Positions 1 through 43,731 of a stretch of DNA of 43,731 bases are shown here, in pieces. Under the pieces are notes generated by a model. It was given only the letters and a program-made list of their open reading frames with translations, did not search any database and was not told the DNA's origin. Positions within the stretch are counted from its first letter, which is position 1, and each line of letters opens with the position of its first letter. The position numbers and the translations under genes were made by a program. This DNA comes from a virus: IMG/VR virus record IMGVR_UViG_3300045988_034292, positions 1-43,731 of that record. One strand, given 5' to 3'.

Positions 1-55
1 AAGCAATCAAAAACGAACGTGACACTGCTAAAATGAAACGTGACATGTTCAAAGA
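1..55. repeat. Terminal 55-bp direct repeat, copy 1 (circular-assembly overlap)
   Basis: aagcaatcaaaaacgaacgtgacactgctaaaatgaaacgtgacatgttcaaaga is identical to 43677-43731. Confidence 0.95.
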
Positions 56-1073
56 ACAGTACACAGAAGCGCGTGCTAATGAAGTGCTTAACATGCCGGA
101 AGAAGACAAGAAACCTTTGACTGAAAACGAAGAAGAAGTGAAAGCTAACTTCGTTAAAGATTTTAAAAACCTCGTTCGTGGTCGTTACCAAAACTTGCTT
201 GATTCAAAAACAGACGCTACTGGCTCAGACGCTGGATTGACTATCCCTCAAGATATCCGCACAGCTATTAATACATTGGTTCGTCAATACGATTCATTGC
301 AAGAGTATGTTAACGTTGAAAACGTAACGACTCTTACTGGTTCTCGTGTTTACGAAAAATGGGCTGATATTACTGGACTTACTAAAATTGATGATGAAGC
401 TGGACAAATCGGTGCTAACGACGATCCAAAACTTTCTCTTATCCGCTACACAATCAAACGCTATGCTGGTATCTCAACAGTAACAAACAGCTTGCTTGCT
501 GATTCTGCTGAAAATATCCTTGCTTGGTTGTCTGGTTGGATTGCGAAGAAAGTTGTTGTTACTCGTAATAAAGCCATCTTAGATGTCATCGCAACACTCC
601 CAACTAAACCAACATTGGCTAAATGGGACGATATCATTGACCTTGAAGCTAAGGTTGACCCAGCAATCAAACAAACATCATTCTTCTTGACTAACACTTC
701 TGGTTTTACTGCCCTTAAGAAAGTTAAGAACGCAATGGGTGACTACCTCATGGAACGTGATGTGAAATCACCAACTGGATACTCAATCGATGGCTTCGTG
801 GTTAAAGAAGTTTCTGACCGCTGGCTTGCCAATGGCACTGGTGGAGCTATGCCGCTCTACTTTGGTGACTTGAAACAAGCGGTAACATTGTTTGACCGTC
901 AACACTTGTCATTGCTCTCTACTAACATCGGTGGTGGAGCATTTGAAACTGACACTACTAAAGTACGTGTCATTGATCGTTTCGATGTTGTTAAAACGGA
1001 TGAAGAAGCATTTGTTCCAGCGTCATTCAAGGCGATTGCTGACCAAAAAGCTAATCTTACGCCAGGGGCTTAA
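33..1073 (+). CDS. Major capsid protein, HK97 fold (3' part). The true start is ATG 43559 across the junction, giving about 396 aa in total.
   Basis: The frame is open back to base 3 and continues in phase the ORF starting at 43559. It follows the ClpP-like prohead protease. The N-terminal coiled-coil delta-like domain is followed by a capsid-like body. Confidence 0.85.
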   Translation: MKRDMFKEQYTEARANEVLNMPEEDKKPLTENEEEVKANFVKDFKNLVRGRYQNLLDSKTDATGSDAGLTIPQDIRTAINTLVRQYDSLQEYVNVENVTTLTGSRVYEKWADITGLTKIDDEAGQIGANDDPKLSLIRYTIKRYAGISTVTNSLLADSAENILAWLSGWIAKKVVVTRNKAILDVIATLPTKPTLAKWDDIIDLEAKVDPAIKQTSFFLTNTSGFTALKKVKNAMGDYLMERDVKSPTGYSIDGFVVKEVSDRWLANGTGGAMPLYFGDLKQAVTLFDRQHLSLLSTNIGGGAFETDTTKVRVIDRFDVVKTDEEAFVPASFKAIADQKANLTPGA

Positions 1074-1087
1074 TTAGGAGGTAAGTA

Positions 1088-1402
1088 ATGAGTGTATCTA
1101 AGGAAACTATCATGCAGACCCTCAATCTGGATGAGACAGACGACACTGCACTCATTCCAGCTTACATCGAATCAGCTCAACAGTATATTATCAATGCAGT
1201 CGGTAATGATCCAAAATTCTACGACCTCGATAGTGTAGAATCTTTGTTTGACACGGCTGTAATAGCTCTCACAAGCTCGTATTTCACTTACAGAGTGGCT
1301 TTAACTGATACGGTGACTTATCCTATCAATCTCACTTTGAATAGCATAATCGGGCAATTAAGGGGCTTATACGCAACGTATAGTGAAGAAAGAGGCGACT
1401 AA
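1088..1402 (+). CDS. Head-tail connector (gp6-like) protein
   Basis: 104 aa, placed immediately after the capsid gene, with RBS aggagg upstream. The N-terminus TLNLDETDDTALIPAYIESAQQYI is typical of gp6-like connectors. Confidence 0.7.
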   Translation: MSVSKETIMQTLNLDETDDTALIPAYIESAQQYIINAVGNDPKFYDLDSVESLFDTAVIALTSSYFTYRVALTDTVTYPINLTLNSIIGQLRGLYATYSEERGD

Positions 1403-1752
1403 TGGCTAAAGTTAGATATTTACCCTCAGACTTTCGTTTCAAGGCTGATTTTGGCACTTATCAAAGCACACCCAATAAATTCACGGGTGTTAACGTGCCT
1501 AAATTCGTCAAACAGTTTACGTTGCACTATAAACCTCATACTCGCACACTTAATCAAGAGTATTTAGCCCAACAAAATGGCGAAACCGATACGAAAGTTA
1601 TTGTCATTCGCCACAATGCCAAAGTAGTAGAAGGTCAAGTGGCCGTCCTAAATGGCACTCAATACGATATTGTGCGAGTGAGTCCAAACGAAAACTTTGG
1701 GCTTAACCGCTACGACTTTCTGACTTTGCGGAAGCGCAAGAAAGTTGGGTGA
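1402..1752 (+). CDS. Head closure / head-tail adaptor protein
   Basis: 116 aa, with a start overlapping the upstream stop (TAATG). Call rests on its position in an HK97/SPP1-like neck module. Confidence 0.6.
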   Translation: MAKVRYLPSDFRFKADFGTYQSTPNKFTGVNVPKFVKQFTLHYKPHTRTLNQEYLAQQNGETDTKVIVIRHNAKVVEGQVAVLNGTQYDIVRVSPNENFGLNRYDFLTLRKRKKVG

Positions 1753-1758
1753 TGGCTT

Positions 1759-2181
1759 ATGGTAGGGCTTGATAAAGCACTAGAGGGTTGGCTTGAAACA
1801 GTCGCTAGTATTGGCGATTTAACACCAGCGGAACAAGCTAAGATTACCACCGCTGGCGCAAAGGTGTTTCAAAAGGAGTTAGAAGATGTAACCCGTGAGA
1901 AACACTACTCAAATAAGAAACATTTGAAGTATGGGCACATGGCTGACGGTTTATCTGTCCAATCCACGAATGCGGACGGCAGAAAGAACGGTGTGGCAAC
2001 CGTAGGCTGGAAAAACAATTACCATGCCCAAAATGCCAGACGATTAAATGACGGTACTAAGAAATATCGTGCCGATCATTTCGTCACCAATGTCCAAAAC
2101 GATAGCGCTATCCAAAGGAAGGTGCTATTGGCAGAAAAAGAGGAGTACGAAAAACTTATACGAAGAAAAGGAGGGAAGTGA
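1759..2181 (+). CDS. HK97 gp10-like neck/tail attachment protein
   Basis: 140 aa. Call rests on synteny and a gp10-like N-terminal region (LTPAEQAKITTAGAKVFQKELEDVTR). Confidence 0.55.
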   Translation: MVGLDKALEGWLETVASIGDLTPAEQAKITTAGAKVFQKELEDVTREKHYSNKKHLKYGHMADGLSVQSTNADGRKNGVATVGWKNNYHAQNARRLNDGTKKYRADHFVTNVQNDSAIQRKVLLAEKEEYEKLIRRKGGK

Positions 2182-2185
2182 TTAA

Positions 2186-2557
2186 GTGTTAGCAACCGTA
2201 AAACTAAAAGAGCTAATCGACGGCAAAGAATTTGGTGAAATAAGCGAAGTATATGCAAACAACTTGCCTAAAGAGCTCGAAGAAAACACCGATAAGACAA
2301 TCGTTTTGCTCACAGAAAGCAACCCATCCCTTGACTTAAGCGGAAACAATACCTTTTTCAGTAAAACGGATAGAGTGGAAGTACAGATTTTTTACAAGGC
2401 TGATATTGATTTTGATATTGAAGTCTTTGAGATGGAATTGCTGAAATTCCTAAAATCTGAACACTACTCAATTACAGATATGAGAGAACATAGCATAGAC
2501 CCCGATACATTACAACTTACGGCGGTCTTTTTTGTTGCCCTCGATAAATTAATTTAA
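2186..2557 (+). CDS. Tail completion / tail terminator-like protein
   Basis: 123 aa with a GTG start, lying directly upstream of the major tail gene. The call is position-based. Confidence 0.5.
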   Translation: MLATVKLKELIDGKEFGEISEVYANNLPKELEENTDKTIVLLTESNPSLDLSGNNTFFSKTDRVEVQIFYKADIDFDIEVFEMELLKFLKSEHYSITDMREHSIDPDTLQLTAVFFVALDKLI

Positions 2558-2575
2558 CAAAGGAGAAATAACTAT

Positions 2576-3190
2576 ATGGCAATTGTAGGTTTGAAAATGG
2601 TCCGCCTTGCATTGGTTGACCCTAAAACCCAAAAACTCATTAAAGGCAACGAAGGTCTTTCAGCAGAAGGCGTTATCGAAGTCGATTCAACTATGCTTGG
2701 TACTCGTACCGCTAACATCTCAAACTTGGAAGGTCAAGCGACTAAAATTCCCGGAAACAACTCAGTACAAGATGTAATGATTGCGCCTGGATCACCAACA
2801 GTGGCGTTCGACTTCAATAACCTTGATTTTGAAATTAAACAAAAAATGCTTGGTTTTAAACCAGACGGCAAGGGTGGTTACGTGATGGATGGCGAGAAAC
2901 CTCACACAGCGGTATTGATTGAATCTGAAACACTTGACCGCAAACACTCAGTATTTTTTGGTTTCGCTAATGGTATCATGCAAGAGTCAACTCAAAACGT
3001 TGCAACAGATACCGACACTGCACAAACTCGCCAAGACGACAACATGACATTTAACGCCTTGTCAGCGACTGCGTTCGGTGGTGAGCCTTACAAGAAATAC
3101 TATTCTGGAGCATCTACTTTCGACAAAACGAACATGTTCAAAGAAGTATTCGGGGGCTATGTCCTTCCTGCTGCATCAAACAGTCTATAA
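2576..3190 (+). CDS. Major tail protein
   Basis: 204 aa with a strong RBS (aaaggag). It sits before the chaperone/tape-measure pair and is followed by a hairpin terminator. Confidence 0.75.
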   Translation: MAIVGLKMVRLALVDPKTQKLIKGNEGLSAEGVIEVDSTMLGTRTANISNLEGQATKIPGNNSVQDVMIAPGSPTVAFDFNNLDFEIKQKMLGFKPDGKGGYVMDGEKPHTAVLIESETLDRKHSVFFGFANGIMQESTQNVATDTDTAQTRQDDNMTFNALSATAFGGEPYKKYYSGASTFDKTNMFKEVFGGYVLPAASNSL

Positions 3191-3196
3191 TTCGCA

Positions 3197-3229
3197 AGAG
3201 GTCGGGCTCGTGGCCTGACCTCTATTTTT
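3197..3229 (+). terminator. Intrinsic terminator/attenuator after the major tail gene
   Basis: agaggtc...gacctct stem with an inner GGC/GCC pairing, followed by tattttt. Confidence 0.6.
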
Positions 3230-3248
3230 GTTAAAGGAGTAAAGAAAA

Positions 3249-3602
3249 ATGGAAATCAGAACTATTCAAATTCCGGAAATCAGTAAGAAAGCATTCAAAG
3301 TTACAACAAGTAACCGCAATGTGTTGCGTATGCACGAATACCAATTGGCAGTCCTTAAGATTAGCGATACTGTCGAAGATGGGGACACACAAGAGCAAGC
3401 ACAAGCAAGTTTCACAATCCTTAAAGAAATGCTTGGTTTCATTCGTGCTGTTCTTAATTTGGATGATGAAGCCTATGACAAATTGCTTGATTTGGACAAT
3501 GAACGTACACAAGAGATTGCCGAAAAATTGGTGGGCTATATGTACGGTTTGACAGACGAACAACTTGAAAACGCCACTGGTGAAGTTGACCCAAAAGACT
3601 AA
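3249..3602 (+). CDS. Tail assembly chaperone (G-like)
   Basis: 117 aa acidic protein between the major tail and tape measure genes. It ends just after a slippery heptamer. Confidence 0.75.
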   Translation: MEIRTIQIPEISKKAFKVTTSNRNVLRMHEYQLAVLKISDTVEDGDTQEQAQASFTILKEMLGFIRAVLNLDDEAYDKLLDLDNERTQEIAEKLVGYMYGLTDEQLENATGEVDPKD

Positions 3603-3793
3603 AATCTAAAGGCGAACAGATTTTTGATTTAGAAAATCGCATTGAAGATTTAAAAATCATTGCTAAAAAATCAATCCAAGGTTTTGGGTGGACACTAGAT
3701 CAGTATTACGACACTGATTATTACGAGCTAATGAAAATCTTAAACGCCAAAGAGGAAGAAGATAGGATGGTTGACCCAACATCTTTACTCTGA
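3249..3793 (+). CDS. Tail assembly chaperone frameshift product (GT-like; join 3249..3596, 3596..3793)
   Basis: The -1 frame after 3596 encodes about 65 further aa (RLKSKGEQIFDLENRIEDLKIIAKK...VDPTSLL) with no stop. This architecture is conserved in long-tailed phages. Confidence 0.7.
3590..3596 (+). promoter_or_regulatory. -1 programmed ribosomal frameshift slippery heptamer C_CCA_AAA
   Basis: The zero frame reads GAC CCA AAA GAC TAA. The heptamer is phased X_XXY_YYZ. The -1 frame stays open from here to TGA 3791-3793. Confidence 0.75.
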
Positions 3794-3822
3794 ATATTTA
3801 AGGAAAGGAGGAAAAATAATAC

Positions 3823-6800
3823 ATGGCAAAAGTACTAGCTACCATGTCCACCGAAATCGCCTTAGACACGTTACAAGCAGCTAACTCGATTAAGCGACTA
3901 ACTCAGTTGGTCAATAGCTCTACAAACGCATGGAAGGCCCAAGAAAGCCAAATGCGTAGCGCTGGTGACTATTTGGGAGCAGCACAAGCTAAGTATGATG
4001 GTTTGGGTAATGCTATCCAAAACCAACAACATAAGATTGAGAAACTGAAACAAGAACAGTCTCAACTTAAAGGAAGTACCGCTGAAACGGCTGAACAGTA
4101 CCTTAAGTACCAACAACAGATTGACCAAGCTACTACACGTTTGGCATCGTTGGAAAACCAACAGCGTCAAGCTAAGAATAGCCTTGACTATCACCGGTCT
4201 GGACTAGCAGAGCTTCAAAAGGAATACAAAGCCCAAAACGAAGCCTCAGACACTTATATCAAGCGTTTGAAGGCAGAGGGCAAAGAGGACGAAGCTAGAC
4301 AAGAACAGCTTAAGCAATACAAGGGTTCGATTACTAATTTAAATAAGCAGTATGAGACCCAAAAAGAAATGCTTGAGCGTGTCGCTAAACAGTCTGGGAA
4401 GACTAGCGATGAATACCGCAAGCAAAAGCAACGCTTGGATGAAACGGCTACTAGCTTAGCGCACACTAAGAACGCCGCTGACAAGCTGAACGATGAAATT
4501 GAGCAAAGTCAACGCTCTAGTACGTTCATTGGTCGCTTGAAAGAGAGCTTTAAACGCTTAGGAAGTGAAGTCAGTGAGACTGAACATAAAACCTCACGGC
4601 TGAAAGGTATCTTTGGCGCTACGTTCGCAGCTAACCTAATTAGTAACGGTTTCCAAAATGCGTTGGGAGCTATCAAAGGTAAGTTTGACGAAATCGCACA
4701 ATCCAGTGCTGAATATGTTAAATACCAACAAACCATGAACGCCACTTGGTTAACTTTGACGGGTAATGCCGAAGAAGGTAAGAAAATGGTCGATATGACC
4801 AACCAAATGGCACAAGCGGCGGCTAACTCAACCGAAATGGTTGACGGCATGAACCAAAAATTTTATGCCGTTACTCATAATACCGAGTTGACCAAGCAAC
4901 AAACGCAAGCCATTTTGACCTTGCAAGACGCTTTTGGTCAAACGGATGCAGCAGTTGAAAATTTCGCCACACAGTGGGCACAAATGATTGCCAATGGTAA
5001 GGTCCAAGGGCAAGACATGATGTCAATCATTAATGTCTTCCCAGAGATGAAAAACCAGCTTAAAGAAGTGGCGGCACAAGAGCTTGGCATTGCAGACATG
5101 ACCGCCGATAAATATGCGGAGCTCCAAAAAGATGGTAAGATTACCGCAGAGATGGCACAAAAAGCCTTGTTTGAGTTGCAAGACAAGTACAAGGATGCCA
5201 CTGCCAACTTCTCGACTACTATTGGTGGTCTTGAAAGAACTATCCAGTCTCGTATGCCGGCGGTGGTTGCAGCCTTCCGTGACCCAATAGATAAAATGAA
5301 AAACCCATTCTTACAACAGATTGGGGACTGGGTAGCTGACCCTAACACTGAAACTAAGTTTAAAGACTTAGGGGAACACGTTTCCAAAGATCTAGGCACC
5401 ATCATGGATGCCTTTTCTAAAGTCTTTAATCTCGGTGATGGTAAGGATAAGCTAAATGGCTTCATGGATGGTCTTAACAAGACTGTTGATAATGTTAGCA
5501 AAACCATTGCTAACAATGCCCCTAAAATCGTAGCTTTCTTCAAAGAAACAAAAGACAGTCTGGGTGCAGTGTTTAGCATTGGTAAAGATTTTGCCGGTGG
5601 TGTTTGGGAAGTAGCCGTAGACATGATTAAAGGCGTCGCTGGTGCATTTAACCTCATGACTGGTAACGGTAAGAAAGCTAAAGGGCCAGTTACATCACTG
5701 TCCAAGGCTTTAGGTGGCATTGCAAAACACAAGACGGCTATTAAAACAGTTGGTTCTTTGTTTGCTGCTTACTTTGTAGGCTCTAAAGTAGCCCTAGGTA
5801 TTACGGCGGTTGTTAAAGGTATCCACGCATGGCGGACGGCTACGGTTGGTATGACGGCAGCCCAAAAAGCAATGAACTTAGCTATGGCTTCAAACCCTAT
5901 CGGTTTGATTGTGGTTGCAGTAACTACGGCTATCACTGCCCTAGTGTTGCTTTATAAGCACAATAAGAAATTTAAAGCCTTTGTAGATGGCATGTTTAGT
6001 GCTGCCAAAAAAGCCTTTGACAAGATTTTTAAAGTTACTAAAGAAATCTTTGGCAAGATTATCGATTTCTTCAAAAAGGACTGGAAACAAGTCCTTTTAT
6101 TTATTGCCAATCCGATTGCTGGGGCGTTTGCTTTAATTTACAAGCACAACAAGAAATTCAAGAAATTCGTTGATGGTATCGTTAAGAGTATCAAGGACGG
6201 TTTTTCTGGTGCTGCAAAATGGCTCGGTAAGACATGGGATGGCATGAAGAAGACTTGGACTGGTGCGATGGATTCAATGACCAAGAGCACCAAAAAAGGC
6301 TTCGAAAAAACCAAGAATTACTTCACTGGTGGCGAGAAAGGTATTAAAGCCTTTACGAACACCGCCAAAAAATTGCTTGTCATATCCAATCCGGTAGTAG
6401 CTGGGTTTGAGTTGATGTATAAGCACAACAAGCCATTTAAGAAGTTTGTTGATAGCACAGTGGATCATGTTAAAGATATGGCGAAAGGCGTTGCAAAACA
6501 CATGACTAATCTTAAAAAAGATTGGGGCGAAAAGTGGGACAACGTCAAGAAATTCGCATCTAAGACATGGGAAGGTATCAAGGGCAACGCTACTGAAGCA
6601 ATGACCGCTCTTGGTAAGGATATCGACAAGCATCACAAAGGCATCAATAAGAATTGGTTTGACGGTTGGGAAAACTCTAAGAAATTCCTATCGAAAAAAT
6701 GGGACGAAATCGGAGCGTTAACACAAGAGAAATTTGGTGTTAACATTACCAAGCTGATTACCGATGCATTGACTAATATCGCTAAATTCTTCAAAGATAC

Positions 6801-8787
6801 GTGGGATAACGTGAAAAAAGGCTTTGGCGAAATGTGGGACGGCATGAAGAAACTTGCCGGTGATGGTATTAATGCCGTCATTGCGTTGCCTAACGCCGGT
6901 ATCGACGGCATCAACAAACTGATTTCTGATTTTGGTGGTAGTAAAGAAGCTATCTCTAAAATTCCTAAAGTTAAGTTTGCCGATGGTACTGGTATGTTTA
7001 GCTCATACCGAAACCCAATTACCAAGCCTACGTTAGCCACTCTAAATGATGGCTACGATAGTCCAGAAACTAATAACCAAGAGATGGTTATTTTGCCAAA
7101 CGGGCAATCATTCTTGCCACAAGGGCGAAATGTTGAATACCTTTTGCCTGCTGGCTCAGAGGTAATCAATGCTAGCGAATTGGCCATGCTCATGGGTGTT
7201 GAACGTGGAGCCTTTGCAAAGGGTACTGGTTTCTGGTCTAAAATCTGGGACACTGCTACCAACGTAGCGGGCTCAGTCTGGGACACAATGAAGAACGGTG
7301 TTGACAAATTCATGAAGATGATTGAGTTTGTGACCGATGTTGTTAAAGACCCGGTGGGATCATTAGCTAAGAAATTCAGCCCTAACGCTGACAAGTTAGC
7401 CGGTATGTTTAACCCACTCGGTAATGCGCTTTATAAGAAACCAGTTGAAGAAGCTAAAAACTGGTGGAAAGAGCTTTGGTCTATGGCTAATGCCTCAATG
7501 GACGAAGGCACAGTGGCGATGGGTGCCAAAGGTGACGATTACCGCTTTAAAGATAAAGCGAAAGACGCTGGAGCTGACCCGTGGGGATATTTCTATCGTG
7601 AGTGTGTATCATTCGTTGCCAGCCGTTTGGCTAACCTTGGTGTTAAGCCTAGCTTGTTTAGTCACCTCGGTAATGGTAACCAATGGATATCTGCCAGTGT
7701 GCCACACTTAAGTAGACCAAAACCAGGTACGGTAGCCGTCTACACTGGCGGACCAGTTTCAAGCAACCACGTTGACTTTGTCACTGCCGTTCATGGTGAT
7801 ACCTACGACGGTGAAGAATACAACTATGGCGGTAATGGTCAGTATCACCAATACGCTGGCCGTCATATTTCAAATGCTGCCACCTTCCTTGATTTCGGTG
7901 TTCGAGACAGTGGAAGTAGTAGCGGTGACGATAGCAAGCCTTTGAAAGACCGAAATAATCCACTTCAAACGTTGATTAAACGCCAAGTCGGTGGCATGTT
8001 CGACTGGATTAAGAAAACACTTGGCCCATTGCTCAGCCCAGCCGGTGGTGGTGAAGACGGTCCGCAAGGTACTGGTGTTTCTCGTTGGCGTGAATCGGTT
8101 GTTAGAGCATTGAAGGCAAACGGTATCGAACCGAATGACTTCCGTGTGTCTAAGATTTTGGCGACAATTCAACGTGAATCTGGTGGTAACCCTAACGTAC
8201 AAAATAACTGGGACAGTAACGCAAGAGCCGGTACCCCGTCAATTGGTTTGATGCAAACTATTCAACCAACATTTGACGCTTACAAGCACGCAGGACACAA
8301 TAATATCCGTAACGGATATGACAACTTGCTCGCTGCAATCAACTACATCAAACACCGCTACGGAACATCAGACGCAGCCTTTACCCGTGTAGCCGCTTAT
8401 GGCTACGCTAACGGTGGTCTAGTCCATAAAAATGGTGTTTATGAGCTAGCTGAAGGCGACATGCCAGAGTATGTCATTCCAACGGATATCGCCAAACGTG
8501 GTAGAGCGTGGCAACTACTTACTGAAGCAGTGGCACGTTTTGCCGGCGATTCCCCACAAGGCAACCACGATAGTAGTTCAGATCGTGAGCGTGTTTCTGT
8601 ACTTGAAAGCAAGCTAGATATCATGATTGACTTACTCGGTCAGTTGGTAACTAATGGCTCTAACCCTATTGAAGTTAGAAACATCATCGATGGAAGAAGC
8701 GTATCAAACGGTCTCGCACCGTTCATGACAAAAGCAACAAACGATTATGAGCGCAGACAAGCGCTGTTAGGAGGTAGCATTATTTGA
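3823..8787 (+). CDS. Tape measure protein with C-terminal CHAP peptidase and lytic transglycosylase (SLT) domains
   Basis: 1654 aa with an N-terminal coiled coil and a central hydrophobic segment. There are three (A/S)NP...YKHNK(K/P)FK.FVD repeats. The CHAP-like motif is PWGYFYRECVSFVASRL...NHVDFV and the SLT-like motif is IQRESGGNPNVQN...GLMQ. Confidence 0.85.
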   Translation: MAKVLATMSTEIALDTLQAANSIKRLTQLVNSSTNAWKAQESQMRSAGDYLGAAQAKYDGLGNAIQNQQHKIEKLKQEQSQLKGSTAETAEQYLKYQQQIDQATTRLASLENQQRQAKNSLDYHRSGLAELQKEYKAQNEASDTYIKRLKAEGKEDEARQEQLKQYKGSITNLNKQYETQKEMLERVAKQSGKTSDEYRKQKQRLDETATSLAHTKNAADKLNDEIEQSQRSSTFIGRLKESFKRLGSEVSETEHKTSRLKGIFGATFAANLISNGFQNALGAIKGKFDEIAQSSAEYVKYQQTMNATWLTLTGNAEEGKKMVDMTNQMAQAAANSTEMVDGMNQKFYAVTHNTELTKQQTQAILTLQDAFGQTDAAVENFATQWAQMIANGKVQGQDMMSIINVFPEMKNQLKEVAAQELGIADMTADKYAELQKDGKITAEMAQKALFELQDKYKDATANFSTTIGGLERTIQSRMPAVVAAFRDPIDKMKNPFLQQIGDWVADPNTETKFKDLGEHVSKDLGTIMDAFSKVFNLGDGKDKLNGFMDGLNKTVDNVSKTIANNAPKIVAFFKETKDSLGAVFSIGKDFAGGVWEVAVDMIKGVAGAFNLMTGNGKKAKGPVTSLSKALGGIAKHKTAIKTVGSLFAAYFVGSKVALGITAVVKGIHAWRTATVGMTAAQKAMNLAMASNPIGLIVVAVTTAITALVLLYKHNKKFKAFVDGMFSAAKKAFDKIFKVTKEIFGKIIDFFKKDWKQVLLFIANPIAGAFALIYKHNKKFKKFVDGIVKSIKDGFSGAAKWLGKTWDGMKKTWTGAMDSMTKSTKKGFEKTKNYFTGGEKGIKAFTNTAKKLLVISNPVVAGFELMYKHNKPFKKFVDSTVDHVKDMAKGVAKHMTNLKKDWGEKWDNVKKFASKTWEGIKGNATEAMTALGKDIDKHHKGINKNWFDGWENSKKFLSKKWDEIGALTQEKFGVNITKLITDALTNIAKFFKDTWDNVKKGFGEMWDGMKKLAGDGINAVIALPNAGIDGINKLISDFGGSKEAISKIPKVKFADGTGMFSSYRNPITKPTLATLNDGYDSPETNNQEMVILPNGQSFLPQGRNVEYLLPAGSEVINASELAMLMGVERGAFAKGTGFWSKIWDTATNVAGSVWDTMKNGVDKFMKMIEFVTDVVKDPVGSLAKKFSPNADKLAGMFNPLGNALYKKPVEEAKNWWKELWSMANASMDEGTVAMGAKGDDYRFKDKAKDAGADPWGYFYRECVSFVASRLANLGVKPSLFSHLGNGNQWISASVPHLSRPKPGTVAVYTGGPVSSNHVDFVTAVHGDTYDGEEYNYGGNGQYHQYAGRHISNAATFLDFGVRDSGSSSGDDSKPLKDRNNPLQTLIKRQVGGMFDWIKKTLGPLLSPAGGGEDGPQGTGVSRWRESVVRALKANGIEPNDFRVSKILATIQRESGGNPNVQNNWDSNARAGTPSIGLMQTIQPTFDAYKHAGHNNIRNGYDNLLAAINYIKHRYGTSDAAFTRVAAYGYANGGLVHKNGVYELAEGDMPEYVIPTDIAKRGRAWQLLTEAVARFAGDSPQGNHDSSSDRERVSVLESKLDIMIDLLGQLVTNGSNPIEVRNIIDGRSVSNGLAPFMTKATNDYERRQALLGGSII

Positions 8788-10349
8788 TAGGAATGTCAGT
8801 CATTTTTGACGGTAAAAACTTAACCGAATTATTCAATGAGGGTCAAGGGCGTACCGTTCCAGTGGATGTCACAAAAAACGTTGCATCCAATTTCAATAAC
8901 AACTATCAAGACCAAGGGCGTAGGCGCTATGGTCAGCAATTCCTATACAGCACCTTGTCAGTTAAACAGATTCAAGTGTCGTTTACCTTGGTCGGAAACT
9001 ACGACTACATTAATACCATCGCTGAAACGCTGGGCGGCTATCTCAATGTCGATAAACCAAAAACTTTGATTTTTGGTGATGAGCCTAACAAAGTTTGGGA
9101 AGCTATTCCGTCTGGTCAAGCGTCGCTTACAGTTGACAAGAACACTGCACCGATTACTGCCACAGTAACGGTGACGTTCGATGTTCCGAAAAGCTATGGT
9201 GAGAACAAGGCACAAGCCTTGGTGAGTAGTGATGGTGAAACAAAGTACGGCAATATTAAGAAGATTTCAACCGGTCATTATAAGGCGACGTTGAAAAACT
9301 TTGGTACGGCTGAAACCTACCCAAACATTAAACTGAAATTCAACTCAGATAATGGCTGGGTTGGGATTGTAAAATCTTCTAGCGAAAGCTATGAGATTGG
9401 CAACCCTAATGAAGCTGATACACGTACAGTTAAACAATCTGAAATTCTGTTTGACTATGTTTCTAACAACTGGATCACCAATGGTTTTGCGGTTGGTGCT
9501 AAGAACCAAGGGCGTTTCAACGACAACTTGCAAAGTTTGAATGGGACGCTTGCGATTGATAATGCGTGGGGCAGACCACACATTGCCTTAACCAATCGAG
9601 GTAGTGGCTCAACTTTACTGCGTGGGAGCTCGATTACATGGGATATTCCAGCAGACAGCAACGGTGAAAAAGGCTCACTCTATGAATATATGTGGTGGAG
9701 ACAGATTTTCTGGTTGGGCGCATCTAACGAGTGCGGATATATCAAGATATCTGTAACGGATGCAAACGGCACATTTCTGTACGGTGTGGAAACACTCAAG
9801 CATGTTAATGGTCTCGGTTGTGAGTATCGTTTTCTTGCAAGCGATGGCAACGGTAGCTATCGCACACTTGATAGGAAACAATTCTGGGGCACGCATATCC
9901 AAACCCAAAACCCATTTAATGAGCCACAAGGGTGGTCGGACATGCAACGGTTTGATGATGAAATACAATTTTATTATCAAGGCGGATACCCTAGATTTAA
10001 GATACCCGAAATTAAAGGGAAGAAATCAGCAAAAATAAACGTTGGTTTCTTTGGTCTTGGTGATGCACCTCTTGTAACTCACATGTATCTTGATAGTTTT
10101 GTTTATCGAAAAGATTACGTTAACAAAGAGGAAGACATCCCTAACCGTTTCCGAAAAGGTTCTATCCTAGAGATAGACATGGCTAAAGGCAAGACCTTAG
10201 TCGATAACTTGCCAGCGTCTAACGAGCTAACATACTTGTCTGAGCCGTTTAGTATCGGCACGGGTGAAACTGAAATCGATATCTATACTTCTAGTTGGAC
10301 AAGGACTGACCCAACAATTGAAATTACTTGGAAGGAGCGTTTTGTTTAA
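8784..10349 (+). CDS. Distal tail protein (Dit), extended form
   Basis: 521 aa immediately after the tape measure gene. TTG start 8 nt after aggagg (alternative ATG at 8793). Its length suggests an inserted decoration or carbohydrate-binding-type domain. Confidence 0.65.
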   Translation: MIGMSVIFDGKNLTELFNEGQGRTVPVDVTKNVASNFNNNYQDQGRRRYGQQFLYSTLSVKQIQVSFTLVGNYDYINTIAETLGGYLNVDKPKTLIFGDEPNKVWEAIPSGQASLTVDKNTAPITATVTVTFDVPKSYGENKAQALVSSDGETKYGNIKKISTGHYKATLKNFGTAETYPNIKLKFNSDNGWVGIVKSSSESYEIGNPNEADTRTVKQSEILFDYVSNNWITNGFAVGAKNQGRFNDNLQSLNGTLAIDNAWGRPHIALTNRGSGSTLLRGSSITWDIPADSNGEKGSLYEYMWWRQIFWLGASNECGYIKISVTDANGTFLYGVETLKHVNGLGCEYRFLASDGNGSYRTLDRKQFWGTHIQTQNPFNEPQGWSDMQRFDDEIQFYYQGGYPRFKIPEIKGKKSAKINVGFFGLGDAPLVTHMYLDSFVYRKDYVNKEEDIPNRFRKGSILEIDMAKGKTLVDNLPASNELTYLSEPFSIGTGETEIDIYTSSWTRTDPTIEITWKERFV

Positions 10350-13300
10350 TGCAAATTTGGATTCATGATAAGAATATGCGCAAGGTGTGTGCATTGAATA
10401 ACAATGTTCCTGGCATGTTGCCATATTCCAATAGTCAATGGCACCCTTATCTTGAATACGCAACGAGTACATTCGATTTCACAATTCCTAAGATCGTCAA
10501 TGGGAAACTGCATGAAGACATCAAATATATCAAAGACGATATGTTTGTTTCGTTTTATTACGATAACTCTTATCAAGTTTTCTATGTGTCGCAACTTATT
10601 GAGAACGATATATCATTCCAAGTCACTTGTAATAACACTAACTTGGAATTGGCACAAGAGCAATCTGTTGCCCTTAAAAGTAATGGAGCTCAAAGCATTG
10701 CATGGTACCTCGAACACCTTGAAATTCTAGGGTTTACCAATCTTGAAATTGGTGTTAATGAGGTATCAGACAAGACAAGGACACTTGAGTTTGAGCCACA
10801 AGAGACGAAACTGGCACAGCTACACAGTCTCATGTCTAAATTTGATGCTGAATTTGCCTTCCGTACCGAGTTAAATCGAGATGGTACAATCAAGCGTTTT
10901 ACTATCGATATTTACCAGATTCCAGACGAAACTCACCACGGTATCGGAAAGGCTCGTGGGGATGTGGTGCTACATTATCAGAATGAGCTTAAAGGTGTTC
11001 AAGTTGCCAGCGATAAGACCCAACTTTTCAATGCTGGGGTATTCACTGGCGCTGAAGGTGTTAACCTCGAAAGTGTTGAGTTTGAAGAAAAGAACGAGCT
11101 AGGACAAGTAGAGTTCTACTCACGAAAAGGCAGTAGCTATGTGTTCGCACCTTTGTCTAGGGAGCACTATCCATCAACGATGAATCCAAACAACGCTGAT
11201 AACTGGACACGTAAGGACTTTCAAACTGAATACAAGGATGTTAATTCACTAAAAGGCTACGCATTGCGTACCATTAAGCAATACGCTTATCCGTTGATGA
11301 CCTACACGGTTGATGTCCATTCTAGTTTCATGGCAAACTATAAAGATGTTAACCTAGGGGATACCGTTAAAATTATCAATAGCAATTTTAGAGATGGACT
11401 AGCCTTAGAAGCTCGTGTAACTGAAATGATTGTCAGCTTTGATATGCCGTTGAATAATTCGGTTGTGTTTTCGAATTACCGTAAAATCGTCAACAAGCCA
11501 TCGTCTGAATTGCAACAGCGTATTGATGAAATCGCAGCTAGAGCCTTACCATACCGTGTCGAGATCACGACAACAAACGGAACAGCATTCAAGAATGGCG
11601 TTGGTCGTTCTACCGTTCGTCCAGTCTTGAAACAAGGTGATAAAACAGTTAACGCTACATGGCGTTTCGTGATTAACGGTGAAATTAAATATGTCGGTAT
11701 GACCTATGACATGGTAGCGTCAGATATTACCCAACCAACCGCCTTGACGGTTTCTGCATGGGTAGATAACAAAGAAGTAGCTTCAGAAGAAGTTACTTTT
11801 TTAAATGTCTCAGACGGTAAGAATGGCGCTAAAGGTGACCCCGGACCTAAAGGGGACAAAGGTGATAGAGGTAATGACGGCTTACCCGGAAAAAACGGTG
11901 TAGGTCTCAAATCTACTACTATTACTTATGGCATGAGCGATAGTGACACTGTAATGCCTACTAGCTGGACGGCAAACCCACCAATTTTGGTTAAAGGTAA
12001 ATACTTATGGACTAAAACGCAATGGATGTATACCGACCTATCTAGTGAGACTGGATACCAAAAAACATACATCCCACATAATGGTTCTAACGGAAACGAC
12101 GGCTTACCCGGAAAAGATGGTGTTGGGTTGGTTAACACCACTCTACGTTATGCGAAATCAACGGACGGTGTAAATAAACCGACTGGGGTTGTGGTAGCTA
12201 ATTTCCCTAACGAGATTAAGCCGAATCGGTCAAGTATCGATAATAATATCACCACTGATCTAAAAGTCCGATTGGAGCAAGGTAAGACTTATATCTTATC
12301 TGCTGAAACCAATGGAACATTTACCAATCAGCATAACCCAAATCAATCGAGTGATAATGCTACGATTTGGCTTGTTAATCCAAGTTTTAGTACATGGGCA
12401 GTGATTTCTGATAGCAACACGGCTAACGGTACGAGGTACACGCACAATCGCCCGACTGGAGAATACAATATCCGTGTCAATGGTTACAAAACAGACAATT
12501 CGACATGGATTAAAAATATCGTATTTGAAGATGGGACATGGTCGCCAGACATCCCAACGGTCAACCCCGGCGAATACCTCTGGACAAGAACAACATGGTT
12601 CTATTCAGACGGCACGAGTGAGCAAGGTTTTTCCGTTGCAAAAATGGGCGAACAAGGACCGAAGGGAGACCGTGGGAACGATGGGATACCGGGTAAGAAT
12701 GGTATCGGTATTAGAAGTACTAGCGTCCTATATGGACTATCTATGGCTGAAACCGTGCCACCTACGGCATGGTATCAAAACCCACCAGCGTTAGTTAAAG
12801 GGCAATGGTTCTGGACTAAGACGGTCTGGACTTATACTGATAACACCACTGAAACGGGGTATCAAAAAACCTACGTAGCAAGAGACGGCAACAACGGTAA
12901 TAACGGTATCGCTGGTAAAGACGGGGTTGGTATTCGTAGCACAACGATTACTTATGCGCAAGGTACGTCGGGCACAGTAGCACCAACGACTGGTTGGACT
13001 AGCCAAGTACCTAACGTGCCAGCCGGTCAATTCCTATGGACTAAGACAGTTTGGACTTACACCGACAACACTAATGAGACTGGCTATTCAGTATCTAAAA
13101 TCGGTGAGCAAGGACCTAAAGGGAACGATGGGGCTAAAGGCGACAAAGGAGAACGTGGTTTAACTGGACCTCAAGGACCACAAGGAGAACGTGGCGTACA
13201 AGGACCACAAGGACTACAAGGTCCAAAGGGTGACCAAGGTATCCCCGGCGTTAAGGGTGCTGATGGTAAAACACAGTATACCCACATTGCTTACGCTGAC

Positions 13301-14683
13301 ACGGTTTCCGGTGGTGGATTTAGTCAAACAGATACTAACAAGGCGTTCATCGGTGTGTACCAAGATTTCAATGCTACAGATAGCCGAAACCCACAAGATT
13401 ACCGATGGTCTAAATGGAAGGGTAGCGATGGACGAGATGGTATTCCCGGTAAGGCTGGAGCGGACGGACGAACACCTTACGTCCATTTTGCCTATGCCGA
13501 TAGCCCGGATGGTCGAGATGGTTTTAGTCTGACACAAAACGGCAGCAAACGCTATTTGGGTGTATGTACTAATTTTAACCAAGCAGACAGCACTAACCCA
13601 GCAGATTATACGTGGAACGACATGACGGGTAGCGTGTCAGTCGGTGGTGAAAATCTAATCGTTAACTCAGCGTTTCCGGAGAATCTTGATAACTGGGGAT
13701 TCTGGGAAGTGCCACAGCCAAACGCTAACCTATCCATTTCAAGTCATGCGTTTTACTACAACGGCGCTAGACCGCTGTTCTTACTGAAAACATCATCATC
13801 AGCGGTCCCAGCTTCTACGCTACGTTTCCCGGTCAAACGAAATACCGATTATTCGTTCAACATTCAAACGTTTGCCACTGGAAACATCAAAGGCGTAGAC
13901 ATCTATTTCCTTGGTCGGAAGTCGAACGAAACGAGCAAGAATTACACAAAGGCGGTGCGTTTTAAAGCACACACTGGTTCACCGTCAGTCACCGGACTCG
14001 CTAAATGGCACTTAACATTTAATTCTGGTGAATGCGACGAAGGCTATATCCGTATTGATAACACTGGAACCACCAACGGCAGTGAGTCGCTGTTATTCTT
14101 CGCTGAACTGGACTGCTACGAGGGTACGACTGACCGATCGTGGCAAGCGTCGCCGAAAGATTTAAAGAGTAAGTTAGACGGTAAGGCTGACAGTGCATTG
14201 ACACAAGACCAAATTAATAAATTGAATGAGCTTAATTCCATCGTTCAAGCGGAATTGAGAGCTAAAGCGTCTATTGATACGGTGAATCAATGGATGAAGT
14301 CTTATCAAGATTTCTTGTCAACGAATCAAGAAAACAAGAACAAGACTGAAAAAGCCTTGGTTGAAGCTAGTCAACGCATTGTGAAATTGCAAAATGATTT
14401 AGGCGAGAAGTCAGAACGTTGGAGTTTCCTTGATAATTACATGCGTGCATCTAACGAAGGTCTTACTATTGGTAAGAATGACGGTTCTAACTCGGTTTTG
14501 GTATCAGATAAGCGTATTTCTATGTTTAGTGCCGGTACTGAAGTAATGTACATCGATAAAGGTGTTATTCATATCGAAAACGGTATCTTCTCAAAGAGTA
14601 TTCAAATCGGTTACTATCGTGAGGAACAAGACTTAATTGACCCAAACCGAAACGTAATTAAATGGGTAGGAGGTAATTATTAA
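10349..14683 (+). CDS. Tail-associated / host-specificity protein (Tal-like) with collagen-like repeats
   Basis: 1444 aa from ATG 10349, which overlaps the Dit stop (TAATG). The N-terminus resembles prophage tail endopeptidase-type Tal proteins. There are six G-X-Y blocks and duplicated beta-rich modules. Confidence 0.8.
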   Translation: MQIWIHDKNMRKVCALNNNVPGMLPYSNSQWHPYLEYATSTFDFTIPKIVNGKLHEDIKYIKDDMFVSFYYDNSYQVFYVSQLIENDISFQVTCNNTNLELAQEQSVALKSNGAQSIAWYLEHLEILGFTNLEIGVNEVSDKTRTLEFEPQETKLAQLHSLMSKFDAEFAFRTELNRDGTIKRFTIDIYQIPDETHHGIGKARGDVVLHYQNELKGVQVASDKTQLFNAGVFTGAEGVNLESVEFEEKNELGQVEFYSRKGSSYVFAPLSREHYPSTMNPNNADNWTRKDFQTEYKDVNSLKGYALRTIKQYAYPLMTYTVDVHSSFMANYKDVNLGDTVKIINSNFRDGLALEARVTEMIVSFDMPLNNSVVFSNYRKIVNKPSSELQQRIDEIAARALPYRVEITTTNGTAFKNGVGRSTVRPVLKQGDKTVNATWRFVINGEIKYVGMTYDMVASDITQPTALTVSAWVDNKEVASEEVTFLNVSDGKNGAKGDPGPKGDKGDRGNDGLPGKNGVGLKSTTITYGMSDSDTVMPTSWTANPPILVKGKYLWTKTQWMYTDLSSETGYQKTYIPHNGSNGNDGLPGKDGVGLVNTTLRYAKSTDGVNKPTGVVVANFPNEIKPNRSSIDNNITTDLKVRLEQGKTYILSAETNGTFTNQHNPNQSSDNATIWLVNPSFSTWAVISDSNTANGTRYTHNRPTGEYNIRVNGYKTDNSTWIKNIVFEDGTWSPDIPTVNPGEYLWTRTTWFYSDGTSEQGFSVAKMGEQGPKGDRGNDGIPGKNGIGIRSTSVLYGLSMAETVPPTAWYQNPPALVKGQWFWTKTVWTYTDNTTETGYQKTYVARDGNNGNNGIAGKDGVGIRSTTITYAQGTSGTVAPTTGWTSQVPNVPAGQFLWTKTVWTYTDNTNETGYSVSKIGEQGPKGNDGAKGDKGERGLTGPQGPQGERGVQGPQGLQGPKGDQGIPGVKGADGKTQYTHIAYADTVSGGGFSQTDTNKAFIGVYQDFNATDSRNPQDYRWSKWKGSDGRDGIPGKAGADGRTPYVHFAYADSPDGRDGFSLTQNGSKRYLGVCTNFNQADSTNPADYTWNDMTGSVSVGGENLIVNSAFPENLDNWGFWEVPQPNANLSISSHAFYYNGARPLFLLKTSSSAVPASTLRFPVKRNTDYSFNIQTFATGNIKGVDIYFLGRKSNETSKNYTKAVRFKAHTGSPSVTGLAKWHLTFNSGECDEGYIRIDNTGTTNGSESLLFFAELDCYEGTTDRSWQASPKDLKSKLDGKADSALTQDQINKLNELNSIVQAELRAKASIDTVNQWMKSYQDFLSTNQENKNKTEKALVEASQRIVKLQNDLGEKSERWSFLDNYMRASNEGLTIGKNDGSNSVLVSDKRISMFSAGTEVMYIDKGVIHIENGIFSKSIQIGYYREEQDLIDPNRNVIKWVGGNY
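11813..13470 (+). repeat. Coding collagen-like (G-X-Y)n blocks and duplicated modules inside the Tal gene
   Basis: G-X-Y runs start near 11813, 12082, 12648, 12886, 13103 (the longest, about 55 aa) and 13423. Between them lie repeated modules of the form ...ITYG/A...W...P...KG.(Y/W/F)LWTKT.W.YTD...ETGY. Confidence 0.85.
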
Positions 14684-16704
14684 TGGCTGGAGGAAAAGCA
14701 GTCCTACGTGCTTATGAAGCTAGCTCGAATATTGATAGCAATACATCACAAGTGCGTTTACAGCTCTATTGGGAAAACGGAGACACTAAGGTGTCTGGTG
14801 TTCCTTGGGAAGCGTACATTGACTATGACGGCGGGAAGCGTTTAGCCAACTCTGGCACGCTAACCGTTGAACCCAATCAAACCGCTATGCTGATTGACCA
14901 AGAGGTTACCATTGCACACGACGGAGACGGTACTCGTACAGTGTATTATCGTGGAGAATTTAAGAATAAGAGCAATAATAAGGTAATACCTATTAACAAT
15001 GCAGCTCTTGTCTTAACTACCATCTCCCGTGCTAGTTATGGTGCGGATGTGACAGCTGAAATCGCTAAACCAGTGACCATCAACATTACCAAACGTGAAG
15101 CGTGGATGCGACATTCTATTTGGGTGCGTGTGGGCGATTGGGATCAAAAAATAGCTGGTGATGATATCGATACAAGCTATACATGGATTCCGCCTGTTGA
15201 AATAGCCAATCAATTCCCTAACTCAGCAAGCGGTATCGGTACGATAACTTACATCTCATACGCCGACGGAATTGAAAGAGGAAGGGACGTCCGAAAAATC
15301 ACGGTCAATGTCCCGACTAATCTCTTTAAGCCGGGTTTCACTGGTTTTAGTTTATCGGACACAAACCCAGTGACACAAAATCTTATCCCTAGCCCTACGC
15401 ATTTTGTCAGCACTTTGTCACGTATCAAAGTCGTTTTTAATGGCGGTCAAGGTGCTGCTGGATCTTCAATAACTGGATACTATGCCGAAATTGTAAGCGG
15501 GAATAGTTCGGTACAGTCGAATAATGGTACGCTTACAGTTCCGTCAACGGTTACTGACAAACAAATGACGGTTAGGGCTAAAGTCCAAGATAGTCGTGGC
15601 TTGTGGTCAGACTGGCGAGAGCAAACCATAACAGTGTTAGCTTACTTTAATCCGACGCTACGTTTTGAAGCCAAGCGAACGGGTGAAAAGCTAGACACGA
15701 TCACGCTGAAACGATTCTTAAAGGTAGCACCGTTATCCGTTAATGGGACACAAAAAAACACGACTAAACTTATTTTCAAAACACGAAAAGTTGGTACTGC
15801 TGGATATACGACAGATAGCACGAACGAATGGCAGAATATTTCTGAATTAAACGGTTCGGATGCCAATCTCAACGGAAAATATCCAGCAGATACCTCTTGG
15901 GAAGTTTTAGGGCGTGTTGAAGATAAGTTCTCGTACACAGAATTTGTTATCACAGTATCCACGGATAAGGTAGTGATGAGCTACGAACGTGATGGTGTTG
16001 GTATTGGGAAATACCGTGAAATGGGTGCGTTAGATGTTAATGGCGACATCTACGCAAACCGAAAACCAATCCAACAATATCGGTTGACTTCTAACGATGG
16101 CACGCCATTAGATGCAGTTGCCGATTGGAACGATTATGGACAAACTGGGTATTACAGAGGCTATGGTTTGAAAAACTCTCCATACAATATCACTAATTCT
16201 TGGTTCCATATTCAAGTGCTTAAACATAGCGATGATTGGACTATCCAAACGGCGGTGCCATATTCCGGAGAAGATTTATTTGTTCGTGGAAAAGCCAACG
16301 GCTCGTGGGGGATGTGGAAAAAATTTATGAAAGAAGGTGGTCAGGTTGATTTTGACCGTCTAAATATCAATACCACCTCTAAGAAAGATTTAACTCTTAT
16401 GCACGGTTTAAAAGCCGTTGCTATCAGAAAAGGAAATCTTGTTACACTAACCATAAAACGCATGGTTGTTAATTCTCCGAGTAAGTTTGAGTATCAACAA
16501 ATGGCTGAGACTATTCCAGAAGGTTACCGTCCGACCGATGAAATTCATTTTCTTGTTCACACAAATGAAGGTAATGAAAATAAGGAACCGTCTACGATAC
16601 ACATTTCTAGCGACGGCACAATTAGACTCACAAGCTCCACTGTTGGCCAACGTGTATGGGTTGGGACAATAACTTATATCACGGATGATTCATATCCAGG
16701 TTAA
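14683..16704 (+). CDS. Tail fibre / receptor-binding-like structural protein
   Basis: 673 aa, start overlapping the Tal stop (TAATG). It is the last large structural gene before the holins. The N-terminus resembles DUF859-type siphovirus tail proteins; this is from memory and was not searched. Confidence 0.55.
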   Translation: MAGGKAVLRAYEASSNIDSNTSQVRLQLYWENGDTKVSGVPWEAYIDYDGGKRLANSGTLTVEPNQTAMLIDQEVTIAHDGDGTRTVYYRGEFKNKSNNKVIPINNAALVLTTISRASYGADVTAEIAKPVTINITKREAWMRHSIWVRVGDWDQKIAGDDIDTSYTWIPPVEIANQFPNSASGIGTITYISYADGIERGRDVRKITVNVPTNLFKPGFTGFSLSDTNPVTQNLIPSPTHFVSTLSRIKVVFNGGQGAAGSSITGYYAEIVSGNSSVQSNNGTLTVPSTVTDKQMTVRAKVQDSRGLWSDWREQTITVLAYFNPTLRFEAKRTGEKLDTITLKRFLKVAPLSVNGTQKNTTKLIFKTRKVGTAGYTTDSTNEWQNISELNGSDANLNGKYPADTSWEVLGRVEDKFSYTEFVITVSTDKVVMSYERDGVGIGKYREMGALDVNGDIYANRKPIQQYRLTSNDGTPLDAVADWNDYGQTGYYRGYGLKNSPYNITNSWFHIQVLKHSDDWTIQTAVPYSGEDLFVRGKANGSWGMWKKFMKEGGQVDFDRLNINTTSKKDLTLMHGLKAVAIRKGNLVTLTIKRMVVNSPSKFEYQQMAETIPEGYRPTDEIHFLVHTNEGNENKEPSTIHISSDGTIRLTSSTVGQRVWVGTITYITDDSYPG

Positions 16705-16728
16705 AGAAAGGAAATTGGAGCATAATCT

Positions 16729-17163
16729 ATGCACAAACCAGATGGAATCTTTGGCATTTTTCAAGTCGTTAAGGACTTCTACGAGCATGGTATAGACGAA
16801 CATCTATGGGTATTCCTACTTATGTTGGTTATCTTAGCTGACGTTTTTTTGGGAGTATCTAGGGCTTGGGCTTTCCATGAATTTTCAAGTTCAAAATTTA
16901 GAAAAGGGCTAGTTGGTCATATAGCCATGTTTACGTTTGTAGCCATCTTCTACCCGTTCGCAGTCTACATGAATCTGGGCGGTATCCTAGATACATTTAT
17001 CTTCACTATGATTGCCGCTTATGGTTCTAGTATTCTTGCCAATTTGTCAGCGTTGGGGGTAGAAATCCCTTATATTGACAAGTATGTCAAGAAAAATATC
17101 GATAAAGAAAAATTTAATTTAACTTCGATTGAAGAAGAAAAGGAGAAAACAGAAAATGATTAA
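16729..17163 (+). CDS. Holin (multi-TM, TcdE / phage_holin_4-like)
   Basis: 144 aa with several hydrophobic helices and a charged C-terminal tail (KKNIDKEKFNLTSIEEEKEKTEND). It lies upstream of a second holin and the endolysin. Confidence 0.7.
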   Translation: MHKPDGIFGIFQVVKDFYEHGIDEHLWVFLLMLVILADVFLGVSRAWAFHEFSSSKFRKGLVGHIAMFTFVAIFYPFAVYMNLGGILDTFIFTMIAAYGSSILANLSALGVEIPYIDKYVKKNIDKEKFNLTSIEEEKEKTEND

Positions 17164-17386
17164 TTTTAAACTACGTCTTCAAAACAAAGCTACTCTTGTA
17201 GCTCTTATCTCAGCAGTATTTCTCATGTTGCAACAATTCGGATTGAATATCCCTAGCAATATCCAAGAGGGTGTTAATACACTCGTTGTGATCTTGGTGA
17301 TTCTTGGTATCGTTACCGACCCAACAACTAAGGGCGTTGCTGACAGCGAGCGAGCACTAAACTACCACGCACCTCGTGAGGACTAG
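17156..17386 (+). CDS. Small holin (LL-H / phiLC3-like)
   Basis: 76 aa from ATG 17156 (RBS aaggag upstream; the track ORF begins at 17129). It has two TM segments, then VTDPTTKGVADSERALNY. Confidence 0.65.
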   Translation: MINFKLRLQNKATLVALISAVFLMLQQFGLNIPSNIQEGVNTLVVILVILGIVTDPTTKGVADSERALNYHAPRED

Positions 17387-17389
17387 CCT

Positions 17390-17845
17390 ATGGCTAAGCT
17401 CATGACTTCCATCAACCAAATTCGAGGCGGTGATGTCCTAAAATCTGGGGACATTACCTCAGTCTTTGGTTTTGAAATTTTGGGTTACGATGGGAAACGC
17501 ATGGAATTGTCCGGAACTGGTAAGCTCACGCTGTCTAACGGTGAAACAGTGGCACTCTATCAAGATGTTACTGTCGAGAGTGGGGTGTTCTCGTTCTCGA
17601 TGGGGAACGTGGTAGCTACTGGCACTTACTACCTCGAAATTAAACTAGATGGGCATATTTTCCCGTCAAACAATTTTAAGGTTAAAGTGAAAAACTCACT
17701 AAATGCGGACAGTGCTATCCCATCGGACAAGAGCCCTAAACTGAAACTACTAGCTGATGAATTGCGAGAATCTGGATACATTACCGGAAGTGGTGGTGAA
17801 GTCACAGAAGACCTCGTTAACATCTACAATCTAGCTAAAATTTAG
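17390..17845 (+). CDS. Hypothetical protein (beta-rich, possibly virion-associated)
   Basis: 151 aa ORF with good coding character. The C-terminal motif TEDLVNIYNLAKI resembles the C-terminus of the next gene. Confidence 0.5.
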   Translation: MAKLMTSINQIRGGDVLKSGDITSVFGFEILGYDGKRMELSGTGKLTLSNGETVALYQDVTVESGVFSFSMGNVVATGTYYLEIKLDGHIFPSNNFKVKVKNSLNADSAIPSDKSPKLKLLADELRESGYITGSGGEVTEDLVNIYNLAKI

Positions 17846-17859
17846 AAAGGAAACTATAA

Positions 17860-18210
17860 ATGGCTAACAAATTACAAGAATTTGCCACAGCAGTCGGGAC
17901 TGACATTAAAGAAATTAAAACAACATTGGCTGGCAAAGCTGAGAAAAGCGAAGTGACCGCTAACGGCGTCACTCAAGACCAACTTAACACTGCCATCGCA
18001 CAAGCTAAAACCGATATTATTGGTGGAGCTCCTGGCGAGTTAGACACACTCAAGGAAATTGCTGATAAAATCAGCGCAAACGGTGGTAATACTGACGGTG
18101 CTGTTATTTCTAAGATTGCTGAAGTTAAAACTGAACTTGGTGACCGTATCACAGCTATTGAAACTGAAGATTTGGTAAGTGCATATAATACAGCCAAAAA
18201 CACTCTCTAA
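17860..18210 (+). CDS. Short fibre-like coiled-coil protein
   Basis: 116 aa containing GGAPGELDTLKEIADKI. This resembles the AP..LDTL.ELA motif common in phage tail fibre proteins. The C-terminus is TEDLVSAYNTAKNTL. Confidence 0.5.
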   Translation: MANKLQEFATAVGTDIKEIKTTLAGKAEKSEVTANGVTQDQLNTAIAQAKTDIIGGAPGELDTLKEIADKISANGGNTDGAVISKIAEVKTELGDRITAIETEDLVSAYNTAKNTL

Positions 18211-18222
18211 TGAGGTGGGCTT

Positions 18223-18495
18223 ATGAGTAATTTAAAAGATGTAATAGAATCTATTGGTCATGATATTGGTGATATTAAAGATAAACAATCTTCATCGTTG
18301 ACTATCAGCCAAGCGTACGGACTATTTCCAACGTATAATAACTTTTTTCTACAAGTTTTAGAACAAAATAAATTTGCGGAAGACCCACTTGTGACTAAAT
18401 CTCAATTACCCACAAGCGAAATTGACGCTTTGAAACAGAAGGTCGAAGAGTTGGAGAGAACTATCTCGGAGATTAAACAAGCTATTCAAAAATAA
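18223..18495 (+). CDS. Hypothetical small coiled-coil protein
   Basis: 90 aa ORF with RBS gaggtgg, lying between the fibre-like gene and the endolysin. Confidence 0.5.
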   Translation: MSNLKDVIESIGHDIGDIKDKQSSSLTISQAYGLFPTYNNFFLQVLEQNKFAEDPLVTKSQLPTSEIDALKQKVEELERTISEIKQAIQK

Positions 18496-18512
18496 TTTAA
18501 GAAAGGAGAAAC

Positions 18513-19922
18513 ATGACTTCAAAAACACAATTATTAAACACGCTTGATAGTCTCGTTAATCAACGTGTCACCGTACCAACTAACAAATATGGTGGTCAGT
18601 GTATTGCTTTGATTGATAACGTTTTGCAATATCAAGGATTGTTTAACCTTGATTTCAGCTACTTAAACGCCATCGACGGCTTAAGCCGTGCTGAAAGTCT
18701 AGGATTGAAAGTCACACGTTTTAACGGCTCTAACAATCCACCAGTGGGGAGTGTATGGGTAACTAACTGCTTGCCTTACCACCAATTTGGCCATATCGGT
18801 TTTGTAGTGGCAGAAAACCCAGACGGCACAGTTACCACAGTCGAACAGAATATCGACGGTAATGCTGACTGTCTCTATAATGGCGGTTGGACTCGCAAGG
18901 TAACGAGAAACCTCGATAGCGCTGGTAATTTCAGCTATATTGACTGGAATGCACCAACTCAACAAATGGTTGGGTGGTTTGAATTGCCATTCGATGATGT
19001 TGAGAACGAAGAAATTGACGGCGTGAAGAAAGGTGATTACTTCATCGATGTTTCAGCCTATCAATCAGCAGACCTCACTGGAATTTGCCAAGCGGCTGGC
19101 ACTAGGAACACTATTATTAAGGTTTCAGAGGGTGTCGGATGGTTAAGTCCAGTTATGGCACAACAAACAAACACAAGTAACTGTATCGGCTACTATCATT
19201 TCGCTCGATTCGGTGGAGATGTAGGCGCTGCACAAGCTGAAGCGAATTACTTCATCAGCAATCTGCCGTCTCACCCACGCTATCTAGTGTGCGACTACGA
19301 GGATGGCGCTAGTGGAGACAAGCAAGCTAACACTAATGCAGTATTGGCATTTATGGATGTTTGCAAGTCAAACGGCTTTGAACCAATCTATTACAGTTAC
19401 AAGCCTTATACACTAGCTAATGTGTATGTAGATCAAATCACTGCACGCTATCCAAATAGTCTATGGATTGCAGCTTACCCAGACTACGAGGTACGCCCAG
19501 AGCCATATTGGGGCGTGTATCCAAACATGGAACATACACGCTGGTGGCAGTTTACATCAACCGGCCTAGCTGGTGGATTGGATAAGAATGTAGTTATCAT
19601 TAACGATGGTGACAATCAAATTAGCAAGAAAGAGGAAGAAGAAAATATGGATTATGTAGTACGTAGCGAAAGCGGAAGTCAAGGATATGTTGGTGTAGTT
19701 AATGGCCGTGTGTTTGGTATCGGTTCAATGGGAACAGTGGACACTCTACGTTCAGCGGGTGCTAAACACTTGACATTGCCAGACGATGATTTTGACCGTT
19801 TCTTGAATAGTCAATCAAACGATACAGCGGCAGTCTCTAAAGCAATCAATGAAGCTAGCGCTTCAGTGGTAAAAGCTATCGAAGAACGTGCACAAGCCAC
19901 ACAAGGCCAAACTGGAAAATAG
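18513..19922 (+). CDS. Endolysin: N-terminal CHAP, central GH25 muramidase, C-terminal putative wall-binding domain
   Basis: 469 aa. CHAP Cys/His context: YGGQCIALIDN and FGHIGFVV. GH25-like motifs: FIDVSAYQ, YHFARF and CDYED. Strong RBS aaaggag. Confidence 0.85.
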   Translation: MTSKTQLLNTLDSLVNQRVTVPTNKYGGQCIALIDNVLQYQGLFNLDFSYLNAIDGLSRAESLGLKVTRFNGSNNPPVGSVWVTNCLPYHQFGHIGFVVAENPDGTVTTVEQNIDGNADCLYNGGWTRKVTRNLDSAGNFSYIDWNAPTQQMVGWFELPFDDVENEEIDGVKKGDYFIDVSAYQSADLTGICQAAGTRNTIIKVSEGVGWLSPVMAQQTNTSNCIGYYHFARFGGDVGAAQAEANYFISNLPSHPRYLVCDYEDGASGDKQANTNAVLAFMDVCKSNGFEPIYYSYKPYTLANVYVDQITARYPNSLWIAAYPDYEVRPEPYWGVYPNMEHTRWWQFTSTGLAGGLDKNVVIINDGDNQISKKEEEENMDYVVRSESGSQGYVGVVNGRVFGIGSMGTVDTLRSAGAKHLTLPDDDFDRFLNSQSNDTAAVSKAINEASASVVKAIEERAQATQGQTGK

Positions 19923-20003
19923 ACCACGCAAACTATAAAAACGAAAAGGAGTATATCACCTCCCCTCACACTGCAGTAGGGATACCATGGCAGTAGTGGT
20001 CGA

Positions 20004-20031
20004 AGCCTCAGCGTTGTGCTGGGGCTTTTTT
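20004..20031 (+). terminator. Intrinsic terminator downstream of the endolysin
   Basis: agcctcagc / gctggggct 9-bp stem (one G-U), loop gttgt, then a T run. Confidence 0.7.
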
Positions 20032-20062
20032 GTGTTATAATAGAATTATCCATCATAGGCAA

Positions 20063-20094
20063 AGAGCTACGAGGTTATCTCATAGCTCTTTTTT
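20063..20094 (+). terminator. Second intrinsic terminator
   Basis: agagctacgag / ctcatagctct stem (one mismatch), followed by ttttt. Confidence 0.6.
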
Positions 20095-20103
20095 ATATTT
20101 AAT

Positions 20104-20123
20104 AAGGGGCAAATAAGGGGCAA
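20104..20123 (+). repeat. AAGGGGCAA x2, 11-bp phased (attP-region repeat pair 1)
   Basis: The 9-mer aaggggcaa occurs at 20104-20112 and 20115-20123. The same 9-mer pair recurs at 20343-20362. Confidence 0.8.
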
Positions 20124-20269
20124 TAAGTGTAAACTTTAGTAACTTCATGTAAGTTTTACTGTCTATATCTTACACGCATATAACCTTATTTGATAGGTTT
20201 TCTTCCTATTATATACGCATTTAAAATGGCACTAACAGAATACCGTGGTTTGAAATCATTCTACAACTT

Positions 20270-20300
20270 GAAAAAATAAAACGTTGATTTAACAACGTTT
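20270..20300 (-). terminator. Intrinsic terminator of the integrase transcript
   Basis: Perfect 8-bp stem aaacgttg/caacgttt. On the minus strand it is followed by ttttatttttt. Confidence 0.7.
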
Positions 20301-20339
20301 CTGAGGACTCTAGGTTAAACCTAGGGTTCTTTTTTTCTA

Positions 20340-21509
20340 CTAAAGGGGCAAGGAAGGGGCAAGGTTGTTTGTAATGATATTATCTAAAACGTTGACCGCT
20401 TGATCCTTCATGTTCCTTGTGACATGGGTATATATGCTAGTAGTCACTTCCGAGTCAGCATGACCAACCCTGTCCATGATGGTTTTTAGTGGCACATTGT
20501 TTTCAGCTAGTATGCTAATTGTGGTGTGTCTGAAGATATGAGGGGATAGATGCTTGTCGATAGGTGTTTCCAGTCTGGTGTTCGCTCGTTGAAGTGATGC
20601 ACTCAAAATGGTGCTGTGGATAGGTTTACCGGTGTTGGTTGTAAAAATCTTATCGCTATGATACCAATCTGGATTGGCTGTTTCGCTTAACTCTCTCAAC
20701 TCTAGTAACTGGTCAATGATTTCTATCTCTCGATTAGTGAGGTAGGTGGTTCGATAACTAGCGACTGTTTTCGTCCCTTCGTTTTCTGGAATGTATCTGT
20801 TGAAGGATGTGTGGATATCCAAAGAGCGTGTCTCTTTGTGGTAATCTGAAACAGTTAGACCAGCCAACTCTCCTATCCGACAACCGTTTAAAAGCATAAA
20901 CTCGCACGCTAGAGCATATCTCAGTGTTACGTCTTTTCGGTAGAGCTCTTTCAATAAGCGACTGTATTCGTCCGGTTCTAAGTATTTATTCTTGGCAATT
21001 TGTTGTTTCTCAAGTTTATTCTTTTTCTTTGGAAGACGTGCCTTCCTCGATGGGTTATCGGTTATAAGTTGTTGGTCCATAGCATAATCGAAGAATGTAT
21101 TTAACACGGTCTTGGCACGATATTTCTGCGAATCTGTCCAGTCTTCAGTGTCTAGTAAGGATTGGATAAGTCTGACATTGATATTTGATAAGATTGTTCC
21201 TTGTTCGATAGCGTCAGATATTCGCTTAACGGATGCTGCAAGGCTCTTGATTGAACTTAACTTAATCTGCTTTTGATGAAATTCCCACCACTCGTTGAAA
21301 GCACTATGGAATGATACATTAGTGGTGCTTGACAATTCCATTTTCTGAGCTATCTTATCATCCAGCAAGCGTTGAGCTTCTTTCTTTGCTCGATTCGAAC
21401 CACTGGATAGAGTTACAGATACCCGTTTCCATTTCTCGGTGTAAGTGTCCTTGTATCTTTCAAAATATTTATATTTTCCGTTTTGTAATTGTTCTACCCA
21501 CATTGTCAT
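20340..21509 (-). CDS. int: Tyrosine recombinase (phage integrase)
   Basis: 389 aa. The C-terminal catalytic region has RIGEL, HIFRHT and GHADSEVTTSIYTHV (R...H-x-x-R...Y). It is adjacent to an AT-rich attP-like region. Confidence 0.9.
   Translation of the reverse strand: MTMWVEQLQNGKYKYFERYKDTYTEKWKRVSVTLSSGSNRAKKEAQRLLDDKIAQKMELSSTTNVSFHSAFNEWWEFHQKQIKLSSIKSLAASVKRISDAIEQGTILSNINVRLIQSLLDTEDWTDSQKYRAKTVLNTFFDYAMDQQLITDNPSRKARLPKKKNKLEKQQIAKNKYLEPDEYSRLLKELYRKDVTLRYALACEFMLLNGCRIGELAGLTVSDYHKETRSLDIHTSFNRYIPENEGTKTVASYRTTYLTNREIEIIDQLLELRELSETANPDWYHSDKIFTTNTGKPIHSTILSASLQRANTRLETPIDKHLSPHIFRHTTISILAENNVPLKTIMDRVGHADSEVTTSIYTHVTRNMKDQAVNVLDNIITNNLAPSLPL
20343..20362 (+). repeat. AAGGGGCAA x2, 11-bp phased (repeat pair 2, overlapping the integrase 3' end)
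   Basis: aaggggcaa occurs at 20343-20351 and 20354-20362. The pair encodes the last residues (APSLPL) of Int on the opposite strand. Confidence 0.8.
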
Positions 21510-21590
21510 ATCTCCTTGATTTTGGTAAAATGGGTACAGAAAAAGACATGTAAGGCTGTTTTCCAGTTTACACGTTTTTTCTGTGGTGCT

Positions 21591-21636
21591 AGCTCTACAC
21601 TCTAAGTTTGGCGACGGAGAGTGTAGGGCTTTTTTT
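21591..21636 (+). terminator. Plus-strand hairpin terminator between int and the lysogeny genes
   Basis: agctctacactct / agagtgtagggct stem of about 13 bp (one G-U), a 14-nt loop, then tttttt on the plus strand. Confidence 0.55.
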
Positions 21637-21769
21637 ATTGCGATAATAATTTAGTTTTCTGCGCTTGAAATTCTTCTTCAGTAAGTACGCCGTTATCAAC
21701 CAATGATTTTAATTTAATCAGCTCGTCAGCAATTAAATTCTGCGGTAGTGGCTGACTGTTCTGGCTCAC
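21635..21769 (-). pseudogene. SHOCT-domain remnant / tiny ORF
   Basis: The minus-strand frame encodes ...DELIKLKSLVDNGVLTEEEFQAQKTKLLSQ*, a SHOCT-like C-terminal motif. Only a GTG start is available and there is no clear RBS. Confidence 0.3.
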
Positions 21770-21834
21770 TTCTATCTGCGGTCTTATCGACTTCAGTTTT
21801 TGCTAGATCTTTTATTTTTTTGAAGTCCAAATTT

Positions 21835-22215
21835 TTATCCTATCAATTCGTAGTACTCATCAATGACCATCAACTCATCTGTTACTGTCCTAAGCTTGTG
21901 CTTTTGCATAAAATGCAAGTAGTTAAAAGACTTGTGGTCATCTGATGCCGAAAGCTCTTCTTCGAGCAGCTTATGGATCATGTGCCTATTCGCTTCATTT
22001 TCGCATCTAGTGCGATTGTTTTGATAAAGTTCAGCAGAATGATCCCGATGCCCTAATTCGTGGTATATGACCCGTTTTTTGGCGTTCTCTGGCAGCTCAC
22101 GGTTTATGAAAATAATATTGATTTCTTTGATGTAAACTCCTGGTCTATGCCAGAGGTCATTATCAAAGTAAGCGAGAGTGACACCGTGCGAGTCTACTAG
22201 CTCTTCAATAGTCAT
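21835..22215 (-). CDS. ImmA/IrrE-family zinc metalloprotease (anti-repressor protease)
   Basis: 126 aa with an HEXXH motif (YHELGH). It lies in the same leftward operon as the XRE repressor. Confidence 0.75.
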   Translation of the reverse strand: MTIEELVDSHGVTLAYFDNDLWHRPGVYIKEINIIFINRELPENAKKRVIYHELGHRDHSAELYQNNRTRCENEANRHMIHKLLEEELSASDDHKSFNYLHFMQKHKLRTVTDELMVIDEYYELIG

Positions 22216-22235
22216 AGGCTATTATCCTTTTTGTG

Positions 22236-22715
22236 TTATTTTGTTGTTAAAATGGTTACGATGATTGCTAGTATCCCCAGTAAAGTACTAACTAACAATC
22301 CGATAAACCAATACATGAACTCTTTTTTGCTTTTAGCTTGCTCTTCTAATCTCTTATTCTCTTGAGTTAGAAACATAGTCTCTACACGTTTCTCGAAATT
22401 ATCAAATTTCAAATCAACTTGTTCAAATTTCAAGTCGATTTTTTCAAATCCGCTACGCATATCTTGTCTGAGTTGGTCAATTTTTAAATCAATTTTCTCA
22501 AATCCGTGCTGGGTGTCAGAATTAATTTTATCAAGTTTTAAGTCGATTTCAGATTTGCTGTAAGTATCTTGTGGCATAATAATTTCCTCCGATAACATTT
22601 CTGACTCCATTATACCACGATTTTGTATGGGTACAGTTTTCAATGAAGGTTTAGAAGCGTGAATTGAAGAAACATTGGAAGGGGTGGGTTTGAAATTATC
22701 TTGTGTGTCCGGCAT
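22236..22715 (-). CDS. Tail-anchored coiled-coil membrane protein of unknown function
   Basis: 159 aa. The alternative start ATG 22577 has a strong GGAGG RBS and gives 113 aa. There are four IDLK(L/I/F)(D/E) heptad-like repeats and a single C-terminal TM (FMYWFIGLLVSTLLGILAIIVTILTTK). Confidence 0.6.
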   Translation of the reverse strand: MPDTQDNFKPTPSNVSSIHASKPSLKTVPIQNRGIMESEMLSEEIIMPQDTYSKSEIDLKLDKINSDTQHGFEKIDLKIDQLRQDMRSGFEKIDLKFEQVDLKFDNFEKRVETMFLTQENKRLEEQAKSKKEFMYWFIGLLVSTLLGILAIIVTILTTK

Positions 22716-22718
22716 CGT

Positions 22719-23141
22719 TTATCCCCACTTTCCAAAATGATGATAACTATATGCTGTATCTACTTCCTGACCGTTTTCGTCGATCAAGACGAAGAAAAAG
22801 TAAAAATCACTTGGGTTCTGTATCGTAAAATTAAAACTGAAATTTCCAGTGGCCATACCAAAGCCGTCTTCGAGTAGCACAAAATCTTGTCTCGTGATAT
22901 TAATTCTAGTAGCATGGACAGGGTAAGACGTGCCGTTAGGGAAGTGGGCAGTTAGAGACAAGATATAATCTGTTTCAGGTCTTAGATTAAAGAAGTCTAG
23001 AAATGCAACCAAAGATGTCGAACCAGGGAATACATCGAAATTGGTTATTGTTCCTAACGATTGAGCTGTTTCAGGATTGACAATTCTAATTGCTGTCATC
23101 TTTTCTCTGAACGGATTCTTTTTCATTGGAATACTTGTCAT
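22719..23141 (-). CDS. Hypothetical beta-rich protein co-transcribed with the repressor
   Basis: 140 aa, starting 1 nt after the repressor stop. No signal peptide or TM and no motif I recognise. Confidence 0.6.
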   Translation of the reverse strand: MTSIPMKKNPFREKMTAIRIVNPETAQSLGTITNFDVFPGSTSLVAFLDFFNLRPETDYILSLTAHFPNGTSYPVHATRINITRQDFVLLEDGFGMATGNFSFNFTIQNPSDFYFFFVLIDENGQEVDTAYSYHHFGKWG

Positions 23142-23142
23142 A

Positions 23143-23511
23143 CTATCTACCTCTCAAATAAATCTCAATGATGTTCTGTATGGCATCGATGTCTTCTTCT
23201 GTAAGAGGCTTGCCATCGAAGGTCTTGGCATTCTCTGCCATCTTTCGTAGGTCGTCAGACGTGTATCCTGCGATTGTATCATCCTTTGCAATAGCCGGGC
23301 CATCTCCGAAAAGAATGTAATCTGTCGAAGTCCCCAAGGCTTGAGCTAATTTCACAATCTTTGTCCCTGTTGGAATACTAGCGCCGCTTTCCCACTTCGA
23401 AATAGTTGAGTCAGACTTATACCCTAACATTTTCGCCAATTCAAGTTGGCTAATGCCCTTGCTAGCTCTCAAACTTTCAATTCTGCCACCTCTTTGCTTA
23501 TTCAAATCCAT
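23143..23511 (-). CDS. CI-like XRE-family repressor (no S24 peptidase domain)
   Basis: 122 aa with an N-terminal HTH (ISQLELAKMLGYKSDSTISKWESG). It is divergent from a Cro-like gene. The short C-terminal domain lacks a Ser/Lys autocleavage module. Confidence 0.85.
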   Translation of the reverse strand: MDLNKQRGGRIESLRASKGISQLELAKMLGYKSDSTISKWESGASIPTGTKIVKLAQALGTSTDYILFGDGPAIAKDDTIAGYTSDDLRKMAENAKTFDGKPLTEEDIDAIQNIIEIYLRGR

Positions 23512-23538
23512 ATCTTTCTCCTTGCTGTTTATATTAAC

Positions 23539-23567
23539 ATTATATAGTAGACTTTCTTAATTTTCAA
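23539..23567 (-). promoter_or_regulatory. Leftward (repressor) promoter TTGAAA-17-TATAAT
   Basis: The reverse complement of 23562-23567 is TTGAAA and of 23539-23544 is TATAAT. The spacer is exactly 17 bp, about 28 nt upstream of the CI ATG. Confidence 0.7.
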
Positions 23568-23617
23568 GTTGATTTATAAAAAAAACAAAAAAACTTGAAA
23601 AAAAATCAATAAAACTA

Positions 23618-23646
23618 TTGACATTGAATTTAATTCAAGCTATAAT
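23618..23646 (+). promoter_or_regulatory. Rightward (early lytic) promoter TTGACA-17-TATAAT
   Basis: Consensus -35 at 23618-23623 and -10 at 23641-23646 with a 17-bp spacer, upstream of the Cro-like gene. Confidence 0.8.
23623..23639. promoter_or_regulatory. Operator O1 (aTTGAATTTAATTCAAG)
   Basis: 16 of 17 positions match the palindrome, and it fills the spacer of the rightward promoter. Confidence 0.7.
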
Positions 23647-23679
23647 GTGTTTGTAAGTTAGTTAGAGAGGAGGAACAAA

Positions 23680-23883
23680 ATGGCAGAAACGGTTCCAAAA
23701 ATTACAATCAAAGAACTACGTGCTCGTCATAAAATGACGCAAGAGCAATTCGCTAAAAGCGTTGGTACTACTGCTCAAACAGTAAGTGCATGGGAGAAAA
23801 ACCAACTTTCAATTTCTCCTAAAAATATGGTAGCTATTTGTAATAAATACCACATTCAATCGTCTGATTTGTACGGTATCTGA
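23680..23883 (+). CDS. Cro-like XRE-family HTH regulator
   Basis: 67 aa with HTH MTQEQFAKSVGTTAQTVSAWEKN and RBS gaggagg. It is the first gene of the rightward operon. Confidence 0.85.
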   Translation: MAETVPKITIKELRARHKMTQEQFAKSVGTTAQTVSAWEKNQLSISPKNMVAICNKYHIQSSDLYGI

Positions 23884-23902
23884 TATTTTTTTTACAACAA
23901 AA

Positions 23903-23919
23903 CTTGAATTTAATTCAAG
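23903..23919. promoter_or_regulatory. Operator O2 (perfect palindrome CTTGAATTTAATTCAAG)
   Basis: Perfect 17-bp palindrome 20 bp downstream of the cro stop and 280 bp from O1. Confidence 0.65.
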
Positions 23920-24012
23920 GTAAAAAGCTAATAAGAACGTAGCTATTTGAAACCTATTAATATTATCTGAGGTTCTGATTCGAACCTAATTAAAATTATG
24001 AAAGGAGCAAAC

Positions 24013-24267
24013 ATGAAAGAACCATACAAGTACCTTGAAATCTCTGGCAATATTGCTGGACGTATTGAACTGGAAACAAAAAAAGACCTACTTGTCCGTA
24101 GAGCGATGGTCATTGATGGACACATCGGTTTATGCGAACAAGCGGTCTACGTTGATAAGAAAGTGCTAGATAGCTACTGGGTCAAAATAGTAGAGTTATC
24201 TGCTATTCCTGAAACCATCAACAGCGTTGACAGCACTGATTTGGTTAGGAAATGGTTGAACATGTAG
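24013..24267 (+). CDS. Hypothetical early protein
   Basis: 84 aa from ATG 24013 (RBS gaaaggag; the track ORF starts at 23998). Its 3' end overlaps a convergent minus-strand ORF. Confidence 0.5.
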   Translation: MKEPYKYLEISGNIAGRIELETKKDLLVRRAMVIDGHIGLCEQAVYVDKKVLDSYWVKIVELSAIPETINSVDSTDLVRKWLNM

Positions 24268-24432
24268 ATTGACAGCATCATGTCCATTGACATACTCAAC
24301 GCATTTCACCAAGTAATGCTCAGATTTATGGTCTGCTGACTTAGCAATGACAGAACCGATAGTAGGAATAGCGGGCAATGTTATTGATGCAGGTTCAACA
24401 TGACCATTAATCATAATGTGACAAGTAATCAT
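24196..24432 (-). CDS. Hypothetical small protein encoded leftward inside the rightward early operon
   Basis: 78 aa with a strong RBS (aaaggagga, 7-nt spacing) and an extended -10 (TGATATAAT) about 30 nt upstream. Confidence 0.55.
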   Translation of the reverse strand: MITCHIMINGHVEPASITLPAIPTIGSVIAKSADHKSEHYLVKCVEYVNGHDAVNLHVQPFPNQISAVNAVDGFRNSR

Positions 24433-24461
24433 AGTTATCCTCCTTTCGTTAGGATAAGTCG

Positions 24462-24470
24462 ATTATATCA
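24462..24470 (-). promoter_or_regulatory. Extended -10 element (TGATATAAT) for the leftward small gene
   Basis: The reverse complement of attatatca at 24462-24470 is TGATATAAT. The -35 is only weak. Confidence 0.5.
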
Positions 24471-24483
24471 GAAAGGACTACCA

Positions 24484-24726
24484 ATGGAAATTACCTATAA
24501 ACCAGTCGGAATTAATGAGACGGCTGAGTGGGGAGACTACGACCACCTCATGCAGCGGTGGGAAGGACTAGGGAAGTCGATGGCAAAGAACCTCATCCGA
24601 GAAATGAGGGACAACAAAGACTTCCAAAACTACGTATTCAACCCGACACACAAACTGGTTTTTATCAACTATGAAGGTTTTAAGTCCTTCATCGAGTGGA
24701 AAACCAGAAACAGATTCAAACAATAA
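24484..24726 (+). CDS. Hypothetical early protein
   Basis: 80 aa from ATG 24484 (the track ORF begins at 24400 with an unlikely N-terminal extension that overlaps the leftward gene). The C-terminus is basic. Confidence 0.5.
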   Translation: MEITYKPVGINETAEWGDYDHLMQRWEGLGKSMAKNLIREMRDNKDFQNYVFNPTHKLVFINYEGFKSFIEWKTRNRFKQ

Positions 24727-24739
24727 CAAGGAGTAAAAC

Positions 24740-25045
24740 ATGGCTAATCATTACATAAAAAGGTTGGTAGCGTGCGCTATCCAATTCGACAAAGACTTCC
24801 ACAAGATGGAAGGTGGCATCCCTGCTCTCGACAACATTACGGAGTTAATCCTCTACATCAATCAGACGATGGATGTCTCAAAAAAAGCAAAAGACGAGCT
24901 TGATGATATCGACACAAAATGTCTGATGTACAGAGATGTTTGCAGCAAACCAGACACACCAGACAGTAAATGTAAAGATCTATTTCAAGACGTAGCAATC
25001 GATTTCATTGCTACATGCAGAACACACGATATTTTGGACATTTAG
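24740..25045 (+). CDS. Hypothetical early protein
   Basis: 101 aa ORF with RBS aaggag upstream. Confidence 0.55.
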   Translation: MANHYIKRLVACAIQFDKDFHKMEGGIPALDNITELILYINQTMDVSKKAKDELDDIDTKCLMYRDVCSKPDTPDSKCKDLFQDVAIDFIATCRTHDILDI

Positions 25046-25054
25046 AAAAAACAT

Positions 25055-25171
25055 CCCTAGCCGTAGCAGTGAGCTAGTGAGATATCAGCGTAAGCAATAC
25101 CAACTGCAATACTGACATTATAAATCTCCTAAAAATATTAAAACCTCACTAGCTCTCTAGTGCGGTTAGGG
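25055..25171. repeat. Long imperfect inverted repeat (27-nt arms, 63-nt spacer)
   Basis: The arm ccctagccgtagcagtgagctagtgag (25055-25081) pairs with ctcactagctctctagtgcggttaggg (25145-25171). 21 of 27 positions are Watson-Crick and one more is G-U. Confidence 0.7.
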
Positions 25172-25190
25172 AACAGAAAGGAATTTAAAA

Positions 25191-25346
25191 ATGAAAAAAC
25201 TACTTAAATGGCTATTTGTAAAAGAGAAACAAGAACCAGAATATTTCTTTGAACCAGTATGGACGCCATACGAGGAAAATGAACGCAAATACGAAGCTCG
25301 AAAAAAACGTGAACAAGAGCTTTTGGCAAAATACGGAAACCGTTAA
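25191..25346 (+). CDS. Hypothetical small protein (51 aa; not in the ORF track)
   Basis: Hand translation: MKKLLKWLFVKEKQEPEYFFEPVWTPYEENERKYEARKKREQELLAKYGNR. RBS agaaagga lies 8 nt upstream. Confidence 0.45.
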   Translation: MKKLLKWLFVKEKQEPEYFFEPVWTPYEENERKYEARKKREQELLAKYGNR

Positions 25347-25503
25347 GATCACTATCTTCAATCCGTAGCCACGGCTCACCGTGGAGTGTAACTTATACCT
25401 TTCCCCAAAAAATATAAACTTTACCCACATATTCACACATACCTTTCTAAAAAAACATTGAAAAAACACGAAACGGTGGGCTATGGGTGCGGATTGAAGC
25501 ACT

Positions 25504-25530
25504 AAAAAAAGCATGGGTTAGGGCCCATGC
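25504..25530 (-). terminator. Hairpin that reads as an intrinsic terminator only on the minus strand
   Basis: gcatggg/cccatgc 7-bp stem. On the plus strand it is preceded by a run of 7 A, which is a T7 run after the hairpin on the minus strand. Confidence 0.45.
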
Positions 25531-25560
25531 AAGAAAAAACATCTATAAGGAGATTATACC

Positions 25561-27273
25561 ATGATTTCACAAACAATTGCAAAACCAGGATTCACTGTAT
25601 CTAAAGCCTATGGGCTTTGTGGAACATTGGCGCTTGCTACCGCTCTATTGATTGGAGCTGGTGCAGTGTCAGCGGACGAAACAACGGCACCAGTGGTGGA
25701 CGCACAACCAGCCGTGTCTAATGTCTACACTGCCGATAATGCTGGGAATATTACGGTGACACCTAGCGAAACAGTGGCACCAGTAGCTGAAACACCAGTA
25801 TTTACTCCACCAGCACCAGTGGAATCTCAACCGATTGCAGAAACTCAACCAGTAGCAACTACTGTTACTAAAGAGGGAACAGAAATCACAGTTTCTAATC
25901 CAGAAGTTAACGTGACATTCCCTAACGGTACGGGTAAATATAGCCCATTCGAAGTTGAATACAAGGATATCAATATTCCAGACGATATCCCAGTTAACGA
26001 GGGCGACAAGGTGGTTACTGAGCTGCCTAAAGAAATTGGTCTTCAAACATCATTCGACTTTGATGTTTACAACAACGAGAATGTCGTTGGTAAGGCCAAT
26101 GCTGACGCTCAAGCTCGCAAGATCACAACTACTTTTAACAATTACTTCACTGAGCATCCATTGAATAAGAAAATGTCTCTTAAATTCGACGCTAAGTGGA
26201 CTGACGTGGTTACTCCAGGTAAACCAGTGACCGTTAATTTTAACGGGACAGTTAAAAACTTTGAAATTGCTGACGGAAACCCAATTCCAACAGACGAATT
26301 GCTTTCAAAATGGGGTTGGCAAGACAAGAATGATCCACAGATTATTAACTGGACTTTGCGACTTAACACAGCACGCAAGGTACTTAACAATGCAGTGCTA
26401 TCTGATACTTGGTCCAACAATCAACAATTTGTTGACGGTTCACAAAACATCTACTTTGTAGAAGACCCACTCAATTGGACTGTTATCGACCACTCTGCTA
26501 AAGACTACTTGGAGTCTTGGAACGTACGAGCTGACGGTTTTGACGCAAAATTCAAAGAGTTTAACCGCATCATGTACATTGGTTACCAAACTCGATTGAA
26601 AACAGCGGTTAAAGATAGCACCAATCCAACCAATAAAGCTGAGTTGGTAGCGGTAGACGCTGGGGCGAAATCGTCTTCTAAGGTCCAGTTAGTTGGTGGC
26701 CGTGGTGACGCAAGCGGTGAGAATAAACCGGAACCAACTTTCGAGGTGCCAAATTACGCACCTAAAGTTGACATCCCCGAATTTGAGGGCGGTATCCCAG
26801 GTATTCCAGAGGTACGAGAATTGCCGGAATATACTGAGCCAATTGGAACTGTTCCAAATGACGCTCCAGTTTTGGATAAGCCAGAATGGAGTGGCGGCAC
26901 AGTACCAAATGAAGCTCCAGTACATTACAAACCTGAGTTTGAAGGTGGAGTAATTCCGAATGATGCCCCTATCCTCGATTTGCCAGAATTGCATATCCCA
27001 GAGGAACCAACACCAGAAAAACCTAGCGCACCCAAAGAGGTGCCTAGCAAGCCTGTAGACGCTCCGAAATCTAAAGAGGTAGAAACTACCACAGTTAGTT
27101 ATAACCTCGATTCTGAGCCGTCTGAGGTGGCAAACACACCGGTTTACAGTGCGACCTTGCCAAACACTGGTGAAAAAGAAGGTATTGCTAGCACTTTGGG
27201 ATTGGTAGTGATTGCTGCCGGTATCACTGCTTTAACTCTTGGCTTCAAGAAGCACAACGAATGTGAGGAATAA
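25561..27273 (+). CDS. LPXTG cell-wall-anchored surface protein (adhesin-like) carried by the phage
   Basis: 570 aa. It has a signal peptide (...LALATALLIGAGAVSADE) and an MSCRAMM-like stretch (ITTTFNNYFTEHPLNKKMSLKF). Four Pro-rich 17-aa repeats are followed by LPNTG at 27157-27171, a hydrophobic helix and KKHNECEE. Confidence 0.85.
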   Translation: MISQTIAKPGFTVSKAYGLCGTLALATALLIGAGAVSADETTAPVVDAQPAVSNVYTADNAGNITVTPSETVAPVAETPVFTPPAPVESQPIAETQPVATTVTKEGTEITVSNPEVNVTFPNGTGKYSPFEVEYKDINIPDDIPVNEGDKVVTELPKEIGLQTSFDFDVYNNENVVGKANADAQARKITTTFNNYFTEHPLNKKMSLKFDAKWTDVVTPGKPVTVNFNGTVKNFEIADGNPIPTDELLSKWGWQDKNDPQIINWTLRLNTARKVLNNAVLSDTWSNNQQFVDGSQNIYFVEDPLNWTVIDHSAKDYLESWNVRADGFDAKFKEFNRIMYIGYQTRLKTAVKDSTNPTNKAELVAVDAGAKSSSKVQLVGGRGDASGENKPEPTFEVPNYAPKVDIPEFEGGIPGIPEVRELPEYTEPIGTVPNDAPVLDKPEWSGGTVPNEAPVHYKPEFEGGVIPNDAPILDLPELHIPEEPTPEKPSAPKEVPSKPVDAPKSKEVETTTVSYNLDSEPSEVANTPVYSATLPNTGEKEGIASTLGLVVIAAGITALTLGFKKHNECEE

Positions 27274-27278
27274 CAACC

Positions 27279-27599
27279 ATGAAAGAAAACAATAAAAACA
27301 TCGTACTCTACAGCGCTGAAAAGAATGGCTTTCTTACGAGCTATAAAGACAAAGGGAACATAGCGTTTACAGCGACTTTTGATCCCCGACTTTGGAAAGC
27401 GCTACAGCTACCAATCGAACCATACGAAAAACAAAAAGCTGGCATTGACAAGCTTGCTGAAGTGTTTGACTGCGAAGTGCTTATCGTAGAAGCTGAATAC
27501 AACGTAACTAAACTTGACGGCTCGGACTTTGAACGCACGGAGCGTAACGAAGTTACAAGAGACGAAATCGAAGCATTTTTGAGAAAAATAATTAATTAA
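27279..27599 (+). CDS. Hypothetical protein
   Basis: 106 aa ORF, 5 nt after the LPXTG gene stop. Confidence 0.55.
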   Translation: MKENNKNIVLYSAEKNGFLTSYKDKGNIAFTATFDPRLWKALQLPIEPYEKQKAGIDKLAEVFDCEVLIVEAEYNVTKLDGSDFERTERNEVTRDEIEAFLRKIIN

Positions 27600-27644
27600 T
27601 CAATATCAGTAGTGGTGGGAGGGTAGGCAATAAAAAGGTGGTAA

Positions 27645-28511
27645 ATGGCTAAAACAAAAACTAAAGTTTACTTTTGGCTTAAATTCGATAAAAAATTCTT
27701 TGATAACTTGTTTATCAAACGACTAAAGAGCGTGAGCGGTGGTTACGCCATGACAGTTATTTATATCCGTCTCATGCTCGAGAGTTTAGAAACTGATTGC
27801 ATTTTGTATTACGAAGGATATTTTGACAACCTAATTCAAGAGCTAGCACTTAAGTTAGATGTTAGCGAGGATGATGTCAGCATGACAATAGCTTACTTTA
27901 CAAAATGCGGTCTCATACAAATTGACACAGACGGAAACGCTAAGTTCCCACAAGCTGAAGCCTTGCTCGAACAAGAAACAAATTGGGCACAATATAAGCG
28001 AAAAGATCGCAAAATTGGACAAATTCCAACCAAATTGGACAATGTCCAACCGATGTCCAACCAGTGTCCAACAGAGATAGAGATAGAGAAAGAGATAGAG
28101 AAAGAGTCAGAAGAAGATATAGAGTTAAAACAAGAGTTAAACCTAGATATAAAGACAGAAGCAGAAGCAGAGAATAGAAAGCTATCTTCTGCTACTGCTG
28201 ATACATCTGATTTCAATATCTTTGATTACTATCAAAATCGCATTGGTCTCTTAGATGGATTCCAACTTCAACAGATTGAAGCCTATCAAGCTATTGATGG
28301 AATGGAAACAGAATTAATCAAGATAGCCATTGATAAAGCAGCGGACAACTCAAAACGTTCCTTTGGCTATGTTAATTCTATCTTGAAATCTTGGGCACAG
28401 AATGGCATCAAAACAGTCGCTCAACAGAATGAAGAACAACGAAGTTTTGAAGGTCGTAAAAACAATGACGACCAACCTGTTAAATTCGGTCCAGCTTGTA
28501 GCAAATACTAG
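27645..28511 (+). CDS. Replisome organiser / DnaD-domain replication initiation protein
   Basis: 288 aa. The N-terminus is of replisome-organiser type (VYFWLKFDKKFFDN...). An acidic linker follows, then a C-terminal DnaD/DnaB_2-like region (FGYVNSILKSWAQNGIKT). Confidence 0.8.
   Translation: MAKTKTKVYFWLKFDKKFFDNLFIKRLKSVSGGYAMTVIYIRLMLESLETDCILYYEGYFDNLIQELALKLDVSEDDVSMTIAYFTKCGLIQIDTDGNAKFPQAEALLEQETNWAQYKRKDRKIGQIPTKLDNVQPMSNQCPTEIEIEKEIEKESEEDIELKQELNLDIKTEAEAENRKLSSATADTSDFNIFDYYQNRIGLLDGFQLQQIEAYQAIDGMETELIKIAIDKAADNSKRSFGYVNSILKSWAQNGIKTVAQQNEEQRSFEGRKNNDDQPVKFGPACSKY
28012..28074. repeat. Iteron cluster (putative ori) inside the replisome organiser gene
   Basis: AAATTGGACAA occurs twice (28012, 28032). 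(A/G)TGTCCAAC occurs three times with an 11-bp period (28042-28074). They form the palindrome TTGGACAATGTCCAA at 28035-28049. A GAGATA/GAGAAA hexamer run follows. Confidence 0.6.
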
Positions 28512-28522
28512 AGGTGATCTCT

Positions 28523-29305
28523 ATGAGTTTAGAACAAACTGCTAAACAAATGCGAAGGCAGTACATGAAGCCTAGTGATAAATACTGCGACAAGCACCAA
28601 CGACACTATGTCACAATTCAGTTTCCAAACTCAAAGCCCTATACAGTTTGCGAGTTGTGCCATCGTGAGGAACAAGCCAAACAAAACGCCATCAAAGCAC
28701 AGGAGCAGTATGAGCGTGAGCAAGAACAGAAGCGCTTATACTTTCTCAAAGATTTCAGCTTACTGGATGATGACTTGAAAAATGCTAGCTTCGACAACTA
28801 CAAGGCAGTGACCAGAGAGCAAAAAGAGGACTTGAAGAATGTCCGAAGTCAGCTCAGAGGCTATCTGGACGGACAGGAATACAACATCGTTCTAATCGGT
28901 GATACTGGTGTCGGTAAGAGCCATCTAGCTTATTCAGCACTTAAAGCCTTGTCTGATCACACGAAAAAGATGGGGCTATTCATCAACATCGTTGACTTGC
29001 TAGCCAAAATCAAAGAAGATTTCAGTCTTGAAGCTGAATATATCAGACGCATATCTGAAGCTGAATGGCTAGTGCTGGATGATGTGGGCACTGAGAAGGT
29101 GACAGAATGGTCAAACGGTATCTTGTATAGCATTCTGAACAAGCGCACCAAAACTATCATCACAACCAACTTAAGCCCACGGGACATCATGGGGACTTAC
29201 GGCAAGCGTGTTTATTCTCGAATTTTTAAAAAGACAGGACTTGGAACAACGAATGAACATGTATACCAGTTTAAGACACAACAAGACAAGAGGATGATGC
29301 TTTGA
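28523..29305 (+). CDS. DnaC/IstB-like AAA+ helicase loader
   Basis: 260 aa from ATG 28523 (the track ORF starts at GTG 28514). Walker A is GDTGVGKSHL and Walker B is LVLDDVG. There is an N-terminal Cys/His cluster. Confidence 0.8.
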   Translation: MSLEQTAKQMRRQYMKPSDKYCDKHQRHYVTIQFPNSKPYTVCELCHREEQAKQNAIKAQEQYEREQEQKRLYFLKDFSLLDDDLKNASFDNYKAVTREQKEDLKNVRSQLRGYLDGQEYNIVLIGDTGVGKSHLAYSALKALSDHTKKMGLFINIVDLLAKIKEDFSLEAEYIRRISEAEWLVLDDVGTEKVTEWSNGILYSILNKRTKTIITTNLSPRDIMGTYGKRVYSRIFKKTGLGTTNEHVYQFKTQQDKRMML

Positions 29306-29484
29306 CTGAAAAAGAAGTAAAACTAAAGCTCTTTGAGGACTACGAGCGCATTCATGGCCTTGTATTCTCAGAGGAACATAAACAGAAAATGATGGACGAG
29401 TTAGATTTATACTCATTCATCAGCAAAATCAACGAATATATGTATTTTGCTAAGAAATCAACGCAGATTTTTAGTACACACTAG
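29302..29484 (+). CDS. Hypothetical small protein
   Basis: 60 aa with a TTG start overlapping the upstream stop. Support is weak. Confidence 0.35.
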   Translation: MTEKEVKLKLFEDYERIHGLVFSEEHKQKMMDELDLYSFISKINEYMYFAKKSTQIFSTH

Positions 29485-29617
29485 AAAACCCCTCTAAAAT
29501 CGATTTTAAGGCGTGTGTTTTGTTGGGTGGTAAAATAGACTAGAACACCGTTAAAATTGCACCACACCCCCTTAAAATGCGAAATAAGGGTATTTAAATC
29601 AAAAAGGAAGACATGAC

Positions 29618-30373
29618 ATGACAAATCAACTACAAACACAAAACAAAAGGGATATTTCAACAGATACAAGTGCATGGACGTTTCAAGATATCAAACGATA
29701 CTACGATCCACAAGATTTGCTGACAGAAAAACAAGTTGGGCAAGCTTTGTCATTGATTAAAGGCCGAAATCTCAACCCATTGCTAAACGAGGTCTATATC
29801 GTAGCTTACAAAAAGAAAAACGGTGGGGCTGAATTTAGCTTAATCGTCTCAAAAGAAGCATTCTTGAAGCGTGCAGCACAAAACCCAAACTATGAAGGTT
29901 TTGAAGCCGGAGTGGTAGTTGTTGACGATTCTGGTGATATGGTAGAGCGAAAAGGGGCGCTGCTACTGCCTAACGACACGCTCGTTGGTGGTTGGGCAAG
30001 AGTTTACCGCAAGAATTTCAAGGTTCCTGTAGAGGTTTTCGTTAGTCGTGAAGAATACGACAAAAAACAAAGCACTTGGAACGCTATGCCAGCTACCATG
30101 ATTAGAAAAACCGCTCTTGTCAATGCCTTACGTGAAGCTTTCCCAGAGGATTTAGGAAATATGTACACCGAGGATGACGGCGGTGAAACATTCGACAGAA
30201 TTAAGGATGTAACACCACAAGAGACACAAGAGGATGTTAGAGCTCGTAAGTTGGCGCAAATCGAACAAATGAAGCAAGAACAAACGCATTTCCAACAAAC
30301 AAGCGAAAGCAACTCTCAACCGGCTGCCAACTCACAAAACGAGCCAGTTCAAGGCGAACTTCTCGACTATTAA
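29618..30373 (+). CDS. RecT/Bet-family single-strand annealing recombinase
   Basis: 251 aa. It has ...NPLLNEVYIVAYKKKNGG.EFSLIVSKEAFLKRA... and ...MIRKTALVNALREAFPEDLG, which is typical of RecT/Redbeta-like proteins. Confidence 0.75.
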   Translation: MTNQLQTQNKRDISTDTSAWTFQDIKRYYDPQDLLTEKQVGQALSLIKGRNLNPLLNEVYIVAYKKKNGGAEFSLIVSKEAFLKRAAQNPNYEGFEAGVVVVDDSGDMVERKGALLLPNDTLVGGWARVYRKNFKVPVEVFVSREEYDKKQSTWNAMPATMIRKTALVNALREAFPEDLGNMYTEDDGGETFDRIKDVTPQETQEDVRARKLAQIEQMKQEQTHFQQTSESNSQPAANSQNEPVQGELLDY

Positions 30374-30386
30374 CGAGGTGTGAACA

Positions 30387-31397
30387 ATGCAAGAATTACA
30401 AGTTAATATTGAACAAGCCAAAGTTGAGATTGTAGGGCAAGAGGTTTTTGAAAAAGGCATTGCTGATGTAGTTGCTAAATATCAAAATTATACAGTCACC
30501 GCTGGCACTATCAAAGACGACAAGAAAGTCTTGGCTGAATTACGAAAATTAACCAAGCAAATTTCAGACGAACGTATCAAAATCAAGAATGAGTTATCAA
30601 AACCAGCGACGGATTTTGAAAAATATATCAATGAAACAGAGAAACCTCTTAAAAACATTATCGACCAAATCGCAAATGATGTGAAAGAGTTTGAAAATCA
30701 TCAAAAAGCACTGAGATTGGACACGGTTAAAAGTTATTTAGCTAACAAAGCCAGCGAATATATGATTGACCCTCGCATTTTTGATGGAAAAGCAACGGAA
30801 TACATCAAAAATGGCGATTTCATGGCAGACGGTGTAACTCTTAAAAAAGCGACTATGAAGGCATTAGACGACATGGTTACTTTTGAATATCAAAAACAAG
30901 AGGAATTTAAAAAAGCCACTCAATCCATATCCGGACTTTGTTCAGAGTACGGAATGACCGACCAACCGTATATCCGCATGCTTCAAAATCTGACATTAGC
31001 AGAGGTGTTAGATCAGATTCGTTCAGACCATGCTTTTGAATTACAAAAACAAGAAGCTGAACGCCAAAGACAAGAACAAGAAGCGCTACGACAAGCTGAA
31101 TTGCAAAAGCAAAAAGAAAAAATAGCAGAAACAGCACCAACGGCATTAGTTGTTGATTCAGAAACAGGCGAAATTATCGAAAACACGCCAACAATTGAAG
31201 AAGCTAACATTCCAGAATCAAAACGTTATCGCCAAAAAATGACGCTTGAAGTCTACTTTGAAGATTCAGATGATAAAGACAGATTTAAACGTTTACTTAG
31301 CGAAAACGGTTGGGAATACAAACAAAACTACACTGTCAGCGGCTATCAAAACATAGCTAGTATGACCGAAGAAGAATTGAAAGCACATTTAAGTTAA
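30387..31397 (+). CDS. DUF1351-like recombination-module protein
   Basis: 336 aa coiled-coil-rich protein immediately downstream of the annealase. The position and N-terminus resemble DUF1351 phage proteins; this is from memory. Confidence 0.5.
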   Translation: MQELQVNIEQAKVEIVGQEVFEKGIADVVAKYQNYTVTAGTIKDDKKVLAELRKLTKQISDERIKIKNELSKPATDFEKYINETEKPLKNIIDQIANDVKEFENHQKALRLDTVKSYLANKASEYMIDPRIFDGKATEYIKNGDFMADGVTLKKATMKALDDMVTFEYQKQEEFKKATQSISGLCSEYGMTDQPYIRMLQNLTLAEVLDQIRSDHAFELQKQEAERQRQEQEALRQAELQKQKEKIAETAPTALVVDSETGEIIENTPTIEEANIPESKRYRQKMTLEVYFEDSDDKDRFKRLLSENGWEYKQNYTVSGYQNIASMTEEELKAHLS

Positions 31398-31464
31398 CAT
31401 CAAGACCAAACGAGGTTCTAACATTGGACGATTTCTTAAATCGTGAATAGAAGGAGATAAAACC

Positions 31465-31968
31465 ATGATTAATTCGACCGTTCTAGTTGGTCGCCTAACC
31501 CGTGACCCAGAACTAAAATACACGACCAGTAACATCGCAGTAGCTACGTTTAGCCTTGCTGTTAACCGCAATTTCAAGGACGCTAACGGGGAACGTGAAA
31601 CAGACTTTATCAATTGCGTTATCTGGCGTCAGCAAGCTGAGAATTTGGCTAACTGGGCTAAGAAAGGCGCATTGATTGGTATTACTGGACGCATCCAGAC
31701 ACGTAGCTACGAGAATCAGCAAGGTCAACGTGTTTACGTGACTGAGGTTGTCGCTGAGAACTTCCAAATGTTGGAAAGTCGTGCAGCGCGTGAAGGGAGT
31801 AACGCAAGTCAAGGCAATACATCGGGAGCATTTGGCAATGACAACAGCTATGCAGGGCCTTACGGTCAACAAGCACCGCAACAGCAAGGGCCAAACTTTG
31901 CAAGAGAAAGCGGGCCTTACGGGAACTCAAACCCTATGGACATCACGGATGACATGCTGCCATTCTAG
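31465..31968 (+). CDS. ssb: Single-stranded DNA-binding protein
   Basis: 167 aa. OB-fold N-terminus [20 protein letters not shown], a Gly/Gln/Pro-rich tail and an acidic tip DDMLPF. Confidence 0.92.
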
Positions 31969-31976
31969 GTGAAGTT

Positions 31977-32438
31977 ATGAAGATGATTTTAAACATCGAG
32001 CCAAAACCTCAAACAAGGCCACGATTCAGCAAATTCGGGACTTATGAAGACCCTAAAACGAAGGCGTGGAGACGTCAATGCTCTCAACTTATCGAGCAAG
32101 AATATGATGGGCAATTCTATGACGGCCCGATTTCAGTCGATGTCGTATTTTACATGAAGGCTCCATTGAATATTTCAAAAAAGCCCACGCCAAAAGCGAG
32201 AGCTAAAACATGGGACAAGTTTAAGCGGTTTATGGCCGAAAAGCTTTGGCATGCAAAAACTCCAGACGTTGATAATCTGGTTAAATCACTATTTGACAGC
32301 ATCTCAAAAGCCGGATACAACAAAGTGGACAAGAAAGGTATCGTCTGGACGGATGACAGTATTGTTTGCGATTTAAGAGCTCGCAAAAAGTACAGCCCTA
32401 ATCCACGCATTGAATTAGAGATCAAGGAGCTCGGATGA
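31977..32438 (+). CDS. rusA: RusA-family Holliday junction resolvase
   Basis: 153 aa with PDVDNLVKSLFDSI and VWTDDSIVCDL motifs. Confidence 0.8.
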   Translation: MKMILNIEPKPQTRPRFSKFGTYEDPKTKAWRRQCSQLIEQEYDGQFYDGPISVDVVFYMKAPLNISKKPTPKARAKTWDKFKRFMAEKLWHAKTPDVDNLVKSLFDSISKAGYNKVDKKGIVWTDDSIVCDLRARKKYSPNPRIELEIKELG

Positions 32439-32671
32439 ATAGCAGATATAAAGGCAAGCTAGTAGGTGTATACGCTCCAGGGAGTTACGACCATACCAGC
32501 GTGTTAGGTCAAACGCAAGAGTTTTCGAGATGGTTTTGGGAGAATTGCAAGGATATGGATTTAATCAGCGCTAAATTGGGGATTAATACCAAGAAATTAA
32601 ATCGCATCTTGACGCTGGAGCAGTTACCAGACAAGGAGTTACTAGCAAGGATGGTGGAATTATGCAAGTAA
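32435..32671 (+). CDS. Hypothetical small protein
   Basis: 78 aa, start overlapping the rusA stop (ATGA). Confidence 0.5.
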   Translation: MNSRYKGKLVGVYAPGSYDHTSVLGQTQEFSRWFWENCKDMDLISAKLGINTKKLNRILTLEQLPDKELLARMVELCK

Positions 32672-32832
32672 AGGAATACGCCCTCTACAAAGGTGAAGAA
32701 CTACTAGCTATTGGCACCAAGCGTGAGATAGCTGAACAGTTGGGTGTGTCAGTAAATAGTGTTAGTCACTATGGAACGCCAGTGTACGCTCGAAGAACAT
32801 CGGAGAATGGAAGGGGATTAGTAAAGCTATGA
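32662..32832 (+). CDS. Small HTH-like protein (56 aa; not in the ORF track)
   Basis: Hand translation: MQVKEYALYKGEELLAIGTKREIAEQLGVSVNSVSHYGTPVYARRTSENGRGLVKL. It overlaps both neighbours. Confidence 0.45.
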   Translation: MQVKEYALYKGEELLAIGTKREIAEQLGVSVNSVSHYGTPVYARRTSENGRGLVKL

Positions 32833-32987
32833 AATATAAAGTTATCGTCTACTACGACAACATGGAAGACAGCGTGCACGTTTTTCATGATAAGAACGAC
32901 GCGATTAACGAAATGCATAGATTGCGTGGTGTTAAGTACCGTAATTCGAAGAAATATACGGTGGAGTTAGTCGAATGCAGTGGGTAG
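32829..32987 (+). CDS. Hypothetical small protein (52 aa; not in the ORF track)
   Basis: Hand translation: MKYKVIVYYDNMEDSVHVFHDKNDAINEMHRLRGVKYRNSKKYTVELVECSG. ATGA overlap with the upstream gene. Confidence 0.4.
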   Translation: MKYKVIVYYDNMEDSVHVFHDKNDAINEMHRLRGVKYRNSKKYTVELVECSG

Positions 32988-33154
32988 TGAGAGTGGCACG
33001 CAATATGGATGATGTGAAGGAGTGCTATTTCACGGATAAGGAAGAAGCACTAAAACATGTTGAAGCATTGAAAAAGTTAAGCATGGCAGTGGATGATGCT
33101 AATTTCGGATGGGTGTTTGATTGTCCGGGCGTGGAAGTTAAGGAGGTGGAATAG
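32987..33154 (+). CDS. Hypothetical small protein (start uncertain: GTG 32987 or ATG 33005)
   Basis: The open frame ...MDDVKECYFTDKEEALKHVEALKKLSMAVDDANFGWVFDCPGVEVKEVE ends at 33154, directly before GTG 33155. Confidence 0.35.
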   Translation: MRVARNMDDVKECYFTDKEEALKHVEALKKLSMAVDDANFGWVFDCPGVEVKEVE

Positions 33155-33436
33155 GTGGATTTATTAGAATTAAAAAAAGCAGAAGATATTAGACGGCAGA
33201 TTGTAGAATTAGAAAGATTTATCAACTATAAACCGTCACTTTTTGACACATTTATTATTACAAGAAAGCCAAAATTCATGCTGGGAATTAAACGGAGTTC
33301 CCTTTTCGGCGAACACACTATGGAAATAACATCGGTAAATTTATCGGACGCAATCAAAGATGCATTGGAACAAACGGTCAAAAATTTAAAGACACAATTA
33401 GTAGATTTAGGTATTGAGGTTGATGAGGTGGAGTAG
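33155..33436 (+). CDS. Hypothetical small coiled-coil protein
   Basis: 93 aa with a GTG start preceded by aaggagg. Confidence 0.5.
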   Translation: MDLLELKKAEDIRRQIVELERFINYKPSLFDTFIITRKPKFMLGIKRSSLFGEHTMEITSVNLSDAIKDALEQTVKNLKTQLVDLGIEVDEVE

Positions 33437-33440
33437 CACA

Positions 33441-33964
33441 ATGAACAGACTTAAACAATTAAGAGAATCAAAAGGAATGACTCAACAAGAGTTAGCTGAT
33501 TTGGTTGGAGTCACCAAAGGGGCGGTTATCCACTGGGAAAATACGGTTTTAGTAGCGCAGATAAACTCCAAAAGTTAGCTGGTACTTTCGGTGTATCTAT
33601 TTCATATTTGCTAGATTACGATACCAATAACACATTCTCAGAGTTAATCGTCAAAGTCAACGAATGGGCTACCAGTCACGGGTTGGACAAGAGCAATCCC
33701 AAAACTCAATGGATGAAGGTGACGGAAGAAGTGGGCGAGATTAGAGATGTATTTCTGAGACCGTCTGATTTCGAAAACCCAGAATGGTCATTAAAAGATG
33801 CTATAGGGGACTCGATTGTGACGCTGATTGTTCTATCCTTGCAGCTAGGTTACGACGTCGAGGAGTGCCTTACAATCGCATATAACGACATTAAGGACAG
33901 AAAAGGAGTAATGATTGAGGACAACTTTGTCAAAATCAAGAAATCACAATCAGTTAACAATTGA
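33441..33964 (+). pseudogene. XRE-HTH / MazG-like pyrophosphohydrolase fusion gene interrupted by a frameshift at an A4 run
   Basis: Frame A (ATG 33441) encodes MNRLKQLRESKGMTQQELADLVGVTKGAVIHWEN, then stops at 33576-33578. The rest of the HTH (YGFSSADKLQKLAGTFGVSISYLL) continues in the -1 frame, which runs straight into the MazG-like domain. Confidence 0.6.
33608..33964 (+). CDS. MazG-like nucleotide pyrophosphohydrolase domain (the track ORF; see the pseudogene entry)
   Basis: KVTEEVGEIRD...DAIGDSIVTLIVLSLQLGYDVEECLTIAYNDIKDRKG matches the EExxE/D MazG-like helical pattern. Confidence 0.65.
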   Translation: MLDYDTNNTFSELIVKVNEWATSHGLDKSNPKTQWMKVTEEVGEIRDVFLRPSDFENPEWSLKDAIGDSIVTLIVLSLQLGYDVEECLTIAYNDIKDRKGVMIEDNFVKIKKSQSVNN

Positions 33965-33976
33965 GGAGGAAGATTT

Positions 33977-35023
33977 GTGAAATTTATTGACCTATTCGCA
34001 GGAATCGGTGGTTTCCGTTTTGGAATGGAGAGTGCCGGACATGAATGCGTGGCATTCTGTGAAATTGACAAATTTGCTAGAGCAAGTTACAAAGCAATCC
34101 ATAACACTGAAGGAGAAATAGAATTACATGACATCACACAAGTCACCGACGAGGAAATCAGAAACATTGGACACGTTGACGCAATCTGCGGAGGTTTTCC
34201 GTGCCAAGCTTTCAGCATTGCAGGAAATCGAAGAGGATTCGAAGATACTAGAGGAACTCTCTTTTTTGAAATCGCAAGGTTCGCCTCTATACTCAAACCT
34301 AAATATCTTTTCCTTGAAAACGTCAAAGGACTCCTTAACCACGACAAAGGAGATACCTTTGAGGTCATCCTCTCAGCGTTGGATGAACTTGGGTATGATG
34401 TGGAATGGCAAGTGCTTAATAGCAAAGATTTCGGAGTACCACAAAATCGGGAACGTGTGTTCATTATCGGACATCTTAGAGGAGAACGTGGACGAAAAAT
34501 TTTTCCTATCGGAGGAGAAAACGAAAAATCTAGTGCTGAACGGCTAGGAATTAATATTTTAGGGAATACCAAAAACCCTAACGGAACAGCGCAAGGGACT
34601 AGAGACATAGTACACGACCCTAAAGGGATTGTGGGAACGTTGACAGCGGCAGACTACAAAGGACCTAAACAAGTTGATATACCAGTACAGCCTAAAATCC
34701 GTGTTCGTGAAGCAACCAAGCAAGGCTATGCTGAAGCAAGCGTGGGAGATAGTGTTAATTTAGCACATCCAAACTCTAAAACACGCAGAGGGAGAGTTGG
34801 GAAACAGATTGCTAATACTCTATTGACCGGCGAGAGCCAAGGTGTGGTAGAGCCTAGTTTCCGCATTCGCAAATTAACACCTCGTGAGTGTTGGAGATTG
34901 CAAGGTTTCCCAGATTGGGCGTTTGATAAAGCGCAAGAAGTAAACAGTAACAGTCAGCTATATAAGCAAGCTGGGAACAGCGTTACTGTGAATGTCATTA
35001 AAGAAATAGCGAGGTATCTATGA
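33977..35023 (+). CDS. DNA (cytosine-5) methyltransferase, orphan
   Basis: 348 aa with a GTG start. Motif I is DLFAGIGGF, IV is GGFPCQAFS, VI is ENVKGL, VIII is QNRERVFI and X is GNSVTV. No adjacent restriction endonuclease candidate. Confidence 0.9.
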   Translation: MKFIDLFAGIGGFRFGMESAGHECVAFCEIDKFARASYKAIHNTEGEIELHDITQVTDEEIRNIGHVDAICGGFPCQAFSIAGNRRGFEDTRGTLFFEIARFASILKPKYLFLENVKGLLNHDKGDTFEVILSALDELGYDVEWQVLNSKDFGVPQNRERVFIIGHLRGERGRKIFPIGGENEKSSAERLGINILGNTKNPNGTAQGTRDIVHDPKGIVGTLTAADYKGPKQVDIPVQPKIRVREATKQGYAEASVGDSVNLAHPNSKTRRGRVGKQIANTLLTGESQGVVEPSFRIRKLTPRECWRLQGFPDWAFDKAQEVNSNSQLYKQAGNSVTVNVIKEIARYL

Positions 35024-35310
35024 AAAAACATAAAGATTTAAGCGTTGCCACAATTCTGTTAGTGGTATCCCTAGCCATCAACGTTGGTACAGTAATCAGC
35101 GTGGTCAACAGACCAGTGGAAGCTATCGTGGTGCATAAGGCTGACAATGCCACTGTATTGCACGGAAAGATTACCGGCAAGGAAATGGTCGGGAAACTCT
35201 ACACGCTTGACTGCGGTGCTTACGGAAAATTCCTTGTCAGCAAGGAACAGTATGATAGCGTGAATGTTGGGGATGACATTCCGAGCTATTTGAAAGGGAG
35301 AGGGAATTAA
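35020..35310 (+). CDS. Small membrane-anchored protein (DUF1372-like)
   Basis: 96 aa with an N-terminal TM (ATILLVVSLAINVGTVISVV). Start overlaps the methyltransferase stop. Confidence 0.55.
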   Translation: MKKHKDLSVATILLVVSLAINVGTVISVVNRPVEAIVVHKADNATVLHGKITGKEMVGKLYTLDCGAYGKFLVSKEQYDSVNVGDDIPSYLKGRGN

Positions 35311-35311
35311 G

Positions 35312-35743
35312 ATGACGAAAACCACTGGATTACCAAGTTACTTTGAGCCTGAGCAAGAAGGTGCAAGGTACGGCTCGTTAGAAGAACTTAAAGAGTTGCT
35401 GTTACTCAAGCGTATAGTGAAATGGGATAAAGATTTTCTGCTGCTTGAAGACGGTACAAAGGTAACTATTGAGATGTCAGAAAGTGATTGTTGTGCCTAT
35501 GCGGGCGGGGAGTTCAAAGATGTCAAGCTAGACGCGGTTATCACTGATGTCAAAATCGGTGATCAAGTAACAGAGAAAGACGATGATGGGATGACAGAAA
35601 GCAAGAATACAGTCACTATTTTCCACAATCAAAACCCTATAGCATTGGCAGAATGTGAAGCAGACGATGGCAACGGTGGATATTATTACAGCGTAGCGTC
35701 CATTGTTATTGGGAACATTCATTTTCCAGTAGTTGAGGCTTAG
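35312..35743 (+). CDS. Hypothetical protein
   Basis: 143 aa acidic ORF, tightly packed with its neighbours. Confidence 0.55.
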   Translation: MTKTTGLPSYFEPEQEGARYGSLEELKELLLLKRIVKWDKDFLLLEDGTKVTIEMSESDCCAYAGGEFKDVKLDAVITDVKIGDQVTEKDDDGMTESKNTVTIFHNQNPIALAECEADDGNGGYYYSVASIVIGNIHFPVVEA

Positions 35744-35756
35744 AAGAGGTGAGCTC

Positions 35757-36467
35757 ATGAGTGTTAGATACAAATATTCCGGGCTGACCGAGGAATTATA
35801 CCAACGGTTAGTCAGTGAACATGCAGCACTGAGAGAGACGCACAAAAAAGGCTCTTATAAGCAGTATTTCCAAGAAGTGCGACAGTGCAGCGAAGCGCAA
35901 GCTAGAAATATTTATCAGAAATTCAATAGCGTAGTCGTAGGACGATTGAAGCTATCGCCTAAGACTGCGAAAGAGCTGGAAGGCATTATTTCTGATGAAC
36001 TATTCAGCGATATTCAAAGCTATCTGTCTAAACACTATACGAGAGGGACGATCACTCGCCCAGAAGTAGACAGAACCAATGCAGGACTGCCAGAAGATTT
36101 ATATAAGCGTTTCCGTGCAGAAGTTGAAGTGCTTAGAGCGAACCATAAAACTGACATCACTAAATATATTATGAGTGTCAAAGGTTGCACTAAGAAAGAA
36201 GCTAACAAAATCAGAGACTCAATCAATCGCTGCTATGCGGAAGATATCACGCTGGGGCCTCTCAAGGTAATTCAAATGGAAGGGCTACTTTCAAGAGAAT
36301 TACTAGGTGATATGGCTAGATATGTTTTTAATAATTACGAGTGGTCTGACAAGCTAGATAGTGAAGTTGACCGCATCACCTTAGAATATCGCACTAAAGG
36401 CAAGGTAGGTCGTAATAAAGCAACGGTCAGAAAAGCTCTTTATACAGCCTATGCACTAGGCGTGTAG
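35757..36467 (+). CDS. Hypothetical protein with an internal tandem duplication
   Basis: 236 aa from ATG 35757 (RBS gaggtg; the track ORF starts at 35733). The two halves share GL.E.LY.R...E...LR..HK...Y......C...A..I. Confidence 0.55.
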   Translation: MSVRYKYSGLTEELYQRLVSEHAALRETHKKGSYKQYFQEVRQCSEAQARNIYQKFNSVVVGRLKLSPKTAKELEGIISDELFSDIQSYLSKHYTRGTITRPEVDRTNAGLPEDLYKRFRAEVEVLRANHKTDITKYIMSVKGCTKKEANKIRDSINRCYAEDITLGPLKVIQMEGLLSRELLGDMARYVFNNYEWSDKLDSEVDRITLEYRTKGKVGRNKATVRKALYTAYALGV

Positions 36468-36506
36468 CTAGAACGGTTTACAAGGGTTCGACTCCCTTGC
36501 TAGCTA
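36466..36506 (+). other. tRNA-like acceptor-stem / T-arm minihelix (not a complete tRNA)
   Basis: agctag (36466-36471) pairs with ctagct (36500-36505). The T-arm is caaggg/cccttg with a canonical 7-nt T-loop TTCGACT (36487-36493). Only 9 nt stand where the D and anticodon arms would be. Confidence 0.5.
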
Positions 36507-36781
36507 TTGTCTGTCAAAATATCCAAGAGACACTTTTTTAACATCGTCAAGCTGACAGACCTTGACACCAAAAATCCAGTAAATAATAAGTTATAGAATC
36601 GAGGAACCTTTTTTATTTCTTTCAAATCATAAGCCTTGCATTGCTGGTAGCATGGCTAAATCTAATGTATGGGAGGTGGTACCCTAATCCTTCTTTATTC
36701 TTGTATAAAAAAAGACCCAGACTAATGCCTAGGACTGTTCAAACGCTAATAATATTATTATACCATAAAGGAAACGAATTT

Positions 36782-37180
36782 ATGAGAACAGTTGAACGGC
36801 TGCAACAAATCAAAGCACTTGATAGGTACATTGACAGTCAGATAGAACAGATTAAACGACTGGAATCACAAGCGCTCAAAGTAACGGCTGGTGCTATGCA
36901 GACTGACATGGTACAAGGTGGTAAGCGTAAGGGTAAGGATGACATCTATGTCGAACTCATGACGGCTCGTGAAGAAGTAGAACGCTTCACGGCTGAAGCT
37001 ATCAAGCAGAAACTAGAGTTTCGCCGGCAGATAGCAAACGTGGGGGATATAGACGCCAGGTCCCTACTACAAATGGTATACATAGACCAGCTAGATATCT
37101 GGCAGATATGTGACCGCATGGACTTTAGTAAGGCTACCTACTATGTTAAGTTAAGACAAGCTGAGAAGTATTTGGACTAA
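36782..37180 (+). CDS. Putative late-gene transcriptional regulator (ArpU / DUF1492 / sigma-70 region-4-like)
   Basis: 132 aa from ATG 36782 (the track ORF extends to 36641). It is the last gene before the HNH/terminase late operon. The C-terminus is HTH-like (ICDRMDFSKATYYVKLRQAEKYL). Confidence 0.5.
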   Translation: MRTVERLQQIKALDRYIDSQIEQIKRLESQALKVTAGAMQTDMVQGGKRKGKDDIYVELMTAREEVERFTAEAIKQKLEFRRQIANVGDIDARSLLQMVYIDQLDIWQICDRMDFSKATYYVKLRQAEKYLD

Positions 37181-37249
37181 TCTATAGTGGTATATACCAA
37201 TTCATACTCCACTATACTATGGTCGTGGTAATATAGTATTATCGAATCA

Positions 37250-37275
37250 GAAGGACACAGCAGTGTTCTTCTTTT
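37250..37275 (+). terminator. Intrinsic terminator between the late regulator and the HNH gene
   Basis: gaaggacac/gtgttcttc 9-bp stem (one G-U), loop agca, then tttt. Confidence 0.55.
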
Positions 37276-37294
37276 ACTTTATCTGAAAGGAGGT

Positions 37295-37819
37295 ATGCCG
37301 ATGCCAATGGTCAGACGATGTAAGGCAGAGGGGTGCCGTGCCTTAACAGAAAGACCAGCACACTACTGTACTGCACACCACAGTATGGAAGCAGCATACA
37401 TAGAGGAACGACAGAGATACTCACGTACTAGATACAACAAGCGAGTAAGGAACAGAGACGATGAGAGTAAGGAACGCTATGCGTTCTATCGTTCAAAGAC
37501 TTGGTCTCCTATTCGTAAGATAGCGTTGGAACGTGACAACTATCTATGTCAGTATTGTCTAGCGTTGGGTGTGACCACACCAGACGCACGCATAGGCGAC
37601 CACGTAACACCCATTGAAATAGCGCCAGAACTTAGGACAGAAATTTCAAATGTAGTGGCGACGTGTAGAAGTTGCGATAATACCAAGAGGACCTTGGAAC
37701 AAGAAATCTATGGCACTGGTCAAAATAGGACGAAACAGAACACGGAGCTACGACTTTCCGTGGCAGCGTGGGCAGGTTTAATAGCCCGGAAAAAAGAGGA
37801 CGTCGTTAAACCCCTCTAA
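37295..37819 (+). CDS. HNH endonuclease (packaging-associated)
   Basis: 174 aa with CQYC...GDHVTPIE...CRSCDNTK. It lies just upstream of the cos-like region and terS, as in HK97-like cos phages. Confidence 0.85.
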   Translation: MPMPMVRRCKAEGCRALTERPAHYCTAHHSMEAAYIEERQRYSRTRYNKRVRNRDDESKERYAFYRSKTWSPIRKIALERDNYLCQYCLALGVTTPDARIGDHVTPIEIAPELRTEISNVVATCRSCDNTKRTLEQEIYGTGQNRTKQNTELRLSVAAWAGLIARKKEDVVKPL

Positions 37820-37881
37820 TAAGCCCATAGCACGATTTTATAATAAGGGTGGTATAATAACCCTCGACACAATTTAAAATT

Positions 37882-37944
37882 GACCCCCGCCCCTTTCTCG
37901 TGCCAAGGAGAGCCGCCACAAGGTGTTGTCTTACACCGCACGCC
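37882..37944. other. Putative cos site region (locally GC-rich)
   Basis: gacccccgcccctttctcgtgccaaggagagccgccacaaggtgttgtcttacaccgcacgcc stands out from its AT-rich flanks. It is flanked by (A/G)AGGGT repeats at 37845, 37951 and 37964. Confidence 0.5.
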
Positions 37945-37994
37945 AATTTTGAGGGTTTTAACAAGGGTCTTTTTTTAATTTAGGAGGTGAGAAA

Positions 37995-38474
37995 GTGGCA
38001 AATAAGTCACCAGCAAGGCGAGAGCCGTTTTACAAGCAAAATGACCGTTTTCTACCACTTGACCCGCCAAACTATCTAGGGACAGTGGCGAGGACGGTTT
38101 GGACTAAAATCATTCCATTTTTAAAAGCAACAGAAAAGGTCGAGCGTATCGATACGTTTCTAGTGGAAACCTACTGCACAACCTATGAGATTTACAAAAA
38201 AGCCTATGAGGACGTGAAAGAAAACGGTATCCAAACCGAGATTATCAAAGTTATTCAATCGCCTGGTACTGGTGAAATTTTAGGCGAGCAATCAATGGGA
38301 TTCAAGAAAAACCCAGCCGTTGCGACGATGAAAGACGCTGCCGAAACCCTTAATAAAATAGGCATTCAGCTAGGCCTAACACCTAAAGGACGGGCAGAAT
38401 TGGCTGAGATAGCCGGAAGCCAAGCGGATAATAAGTCTCTAGGGGATATGATGAAAGAATTTTTAGGGAAATAA
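37995..38474 (+). CDS. terS: Terminase small subunit (P27 family-like)
   Basis: 159 aa with a GTG start after aggaggtg. The N-terminus PARREPFYKQNDRFLPLDPPNYL and overall length are typical of P27-family TerS. Confidence 0.8.
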   Translation: MANKSPARREPFYKQNDRFLPLDPPNYLGTVARTVWTKIIPFLKATEKVERIDTFLVETYCTTYEIYKKAYEDVKENGIQTEIIKVIQSPGTGEILGEQSMGFKKNPAVATMKDAAETLNKIGIQLGLTPKGRAELAEIAGSQADNKSLGDMMKEFLGK

Positions 38475-38485
38475 AAAAGAACGGC

Positions 38486-38617
38486 TTATGCCATTCCGAG
38501 ATATTCTTTTAGTAGTTTTTCGATAAGCTCTGCCACACTGGTATTTTCTTCGATAGCTTGAATTTTTGCTTTTTTGATAACATCTTCATCAATAGTTGTT
38601 GTAAATTTCTTCTTCAT
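38486..38617 (-). CDS. Ribbon-helix-helix (CopG/Arc-like) small DNA-binding protein (43 aa; not in the ORF track)
   Basis: Hand translation: MKKKFTTTIDEDVIKKAKIQAIEENTSVAELIEKLLKEYLGMA, a beta-strand/helix/helix pattern. RBS aggagg and a consensus promoter lie upstream. Confidence 0.65.
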   Translation of the reverse strand: MKKKFTTTIDEDVIKKAKIQAIEENTSVAELIEKLLKEYLGMA

Positions 38618-38635
38618 GGTTTGCCTCCTAAGTAT

Positions 38636-38685
38636 ATTATACGTGATTATTTATAATTGTACAATACGTACATACGTGTTATAAT
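38636..38685. promoter_or_regulatory. Back-to-back divergent consensus promoters sharing the palindrome TTGTACAA
   Basis: Plus strand: TTGTAC (38657-38662), 17 bp, TATAAT (38680-38685). Minus strand: TTGTAC (rc of 38659-38664), 17 bp, TATAAT (rc of 38636-38641). Confidence 0.75.
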
Positions 38686-38703
38686 ATATTTAGAGGTAGC
38701 AAC

Positions 38704-39636
38704 ATGACTAAGAAAAAGACGGATTCTGAATTTAAAGCTCAAGTCGAACAAATCGCCAAGGGCGAATACTCTTTTCTCGATGCGTACAAAGATGCAAGAA
38801 CAAAGATTACTTGCTGTCACAATAAATGTGGAAACGTTTGGGAGATAAGCCCAGATAACTTTCTTAGAGGTAAGAGATGCCCAGAATGTCAAAACGAATC
38901 AAGAATTTTGAATCGGAGAAATTCTTTGAAACGAGTGGAGGAAATAATTCGTCAAAAAAGTGGCGGGGAATTTGAGTACATTTCTGGATATGTAAATTCT
39001 AAATCTAAAGTAAAATTAAAACATTTAAGGTGTGGCAGAACGATAGTTAAGCCATTCTCAGCATTTTACGACGGTATCTCTTGTAGTTGCGAAAAGACAA
39101 ACAGAGACATCGTTGATTTTAAAAGCAATGGTGATAGAATACAGTGCAAAGCTGATTTTCAACGCTATATTGATAAGTACGTAACTGGCGAATATGTAAT
39201 AATTGGAAGATACGTAAAATCGACAAAACCGATACTTTTAAAACATGTAGAATGTGGGAATTTAACAGAAATTTCACCTCACAATTTCAAAAATGGTGTT
39301 AGGTGTGATAAATGTAAAAGCTATAAAGGCGAGTTGAAAATAAGAGATTTACTTTTGAAAAAAGGTGTATTTTTTGAAGAACAAGTCAGATTTAGCGATT
39401 GTAGACTTAAAAAACCTTTAGTATTTGATTTTTTCTTACCAATCCACAATATATTGATTGAATTTGATGGAGAACAACATATAAGACCTATTGAAAGATG
39501 GGGTGGAGAAAAAGCCTTCCAACTTCAAAGAAAAAGGGATGAGATAAAGAATAATTACTGTAAAAACAATGGTATTACCCTTGTTAGAATAGGATATTAC
39601 GAAAATATAGAACAGAAAATAAAGCGTTATATCTAA
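38704..39636 (+). CDS. Triple zinc-ribbon protein with a C-terminal Vsr/DUF559-like PD-(D/E)XK nuclease domain (homing-endonuclease-like or defence nuclease)
   Basis: 310 aa with three modules of the form GEY..L/I..Y......K....H..CG....ISP.NF..G.RC..C. The C-terminus is PLVFDFFLP...ILIEFDGEQH...KRDEIKNNYCKNNGITLVRI. Confidence 0.6.
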   Translation: MTKKKTDSEFKAQVEQIAKGEYSFLDAYKDARTKITCCHNKCGNVWEISPDNFLRGKRCPECQNESRILNRRNSLKRVEEIIRQKSGGEFEYISGYVNSKSKVKLKHLRCGRTIVKPFSAFYDGISCSCEKTNRDIVDFKSNGDRIQCKADFQRYIDKYVTGEYVIIGRYVKSTKPILLKHVECGNLTEISPHNFKNGVRCDKCKSYKGELKIRDLLLKKGVFFEEQVRFSDCRLKKPLVFDFFLPIHNILIEFDGEQHIRPIERWGGEKAFQLQRKRDEIKNNYCKNNGITLVRIGYYENIEQKIKRYI

Positions 39637-39665
39637 CGTTTTATTTTTTTTGGAAAGGAGCAATA

Positions 39666-41537
39666 GTGAAAACGAATCTGACCAAAACTCACGATATAGA
39701 TGCAGCGTATAAGGAATTTGATTTCACTGACATCGCTAAAAAATATCAAGACGATGGCACAAAATATTGCTTTGATGCCTTAGAAGGTCGAATAGTGACT
39801 GGGTACATGATTAAATTGGCATGTTTCAGACACTTACGAGACCTACAAAGGCAAGGCAACGACGACTTTCCATATACCTATGAAACGACTGAGGCGGACA
39901 AATTATTGCGTTTTGCTAGGATATGCCCAAACGTTGATACTGGTGAACCTACACAGTTGATGCCGTGGCAGAAATTCATCCTATGTATGCTTTTCGGGTG
40001 GAGAAACGCTAACGGTGGTAAACGTTTCAGCCGTGCCATTGTTTCAGTTGGTCGTGGCCAAGGTAAAACGTATTTGATGGCTATTCTTACGGCGTATTCA
40101 TACTTTATTGAAAGTTTCGGATTGTCAAACCAAGATTATCTGGTAACCTCTATCAACTTCAAACAAACAAACAAGTTGCTTGGTTACATCAAATCTATGA
40201 TGAAACAGATAATCCAAAACGAGCCTTTCAAGAGTTTGGCGAATGAAACTGAGTTAGGTTTGCATAGCGACCAAGTTATTATGAAGGCCAACAACAATGT
40301 TTTAAGGGCTATATCCGCTGAGAGTGGGCAATATGATAGTTTTCACTTTACAACCGCTATTTTTGACGAGATTGGAGAAATCGAAACAAGAGATGCAGTC
40401 TCTAAAATTGTTTCTGGGCAAGTAAAAGTCCCGAATCGACAGTTTGTCCAAATTTCTACCGCTTACCCAAATCCGTCCGTTCCGTTTAGGGAAGACCAAA
40501 GGATTATGCAGCAAGCTATGGAAGATGACGATAGTAGGGATGCTGATACGTACCTTTGCTTAGTATGGTCTCAAGACAATTTAGATGAGGTTTTCCAACC
40601 AGAAACATGGGGGAAAAGTAACCCGCTTTTAGACTTGGAACAAGAGCGTGATAACCTCATGAAAGGGTTGATGGATAAAAGGGATAGTGACTTATTAAGT
40701 GGTAACCTTGCCGACTTCCAAGTTAAGAATATGAATTGCTGGCTATTGGCAGATAGCAACAGTTTCCTTGATTTAGACGACATTGAGAATGCAGTCGTTG
40801 ATGAATTCGACATCAAGGGTAAGCGTGTTTATGTCGGACTTGACGCTTCAATGTTTAGCGATAATACGGCTATTGGTTTCGTCTATCCCTACGTTACTGA
40901 AGACGGCAGACAGAAATGGCACATCGAACAGCACAGTTTTATTCCGTGGCAACAAGCGGGCTCGCTAGAAGCCAAAATGGAGCAGGACGGTGTCAATTAT
41001 CGAGACCTAGAAACCAAGGGCTATTGTACGATTACGAGCCACCCACAAGGGCTTATCAATCCAGAAGAGGTCTATCGTTGGTTTTGTGAATATGTCGAAG
41101 ATAACCAACTGGATGTGGTCTTTTTTGGATATGACGCTATGGGGGTTTCTAAAATCATCAAGGCGTTGGAATCTAACACTAGCTTTCCAATGATGCCGAT
41201 TAGACAACGGACCAGCGAATTAAAAGACCCGACAAAATTCCTTCAAACGCTCTTTATCGAAGGGAATATCACTCGCCTTGATGATGAAATCATGCGTAAA
41301 GCCTTGATAAATGCGGTGATTAAAGAAGACAACATCGGTATTCAAGTCGATAAAATGAAATCTACTTATAAAATCGACGTTGTGGATGCCCTTATCGATG
41401 CGTTTTATGATGGCATGTATGCCTTTGAAGACTACGCTATTACCAACAATCCAACGTGGAAGGTAGAACACATGAGTCAAGAGGCCGTTTTGAATTGGCT
41501 AAAAAACCCAGATAGTGGGCTATTAGAGGAGTATTAA
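39666..41537 (+). CDS. terL: Terminase large subunit
   Basis: 623 aa with a GTG start after ggaaaggag. Walker A-like motif VGRGQGKTY and Walker B-like motif AIFDEIGE, with a C-terminal nuclease region. It is followed by the portal gene. Confidence 0.88.
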   Translation: MKTNLTKTHDIDAAYKEFDFTDIAKKYQDDGTKYCFDALEGRIVTGYMIKLACFRHLRDLQRQGNDDFPYTYETTEADKLLRFARICPNVDTGEPTQLMPWQKFILCMLFGWRNANGGKRFSRAIVSVGRGQGKTYLMAILTAYSYFIESFGLSNQDYLVTSINFKQTNKLLGYIKSMMKQIIQNEPFKSLANETELGLHSDQVIMKANNNVLRAISAESGQYDSFHFTTAIFDEIGEIETRDAVSKIVSGQVKVPNRQFVQISTAYPNPSVPFREDQRIMQQAMEDDDSRDADTYLCLVWSQDNLDEVFQPETWGKSNPLLDLEQERDNLMKGLMDKRDSDLLSGNLADFQVKNMNCWLLADSNSFLDLDDIENAVVDEFDIKGKRVYVGLDASMFSDNTAIGFVYPYVTEDGRQKWHIEQHSFIPWQQAGSLEAKMEQDGVNYRDLETKGYCTITSHPQGLINPEEVYRWFCEYVEDNQLDVVFFGYDAMGVSKIIKALESNTSFPMMPIRQRTSELKDPTKFLQTLFIEGNITRLDDEIMRKALINAVIKEDNIGIQVDKMKSTYKIDVVDALIDAFYDGMYAFEDYAITNNPTWKVEHMSQEAVLNWLKNPDSGLLEEY

Positions 41538-41540
41538 TAC

Positions 41541-41720
41541 ATGATTTTGAAGTTTTTTAAGGCAATTTGGGCTATTTTTGACATTTTGATGTTCATTTTA
41601 GCTGCAATTTCGCTTAATGTGACCACTTACCATATTGGCTACGTGTGGTTTGGCGTTAGTATGACAATCACATTCGTACTAGCTGGGCTAGTGAGTGAAT
41701 TAGCTAGCAAGAAAGGCTAG
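41541..41720 (+). CDS. Small two-TM membrane protein (59 aa; not in the ORF track)
   Basis: Hand translation: MILKFFKAIWAIFDILMFILAAISLNVTTYHIGYVWFGVSMTITFVLAGLVSELASKKG. RBS agaggag upstream. Confidence 0.45.
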   Translation: MILKFFKAIWAIFDILMFILAAISLNVTTYHIGYVWFGVSMTITFVLAGLVSELASKKG

Positions 41721-41737
41721 AAAGGAGGTGATAATAA

Positions 41738-42889
41738 TTGCCGATATTTAATTTAGCAACCGAAAGCCCACCGAGCAATCAAGGGGGCTTTTTTGATATC
41801 ACTGATCCAGAGTTTTTAGCTACCTTGAATGGTAGTGAGTGGGTTTCAGCTGAAACTGCTCTTAAAAACTCGGACCTATTCTCTATTATCAGTCAGCTAT
41901 CCAACGACCTTGCGACAGCTAAGCTAACGACCAGCCGAAAACAAATGCAAGGTATCGTGGATAACCCATCAAACAACGCTAACCGCTTCAATTTCTATCA
42001 GTCTATCTTTGCTCAAATGTTATTGGGCGGGGAAGCCTTTGCATATCGCTGGCGAAACGACAACGGGCGTGATATGAAGTGGGAGTATTTGAGACCATCT
42101 CAAGTCTCTTTCAACCGATTGGATAATCAGAATGGGCTTTATTACAACATCACATTTGATGATCCACGTATTCCACCAAAACAACACGTTCCTCAAAGCG
42201 ATATCTTACACTTTAGATTGCTATCAGTGGACGGTGGTCTTACAAGCGTAAGCCCATTGATGGCTCTTGGTAGAGAATTGGATATTCAAAAAGCCAGTGA
42301 TAAACTAACGCTTAACTCTCTTAAAAACGCCCTAAATGCTAATGGTATTTTGAAGATTAAGGGCGGTGGTTTGCTCGATTTCAAAACCAAGGTCTCACGC
42401 TCTCGACAAGCGATGAAGCAAATGCAAGGCGGTCCGTTGGTGCTGGATGATTTAGAGGATTTCACGCCTCTTGAAATTAAATCCAACGTGGCCCAACTAC
42501 TTAAGCAAGCGGACTGGACGACCGGACAATTTGCGAAAGTCTACGGTATCCCAGAAAACGTTGTCGGCGGTCAAGGTGACCAACAATCTTCACTAGAAAT
42601 GAGCTCTAACGTGTACTCTAAAGCGGTAGCACGTTATTTAAGACCATTTCTTAGTGAATTATCTCAGAAACTTTCATGCGATGTGGACGCAGATATTTTT
42701 CCAGCGGTTGATCCGACTGGTGCTAACTATATCAGCCGTATCAATAGCATGGTCAAAAGTGGCACACTCGCACAGAATCAAGGCTTGTATATTTTGCAAC
42801 AAGCTGAGATTTTACCTAAAGAGTTGCCAGAGGGTAAGAACCCTAATAGGACCACATTGAAAGGAGGTGAGATAAATGGGCAAGATTGA
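41738..42889 (+). CDS. Portal protein (HK97 family-like)
   Basis: 383 aa with a TTG start 9 nt after aaggagg. It lies between terL and the prohead protease. Confidence 0.8.
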   Translation: MPIFNLATESPPSNQGGFFDITDPEFLATLNGSEWVSAETALKNSDLFSIISQLSNDLATAKLTTSRKQMQGIVDNPSNNANRFNFYQSIFAQMLLGGEAFAYRWRNDNGRDMKWEYLRPSQVSFNRLDNQNGLYYNITFDDPRIPPKQHVPQSDILHFRLLSVDGGLTSVSPLMALGRELDIQKASDKLTLNSLKNALNANGILKIKGGGLLDFKTKVSRSRQAMKQMQGGPLVLDDLEDFTPLEIKSNVAQLLKQADWTTGQFAKVYGIPENVVGGQGDQQSSLEMSSNVYSKAVARYLRPFLSELSQKLSCDVDADIFPAVDPTGANYISRINSMVKSGTLAQNQGLYILQQAEILPKELPEGKNPNRTTLKGGEINGQD

Positions 42890-43544
42890 TATTAAAGGCG
42901 ACATTGTGAGTGATGACGCTGGAGCATTCTATGAATACTTTGGTATGTCTAGTACCTATCCTAAACTGGTACAAGAAGCCATCGCTAACGACGAAGACGA
43001 AGAAATAACGCTTAATATAGCGTCAAACGGTGGCGATGTGTTCGCTGCAAGCGAAATTTATACAATGCTTAAGGCTAGTGGCAAGCGTATTGTGGTTAAT
43101 GTGCAAGGACTTGCGGCTAGTGCTGCGAGTGTCATTTCTATGGCTGGCGATACCGTGCGTATCAGTCCAACGGCGCATATTATGATTCATAAAGCGTCTA
43201 CTGGTATCGTTGGTAATAGCGATGACCTAGAACATCAATCAGCGGTATTGAATAGTATTGACGAATCTATTGCTTTGGCGTACGAGATGAAAACTGGGCT
43301 TAAACAGCCAGAATTGTTAGATCTCATGGCTAAAGAGACATGGCTTAATGCTAAAACTGCTGTCGATAAAGGCTTTGCGGATGAAATCATGTTCTTTGAT
43401 AACGACGAAGAAGAAATCATGGTTACTAATGCAGTGCATCAACTACCAAGCAAATCAGCAATCACTAAATTTAAGAATATGATTGCTACCCCTAAAACCA
43501 ATTCATTGCGTGAGCAAAAATTGGCGATTTTACTTGAAAAATGA
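42876..43544 (+). CDS. ClpP-like prohead serine protease
   Basis: 222 aa. It contains NIASNGGDVFAASEIY and GLAASAASVISMAGD...MIHKAS (ClpP/S14-like Ser and His contexts). It overlaps the portal 3' end. Confidence 0.85.
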   Translation: MGKIDIKGDIVSDDAGAFYEYFGMSSTYPKLVQEAIANDEDEEITLNIASNGGDVFAASEIYTMLKASGKRIVVNVQGLAASAASVISMAGDTVRISPTAHIMIHKASTGIVGNSDDLEHQSAVLNSIDESIALAYEMKTGLKQPELLDLMAKETWLNAKTAVDKGFADEIMFFDNDEEEIMVTNAVHQLPSKSAITKFKNMIATPKTNSLREQKLAILLEK

Positions 43545-43558
43545 AAGGAAGATGATTG

Positions 43559-43731
43559 ATGAAAACATCAAACGAATTGCATGACCTTTGGATTGCACAA
43601 GGCGACAAGGTCGAAAATCTTAATGAAAAACTTAACGTAGCCATGCTTGATGATTCAGTAACCGCTGAAGAATTGCAAGCAATCAAAAACGAACGTGACA
43701 CTGCTAAAATGAAACGTGACATGTTCAAAGA
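43559..43731 (+). CDS. Major capsid protein, 5' part (continues at base 56 of the window, equivalent to base 1-55 overlap, ending at 1073)
   Basis: ATG 43559, 8 nt after gaaaggaag. MKTSNELHDLWIAQGDKVENLNEKLNVAMLDDSVTAEELQAIKNERDTAKMKRDMFK is in phase with the ORF at 33-1073. Confidence 0.8.
   Translation, partial: MKTSNELHDLWIAQGDKVENLNEKLNVAMLDDSVTAEELQAIKNERDTAKMKRDMFK
43677..43731. repeat. Terminal 55-bp direct repeat, copy 2
   Basis: Exact copy of bases 1-55, lying inside the capsid reading frame. Confidence 0.95.

Follow-up and report, generated by a model that had tools for sequence, protein, structure and literature searches.

The window analyzed here is the whole 43,731-nucleotide stretch of IMG/VR virus record IMGVR_UViG_3300045988_034292, a temperate streptococcal phage of the Streptococcus salivarius type. 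Its leftward operon runs from a CI-like repressor through two small genes, here called A and B, to an M78/ImmA protease, with intergenic gaps of 1 nt (CI/A), 3 nt (A/B), and 20 nt (B/ImmA). The features of this region are as follows:

23539–23567, minus strand: promoter-like site (TTGAAA, 17 nt, TATAAT; 11 of 12 matches), putatively serving the leftward (lysogenic) operon
23143–23511, minus strand: CI/ImmR-type helix-turn-helix (HTH) repressor, 122 aa (HTH_3 at 3e-17)
23283–23302, no strand: mosaic junction within the repressor gene, from megablast match boundaries
22719–23141, minus strand: gene A, 140 aa, soluble and all-β, phrog_10787 (open reading frame and PHROG match)
22236–22715, minus strand: gene B, long form, 159 aa, phrog_6701 (open reading frame and PHROG match)
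22236–22577, minus strand: gene B, short form, 113 aa from M47 (GGAGG at 22586–22590, homolog starts, pN/pS)
22401–22547, minus strand: region coding the four [IV]DLK[LIF][DE] repeats of B (residues 57–105)
22248–22319, minus strand: region coding the single C-terminal transmembrane (TM) helix of B (residues ~133–156; KD19 maximum 2.76)
21835–22215, minus strand: ImmA-like M78 metalloprotease, 126 aa, HELGH (Peptidase_M78 5e-9; phrog_87 metallo-protease 4e-32)
21635–21769, minus strand: 44-aa SHOCT-domain ORF, the last leftward-operon gene before the integrase (SHOCT 1.4e-10)
20340–21509, minus strand: tyrosine integrase, 389 aa (E 1e-248 against the S. salivarius Javan535 integrase)

The leftward promoter-like site lies upstream of CI and is divergent from a perfect consensus site upstream of cro (23618–23646, plus strand), and within the operon the minus strand showed no terminator-like site when scanned. 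The ATG of gene A follows the CI stop after 1 nt (TAG T ATG), that of gene B follows the A stop after 3 nt, and AAGGA precedes the ImmA start. Plus-strand ORFs over the region are short and without support, and an Rfam scan of 19500–25500 returned no RNA feature. This layout suggests that A and B would be co-expressed with the repressor in lysogens. The preliminary description had read the operon as a CI-like repressor, a 140-residue β-rich soluble protein starting 1 nt past the CI stop, a protein of 113–159 residues with four repeats and one C-terminal TM segment, and an ImmA-like HEXXH protease as the next gene. This reading was borne out in each part by the start–stop junction, by motif counts and hydropathy, and by the Peptidase_M78 match with its HELGH motif.

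Gene A is a real gene under strong purifying selection, with a pN/pS of 0.08–0.18 and a match to PHROG 10787 (function not known) at 2e-71. The protein has no hydrophobic segment and no cysteine, and its AF2 model is all-β, with nine strands, a pLDDT of 76.8 and a pTM of 0.71. When this model was compared with the PDB using Foldseek, it returned generic Ig/CBM-like sandwiches (E ~2e-4, TM ~0.45–0.54), among them the Pycsar AGS-C domain, the Wzt carbohydrate-binding domain and glycosidase Ig domains; comparison with BFVD returned uncharacterized viral proteins. None of these matches was accepted as homology. A profile of the A family gave weak FN3-like matches to PDB sequences (E 0.03), and the predicted structure points to an Ig-like sandwich fold. 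No Pfam family matched A at E ≤ 1, and no catalytic or nucleotide-binding signature was found. Searched against 1.84 billion representative proteins, the A profile found 55 matches, mostly of ~135–150 residues and unannotated.

Gene B matches PHROG 6701 (function not known) at 4e-68 and appears to have two starts. From the second, M47 (ATG at 22577), a GGAGG is placed at an 8-nt spacing and a protein of 113 residues results. Many B homologs start at the M47-equivalent position, including that of prophage Javan53, which is annotated from there, and pN/pS is 0.05–0.18 for residues 47–159 vs 0.64–2.2 for codons 1–46. The core from M47 is thus the conserved part of the family and is under strong purifying selection. 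Within it lie exactly four [IV]DLK[LIF][DE] motifs, at residues 57, 75, 93, and 100, in a repeat whose number differs among homologs, and a single hydrophobic segment (residues 133–156, Kyte-Doolittle 2.76), preceded by KSKK and followed by only ~3 residues. B has no cysteine and no N-terminal hydrophobic segment, and in its AF2 model residues 1–53 are disordered while residues 54–158 form one continuous helix.

A profile search with B among PDB sequences gave matches to the coiled coil of haemagglutinin HA2, which were judged compositional. The CCDC90-like (DUF1640, PF07798), DUF2951, and XhlA (PF10779) families resemble B in combining small size, a coiled coil, and a C-terminal TM helix, and no match of B to any of them reaches the curated cut-off. 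CCDC90-like gave sub-threshold Pfam matches in 14 of the 21 B members (best E 4.2e-4), with the window B itself giving none at E ≤ 1, and DUF2951 a sub-threshold match in five; the likeness may be only one of coiled-coil and TM composition. XhlA was rejected, with none of the 21 members matching at E ≤ 1; "hemolysin XhlA" is the free-text name of one B homolog in one database source.

Neither protein scored above cut-off against Pfam or NCBIfam, and each matched no family of PADLOC-DB v2.0.0 at E ≤ 1, nor did the Javan53 B homolog match PADLOC. The preliminary description had recognized no motif in either protein; PHROGs gave only families of no known function, and Foldseek comparison and profile searches yielded no match that assigns A or B a function. 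Our literature search found no characterization of the A–B pair or of similar tail-anchored prophage proteins.

To place the pair in a broader context, we counted 23 intact A loci from at least 10 Streptococcus species. In 22 of the 23 the next gene encodes a small protein that carries a TM helix at its C-terminus, at a distance of −59 to +5 nt from A (mostly +3); 19 of these 22 ORFs are recognized by the B profile and three by architecture only, two of the latter carrying a Y[ST]KxEIDxK motif. The order A-then-B is kept down to ~29% identity in A. The pair always occupies the repressor-to-integrase operon, and its position inside the operon varies between CI-A-B-ImmA, CI-ImmA-A-B, CI(S24)-A-B with no ImmA, and CI(S24)-x-TM protein-A-B′. 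A-then-B is a mobile two-gene cassette. A prophage remnant of 5.6 kb in S. mitis retains the whole cassette; ImmA (90 aa) and the integrase (214 aa) of this remnant are truncated, its lytic genes are gone, and its A protein was found on 58 contigs. In S. merionis the cassette is pseudogenized. No A homologs were found on plasmids. B also occurs without A, directly after the repressor in some prophages (L043) and as orf55 of S. thermophilus phage TP-J34, where the B-like gene directly follows the lysin and stands alone as a promoter-plus-terminator moron; A is therefore not strictly required.

The varying position of the cassette bears on its relation to ImmA. A–B is found before or after ImmA depending on the locus, and S24 repressors without ImmA precede it in S. 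vestibularis/salivarius, S. lutetiensis, and IMG/VR contigs. The idea of an obligatory ImmA cofactor was rejected because the cassette's position is free and its upstream partners include S24 repressors without an ImmA; the S. mitis remnant, where the cassette is whole and ImmA truncated, speaks against it as well. Homology to a known ImmA cofactor had been named at the outset as an observation that would count against a defense role; we found neither strict co-occurrence with ImmA nor a fixed position relative to it, and A–B has no specific link to ImmA.

The window carries the cassette between a repressor and its cognate ImmA. The window repressor is chimeric: over alignment columns 1–75 it shares 96% identity with S. 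thermophilus TP-J34, and from column 76 onward 98% with IPP8 and 96% with SM1. Judged by these identities, the HTH half appears to be of the TP-J34 kind and the C-terminal half of a kind found in pneumococcal and S. mitis phages. Left of the junction, the block comprising the repressor C-terminus, A, B, and ImmA is ~92% identical to pneumococcal prophages. In phage SM1 the C-terminal half of the repressor (96%) and ImmA (87%) are directly adjacent and the slot is empty, while in IPP63 a different, 364-residue cargo fills the slot, with the same TAG T ATGAC junction as in the window and a match to the PADLOC candidate PDC-S02 at 4e-17. The proposal that A and B were inserted between repressor and ImmA is therefore supported by an insert-free relative and by one with other cargo at the same junction; as the sole position of the pair, the slot does not hold, being one of at least four cassette positions.

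Among the genes that accompany or replace A and B at other loci are established and candidate defense genes. In S. lutetiensis prophages, Ltp (Pfam 1e-68) is the next gene after A–B in one operon, and in another S. lutetiensis prophage A–B is followed by a Dam-like methylase resembling PD-Lambda-5_B (6e-115) and an AAA_15/21 ATPase. In S. intermedius satellites an AbiD/Abi_2 protein (2e-26) starts 2 nt after A, and a Fic protein (PDC-S04, 2e-115) precedes A. In the S. agalactiae (GBS) prophage Javan53 the gene upstream of B, where A would be, encodes a RelA_SpoT-domain protein (31.6 bits; cut-off 27). The AbiD and RelA/SpoT partner swaps were each seen in one lineage. This context makes a defense role of A–B plausible. 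The integrase–repressor region also carries non-defense morons and, in phages of pneumococci, induction-tuning genes (PMC12637031), and guilt by association within it is weak.

The organization of the pair invites comparison with known lysogenic protection systems. There are published precedents for repressor-linked exclusion pairs of a soluble and a membrane protein (PMC6426596, PMC7542560, PMC11077077, PMC12894663). We compared A–B with Rex-like systems, namely lambda RexA/RexB, Sbash gp30/gp31, CarolAnn gp44/gp43, and the RexAB of a P. putida prophage; such pairs lie beside the repressor or are co-transcribed with it, are expressed in the lysogen, and abort heterotypic phages (PMC6426596, PMC11077077, PMC12894663). 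In the lambda system both genes are required for this abortion, which involves a loss of membrane potential. In the window, A–B likewise comprises two co-oriented genes directly after the repressor, the soluble one first and the membrane one second. In contrast, A–B has no sequence or domain relationship to Rex-type pairs: a Pfam scan finds in A, a 140-residue protein with a predicted Ig-like sandwich, no DUF4747 domain of the kind present in RexA and Sbash gp30, and B has one C-terminal TM helix and a coiled coil, whereas RexB and gp31 have four TM helices. Unlike the four-TM channel proteins of the Rex-type systems, B would have almost nothing outside the cell. A further parallel is Butters gp30/gp31, in which a cytoplasmic and a membrane protein of a prophage interact and defend against heterotypic phages (PMC7542560), although these proteins are unrelated to A and B, belong to another host phylum, and are encoded in the genome center. 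The logic of A–B thus appears, by analogy, to match that of lambda cI-rexA-rexB, Sbash gp30/gp31, and Butters gp30/gp31, with unrelated proteins.

Two other groups of genes occupy comparable positions. Ltp of S. thermophilus TP-J34 and Sie2009 of lactococcal P335 phages resemble A–B in their place in the repressor–integrase lysogeny operon and in their moron character, and both are expressed in lysogens. That exclusion genes sit in this interval had been put forward from the start, and for Ltp we observed it directly. Ltp is exported as a lipoprotein and carries Lipoprotein_Ltp repeats, whereas A and B have no signal peptide, cysteine, or match to the Ltp domain (PF07553), in keeping with the earlier remark that neither is Ltp-like or carries a lipobox. 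SzaL, SpaL, and ThaL are accessory lysogeny-module genes of pneumococcal prophages, with tested phenotypes in induction and lysis (PMC12637031). They share with A–B the phage group, the module, the character of variable cargo beside ImmR/ImmA or C1, and an association with the membrane or cell surface (PMC12637031), but they are described as zinc metalloprotein or HIRAN-domain proteins and A and B possess no such domains.

From this genomic context, we tentatively favor, at somewhat less than an even chance, the reading of A–B as a Rex-like, lysogen-expressed exclusion or abortive-infection pair. Because it is carried in the repressor operon, the cassette would be made in the lysogen, and it would protect the lysogen from other phages. 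B would be tail-anchored, with its coiled coil on the cytoplasmic face of the membrane, where it may oligomerize, and A, a small Ig-like binding module of the cytoplasm whose translation keeps pace with that of B, would act as the sensor or keeper of B. During infection a phage product might engage A or the variable N-terminus of B, and B might then disturb the membrane, or the machinery for DNA entry or lysis located at it, so that infection fails. Arguing against this reading are the lack of any PADLOC match, of family matches above cut-off and of an informative structural match, the single TM helix of B, the missing catalytic or nucleotide-binding signature in A, the confinement of the AbiD and RelA/SpoT swaps to one lineage each, and the occurrence of B without A. 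Expression in lysogens, the A–B interaction, and the anti-phage effect are inferred, and the present evidence does not separate superinfection exclusion from abortive infection for this pair. A broader version, which we consider possible if somewhat doubtful, is a modular Abi family in which B is the common membrane effector or anchor, partnered by A or by a RelA/SpoT-like enzyme, with A also wired to AbiD. Such a family would be new and widespread, its hosts including prophages of S. pneumoniae, S. pyogenes, S. agalactiae, and S. suis, and the fast-evolving N-terminal tail of B, with its two alternative starts, might set specificity or timing.

Other explanations must be weighed against protection by a Rex-like pair. 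A–B could instead tune its own prophage cycle, acting from the membrane on induction, excision, or the timing of lysis, which we regard as unlikely. The B-like gene of TP-J34 directly follows the lysin, one B homolog bears the XhlA name, and sub-threshold matches link five of the 21 B members to DUF2951, a family that sits near staphylococcal lysis genes. There is also experimental precedent: in pneumococcal prophages of the ImmAR type, accessory genes of the lysogeny module alter activation and lysis (PMC12637031), and RexA is reported to influence the lambda switch (PMC11077077). Tuning of this kind fits poorly with a cassette that stays intact in the S. mitis remnant, where lytic genes are gone and ImmA and integrase are truncated, and that serves two mechanistically unrelated repressor types, one cleaved by ImmA and the other, S24, self-cleaving. 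The placement of A beside AbiD and Fic in satellites also argues against it, and the XhlA family itself is matched by no member of the B alignment at E ≤ 1.

Classical superinfection exclusion, in which membrane-bound B would block the entry of incoming phage DNA with or without A and without killing, draws on the genomic niche that A–B has in common with Ltp and in which lactococcal Sie2009 also sits, on the predicted membrane anchor of B, and on the occurrence of B alone, directly after the repressor in L043 and as a self-contained moron in TP-J34. The known Gram-positive Sie proteins Ltp and Sie2009, however, act from the outer face, whereas only ~3 residues of B would be outside the cell and A would be cytoplasmic; moreover, the observed partner swaps involve Abi/TA-type genes and not surface proteins, and the residence of Ltp in one operon with A–B in S. 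lutetiensis suggests a non-redundant role. We hold this explanation to be quite unlikely. Most improbable, in our view, is a TA-like addiction pair that stabilizes prophages and their remnants and has no anti-phage role, with B as membrane toxin and A as neutralizer, or the reverse. Two small, translationally coupled genes that persist in a decayed S. mitis remnant are consistent with such a pair, as is the replacement of A by a RelA/SpoT-like (toxSAS-type) protein in Javan53, toxSAS pairs being proven TA systems (PMC7229694). Against it, Pfam detects in A no DNA-binding domain of the sort usual in type II antitoxins, the A homologs were not found on plasmids, the pair has decayed to pseudogenes in S. 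merionis (L016), and B stands alone downstream of repressors, where a free toxin should not be tolerated. A TA-type function would not, however, exclude an Abi one.

Whatever the function of A–B, the interval separating a repressor from its cognate ImmA emerges as a precise cargo slot, one that travels with the block of repressor C-terminus and ImmA across species groups. The combinations found here, in which A is paired with B or AbiD, and B is paired with A or a RelA/SpoT-like protein or stands alone, provide a concrete, testable design. If A–B tunes induction instead, it would add to what recent studies in pneumococci have shown for accessory genes of lysogeny. If the pair is protective, it would be an uncharacterized and apparently streptococcus-wide addition to the prophage defense repertoire, in hosts that include major pathogens as well as dairy and oral species, where phage resistance and competition between prophages matter in practice.

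The window holds the genome of a temperate Streptococcus phage. Across its structural half it shares ~85% identity with S. salivarius phage Javan536, and its integrase nearly matches the Javan535 enzyme, also from S. salivarius. The leftward lysogeny operon, flanked by a lysin gene (18513-19922) on one side and a divergent genetic switch on the other, comprises the following features.

Features of the lysogeny operon and switch
23618-23646, plus strand: perfect consensus promoter-like site for cro, facing the CI promoter (promoter scan)
23567-23539, minus strand: near-consensus promoter-like site upstream of CI (promoter scan)
23143-23511, minus strand: CI-like HTH repressor (HTH_3, 3e-17), with a mosaic junction near 23283-23302
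22719-23141, minus strand: gene A, 140 aa
22236-22715, minus strand: gene B, 159 aa
22401-22547, minus strand: IDLK repeat region of B (TRF array 22402-22449)
21835-22215, minus strand: ImmA, M78 protease, HELGH
21635-21769, minus strand: SHOCT-domain ORF between ImmA and integrase, 44 aa (Pfam 1.4e-10)
20340-21509, minus strand: tyrosine integrase, 389 aa

Gene A starts 1 nt after the CI stop (TAG T ATG), 3 nt separate A from B, and the 20-nt gap between B and ImmA holds an AAGGA ribosome-binding site. The scan found no minus-strand terminator-like site inside the operon, and Rfam returned no match in the operon region. The descriptive statements of the preliminary description concerning this operon and both proteins all proved correct. 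An imperfect hairpin without a T tract lies at about 21590-21630, after the SHOCT ORF; this ORF is missing at the matching position in the IPP8 and SM1 records. Separately, 25561-27273 (plus strand) encodes a 570-aa early-region protein with an N-terminal signal-like segment, Collagen_bind (4e-15) and Big_8 (1.5e-9) domains, and an LPXTG anchor. This product is predicted to be a phage-borne MSCRAMM-type surface adhesin, and its gene is possibly a lysogenic-conversion gene; the related locus L029 carries an Adhesin_P1_N/GbpC gene at a comparable position.

Protein A, previously described as soluble and β-rich, has no hydrophobic segment, and its AF2 model comprises nine β-strands (pLDDT 76.8, pTM 0.71); neither A nor B contains a cysteine. 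It matches PHROG 10787 over its full length (2e-71), a family with no function assigned in PHROGs, and its pN/pS is 0.08-0.18 in pairwise Nei-Gojobori comparisons with eight homologous cassettes. Foldseek against the PDB recovered only generic Ig-like/carbohydrate-binding-like sandwiches (E ~2e-4, TM 0.43-0.54). Because the near-invariant residues (E13, K14, P39, N52, Y59, G95 and Y133) form no recognizable catalytic motif, the simplest reading is that A may serve as a binding module. The family is tiny, with 55 matches among 1.84 billion representative proteins in a profile search. Every match in the phage collection is streptococcal and no plasmid with an A homolog was found, while a Foldseek match to an Anoxybacillus phage protein hints that the family extends beyond streptococcal phages. 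The database entries for Javan535 (L004 2242-2670), Javan551 (L025 1864-2292) and Javan465 (L039 1632-2054) contain homologs of A that their annotation omits, and annotation-based surveys would thus undercount the cassette.

The four repeats anticipated in protein B are found as [IV]DLK[LIF][DE] at residues 57, 75, 93 and 100, and its single C-terminal TM as one hydrophobic helix (residues 133-156), preceded by KSKK and followed by approximately three residues. In the AF2 model (pLDDT 63), residues 1-53 are disordered, and residues 54-158 form a single long helix continuous with the membrane anchor. B matches PHROG 6701 over its full length (4e-68), also with no function assigned in PHROGs. 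Two candidate starts are present: ATG 22715, 3 nt past the A stop, and ATG 22577 (M47), which follows a strong GGAGG at a spacing of 8 nt. Many database homologs, and the annotated gene of Javan53, start at the methionine equivalent to M47. Against the same eight cassettes, pN/pS is 0.05-0.18 for residues 47-159 and 0.64-2.2 for codons 1-46; these N-terminal codons therefore evolve near-neutrally, and remain an open frame with no stop in every homolog. The GGAGG before M47, the starts of the homologs and the constraint on residues 47-159 together indicate that a 113-aa protein is the conserved functional unit of B; translational coupling to A may additionally yield the long form. The N-terminal extensions of distant homologs bear no sequence relationship to one another. 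Repeat number varies among homologs via indels of 7, 14 and 25 residues, and the length of the coiled coil therefore varies between them. Pfam matches to B are all sub-threshold (CCDC90-like/DUF1640 in 14 of 21 members, DUF2951 in five of 21). XhlA identity was rejected, with no match at all among B-family members, and profile matches to haemagglutinin HA2 were discarded as coiled-coil noise. Remote-homology and structure searches had been proposed for both proteins; the Foldseek search of A ended in generic folds, and the profile matches of B in sub-threshold hits and noise. PADLOC has no model for A or B, and our literature search found no paper characterizing either.

Phage records, species-representative genomes, metagenome assemblies and IMG/VR supplied loci carrying A, whose ORFs were labeled with A and B profiles and with the CI, ImmA and integrase of the window. 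Distinct intact A loci numbered 23, and in 22 of these a small C-terminal-TM protein is encoded by the following same-strand ORF, which starts -59 to +5 nt from the A stop, mostly at +3. The B profile recognizes 19 of these 22; the other three (S. parauberis Javan394 and Javan386, S. agalactiae Javan23) share the B architecture only, two of them with a Y[ST]KxEIDxK motif. This order persists to ~29% identity in A. In S. merionis, A and B are both fragmented. Hosts of the cassette include S. pneumoniae, S. mitis, S. cristatus, S. salivarius/vestibularis, S. lutetiensis, S. suis, S. entericus, S. dysgalactiae, S. pyogenes, S. agalactiae, S. parauberis and S. hyovaginalis. Four arrangements were observed, in which S24 denotes LexA-type self-cleaving repressors and L-numbers denote collected loci.

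Gene order around the cassette
CI-A-B-ImmA: window, IPP8-type pneumococcal phages, Javan535, L008-L012
CI-ImmA-A-B: S. mitis L014/L036, L015, Javan551, Javan155, Javan465, L042 (S. hyovaginalis; S24-type repressor, 302-aa gene ahead of ImmA)
CI(HTH+S24)-A-B-integrase, ImmA absent: L017-L024, L033-L035
CI(S24)-small ORF-TM protein-A-B': Javan394, Javan23, Javan386

The position of the cassette within the operon is therefore free, including in S24-repressor loci without ImmA, and for this reason a role for A-B as an ImmA cofactor was rejected.

The window repressor is chimeric: the HTH half resembles that of S. thermophilus TP-J34 (96% identity), and the C-terminal half those of IPP8 and IPP63 (98%) and of S. 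mitis SM1 (96%). This C-terminal half moves as one block with A, B and ImmA across species groups, with ~92% DNA identity to pneumococcal prophages. Between repressor and ImmA, the three phages that have this block carry different contents.

Contents of the repressor-ImmA slot
SM1: empty, ImmA next; junction TAG CCT ATGACT (ImmA start)
IPP63: one 364-aa gene; junction TAG T ATGAC
Window: A-B; junction TAG T ATGAC

All three rejoin at ImmA with a common ...ATAGCCT ATGACTATTGAAGAG, which amounts to precise cassette replacement within the repressor-ImmA gene pair. As the target of an ImmA-type protease is its cognate repressor, the two genes must presumably stay matched; if so, the slot position would tie any cargo to the module. 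The N-terminal third of the IPP63 cargo (L003 1947-3041) partially matches the PADLOC candidate PDC-S02 (4e-17), and Pfam gave nothing significant for this protein.

The cassette also has variable neighbors and partners. What comes after A-B differs among S. lutetiensis prophages: some encode a three-repeat Ltp lipoprotein (Pfam 1e-68), and another an AAA_15/21 ATPase and a Dam-like methylase matching PADLOC PD-Lambda-5_B (6e-115). Five near-identical S. intermedius satellites carry A without B, in the operon Fic (PDC-S04, 2e-115)-A-AbiD/Abi_2 (2e-26)-integrase, with 2 nt between A and AbiD. In the Javan277 satellite (L005 1461-5363) a ThsB_TIR and SLATT_1/DUF4231 pair adjoins this operon, a gene content indicative of a compact defence island; its Fic corresponds to PADLOC PDC-S04/SoFic. 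In S. agalactiae Javan53 (L040 1275-2965) the order is S24-type repressor, RelA_SpoT-domain gene, B homolog and integrase, the 185-aa RelA_SpoT-domain protein (31.6 bits, cut-off 27) taking A's place; the two could be a membrane-linked alarmone-synthetase pair. Small alarmone synthetases of this type have been proven to act as toxins in TA pairs, one of which, Phrann gp29/gp30, defends its lysogen (PMC7229694). B occurs alone directly after an S24 repressor in L043/L044, and as TP-J34 orf55 (L006 3287-3757), alone after the lysin in the "lysogenic conversion" module, flanked by its own annotated promoter and terminator. The annotation gives orf55 a length of 73 aa from a CUG start, and a longer 156-aa ORF spans it. 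A 5.6-kb prophage remnant amid host genes carries the cassette in S. mitis KLC11 (L036 8248-12667, between a HAD hydrolase gene and rplS) and in oral metagenomes. This remnant has lost every lytic gene and has truncated forms of ImmA (90 aa) and the integrase (214 aa); its repressor, A (196 aa) and B (144 aa) are intact. The remnant A protein was found on 58 contigs. The KLC11 remnant also keeps two genes without assigned function, of 233 aa and of 254 aa, the latter with N-terminal hydrophobic segments.

We tentatively propose that A-B may be a lysogen-expressed phage-exclusion pair operating on Rex logic; everything that speaks to function here comes from genomic context. The repressor promoter would drive soluble A and membrane protein B, with B tail-anchored and its coiled coil at the cytoplasmic face; A, or the variable N-terminus of B, would recognize a product of the incoming phage, and B would then disturb the membrane or a membrane-bound infection step. 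The likeness to lambda cI-rexA-rexB, Sbash gp30/gp31 and Butters gp30/gp31 is in working logic, not family (PMC6426596, PMC7542560, PMC11077077): A lacks the RexA/DUF4747 domain of Rex systems, and B has one TM helix whereas the Rex-type membrane partner has four. A host-protective role is favored over a phage-internal one because the cassette is independent of repressor type and free in position within the operon, defence candidates replace it in the same slot, it is wired to AbiD and a RelA/SpoT-like protein, and it survives in a dead prophage.

Pneumococcal lysogeny modules offer a direct experimental precedent (PMC12637031) for modulation of the prophage's own induction or lysis, but this reading fits poorly with the S. 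mitis remnant and the S. intermedius satellite, and we consider it unlikely. Somewhat less probable again is a non-lethal block of DNA entry; although the genomic niche is that of Ltp and B is predicted to be membrane anchored, A and B are both predicted to face the cytoplasm, and in S. lutetiensis prophages Ltp itself shares the operon with A-B. The occurrence of B alone speaks against a plain addiction module, which small coupled genes and persistence in the remnant would otherwise suit, and this is the most doubtful of the three. The remaining probability falls to other moron functions.

Both A and B are already catalogued, as PHROGs and also as hypothetical proteins. Apparently new are their conserved-cassette behavior, the precision of the slot, the lack of dependence on ImmA and the swapping of partners; none of these was described in any paper found in our literature search. 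Specialists expect protective cargo without known function in this prophage region. The pair is nonetheless a clearly delimited candidate that is widespread in important hosts. If A-B defends the lysogen, it would join the repressor-linked soluble-plus-membrane prophage exclusion pairs rather than form a new category.

Follow-up and report, generated by a model that had tools for sequence, protein, structure and literature searches.

A probable homing endonuclease cassette with its own predicted repressor between the terminase genes of a temperate Streptococcus phage

Gene content of the terS-terL insert

The cassette described here is carried by a temperate Streptococcus phage. The whole stretch of DNA that was analyzed, referred to as the window, is 43.7 kb long and encodes an integrase (20340-21509) and a CI-like repressor (23143-23511). 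The genes terS and terL, for the small and large terminase, are separated by an insert of 1.19 kb that carries two divergent genes (Table 1). One encodes a ribbon-helix-helix (RHH) protein and the other a nuclease. Coordinates and gene content agree with the split that a sequence-only reading of this DNA had described. The cassette also carries its own host-type promoters and is autonomous in that sense, as had been proposed.

Table 1. Features of the insert and of the terminase genes around it, in window coordinates.
Feature	Position	Strand	Details or evidence
terS, small terminase, upstream flank	37995-38474	+	Pfam Terminase_4, E 3.4e-22
Terminator-like hairpin with T-run, 3' end of RHH gene, cassette left end	38478-38497	-	GGAATGGCATAAGCCGTTCT+TTTTT (scan)
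RHH gene, 43 aa	38486-38617	-	
Pseudo-symmetric control region	38606-38715		36-nt imperfect inverted-repeat arms, 38606-38641 and 38680-38715
Gap between RHH gene and nuclease gene, 86 bp	38618-38703		
RHH promoter	38636-38664	-	-35 TTGTAC 38664-38659, 17-nt spacer, -10 TATAAT 38641-38636
Third TATACGTG half-site, candidate autoregulatory site	38638-38645		Overlaps -10 of RHH promoter
Nuclease promoter	38657-38685	+	-35 TTGTAC 38657-38662, 17-nt spacer, TGn-extended -10 TATAAT 38680-38685
Best operator candidate, AATACGTACATACGTGTT	38663-38680		Fills nuclease promoter spacer; palindrome conserved across cassettes
Nuclease gene, 310 aa	38704-39636	+	
Nuclease N-terminal DNA-binding region, three HCCC zinc modules	38704-39318	+	CapR profile, module alignment, AlphaFold
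Nuclease C-terminal Vsr-like PD-(D/E)XK domain, residues 206-310	39319-39636	+	Alignments, model, Foldseek
Cassette right end: weak hairpin with T-run, then terL ribosome-binding site	39622-39665	+	
terL, large terminase, GTG start, downstream flank	39666-41537	+	TerL_nuclease 1.1e-33, TerL_ATPase 1.6e-17
Empty second insertion site: terL 3' end, ahead of next gene	41520-41545	+	

Both terminase genes are intact on either side of the nuclease ORF. An intron-encoded nuclease was rejected because Rfam finds no RNA family, introns included, anywhere in the window. A role in packaging was rejected as well, since the window already has the usual HNH gene (37295-37819) and the 310-aa gene is absent from most relatives and therefore not a core function.

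The RHH protein

The minus-strand ORF that had been read as an RHH gene is a real gene. Its product matches Pfam DUF6364 with 39.3 bits (cut-off 27.3), with weaker matches to RHH_1, RHH_5, and HicB, and it matches PHROG 3180, "Arc-like repressor", at 1.1e-14. A search of NCBIfam with the protein returned noise only. The gene has a dN/dS of 0-0.07 across relatives, with dS up to 0.95, and the sequence AGGAGG is located 6 nt upstream of its ATG. The protein is a bare DNA-binding fold of the Arc/CopG-like type and has no toxin-binding tail. By analogy with IS605 Arc, this protein is most likely a repressor of both cassette promoters.

The nuclease

The N-terminal region of the nuclease is made up of three zinc modules of the CapR/DUF4379 type (residues 1-69, 70-143, and 144-205). 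Pfam CapR matches this region with 26 bits (cut-off 24.2), and the DUF4379 match is weak. All three modules follow the ligand pattern H-x2-C ... C-x(1,2)-C without exception, and the module alignment keeps the H, C-G, C, and C ligand positions. In the nuclease family alignment, C59, C62, C127, and C201 are invariant. The AlphaFold model folds the modules as three alpha-beta3-alpha units. Barth et al. 2023 (PMC10448857) assign to zinc repeats of this kind the role of DNA-binding domains in homing endonucleases.

The C-terminal domain is modeled with a pLDDT of 94 and a secondary-structure order of H-E-E-E-H-E-H, which contains the core alpha-beta-beta-beta-alpha-beta fold of the PD-(D/E)XK superfamily. 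Residues D242, E253, G256, H259, D279, and K282 are invariant in the family alignments, and D255 is nearly so. In Foldseek, the domain matches Vsr (1cw0_A) with a TMq of 0.62 and a probability of 0.99; further matches are TnsA, AbaSI, the R2 endonuclease, and bunyavirus cap-snatching nucleases, and E-values against solved structures are weak (0.007-0.07). The three zinc modules and Vsr/DUF559-like PD-(D/E)XK domain of the sequence-only reading are thus upheld by the module alignment, the CapR profile, and the domain model, and the Foldseek matches to Vsr, TnsA, and AbaSI support the nuclease fold.

Vsr and the DUF559/DUF2726 proteins have the core fold and a D...E-x-D-G-x-x-H type motif in common with the nuclease. 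They differ from it in sequence, at only 14-16% identity, and in that the nuclease is fused to three zinc modules. Unlike Vsr, the nuclease is phage-borne and mobile and has no link to mismatch repair. The window protein scores under the Pfam gathering cut-offs for DUF5889 (20.1-23.2 bits, cut-off 27.1) and DUF2726 (17.3-19.8 bits, cut-off 24.7). DUF2726 or DUF5889 matches are found in 20/33 and 18/33 members of the nuclease family, respectively, with a best E of 3.6e-7.

The nuclease matches phrog_559, a large phage family annotated as homing endonucleases, with an E of 1.1e-83. In BFVD, 156 viral proteins match the nuclease domain at E <= 1e-3, including a "Homing endonuclease" of Enterococcus phage EFP01 and of Bacillus phages Eldridge and Bobb, and a "Group I intron protein" of phage LpeD. 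Relatives were found by tblastn in 495 phage records, several with a homing endonuclease annotation. The nuclease is not represented by a family in NCBIfam, and nothing relevant came up when solved structures were searched by sequence, either with the whole protein or with a nuclease-domain profile. The 50 best PDB matches of each Foldseek run include no chain of I-Bth0305I, an EDxHD homing endonuclease.

Across relatives, the nuclease has a dN/dS of 0.04-0.26. Together with the ratios for the RHH gene, this indicates strong purifying selection on both cassette genes. Conservation also bears on whether the element is domesticated or decaying, i.e., whether the nuclease no longer homes and serves as a CapR-like DNA-binding regulator or in host DNA degradation, or is close to being lost. 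CapR itself provides an earlier example of domestication of the DNA-binding domain of a homing endonuclease (PMC10448857), phage Sfi19 shows that the cassette can be lost, and a comparison of the window with VA460 gives no sign of recent transfer (see below). Against these points, the candidate catalytic residues are invariant, dN/dS is about 0.1, most relatives are without the gene, and identity between the window and VA460 is higher in the nuclease domain (95%) than in the DNA-binding part (80%). Domestication or decay is therefore considered very unlikely.

Promoters and candidate operator

The gap between the two genes contains back-to-back sigma-A-type promoters, with TTGTAC-17-TATAAT on both strands. 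Their -35 boxes overlap in ATTGTACAAT (38656-38665). The pair exceeds chance expectation: TTG-N20-TATAAT occurs 4 times in the 43.7 kb against 0.62 expected, and 0/100 shuffles reach 4. The remaining two copies belong to the lysogeny switch (23539-23646), where they form its divergent promoters. The two promoters had been called perfect. The pair itself stands, and only the -10 boxes are perfect; the -35 TTGTAC agrees with TTGACA at 3/6 positions, and the best register given by the scanner is TGTACA-16-TATAAT (10/12). The promoter layout is kept in all cassette variants and in hicAB promoters.

The overlap ATTGTACAAT had been named as an obvious operator candidate for the RHH protein. It was rejected because it is not conserved among cassettes with the same RHH protein; relatives have ATTGCACAAC, ATTGCGCAAT, or ATTGCACAAT at this place, and it is missing from Javan389. 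The conserved element is an ACGTA(Y)ATACGT palindrome in the spacer of the nuclease promoter, together with a TATACGTG half-site over the -10 box of the RHH promoter. The palindrome occupies this spacer in every type-A cassette and was detected in L001. The window element AATACGTACATACGTGTT resembles the 18-bp palindrome AACACGTATATACGTGTT of VA460 imperfectly, with two substitutions relative to it. The near-palindrome ACGTACATACGT, within the same spacer, is the likely operator judging by its conservation.

The hexamer ATACGT occurs at 38639, 38664, and 38672, with the three repeats inside 39 nt. It has 16 copies on both strands of the window and clusters only in the cassette control region. 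In VA460, TATACGTG forms a direct repeat spaced by 33 bp. The control region as a whole is pseudo-symmetric. Its arms are 72% complementary and mirror the -10 box, the ribosome-binding site, and the first codons of both genes, and the same arms are seen in VA460.

Distribution, loss, and second insertion site

The cassette is located at the terS-terL site in VA460, SW5, Javan288, and P7631/2. Phage SA-TP2 lacks it; terS and terL are 12 nt apart there, and the flanks are 92% identical to the window. The two genes had been expected to be contiguous in relatives, and the alignment with SA-TP2 bears this out. The window diverges from SA-TP2 over 38433-40556, the blastn match ending at 38432. Besides the cassette, this tract takes in the last 42 nt of terS (38433-38474) and the first ~890 nt of terL.

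Phage Sfi19 has a 79-nt terS-terL spacer that is homologous to the right end of the cassette in alignment. It keeps TAT GAA AAT ATA GAA AAA AGC TAG (YENIEKS*), a relic that matches the C-terminus of the nuclease, YYENIEQKIKRYI. The relic marks the Sfi19 spacer as the footprint of a lost cassette.

A second insertion site is found at the 3' end of terL, where the window has the empty allele. The same RHH protein is present there in CHPC1033, Javan389, and phage 94. CHPC1033 and Javan389 also have the same control region, next to a nuclease that is related to that of the window but different. Between CHPC1033 and the window, the RHH proteins are 95% identical and the control regions 92% identical at the nucleotide level over 38473-38698, whereas the nucleases are only 32% and 47% identical in their two domains. 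The DNA common to the window and the CHPC1033 cassette, despite the different site, starts at 38473. The RHH gene and control region recombine separately from the nuclease ORF.

Each nuclease type is linked to its own allele of the terL 5' region. The terL 5' tract, up to 40556, may be a co-conversion tract that holds the target of the nuclease. The mosaicism around terS and terL could also come from ordinary recombination instead of co-conversion. In the comparison of the window with VA460, cassette and flanks are equally diverged (82% in one alignment), and there is therefore no sign of recent transfer.

The control region with other cargo

Cassettes of the SW2 and P7151 types have a non-homologous RHH protein (RHH_3, 3e-14) at the equivalent position and different repeats, ATTGTAAAG/TACAAT. 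The collection was scanned with an exact 20-mer that includes the -10 box, and recovery is biased for that reason. The same 20-mer promoter-operator is located upstream of an HNH endonuclease (L040 and L048), a TnpB (L042), and hicAB operons, where HicB has an RHH-like C-terminal tail. In L029-type contigs, the RHH gene and control region accompany a 67-aa protein and a transposase. The distant nuclease homologues L016-L028 have no RHH neighbor, and the RHH-nuclease pairing is thus specific to a lineage and not a trait of the family. Homing endonucleases of both the PD-(D/E)XK and the HNH type are among the carriers of the RHH gene and promoter-operator, as is a TnpB, and the operator is common to hicAB promoters.

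These arrangements raise the question of whether the RHH gene and its promoter form an independent regulatory moron that mainly controls other ACGTATATACGT promoters of phage or host, with an incidental link to the nuclease. The unrelated cargo, such as that of the L029-type contigs, and the independent recombination of the control region are consistent with this. However, every RHH/control-region copy found is followed by a divergent cargo gene whose promoter contains the palindrome. ATACGT in the window clusters in the cassette control region only, and the SW2-type cassettes hold their non-homologous RHH at the same place. A moron of this kind is accordingly quite improbable.

The hicAB operons (L043-L047 and L049) have an identical layout of TTGACA, then AAYACGTATATACGTGT, then TATAAT. 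The RHH-like tail of HicB has a similar K-x-T-x-T-I strand and is 32% identical to the window RHH over 38 residues in a global alignment; the BLASTP alignment was mis-registered. Unlike HicB, the cassette RHH protein has no toxin-neutralizing domain, and its gene is divergent from the cargo and not co-transcribed with it. The cargo of hicAB is the mRNA interferase HicA, whereas that of the cassette is a DNA endonuclease.

The hicAB operators are one of the points in favor of a prophage defense or superinfection-exclusion module, a toxin-antitoxin-like arrangement that had been proposed as one of two readings. Here, the nuclease would attack incoming phage or host DNA, the RHH protein would be its antidote or controller, and the lysogen would benefit. 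The phage is temperate, with an integrase and a CI-like repressor, the host-type promoters of the cassette could fire in a lysogen, and competition between co-infecting phages has been attributed to homing nucleases. Several observations argue against it. PADLOC gives only weak matches to the zinc modules and none to the RHH protein, and the cassette was therefore not assigned to any defense system. The genes are divergent and do not form an antitoxin-toxin operon, and an RHH protein of 43 aa is too short to include a toxin-binding tail. The same cassette is carried by phages that were isolated on dairy S. thermophilus strains (SW5, P7631/2, and CHPC1033). Its presence in some relatives and absence from others, the Sfi19 relic, and the second site are all hallmarks of selfish elements. 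A defense role is thus left without support and is unlikely.

The other of the two earlier readings, a homing endonuclease with its own regulator, fits the presence/absence pattern, the Sfi19 relic, the second site, and the lack of an intron. That the insert is a free-standing homing endonuclease cassette with its own transcriptional safety catch is the preferred explanation, with a probability of roughly 0.65.

Comparison with known regulated nucleases

The sequence-only reading had not recognized the pairing as a described system. Arc-like RHH ORFs were first noted in IStrons (PMC10690162), and Arc homologues also neighbor homing endonucleases and toxin-antitoxin genes (PMC10690162, 2023; bioRxiv 10.64898/2026.09.24.754181, 2026), so the pairing is not undescribed. 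In both reports, the association of RHH proteins with homing endonucleases is listed and not analyzed. Literature searches for a free-standing homing endonuclease with an RHH protein, and for the cassette in papers on S. thermophilus phages, gave nothing specific.

IS605 Arc binds and represses a bidirectional tnpB promoter, as demonstrated experimentally (Moon, Zedaveinyte, Wiegand and Sternberg, bioRxiv 2026, 10.64898/2026.09.24.754181). Repression by the cassette RHH protein is inferred from this system. As in the cassette, a very small RHH gene is divergent from a selfish nuclease gene, and the strong promoters are back to back with repeats overlapping the promoter elements. One locus, L042, pairs an RHH gene with TnpB and has a window-type operator. 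The window cassette has neither TnpA nor TnpB, TnpB being present only at L042, and unlike the IS605 Arc systems it carries a PD-(D/E)XK homing endonuclease, which is protein-guided, within the phage packaging module. The predicted contacts of IS605 Arc are Asn5, Asn7, and Thr9 (bioRxiv 10.64898/2026.09.24.754181) and differ from the strand K-F-T-T-T of the cassette RHH protein.

Free-standing homing endonucleases of phages, e.g., T4 seg and mob and ICP1 T5orf172, are inserted between conserved genes, as is the cassette. The ICP1 T5orf172 genes have CapR/DUF723/DUF4379 repeats (Barth et al. 2023, PMC10448857). Like the cassette, the T4 and ICP1 homing genes are polymorphic for presence and absence among relatives, are located at mosaic boundaries, and have zinc-finger repeats, arranged as "beads on a string", that are shuffled from gene to gene. 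They differ in the catalytic domain, which is Vsr-like PD-(D/E)XK in the cassette and not GIY-YIG/T5orf172 or HNH. They also rely on phage middle/late promoters or translational control, whereas the cassette brings a dedicated predicted repressor and host-type promoters.

To our knowledge, restraint of potentially toxic homing endonuclease expression is known in few cases only. I-TevI is autorepressed, and binding to its operator holds expression of the homing endonuclease low. I-TevI represses itself through its own DNA-binding domain, while the cassette has a separate protein. In the immI region of P22 (arc-ant, mnt), small RHH repressors act at overlapping divergent promoters and produce an early burst followed by shut-off. 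The regulated gene there is an antirepressor and not a nuclease.

Proposed mechanism and significance

In the homing endonuclease explanation, the three zinc modules most likely read a long DNA target, and the Vsr-like domain would nick or cut terS-terL alleles that lack the cassette, in relatives that are co-infecting or resident. Recombinational repair would then copy the cassette and its flanking sequence into the cut alleles. With its target split or replaced by the insert, the carrier genome would be immune. The RHH protein most likely binds the palindrome in the nuclease promoter spacer and the half-site over its own -10 box. Binding at both sites would give a short burst of nuclease from the two host-type promoters on entry, followed by shut-down, and in a lysogen the nuclease would stay off.

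A broader proposal is less probable and is put forward tentatively. Selfish nucleases unrelated to each other may have captured the RHH gene and promoter-operator several times as a portable "safety catch", and in a lysogen a low, inducible level of nuclease might cut incoming cassette-free relatives. If so, the prophage nuclease would be both an exclusion weapon and a means of spreading the cassette into survivors.

In phages, homing endonuclease genes influence both the boundaries of mosaic sequence and the competition during co-infection. The cassette is a compact and common example in phages of S. thermophilus and S. salivarius, which are genetically tractable. Its predicted RHH repressor and promoter move together with the nuclease and are exchanged among nucleases that differ in specificity, which would extend the Arc-TnpB repression model to classical homing endonucleases. 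The cassette offers a system for testing regulated homing, the target at terS/terL, and the effect on terminase allele diversity, which bears on phage typing and recombination in dairy plants.

The cassette and its genome

The cassette between terS and terL is most likely an Arc-controlled selfish nuclease gene or free-standing homing endonuclease. A sequence-only reading had offered a homing endonuclease with its own regulator as one of two possibilities, and this part fits the comparative evidence. Its coordinates are all correct. Structure, distribution, selection, and promoter layout of the cassette are established.

The window is a Streptococcus phage genome, complete and circularly permuted, and the phage is temperate. 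It is most closely related to Javan536, SA-TP2, and YMC-2011, all S. salivarius phages, and to the Moineauvirus phages of S. thermophilus. An ImmA-like protease gene is also present. No intron was found in the window.

Features of the window
Feature	Position	Strand	Remark
Integrase	20340-21509		
CI-like repressor gene	23143-23511	minus	
HNH	37295-37819		first in the packaging module
terS	37995-38474		after HNH
RHH gene	38486-38617	minus	43 aa; after terS
Control region			86-bp gap between the 43-aa and 310-aa ORFs
Nuclease ORF	38704-39636	plus	310 aa
terL	39666-41537		after the nuclease ORF

Two further features of the genome were observed. A 570-aa ORF (25561-27273) inside the phage has collagen-binding and bacterial Ig domains, is annotated in relatives as an LPXTG surface protein, and is a candidate lysogenic-conversion adhesin. 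In many relatives, including SW2 (L004 2619-4500), YMC-2011 (L006 3983-5856), and CHPC1033 (L007 3149-5036), terL is annotated as two ORFs separated by 11-82 nt, with the break near residue 230. The window terL, by contrast, is a single 623-aa ORF. A frameshift, a small insert, or a true split may account for the two-ORF form.

The RHH gene

In Pfam, the 43-aa protein scores above the cut-off for DUF6364 and more weakly for RHH_1, RHH_5, and HicB; among the PHROGs, it matches 3180, "Arc-like repressor" (1.1e-14). Its gene has AGGAGG 6 nt upstream of the ATG and a terminator-like hairpin on the 3' side. The identical protein is found in six relatives despite synonymous divergence of up to 0.95, and dN/dS is 0-0.07; the ORF is therefore a real gene.

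The 43 residues make up the RHH fold alone, with no extension able to bind another protein. The second possibility in the sequence-only reading, a defence or toxin-antitoxin role for the cassette, lacks support: the RHH protein has no such tail, the two genes are divergent, PADLOC gives no match beyond weak hits to a zinc module, and phages that were isolated on S. thermophilus dairy strains carry the cassette too. Exclusion of cassette-free relatives may occur as a by-product.

The nuclease gene

The 310-aa protein is assigned to phrog_559 (1.1e-83). By tblastn, 495 phage records (Staphylococcus, Enterococcus, Bacillus, Lactococcus, and others) contain relatives, and a homing endonuclease annotation is attached to several. 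The AlphaFold model (pLDDT 85.8) is composed of three repeated helix/three-strand/helix units followed by a compact domain. The three N-terminal units can be aligned to one another with invariant H, C-G, C, and C positions, and the first is a CapR homology domain in Pfam (26 bits; cut-off 24.2). CapR, DUF723, and DUF4379 zinc fingers have been described as DNA-binding modules that are repeated and shuffled among phage homing endonucleases (Barth et al. 2023, PMC10448857).

Modelled separately (pLDDT 94, pTM 0.84), the C-terminal domain matches Vsr in the PDB (1cw0_A; TMq 0.62, probability 0.99). Other matches are TnsA, AbaSI, the endonuclease of the R2 retrotransposon, and cap-snatching nucleases of bunyaviruses; every one has a PD-(D/E)XK fold, but E-values are weak (0.007-0.07). 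In BFVD, 156 viral proteins match the domain at E <= 1e-3, with names such as homing endonuclease, group I intron protein, and DUF2726. Residues D242, E253, G256, H259, D279, and K282 are invariant across 48 homologues. DUF2726 is matched by 20/33 family members and DUF5889 by 18/33; the window nuclease is under the gathering score for both.

The nuclease dN/dS is 0.04-0.26, and the nuclease domain is more conserved than the DNA-binding part, so the enzyme is maintained. This strong purifying selection makes a domesticated or decaying nuclease less likely. Distant family members have no RHH beside them and are located inside other phage genes or operons. At one locus (L019 3344-5921), a 173-aa homologue is flanked by two ORFs with similar N-terminal sequence (LQNTSGTNDKKEILA, LQSTSGSNDKKIILE), which looks like a gene split or duplicated through endonuclease insertion.

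Promoters and candidate operator

The TTG-N20-TATAAT motif has four copies in the 43.7-kb genome (0.62 expected). Two are the cassette promoters and two form the divergent pair at the presumed lysogeny switch; the cassette promoters are therefore of host RNA polymerase type and of the same grade as those of the immunity region. The latter, the genome's only other strong sigma-A-type pair (23539-23646, both strands), is presumably the lysogeny switch because it has the CI-like repressor gene on one side and the rightward early genes on the other.

The control region is pseudo-symmetric, with 36-nt arms that mirror the -10 box, ribosome-binding site, and first codons of both genes. The palindrome first proposed as the operator, ATTGTACAAT, varies among cassettes that share the same RHH protein (ATTGCACAAC, ATTGCGCAAT, ATTGCACAAT). 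Conserved instead is ACGTATATACGT, which occupies the nuclease promoter spacer (window version ACGTACATACGT, 38666-38677) and forms part of a perfect 18-bp palindrome in phage VA460. A TATACGTG half-site is conserved over the -10 of the RHH promoter. Operator-type repeats within the window are clustered only at the cassette, making it less likely that the RHH protein chiefly regulates other genes.

Presence, loss, and movement

Comparison with relatives supports the view that the insert is a mobile element. SA-TP2 matches the window at 92% identity as far as 38432 and from 40557 onwards, but it lacks the insert and has 12 nt between terS and terL. The 79-nt spacer of Sfi19 (L003 2000-2078) holds TAT GAA AAT ATA GAA AAA AGC TAG (YENIEKS*), in which the nuclease C-terminus YYENIEQKIKRYI survives as a relic; beyond it, the hairpin and ribosome-binding site are arranged as in the window. 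Sfi19 thus once had a cassette and lost it.

CHPC1033 and Javan389 combine the same RHH (95% and 77% identity, respectively) and control region with another nuclease from this family. The CHPC1033 control region is 92% identical in nucleotides and starts exactly at window 38473; its nuclease is 32% and 47% identical in the two domains. This cassette type is located in the 3' end of terL; beyond the insert, the terL end and ribosome-binding site that it displaced (ATTAGAGGAGTATTAATA) are kept. The window is an empty allele at this site (41520-41545). Phage 94 has the same RHH at a comparable position.

Two more nuclease types occupy the terS/terL site, SW2-type (378 aa) and P7151-type (302 aa). 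Both are paired with a non-homologous 46-aa RHH (Pfam RHH_3, 3e-14), and the control region has different repeats, ATTGTAAAG/TACAAT. Every nuclease type is associated with its own terL 5' allele, a pattern expected from flank co-conversion or target diversification.

A regulator unit that may be portable

IMG/VR and one genome per GTDB species were scanned for the 20-mer ACGTAYATACGTGTTATAAT, a search biased by its demand for exact matches. The streptococcal cassettes were recovered. In a Mesobacillus stamsii prophage (L040 2924-3784, L048 4339-5199), an unrelated HNH-type endonuclease gene (phrog_374, 3e-72) is transcribed divergently from an RHH gene whose product shows 72% identity to that of the window; the pair lies just upstream of HNH-terS-terL genes. 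In a viral contig (L042 57-1369, reverse complement of the stored locus), an RHH gene is divergent from TnpB (OrfB_IS605 and Cas12f1-like TNB domains), and the window-type palindrome lies inside the TnpB promoter, so that this locus exemplifies the Arc-TnpB arrangement. Six contigs of 7-16 kb (L029, L030, L032, L035, L039, L050) have an RHH gene and control region, with at least 4 ATACGT repeats, upstream of a 67-aa ORF and transposase, and a Zot-like ATPase ORF.

Six hicA-hicB operons (L043-L047, L049; Clostridia, Selenomonas) have the upstream layout TTGACA, AAYACGTATATACGTGT, TATAAT, and they share the spacer palindrome with the phage cassettes. Their HicB terminates in an RHH-like tail with a K-x-T-x-T-I strand similar to the cassette RHH. 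Even with the biased scan, the matches repeatedly link the palindrome to RHH proteins of the cassette type. A repressor bound to the palindrome at these positions would block RNA polymerase.

Proposed mechanism and precedent

Cleavage, target, homing, and repression are what we infer for the cassette, and the most likely course is as follows. On entry, host RNA polymerase would fire both promoters. The nuclease would cut or nick the terS-terL alleles of relatives that lack the cassette, whether these co-infect the cell or already reside in it, and repair would transfer the cassette, the terS end, and the terL start into such alleles. As the RHH protein builds up, it would sit on the nuclease-promoter palindrome and on the half-site at its own -10, shutting off cassette expression, which would stay low in the lysogen.

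Arc-like RHH ORFs are known in IStrons, and homologues occur by the hundreds beside TnpB, homing endonucleases, other mobile elements, and toxin-antitoxin systems (Zedaveinyte et al., PMC10690162). ChIP-seq, reporter assays, and mutagenesis showed that Arc occupies the bidirectional promoter of IS605 elements, with repression of tnpB; homing endonucleases are again named among its neighbours (Moon et al., bioRxiv 10.64898/2026.09.24.754181). Since both papers list such neighbours and Arc represses tnpB, the pairing, which the sequence-only reading did not recognise as a described system, has been noted before, and the mechanism has a tested precedent. What the window and its relatives contribute is a detailed case for a classical, protein-guided homing endonuclease: the cassette boundaries are defined, two insertion sites and a relic are known, regulator and nuclease modules are seen to be exchanged, and one operator candidate is named.
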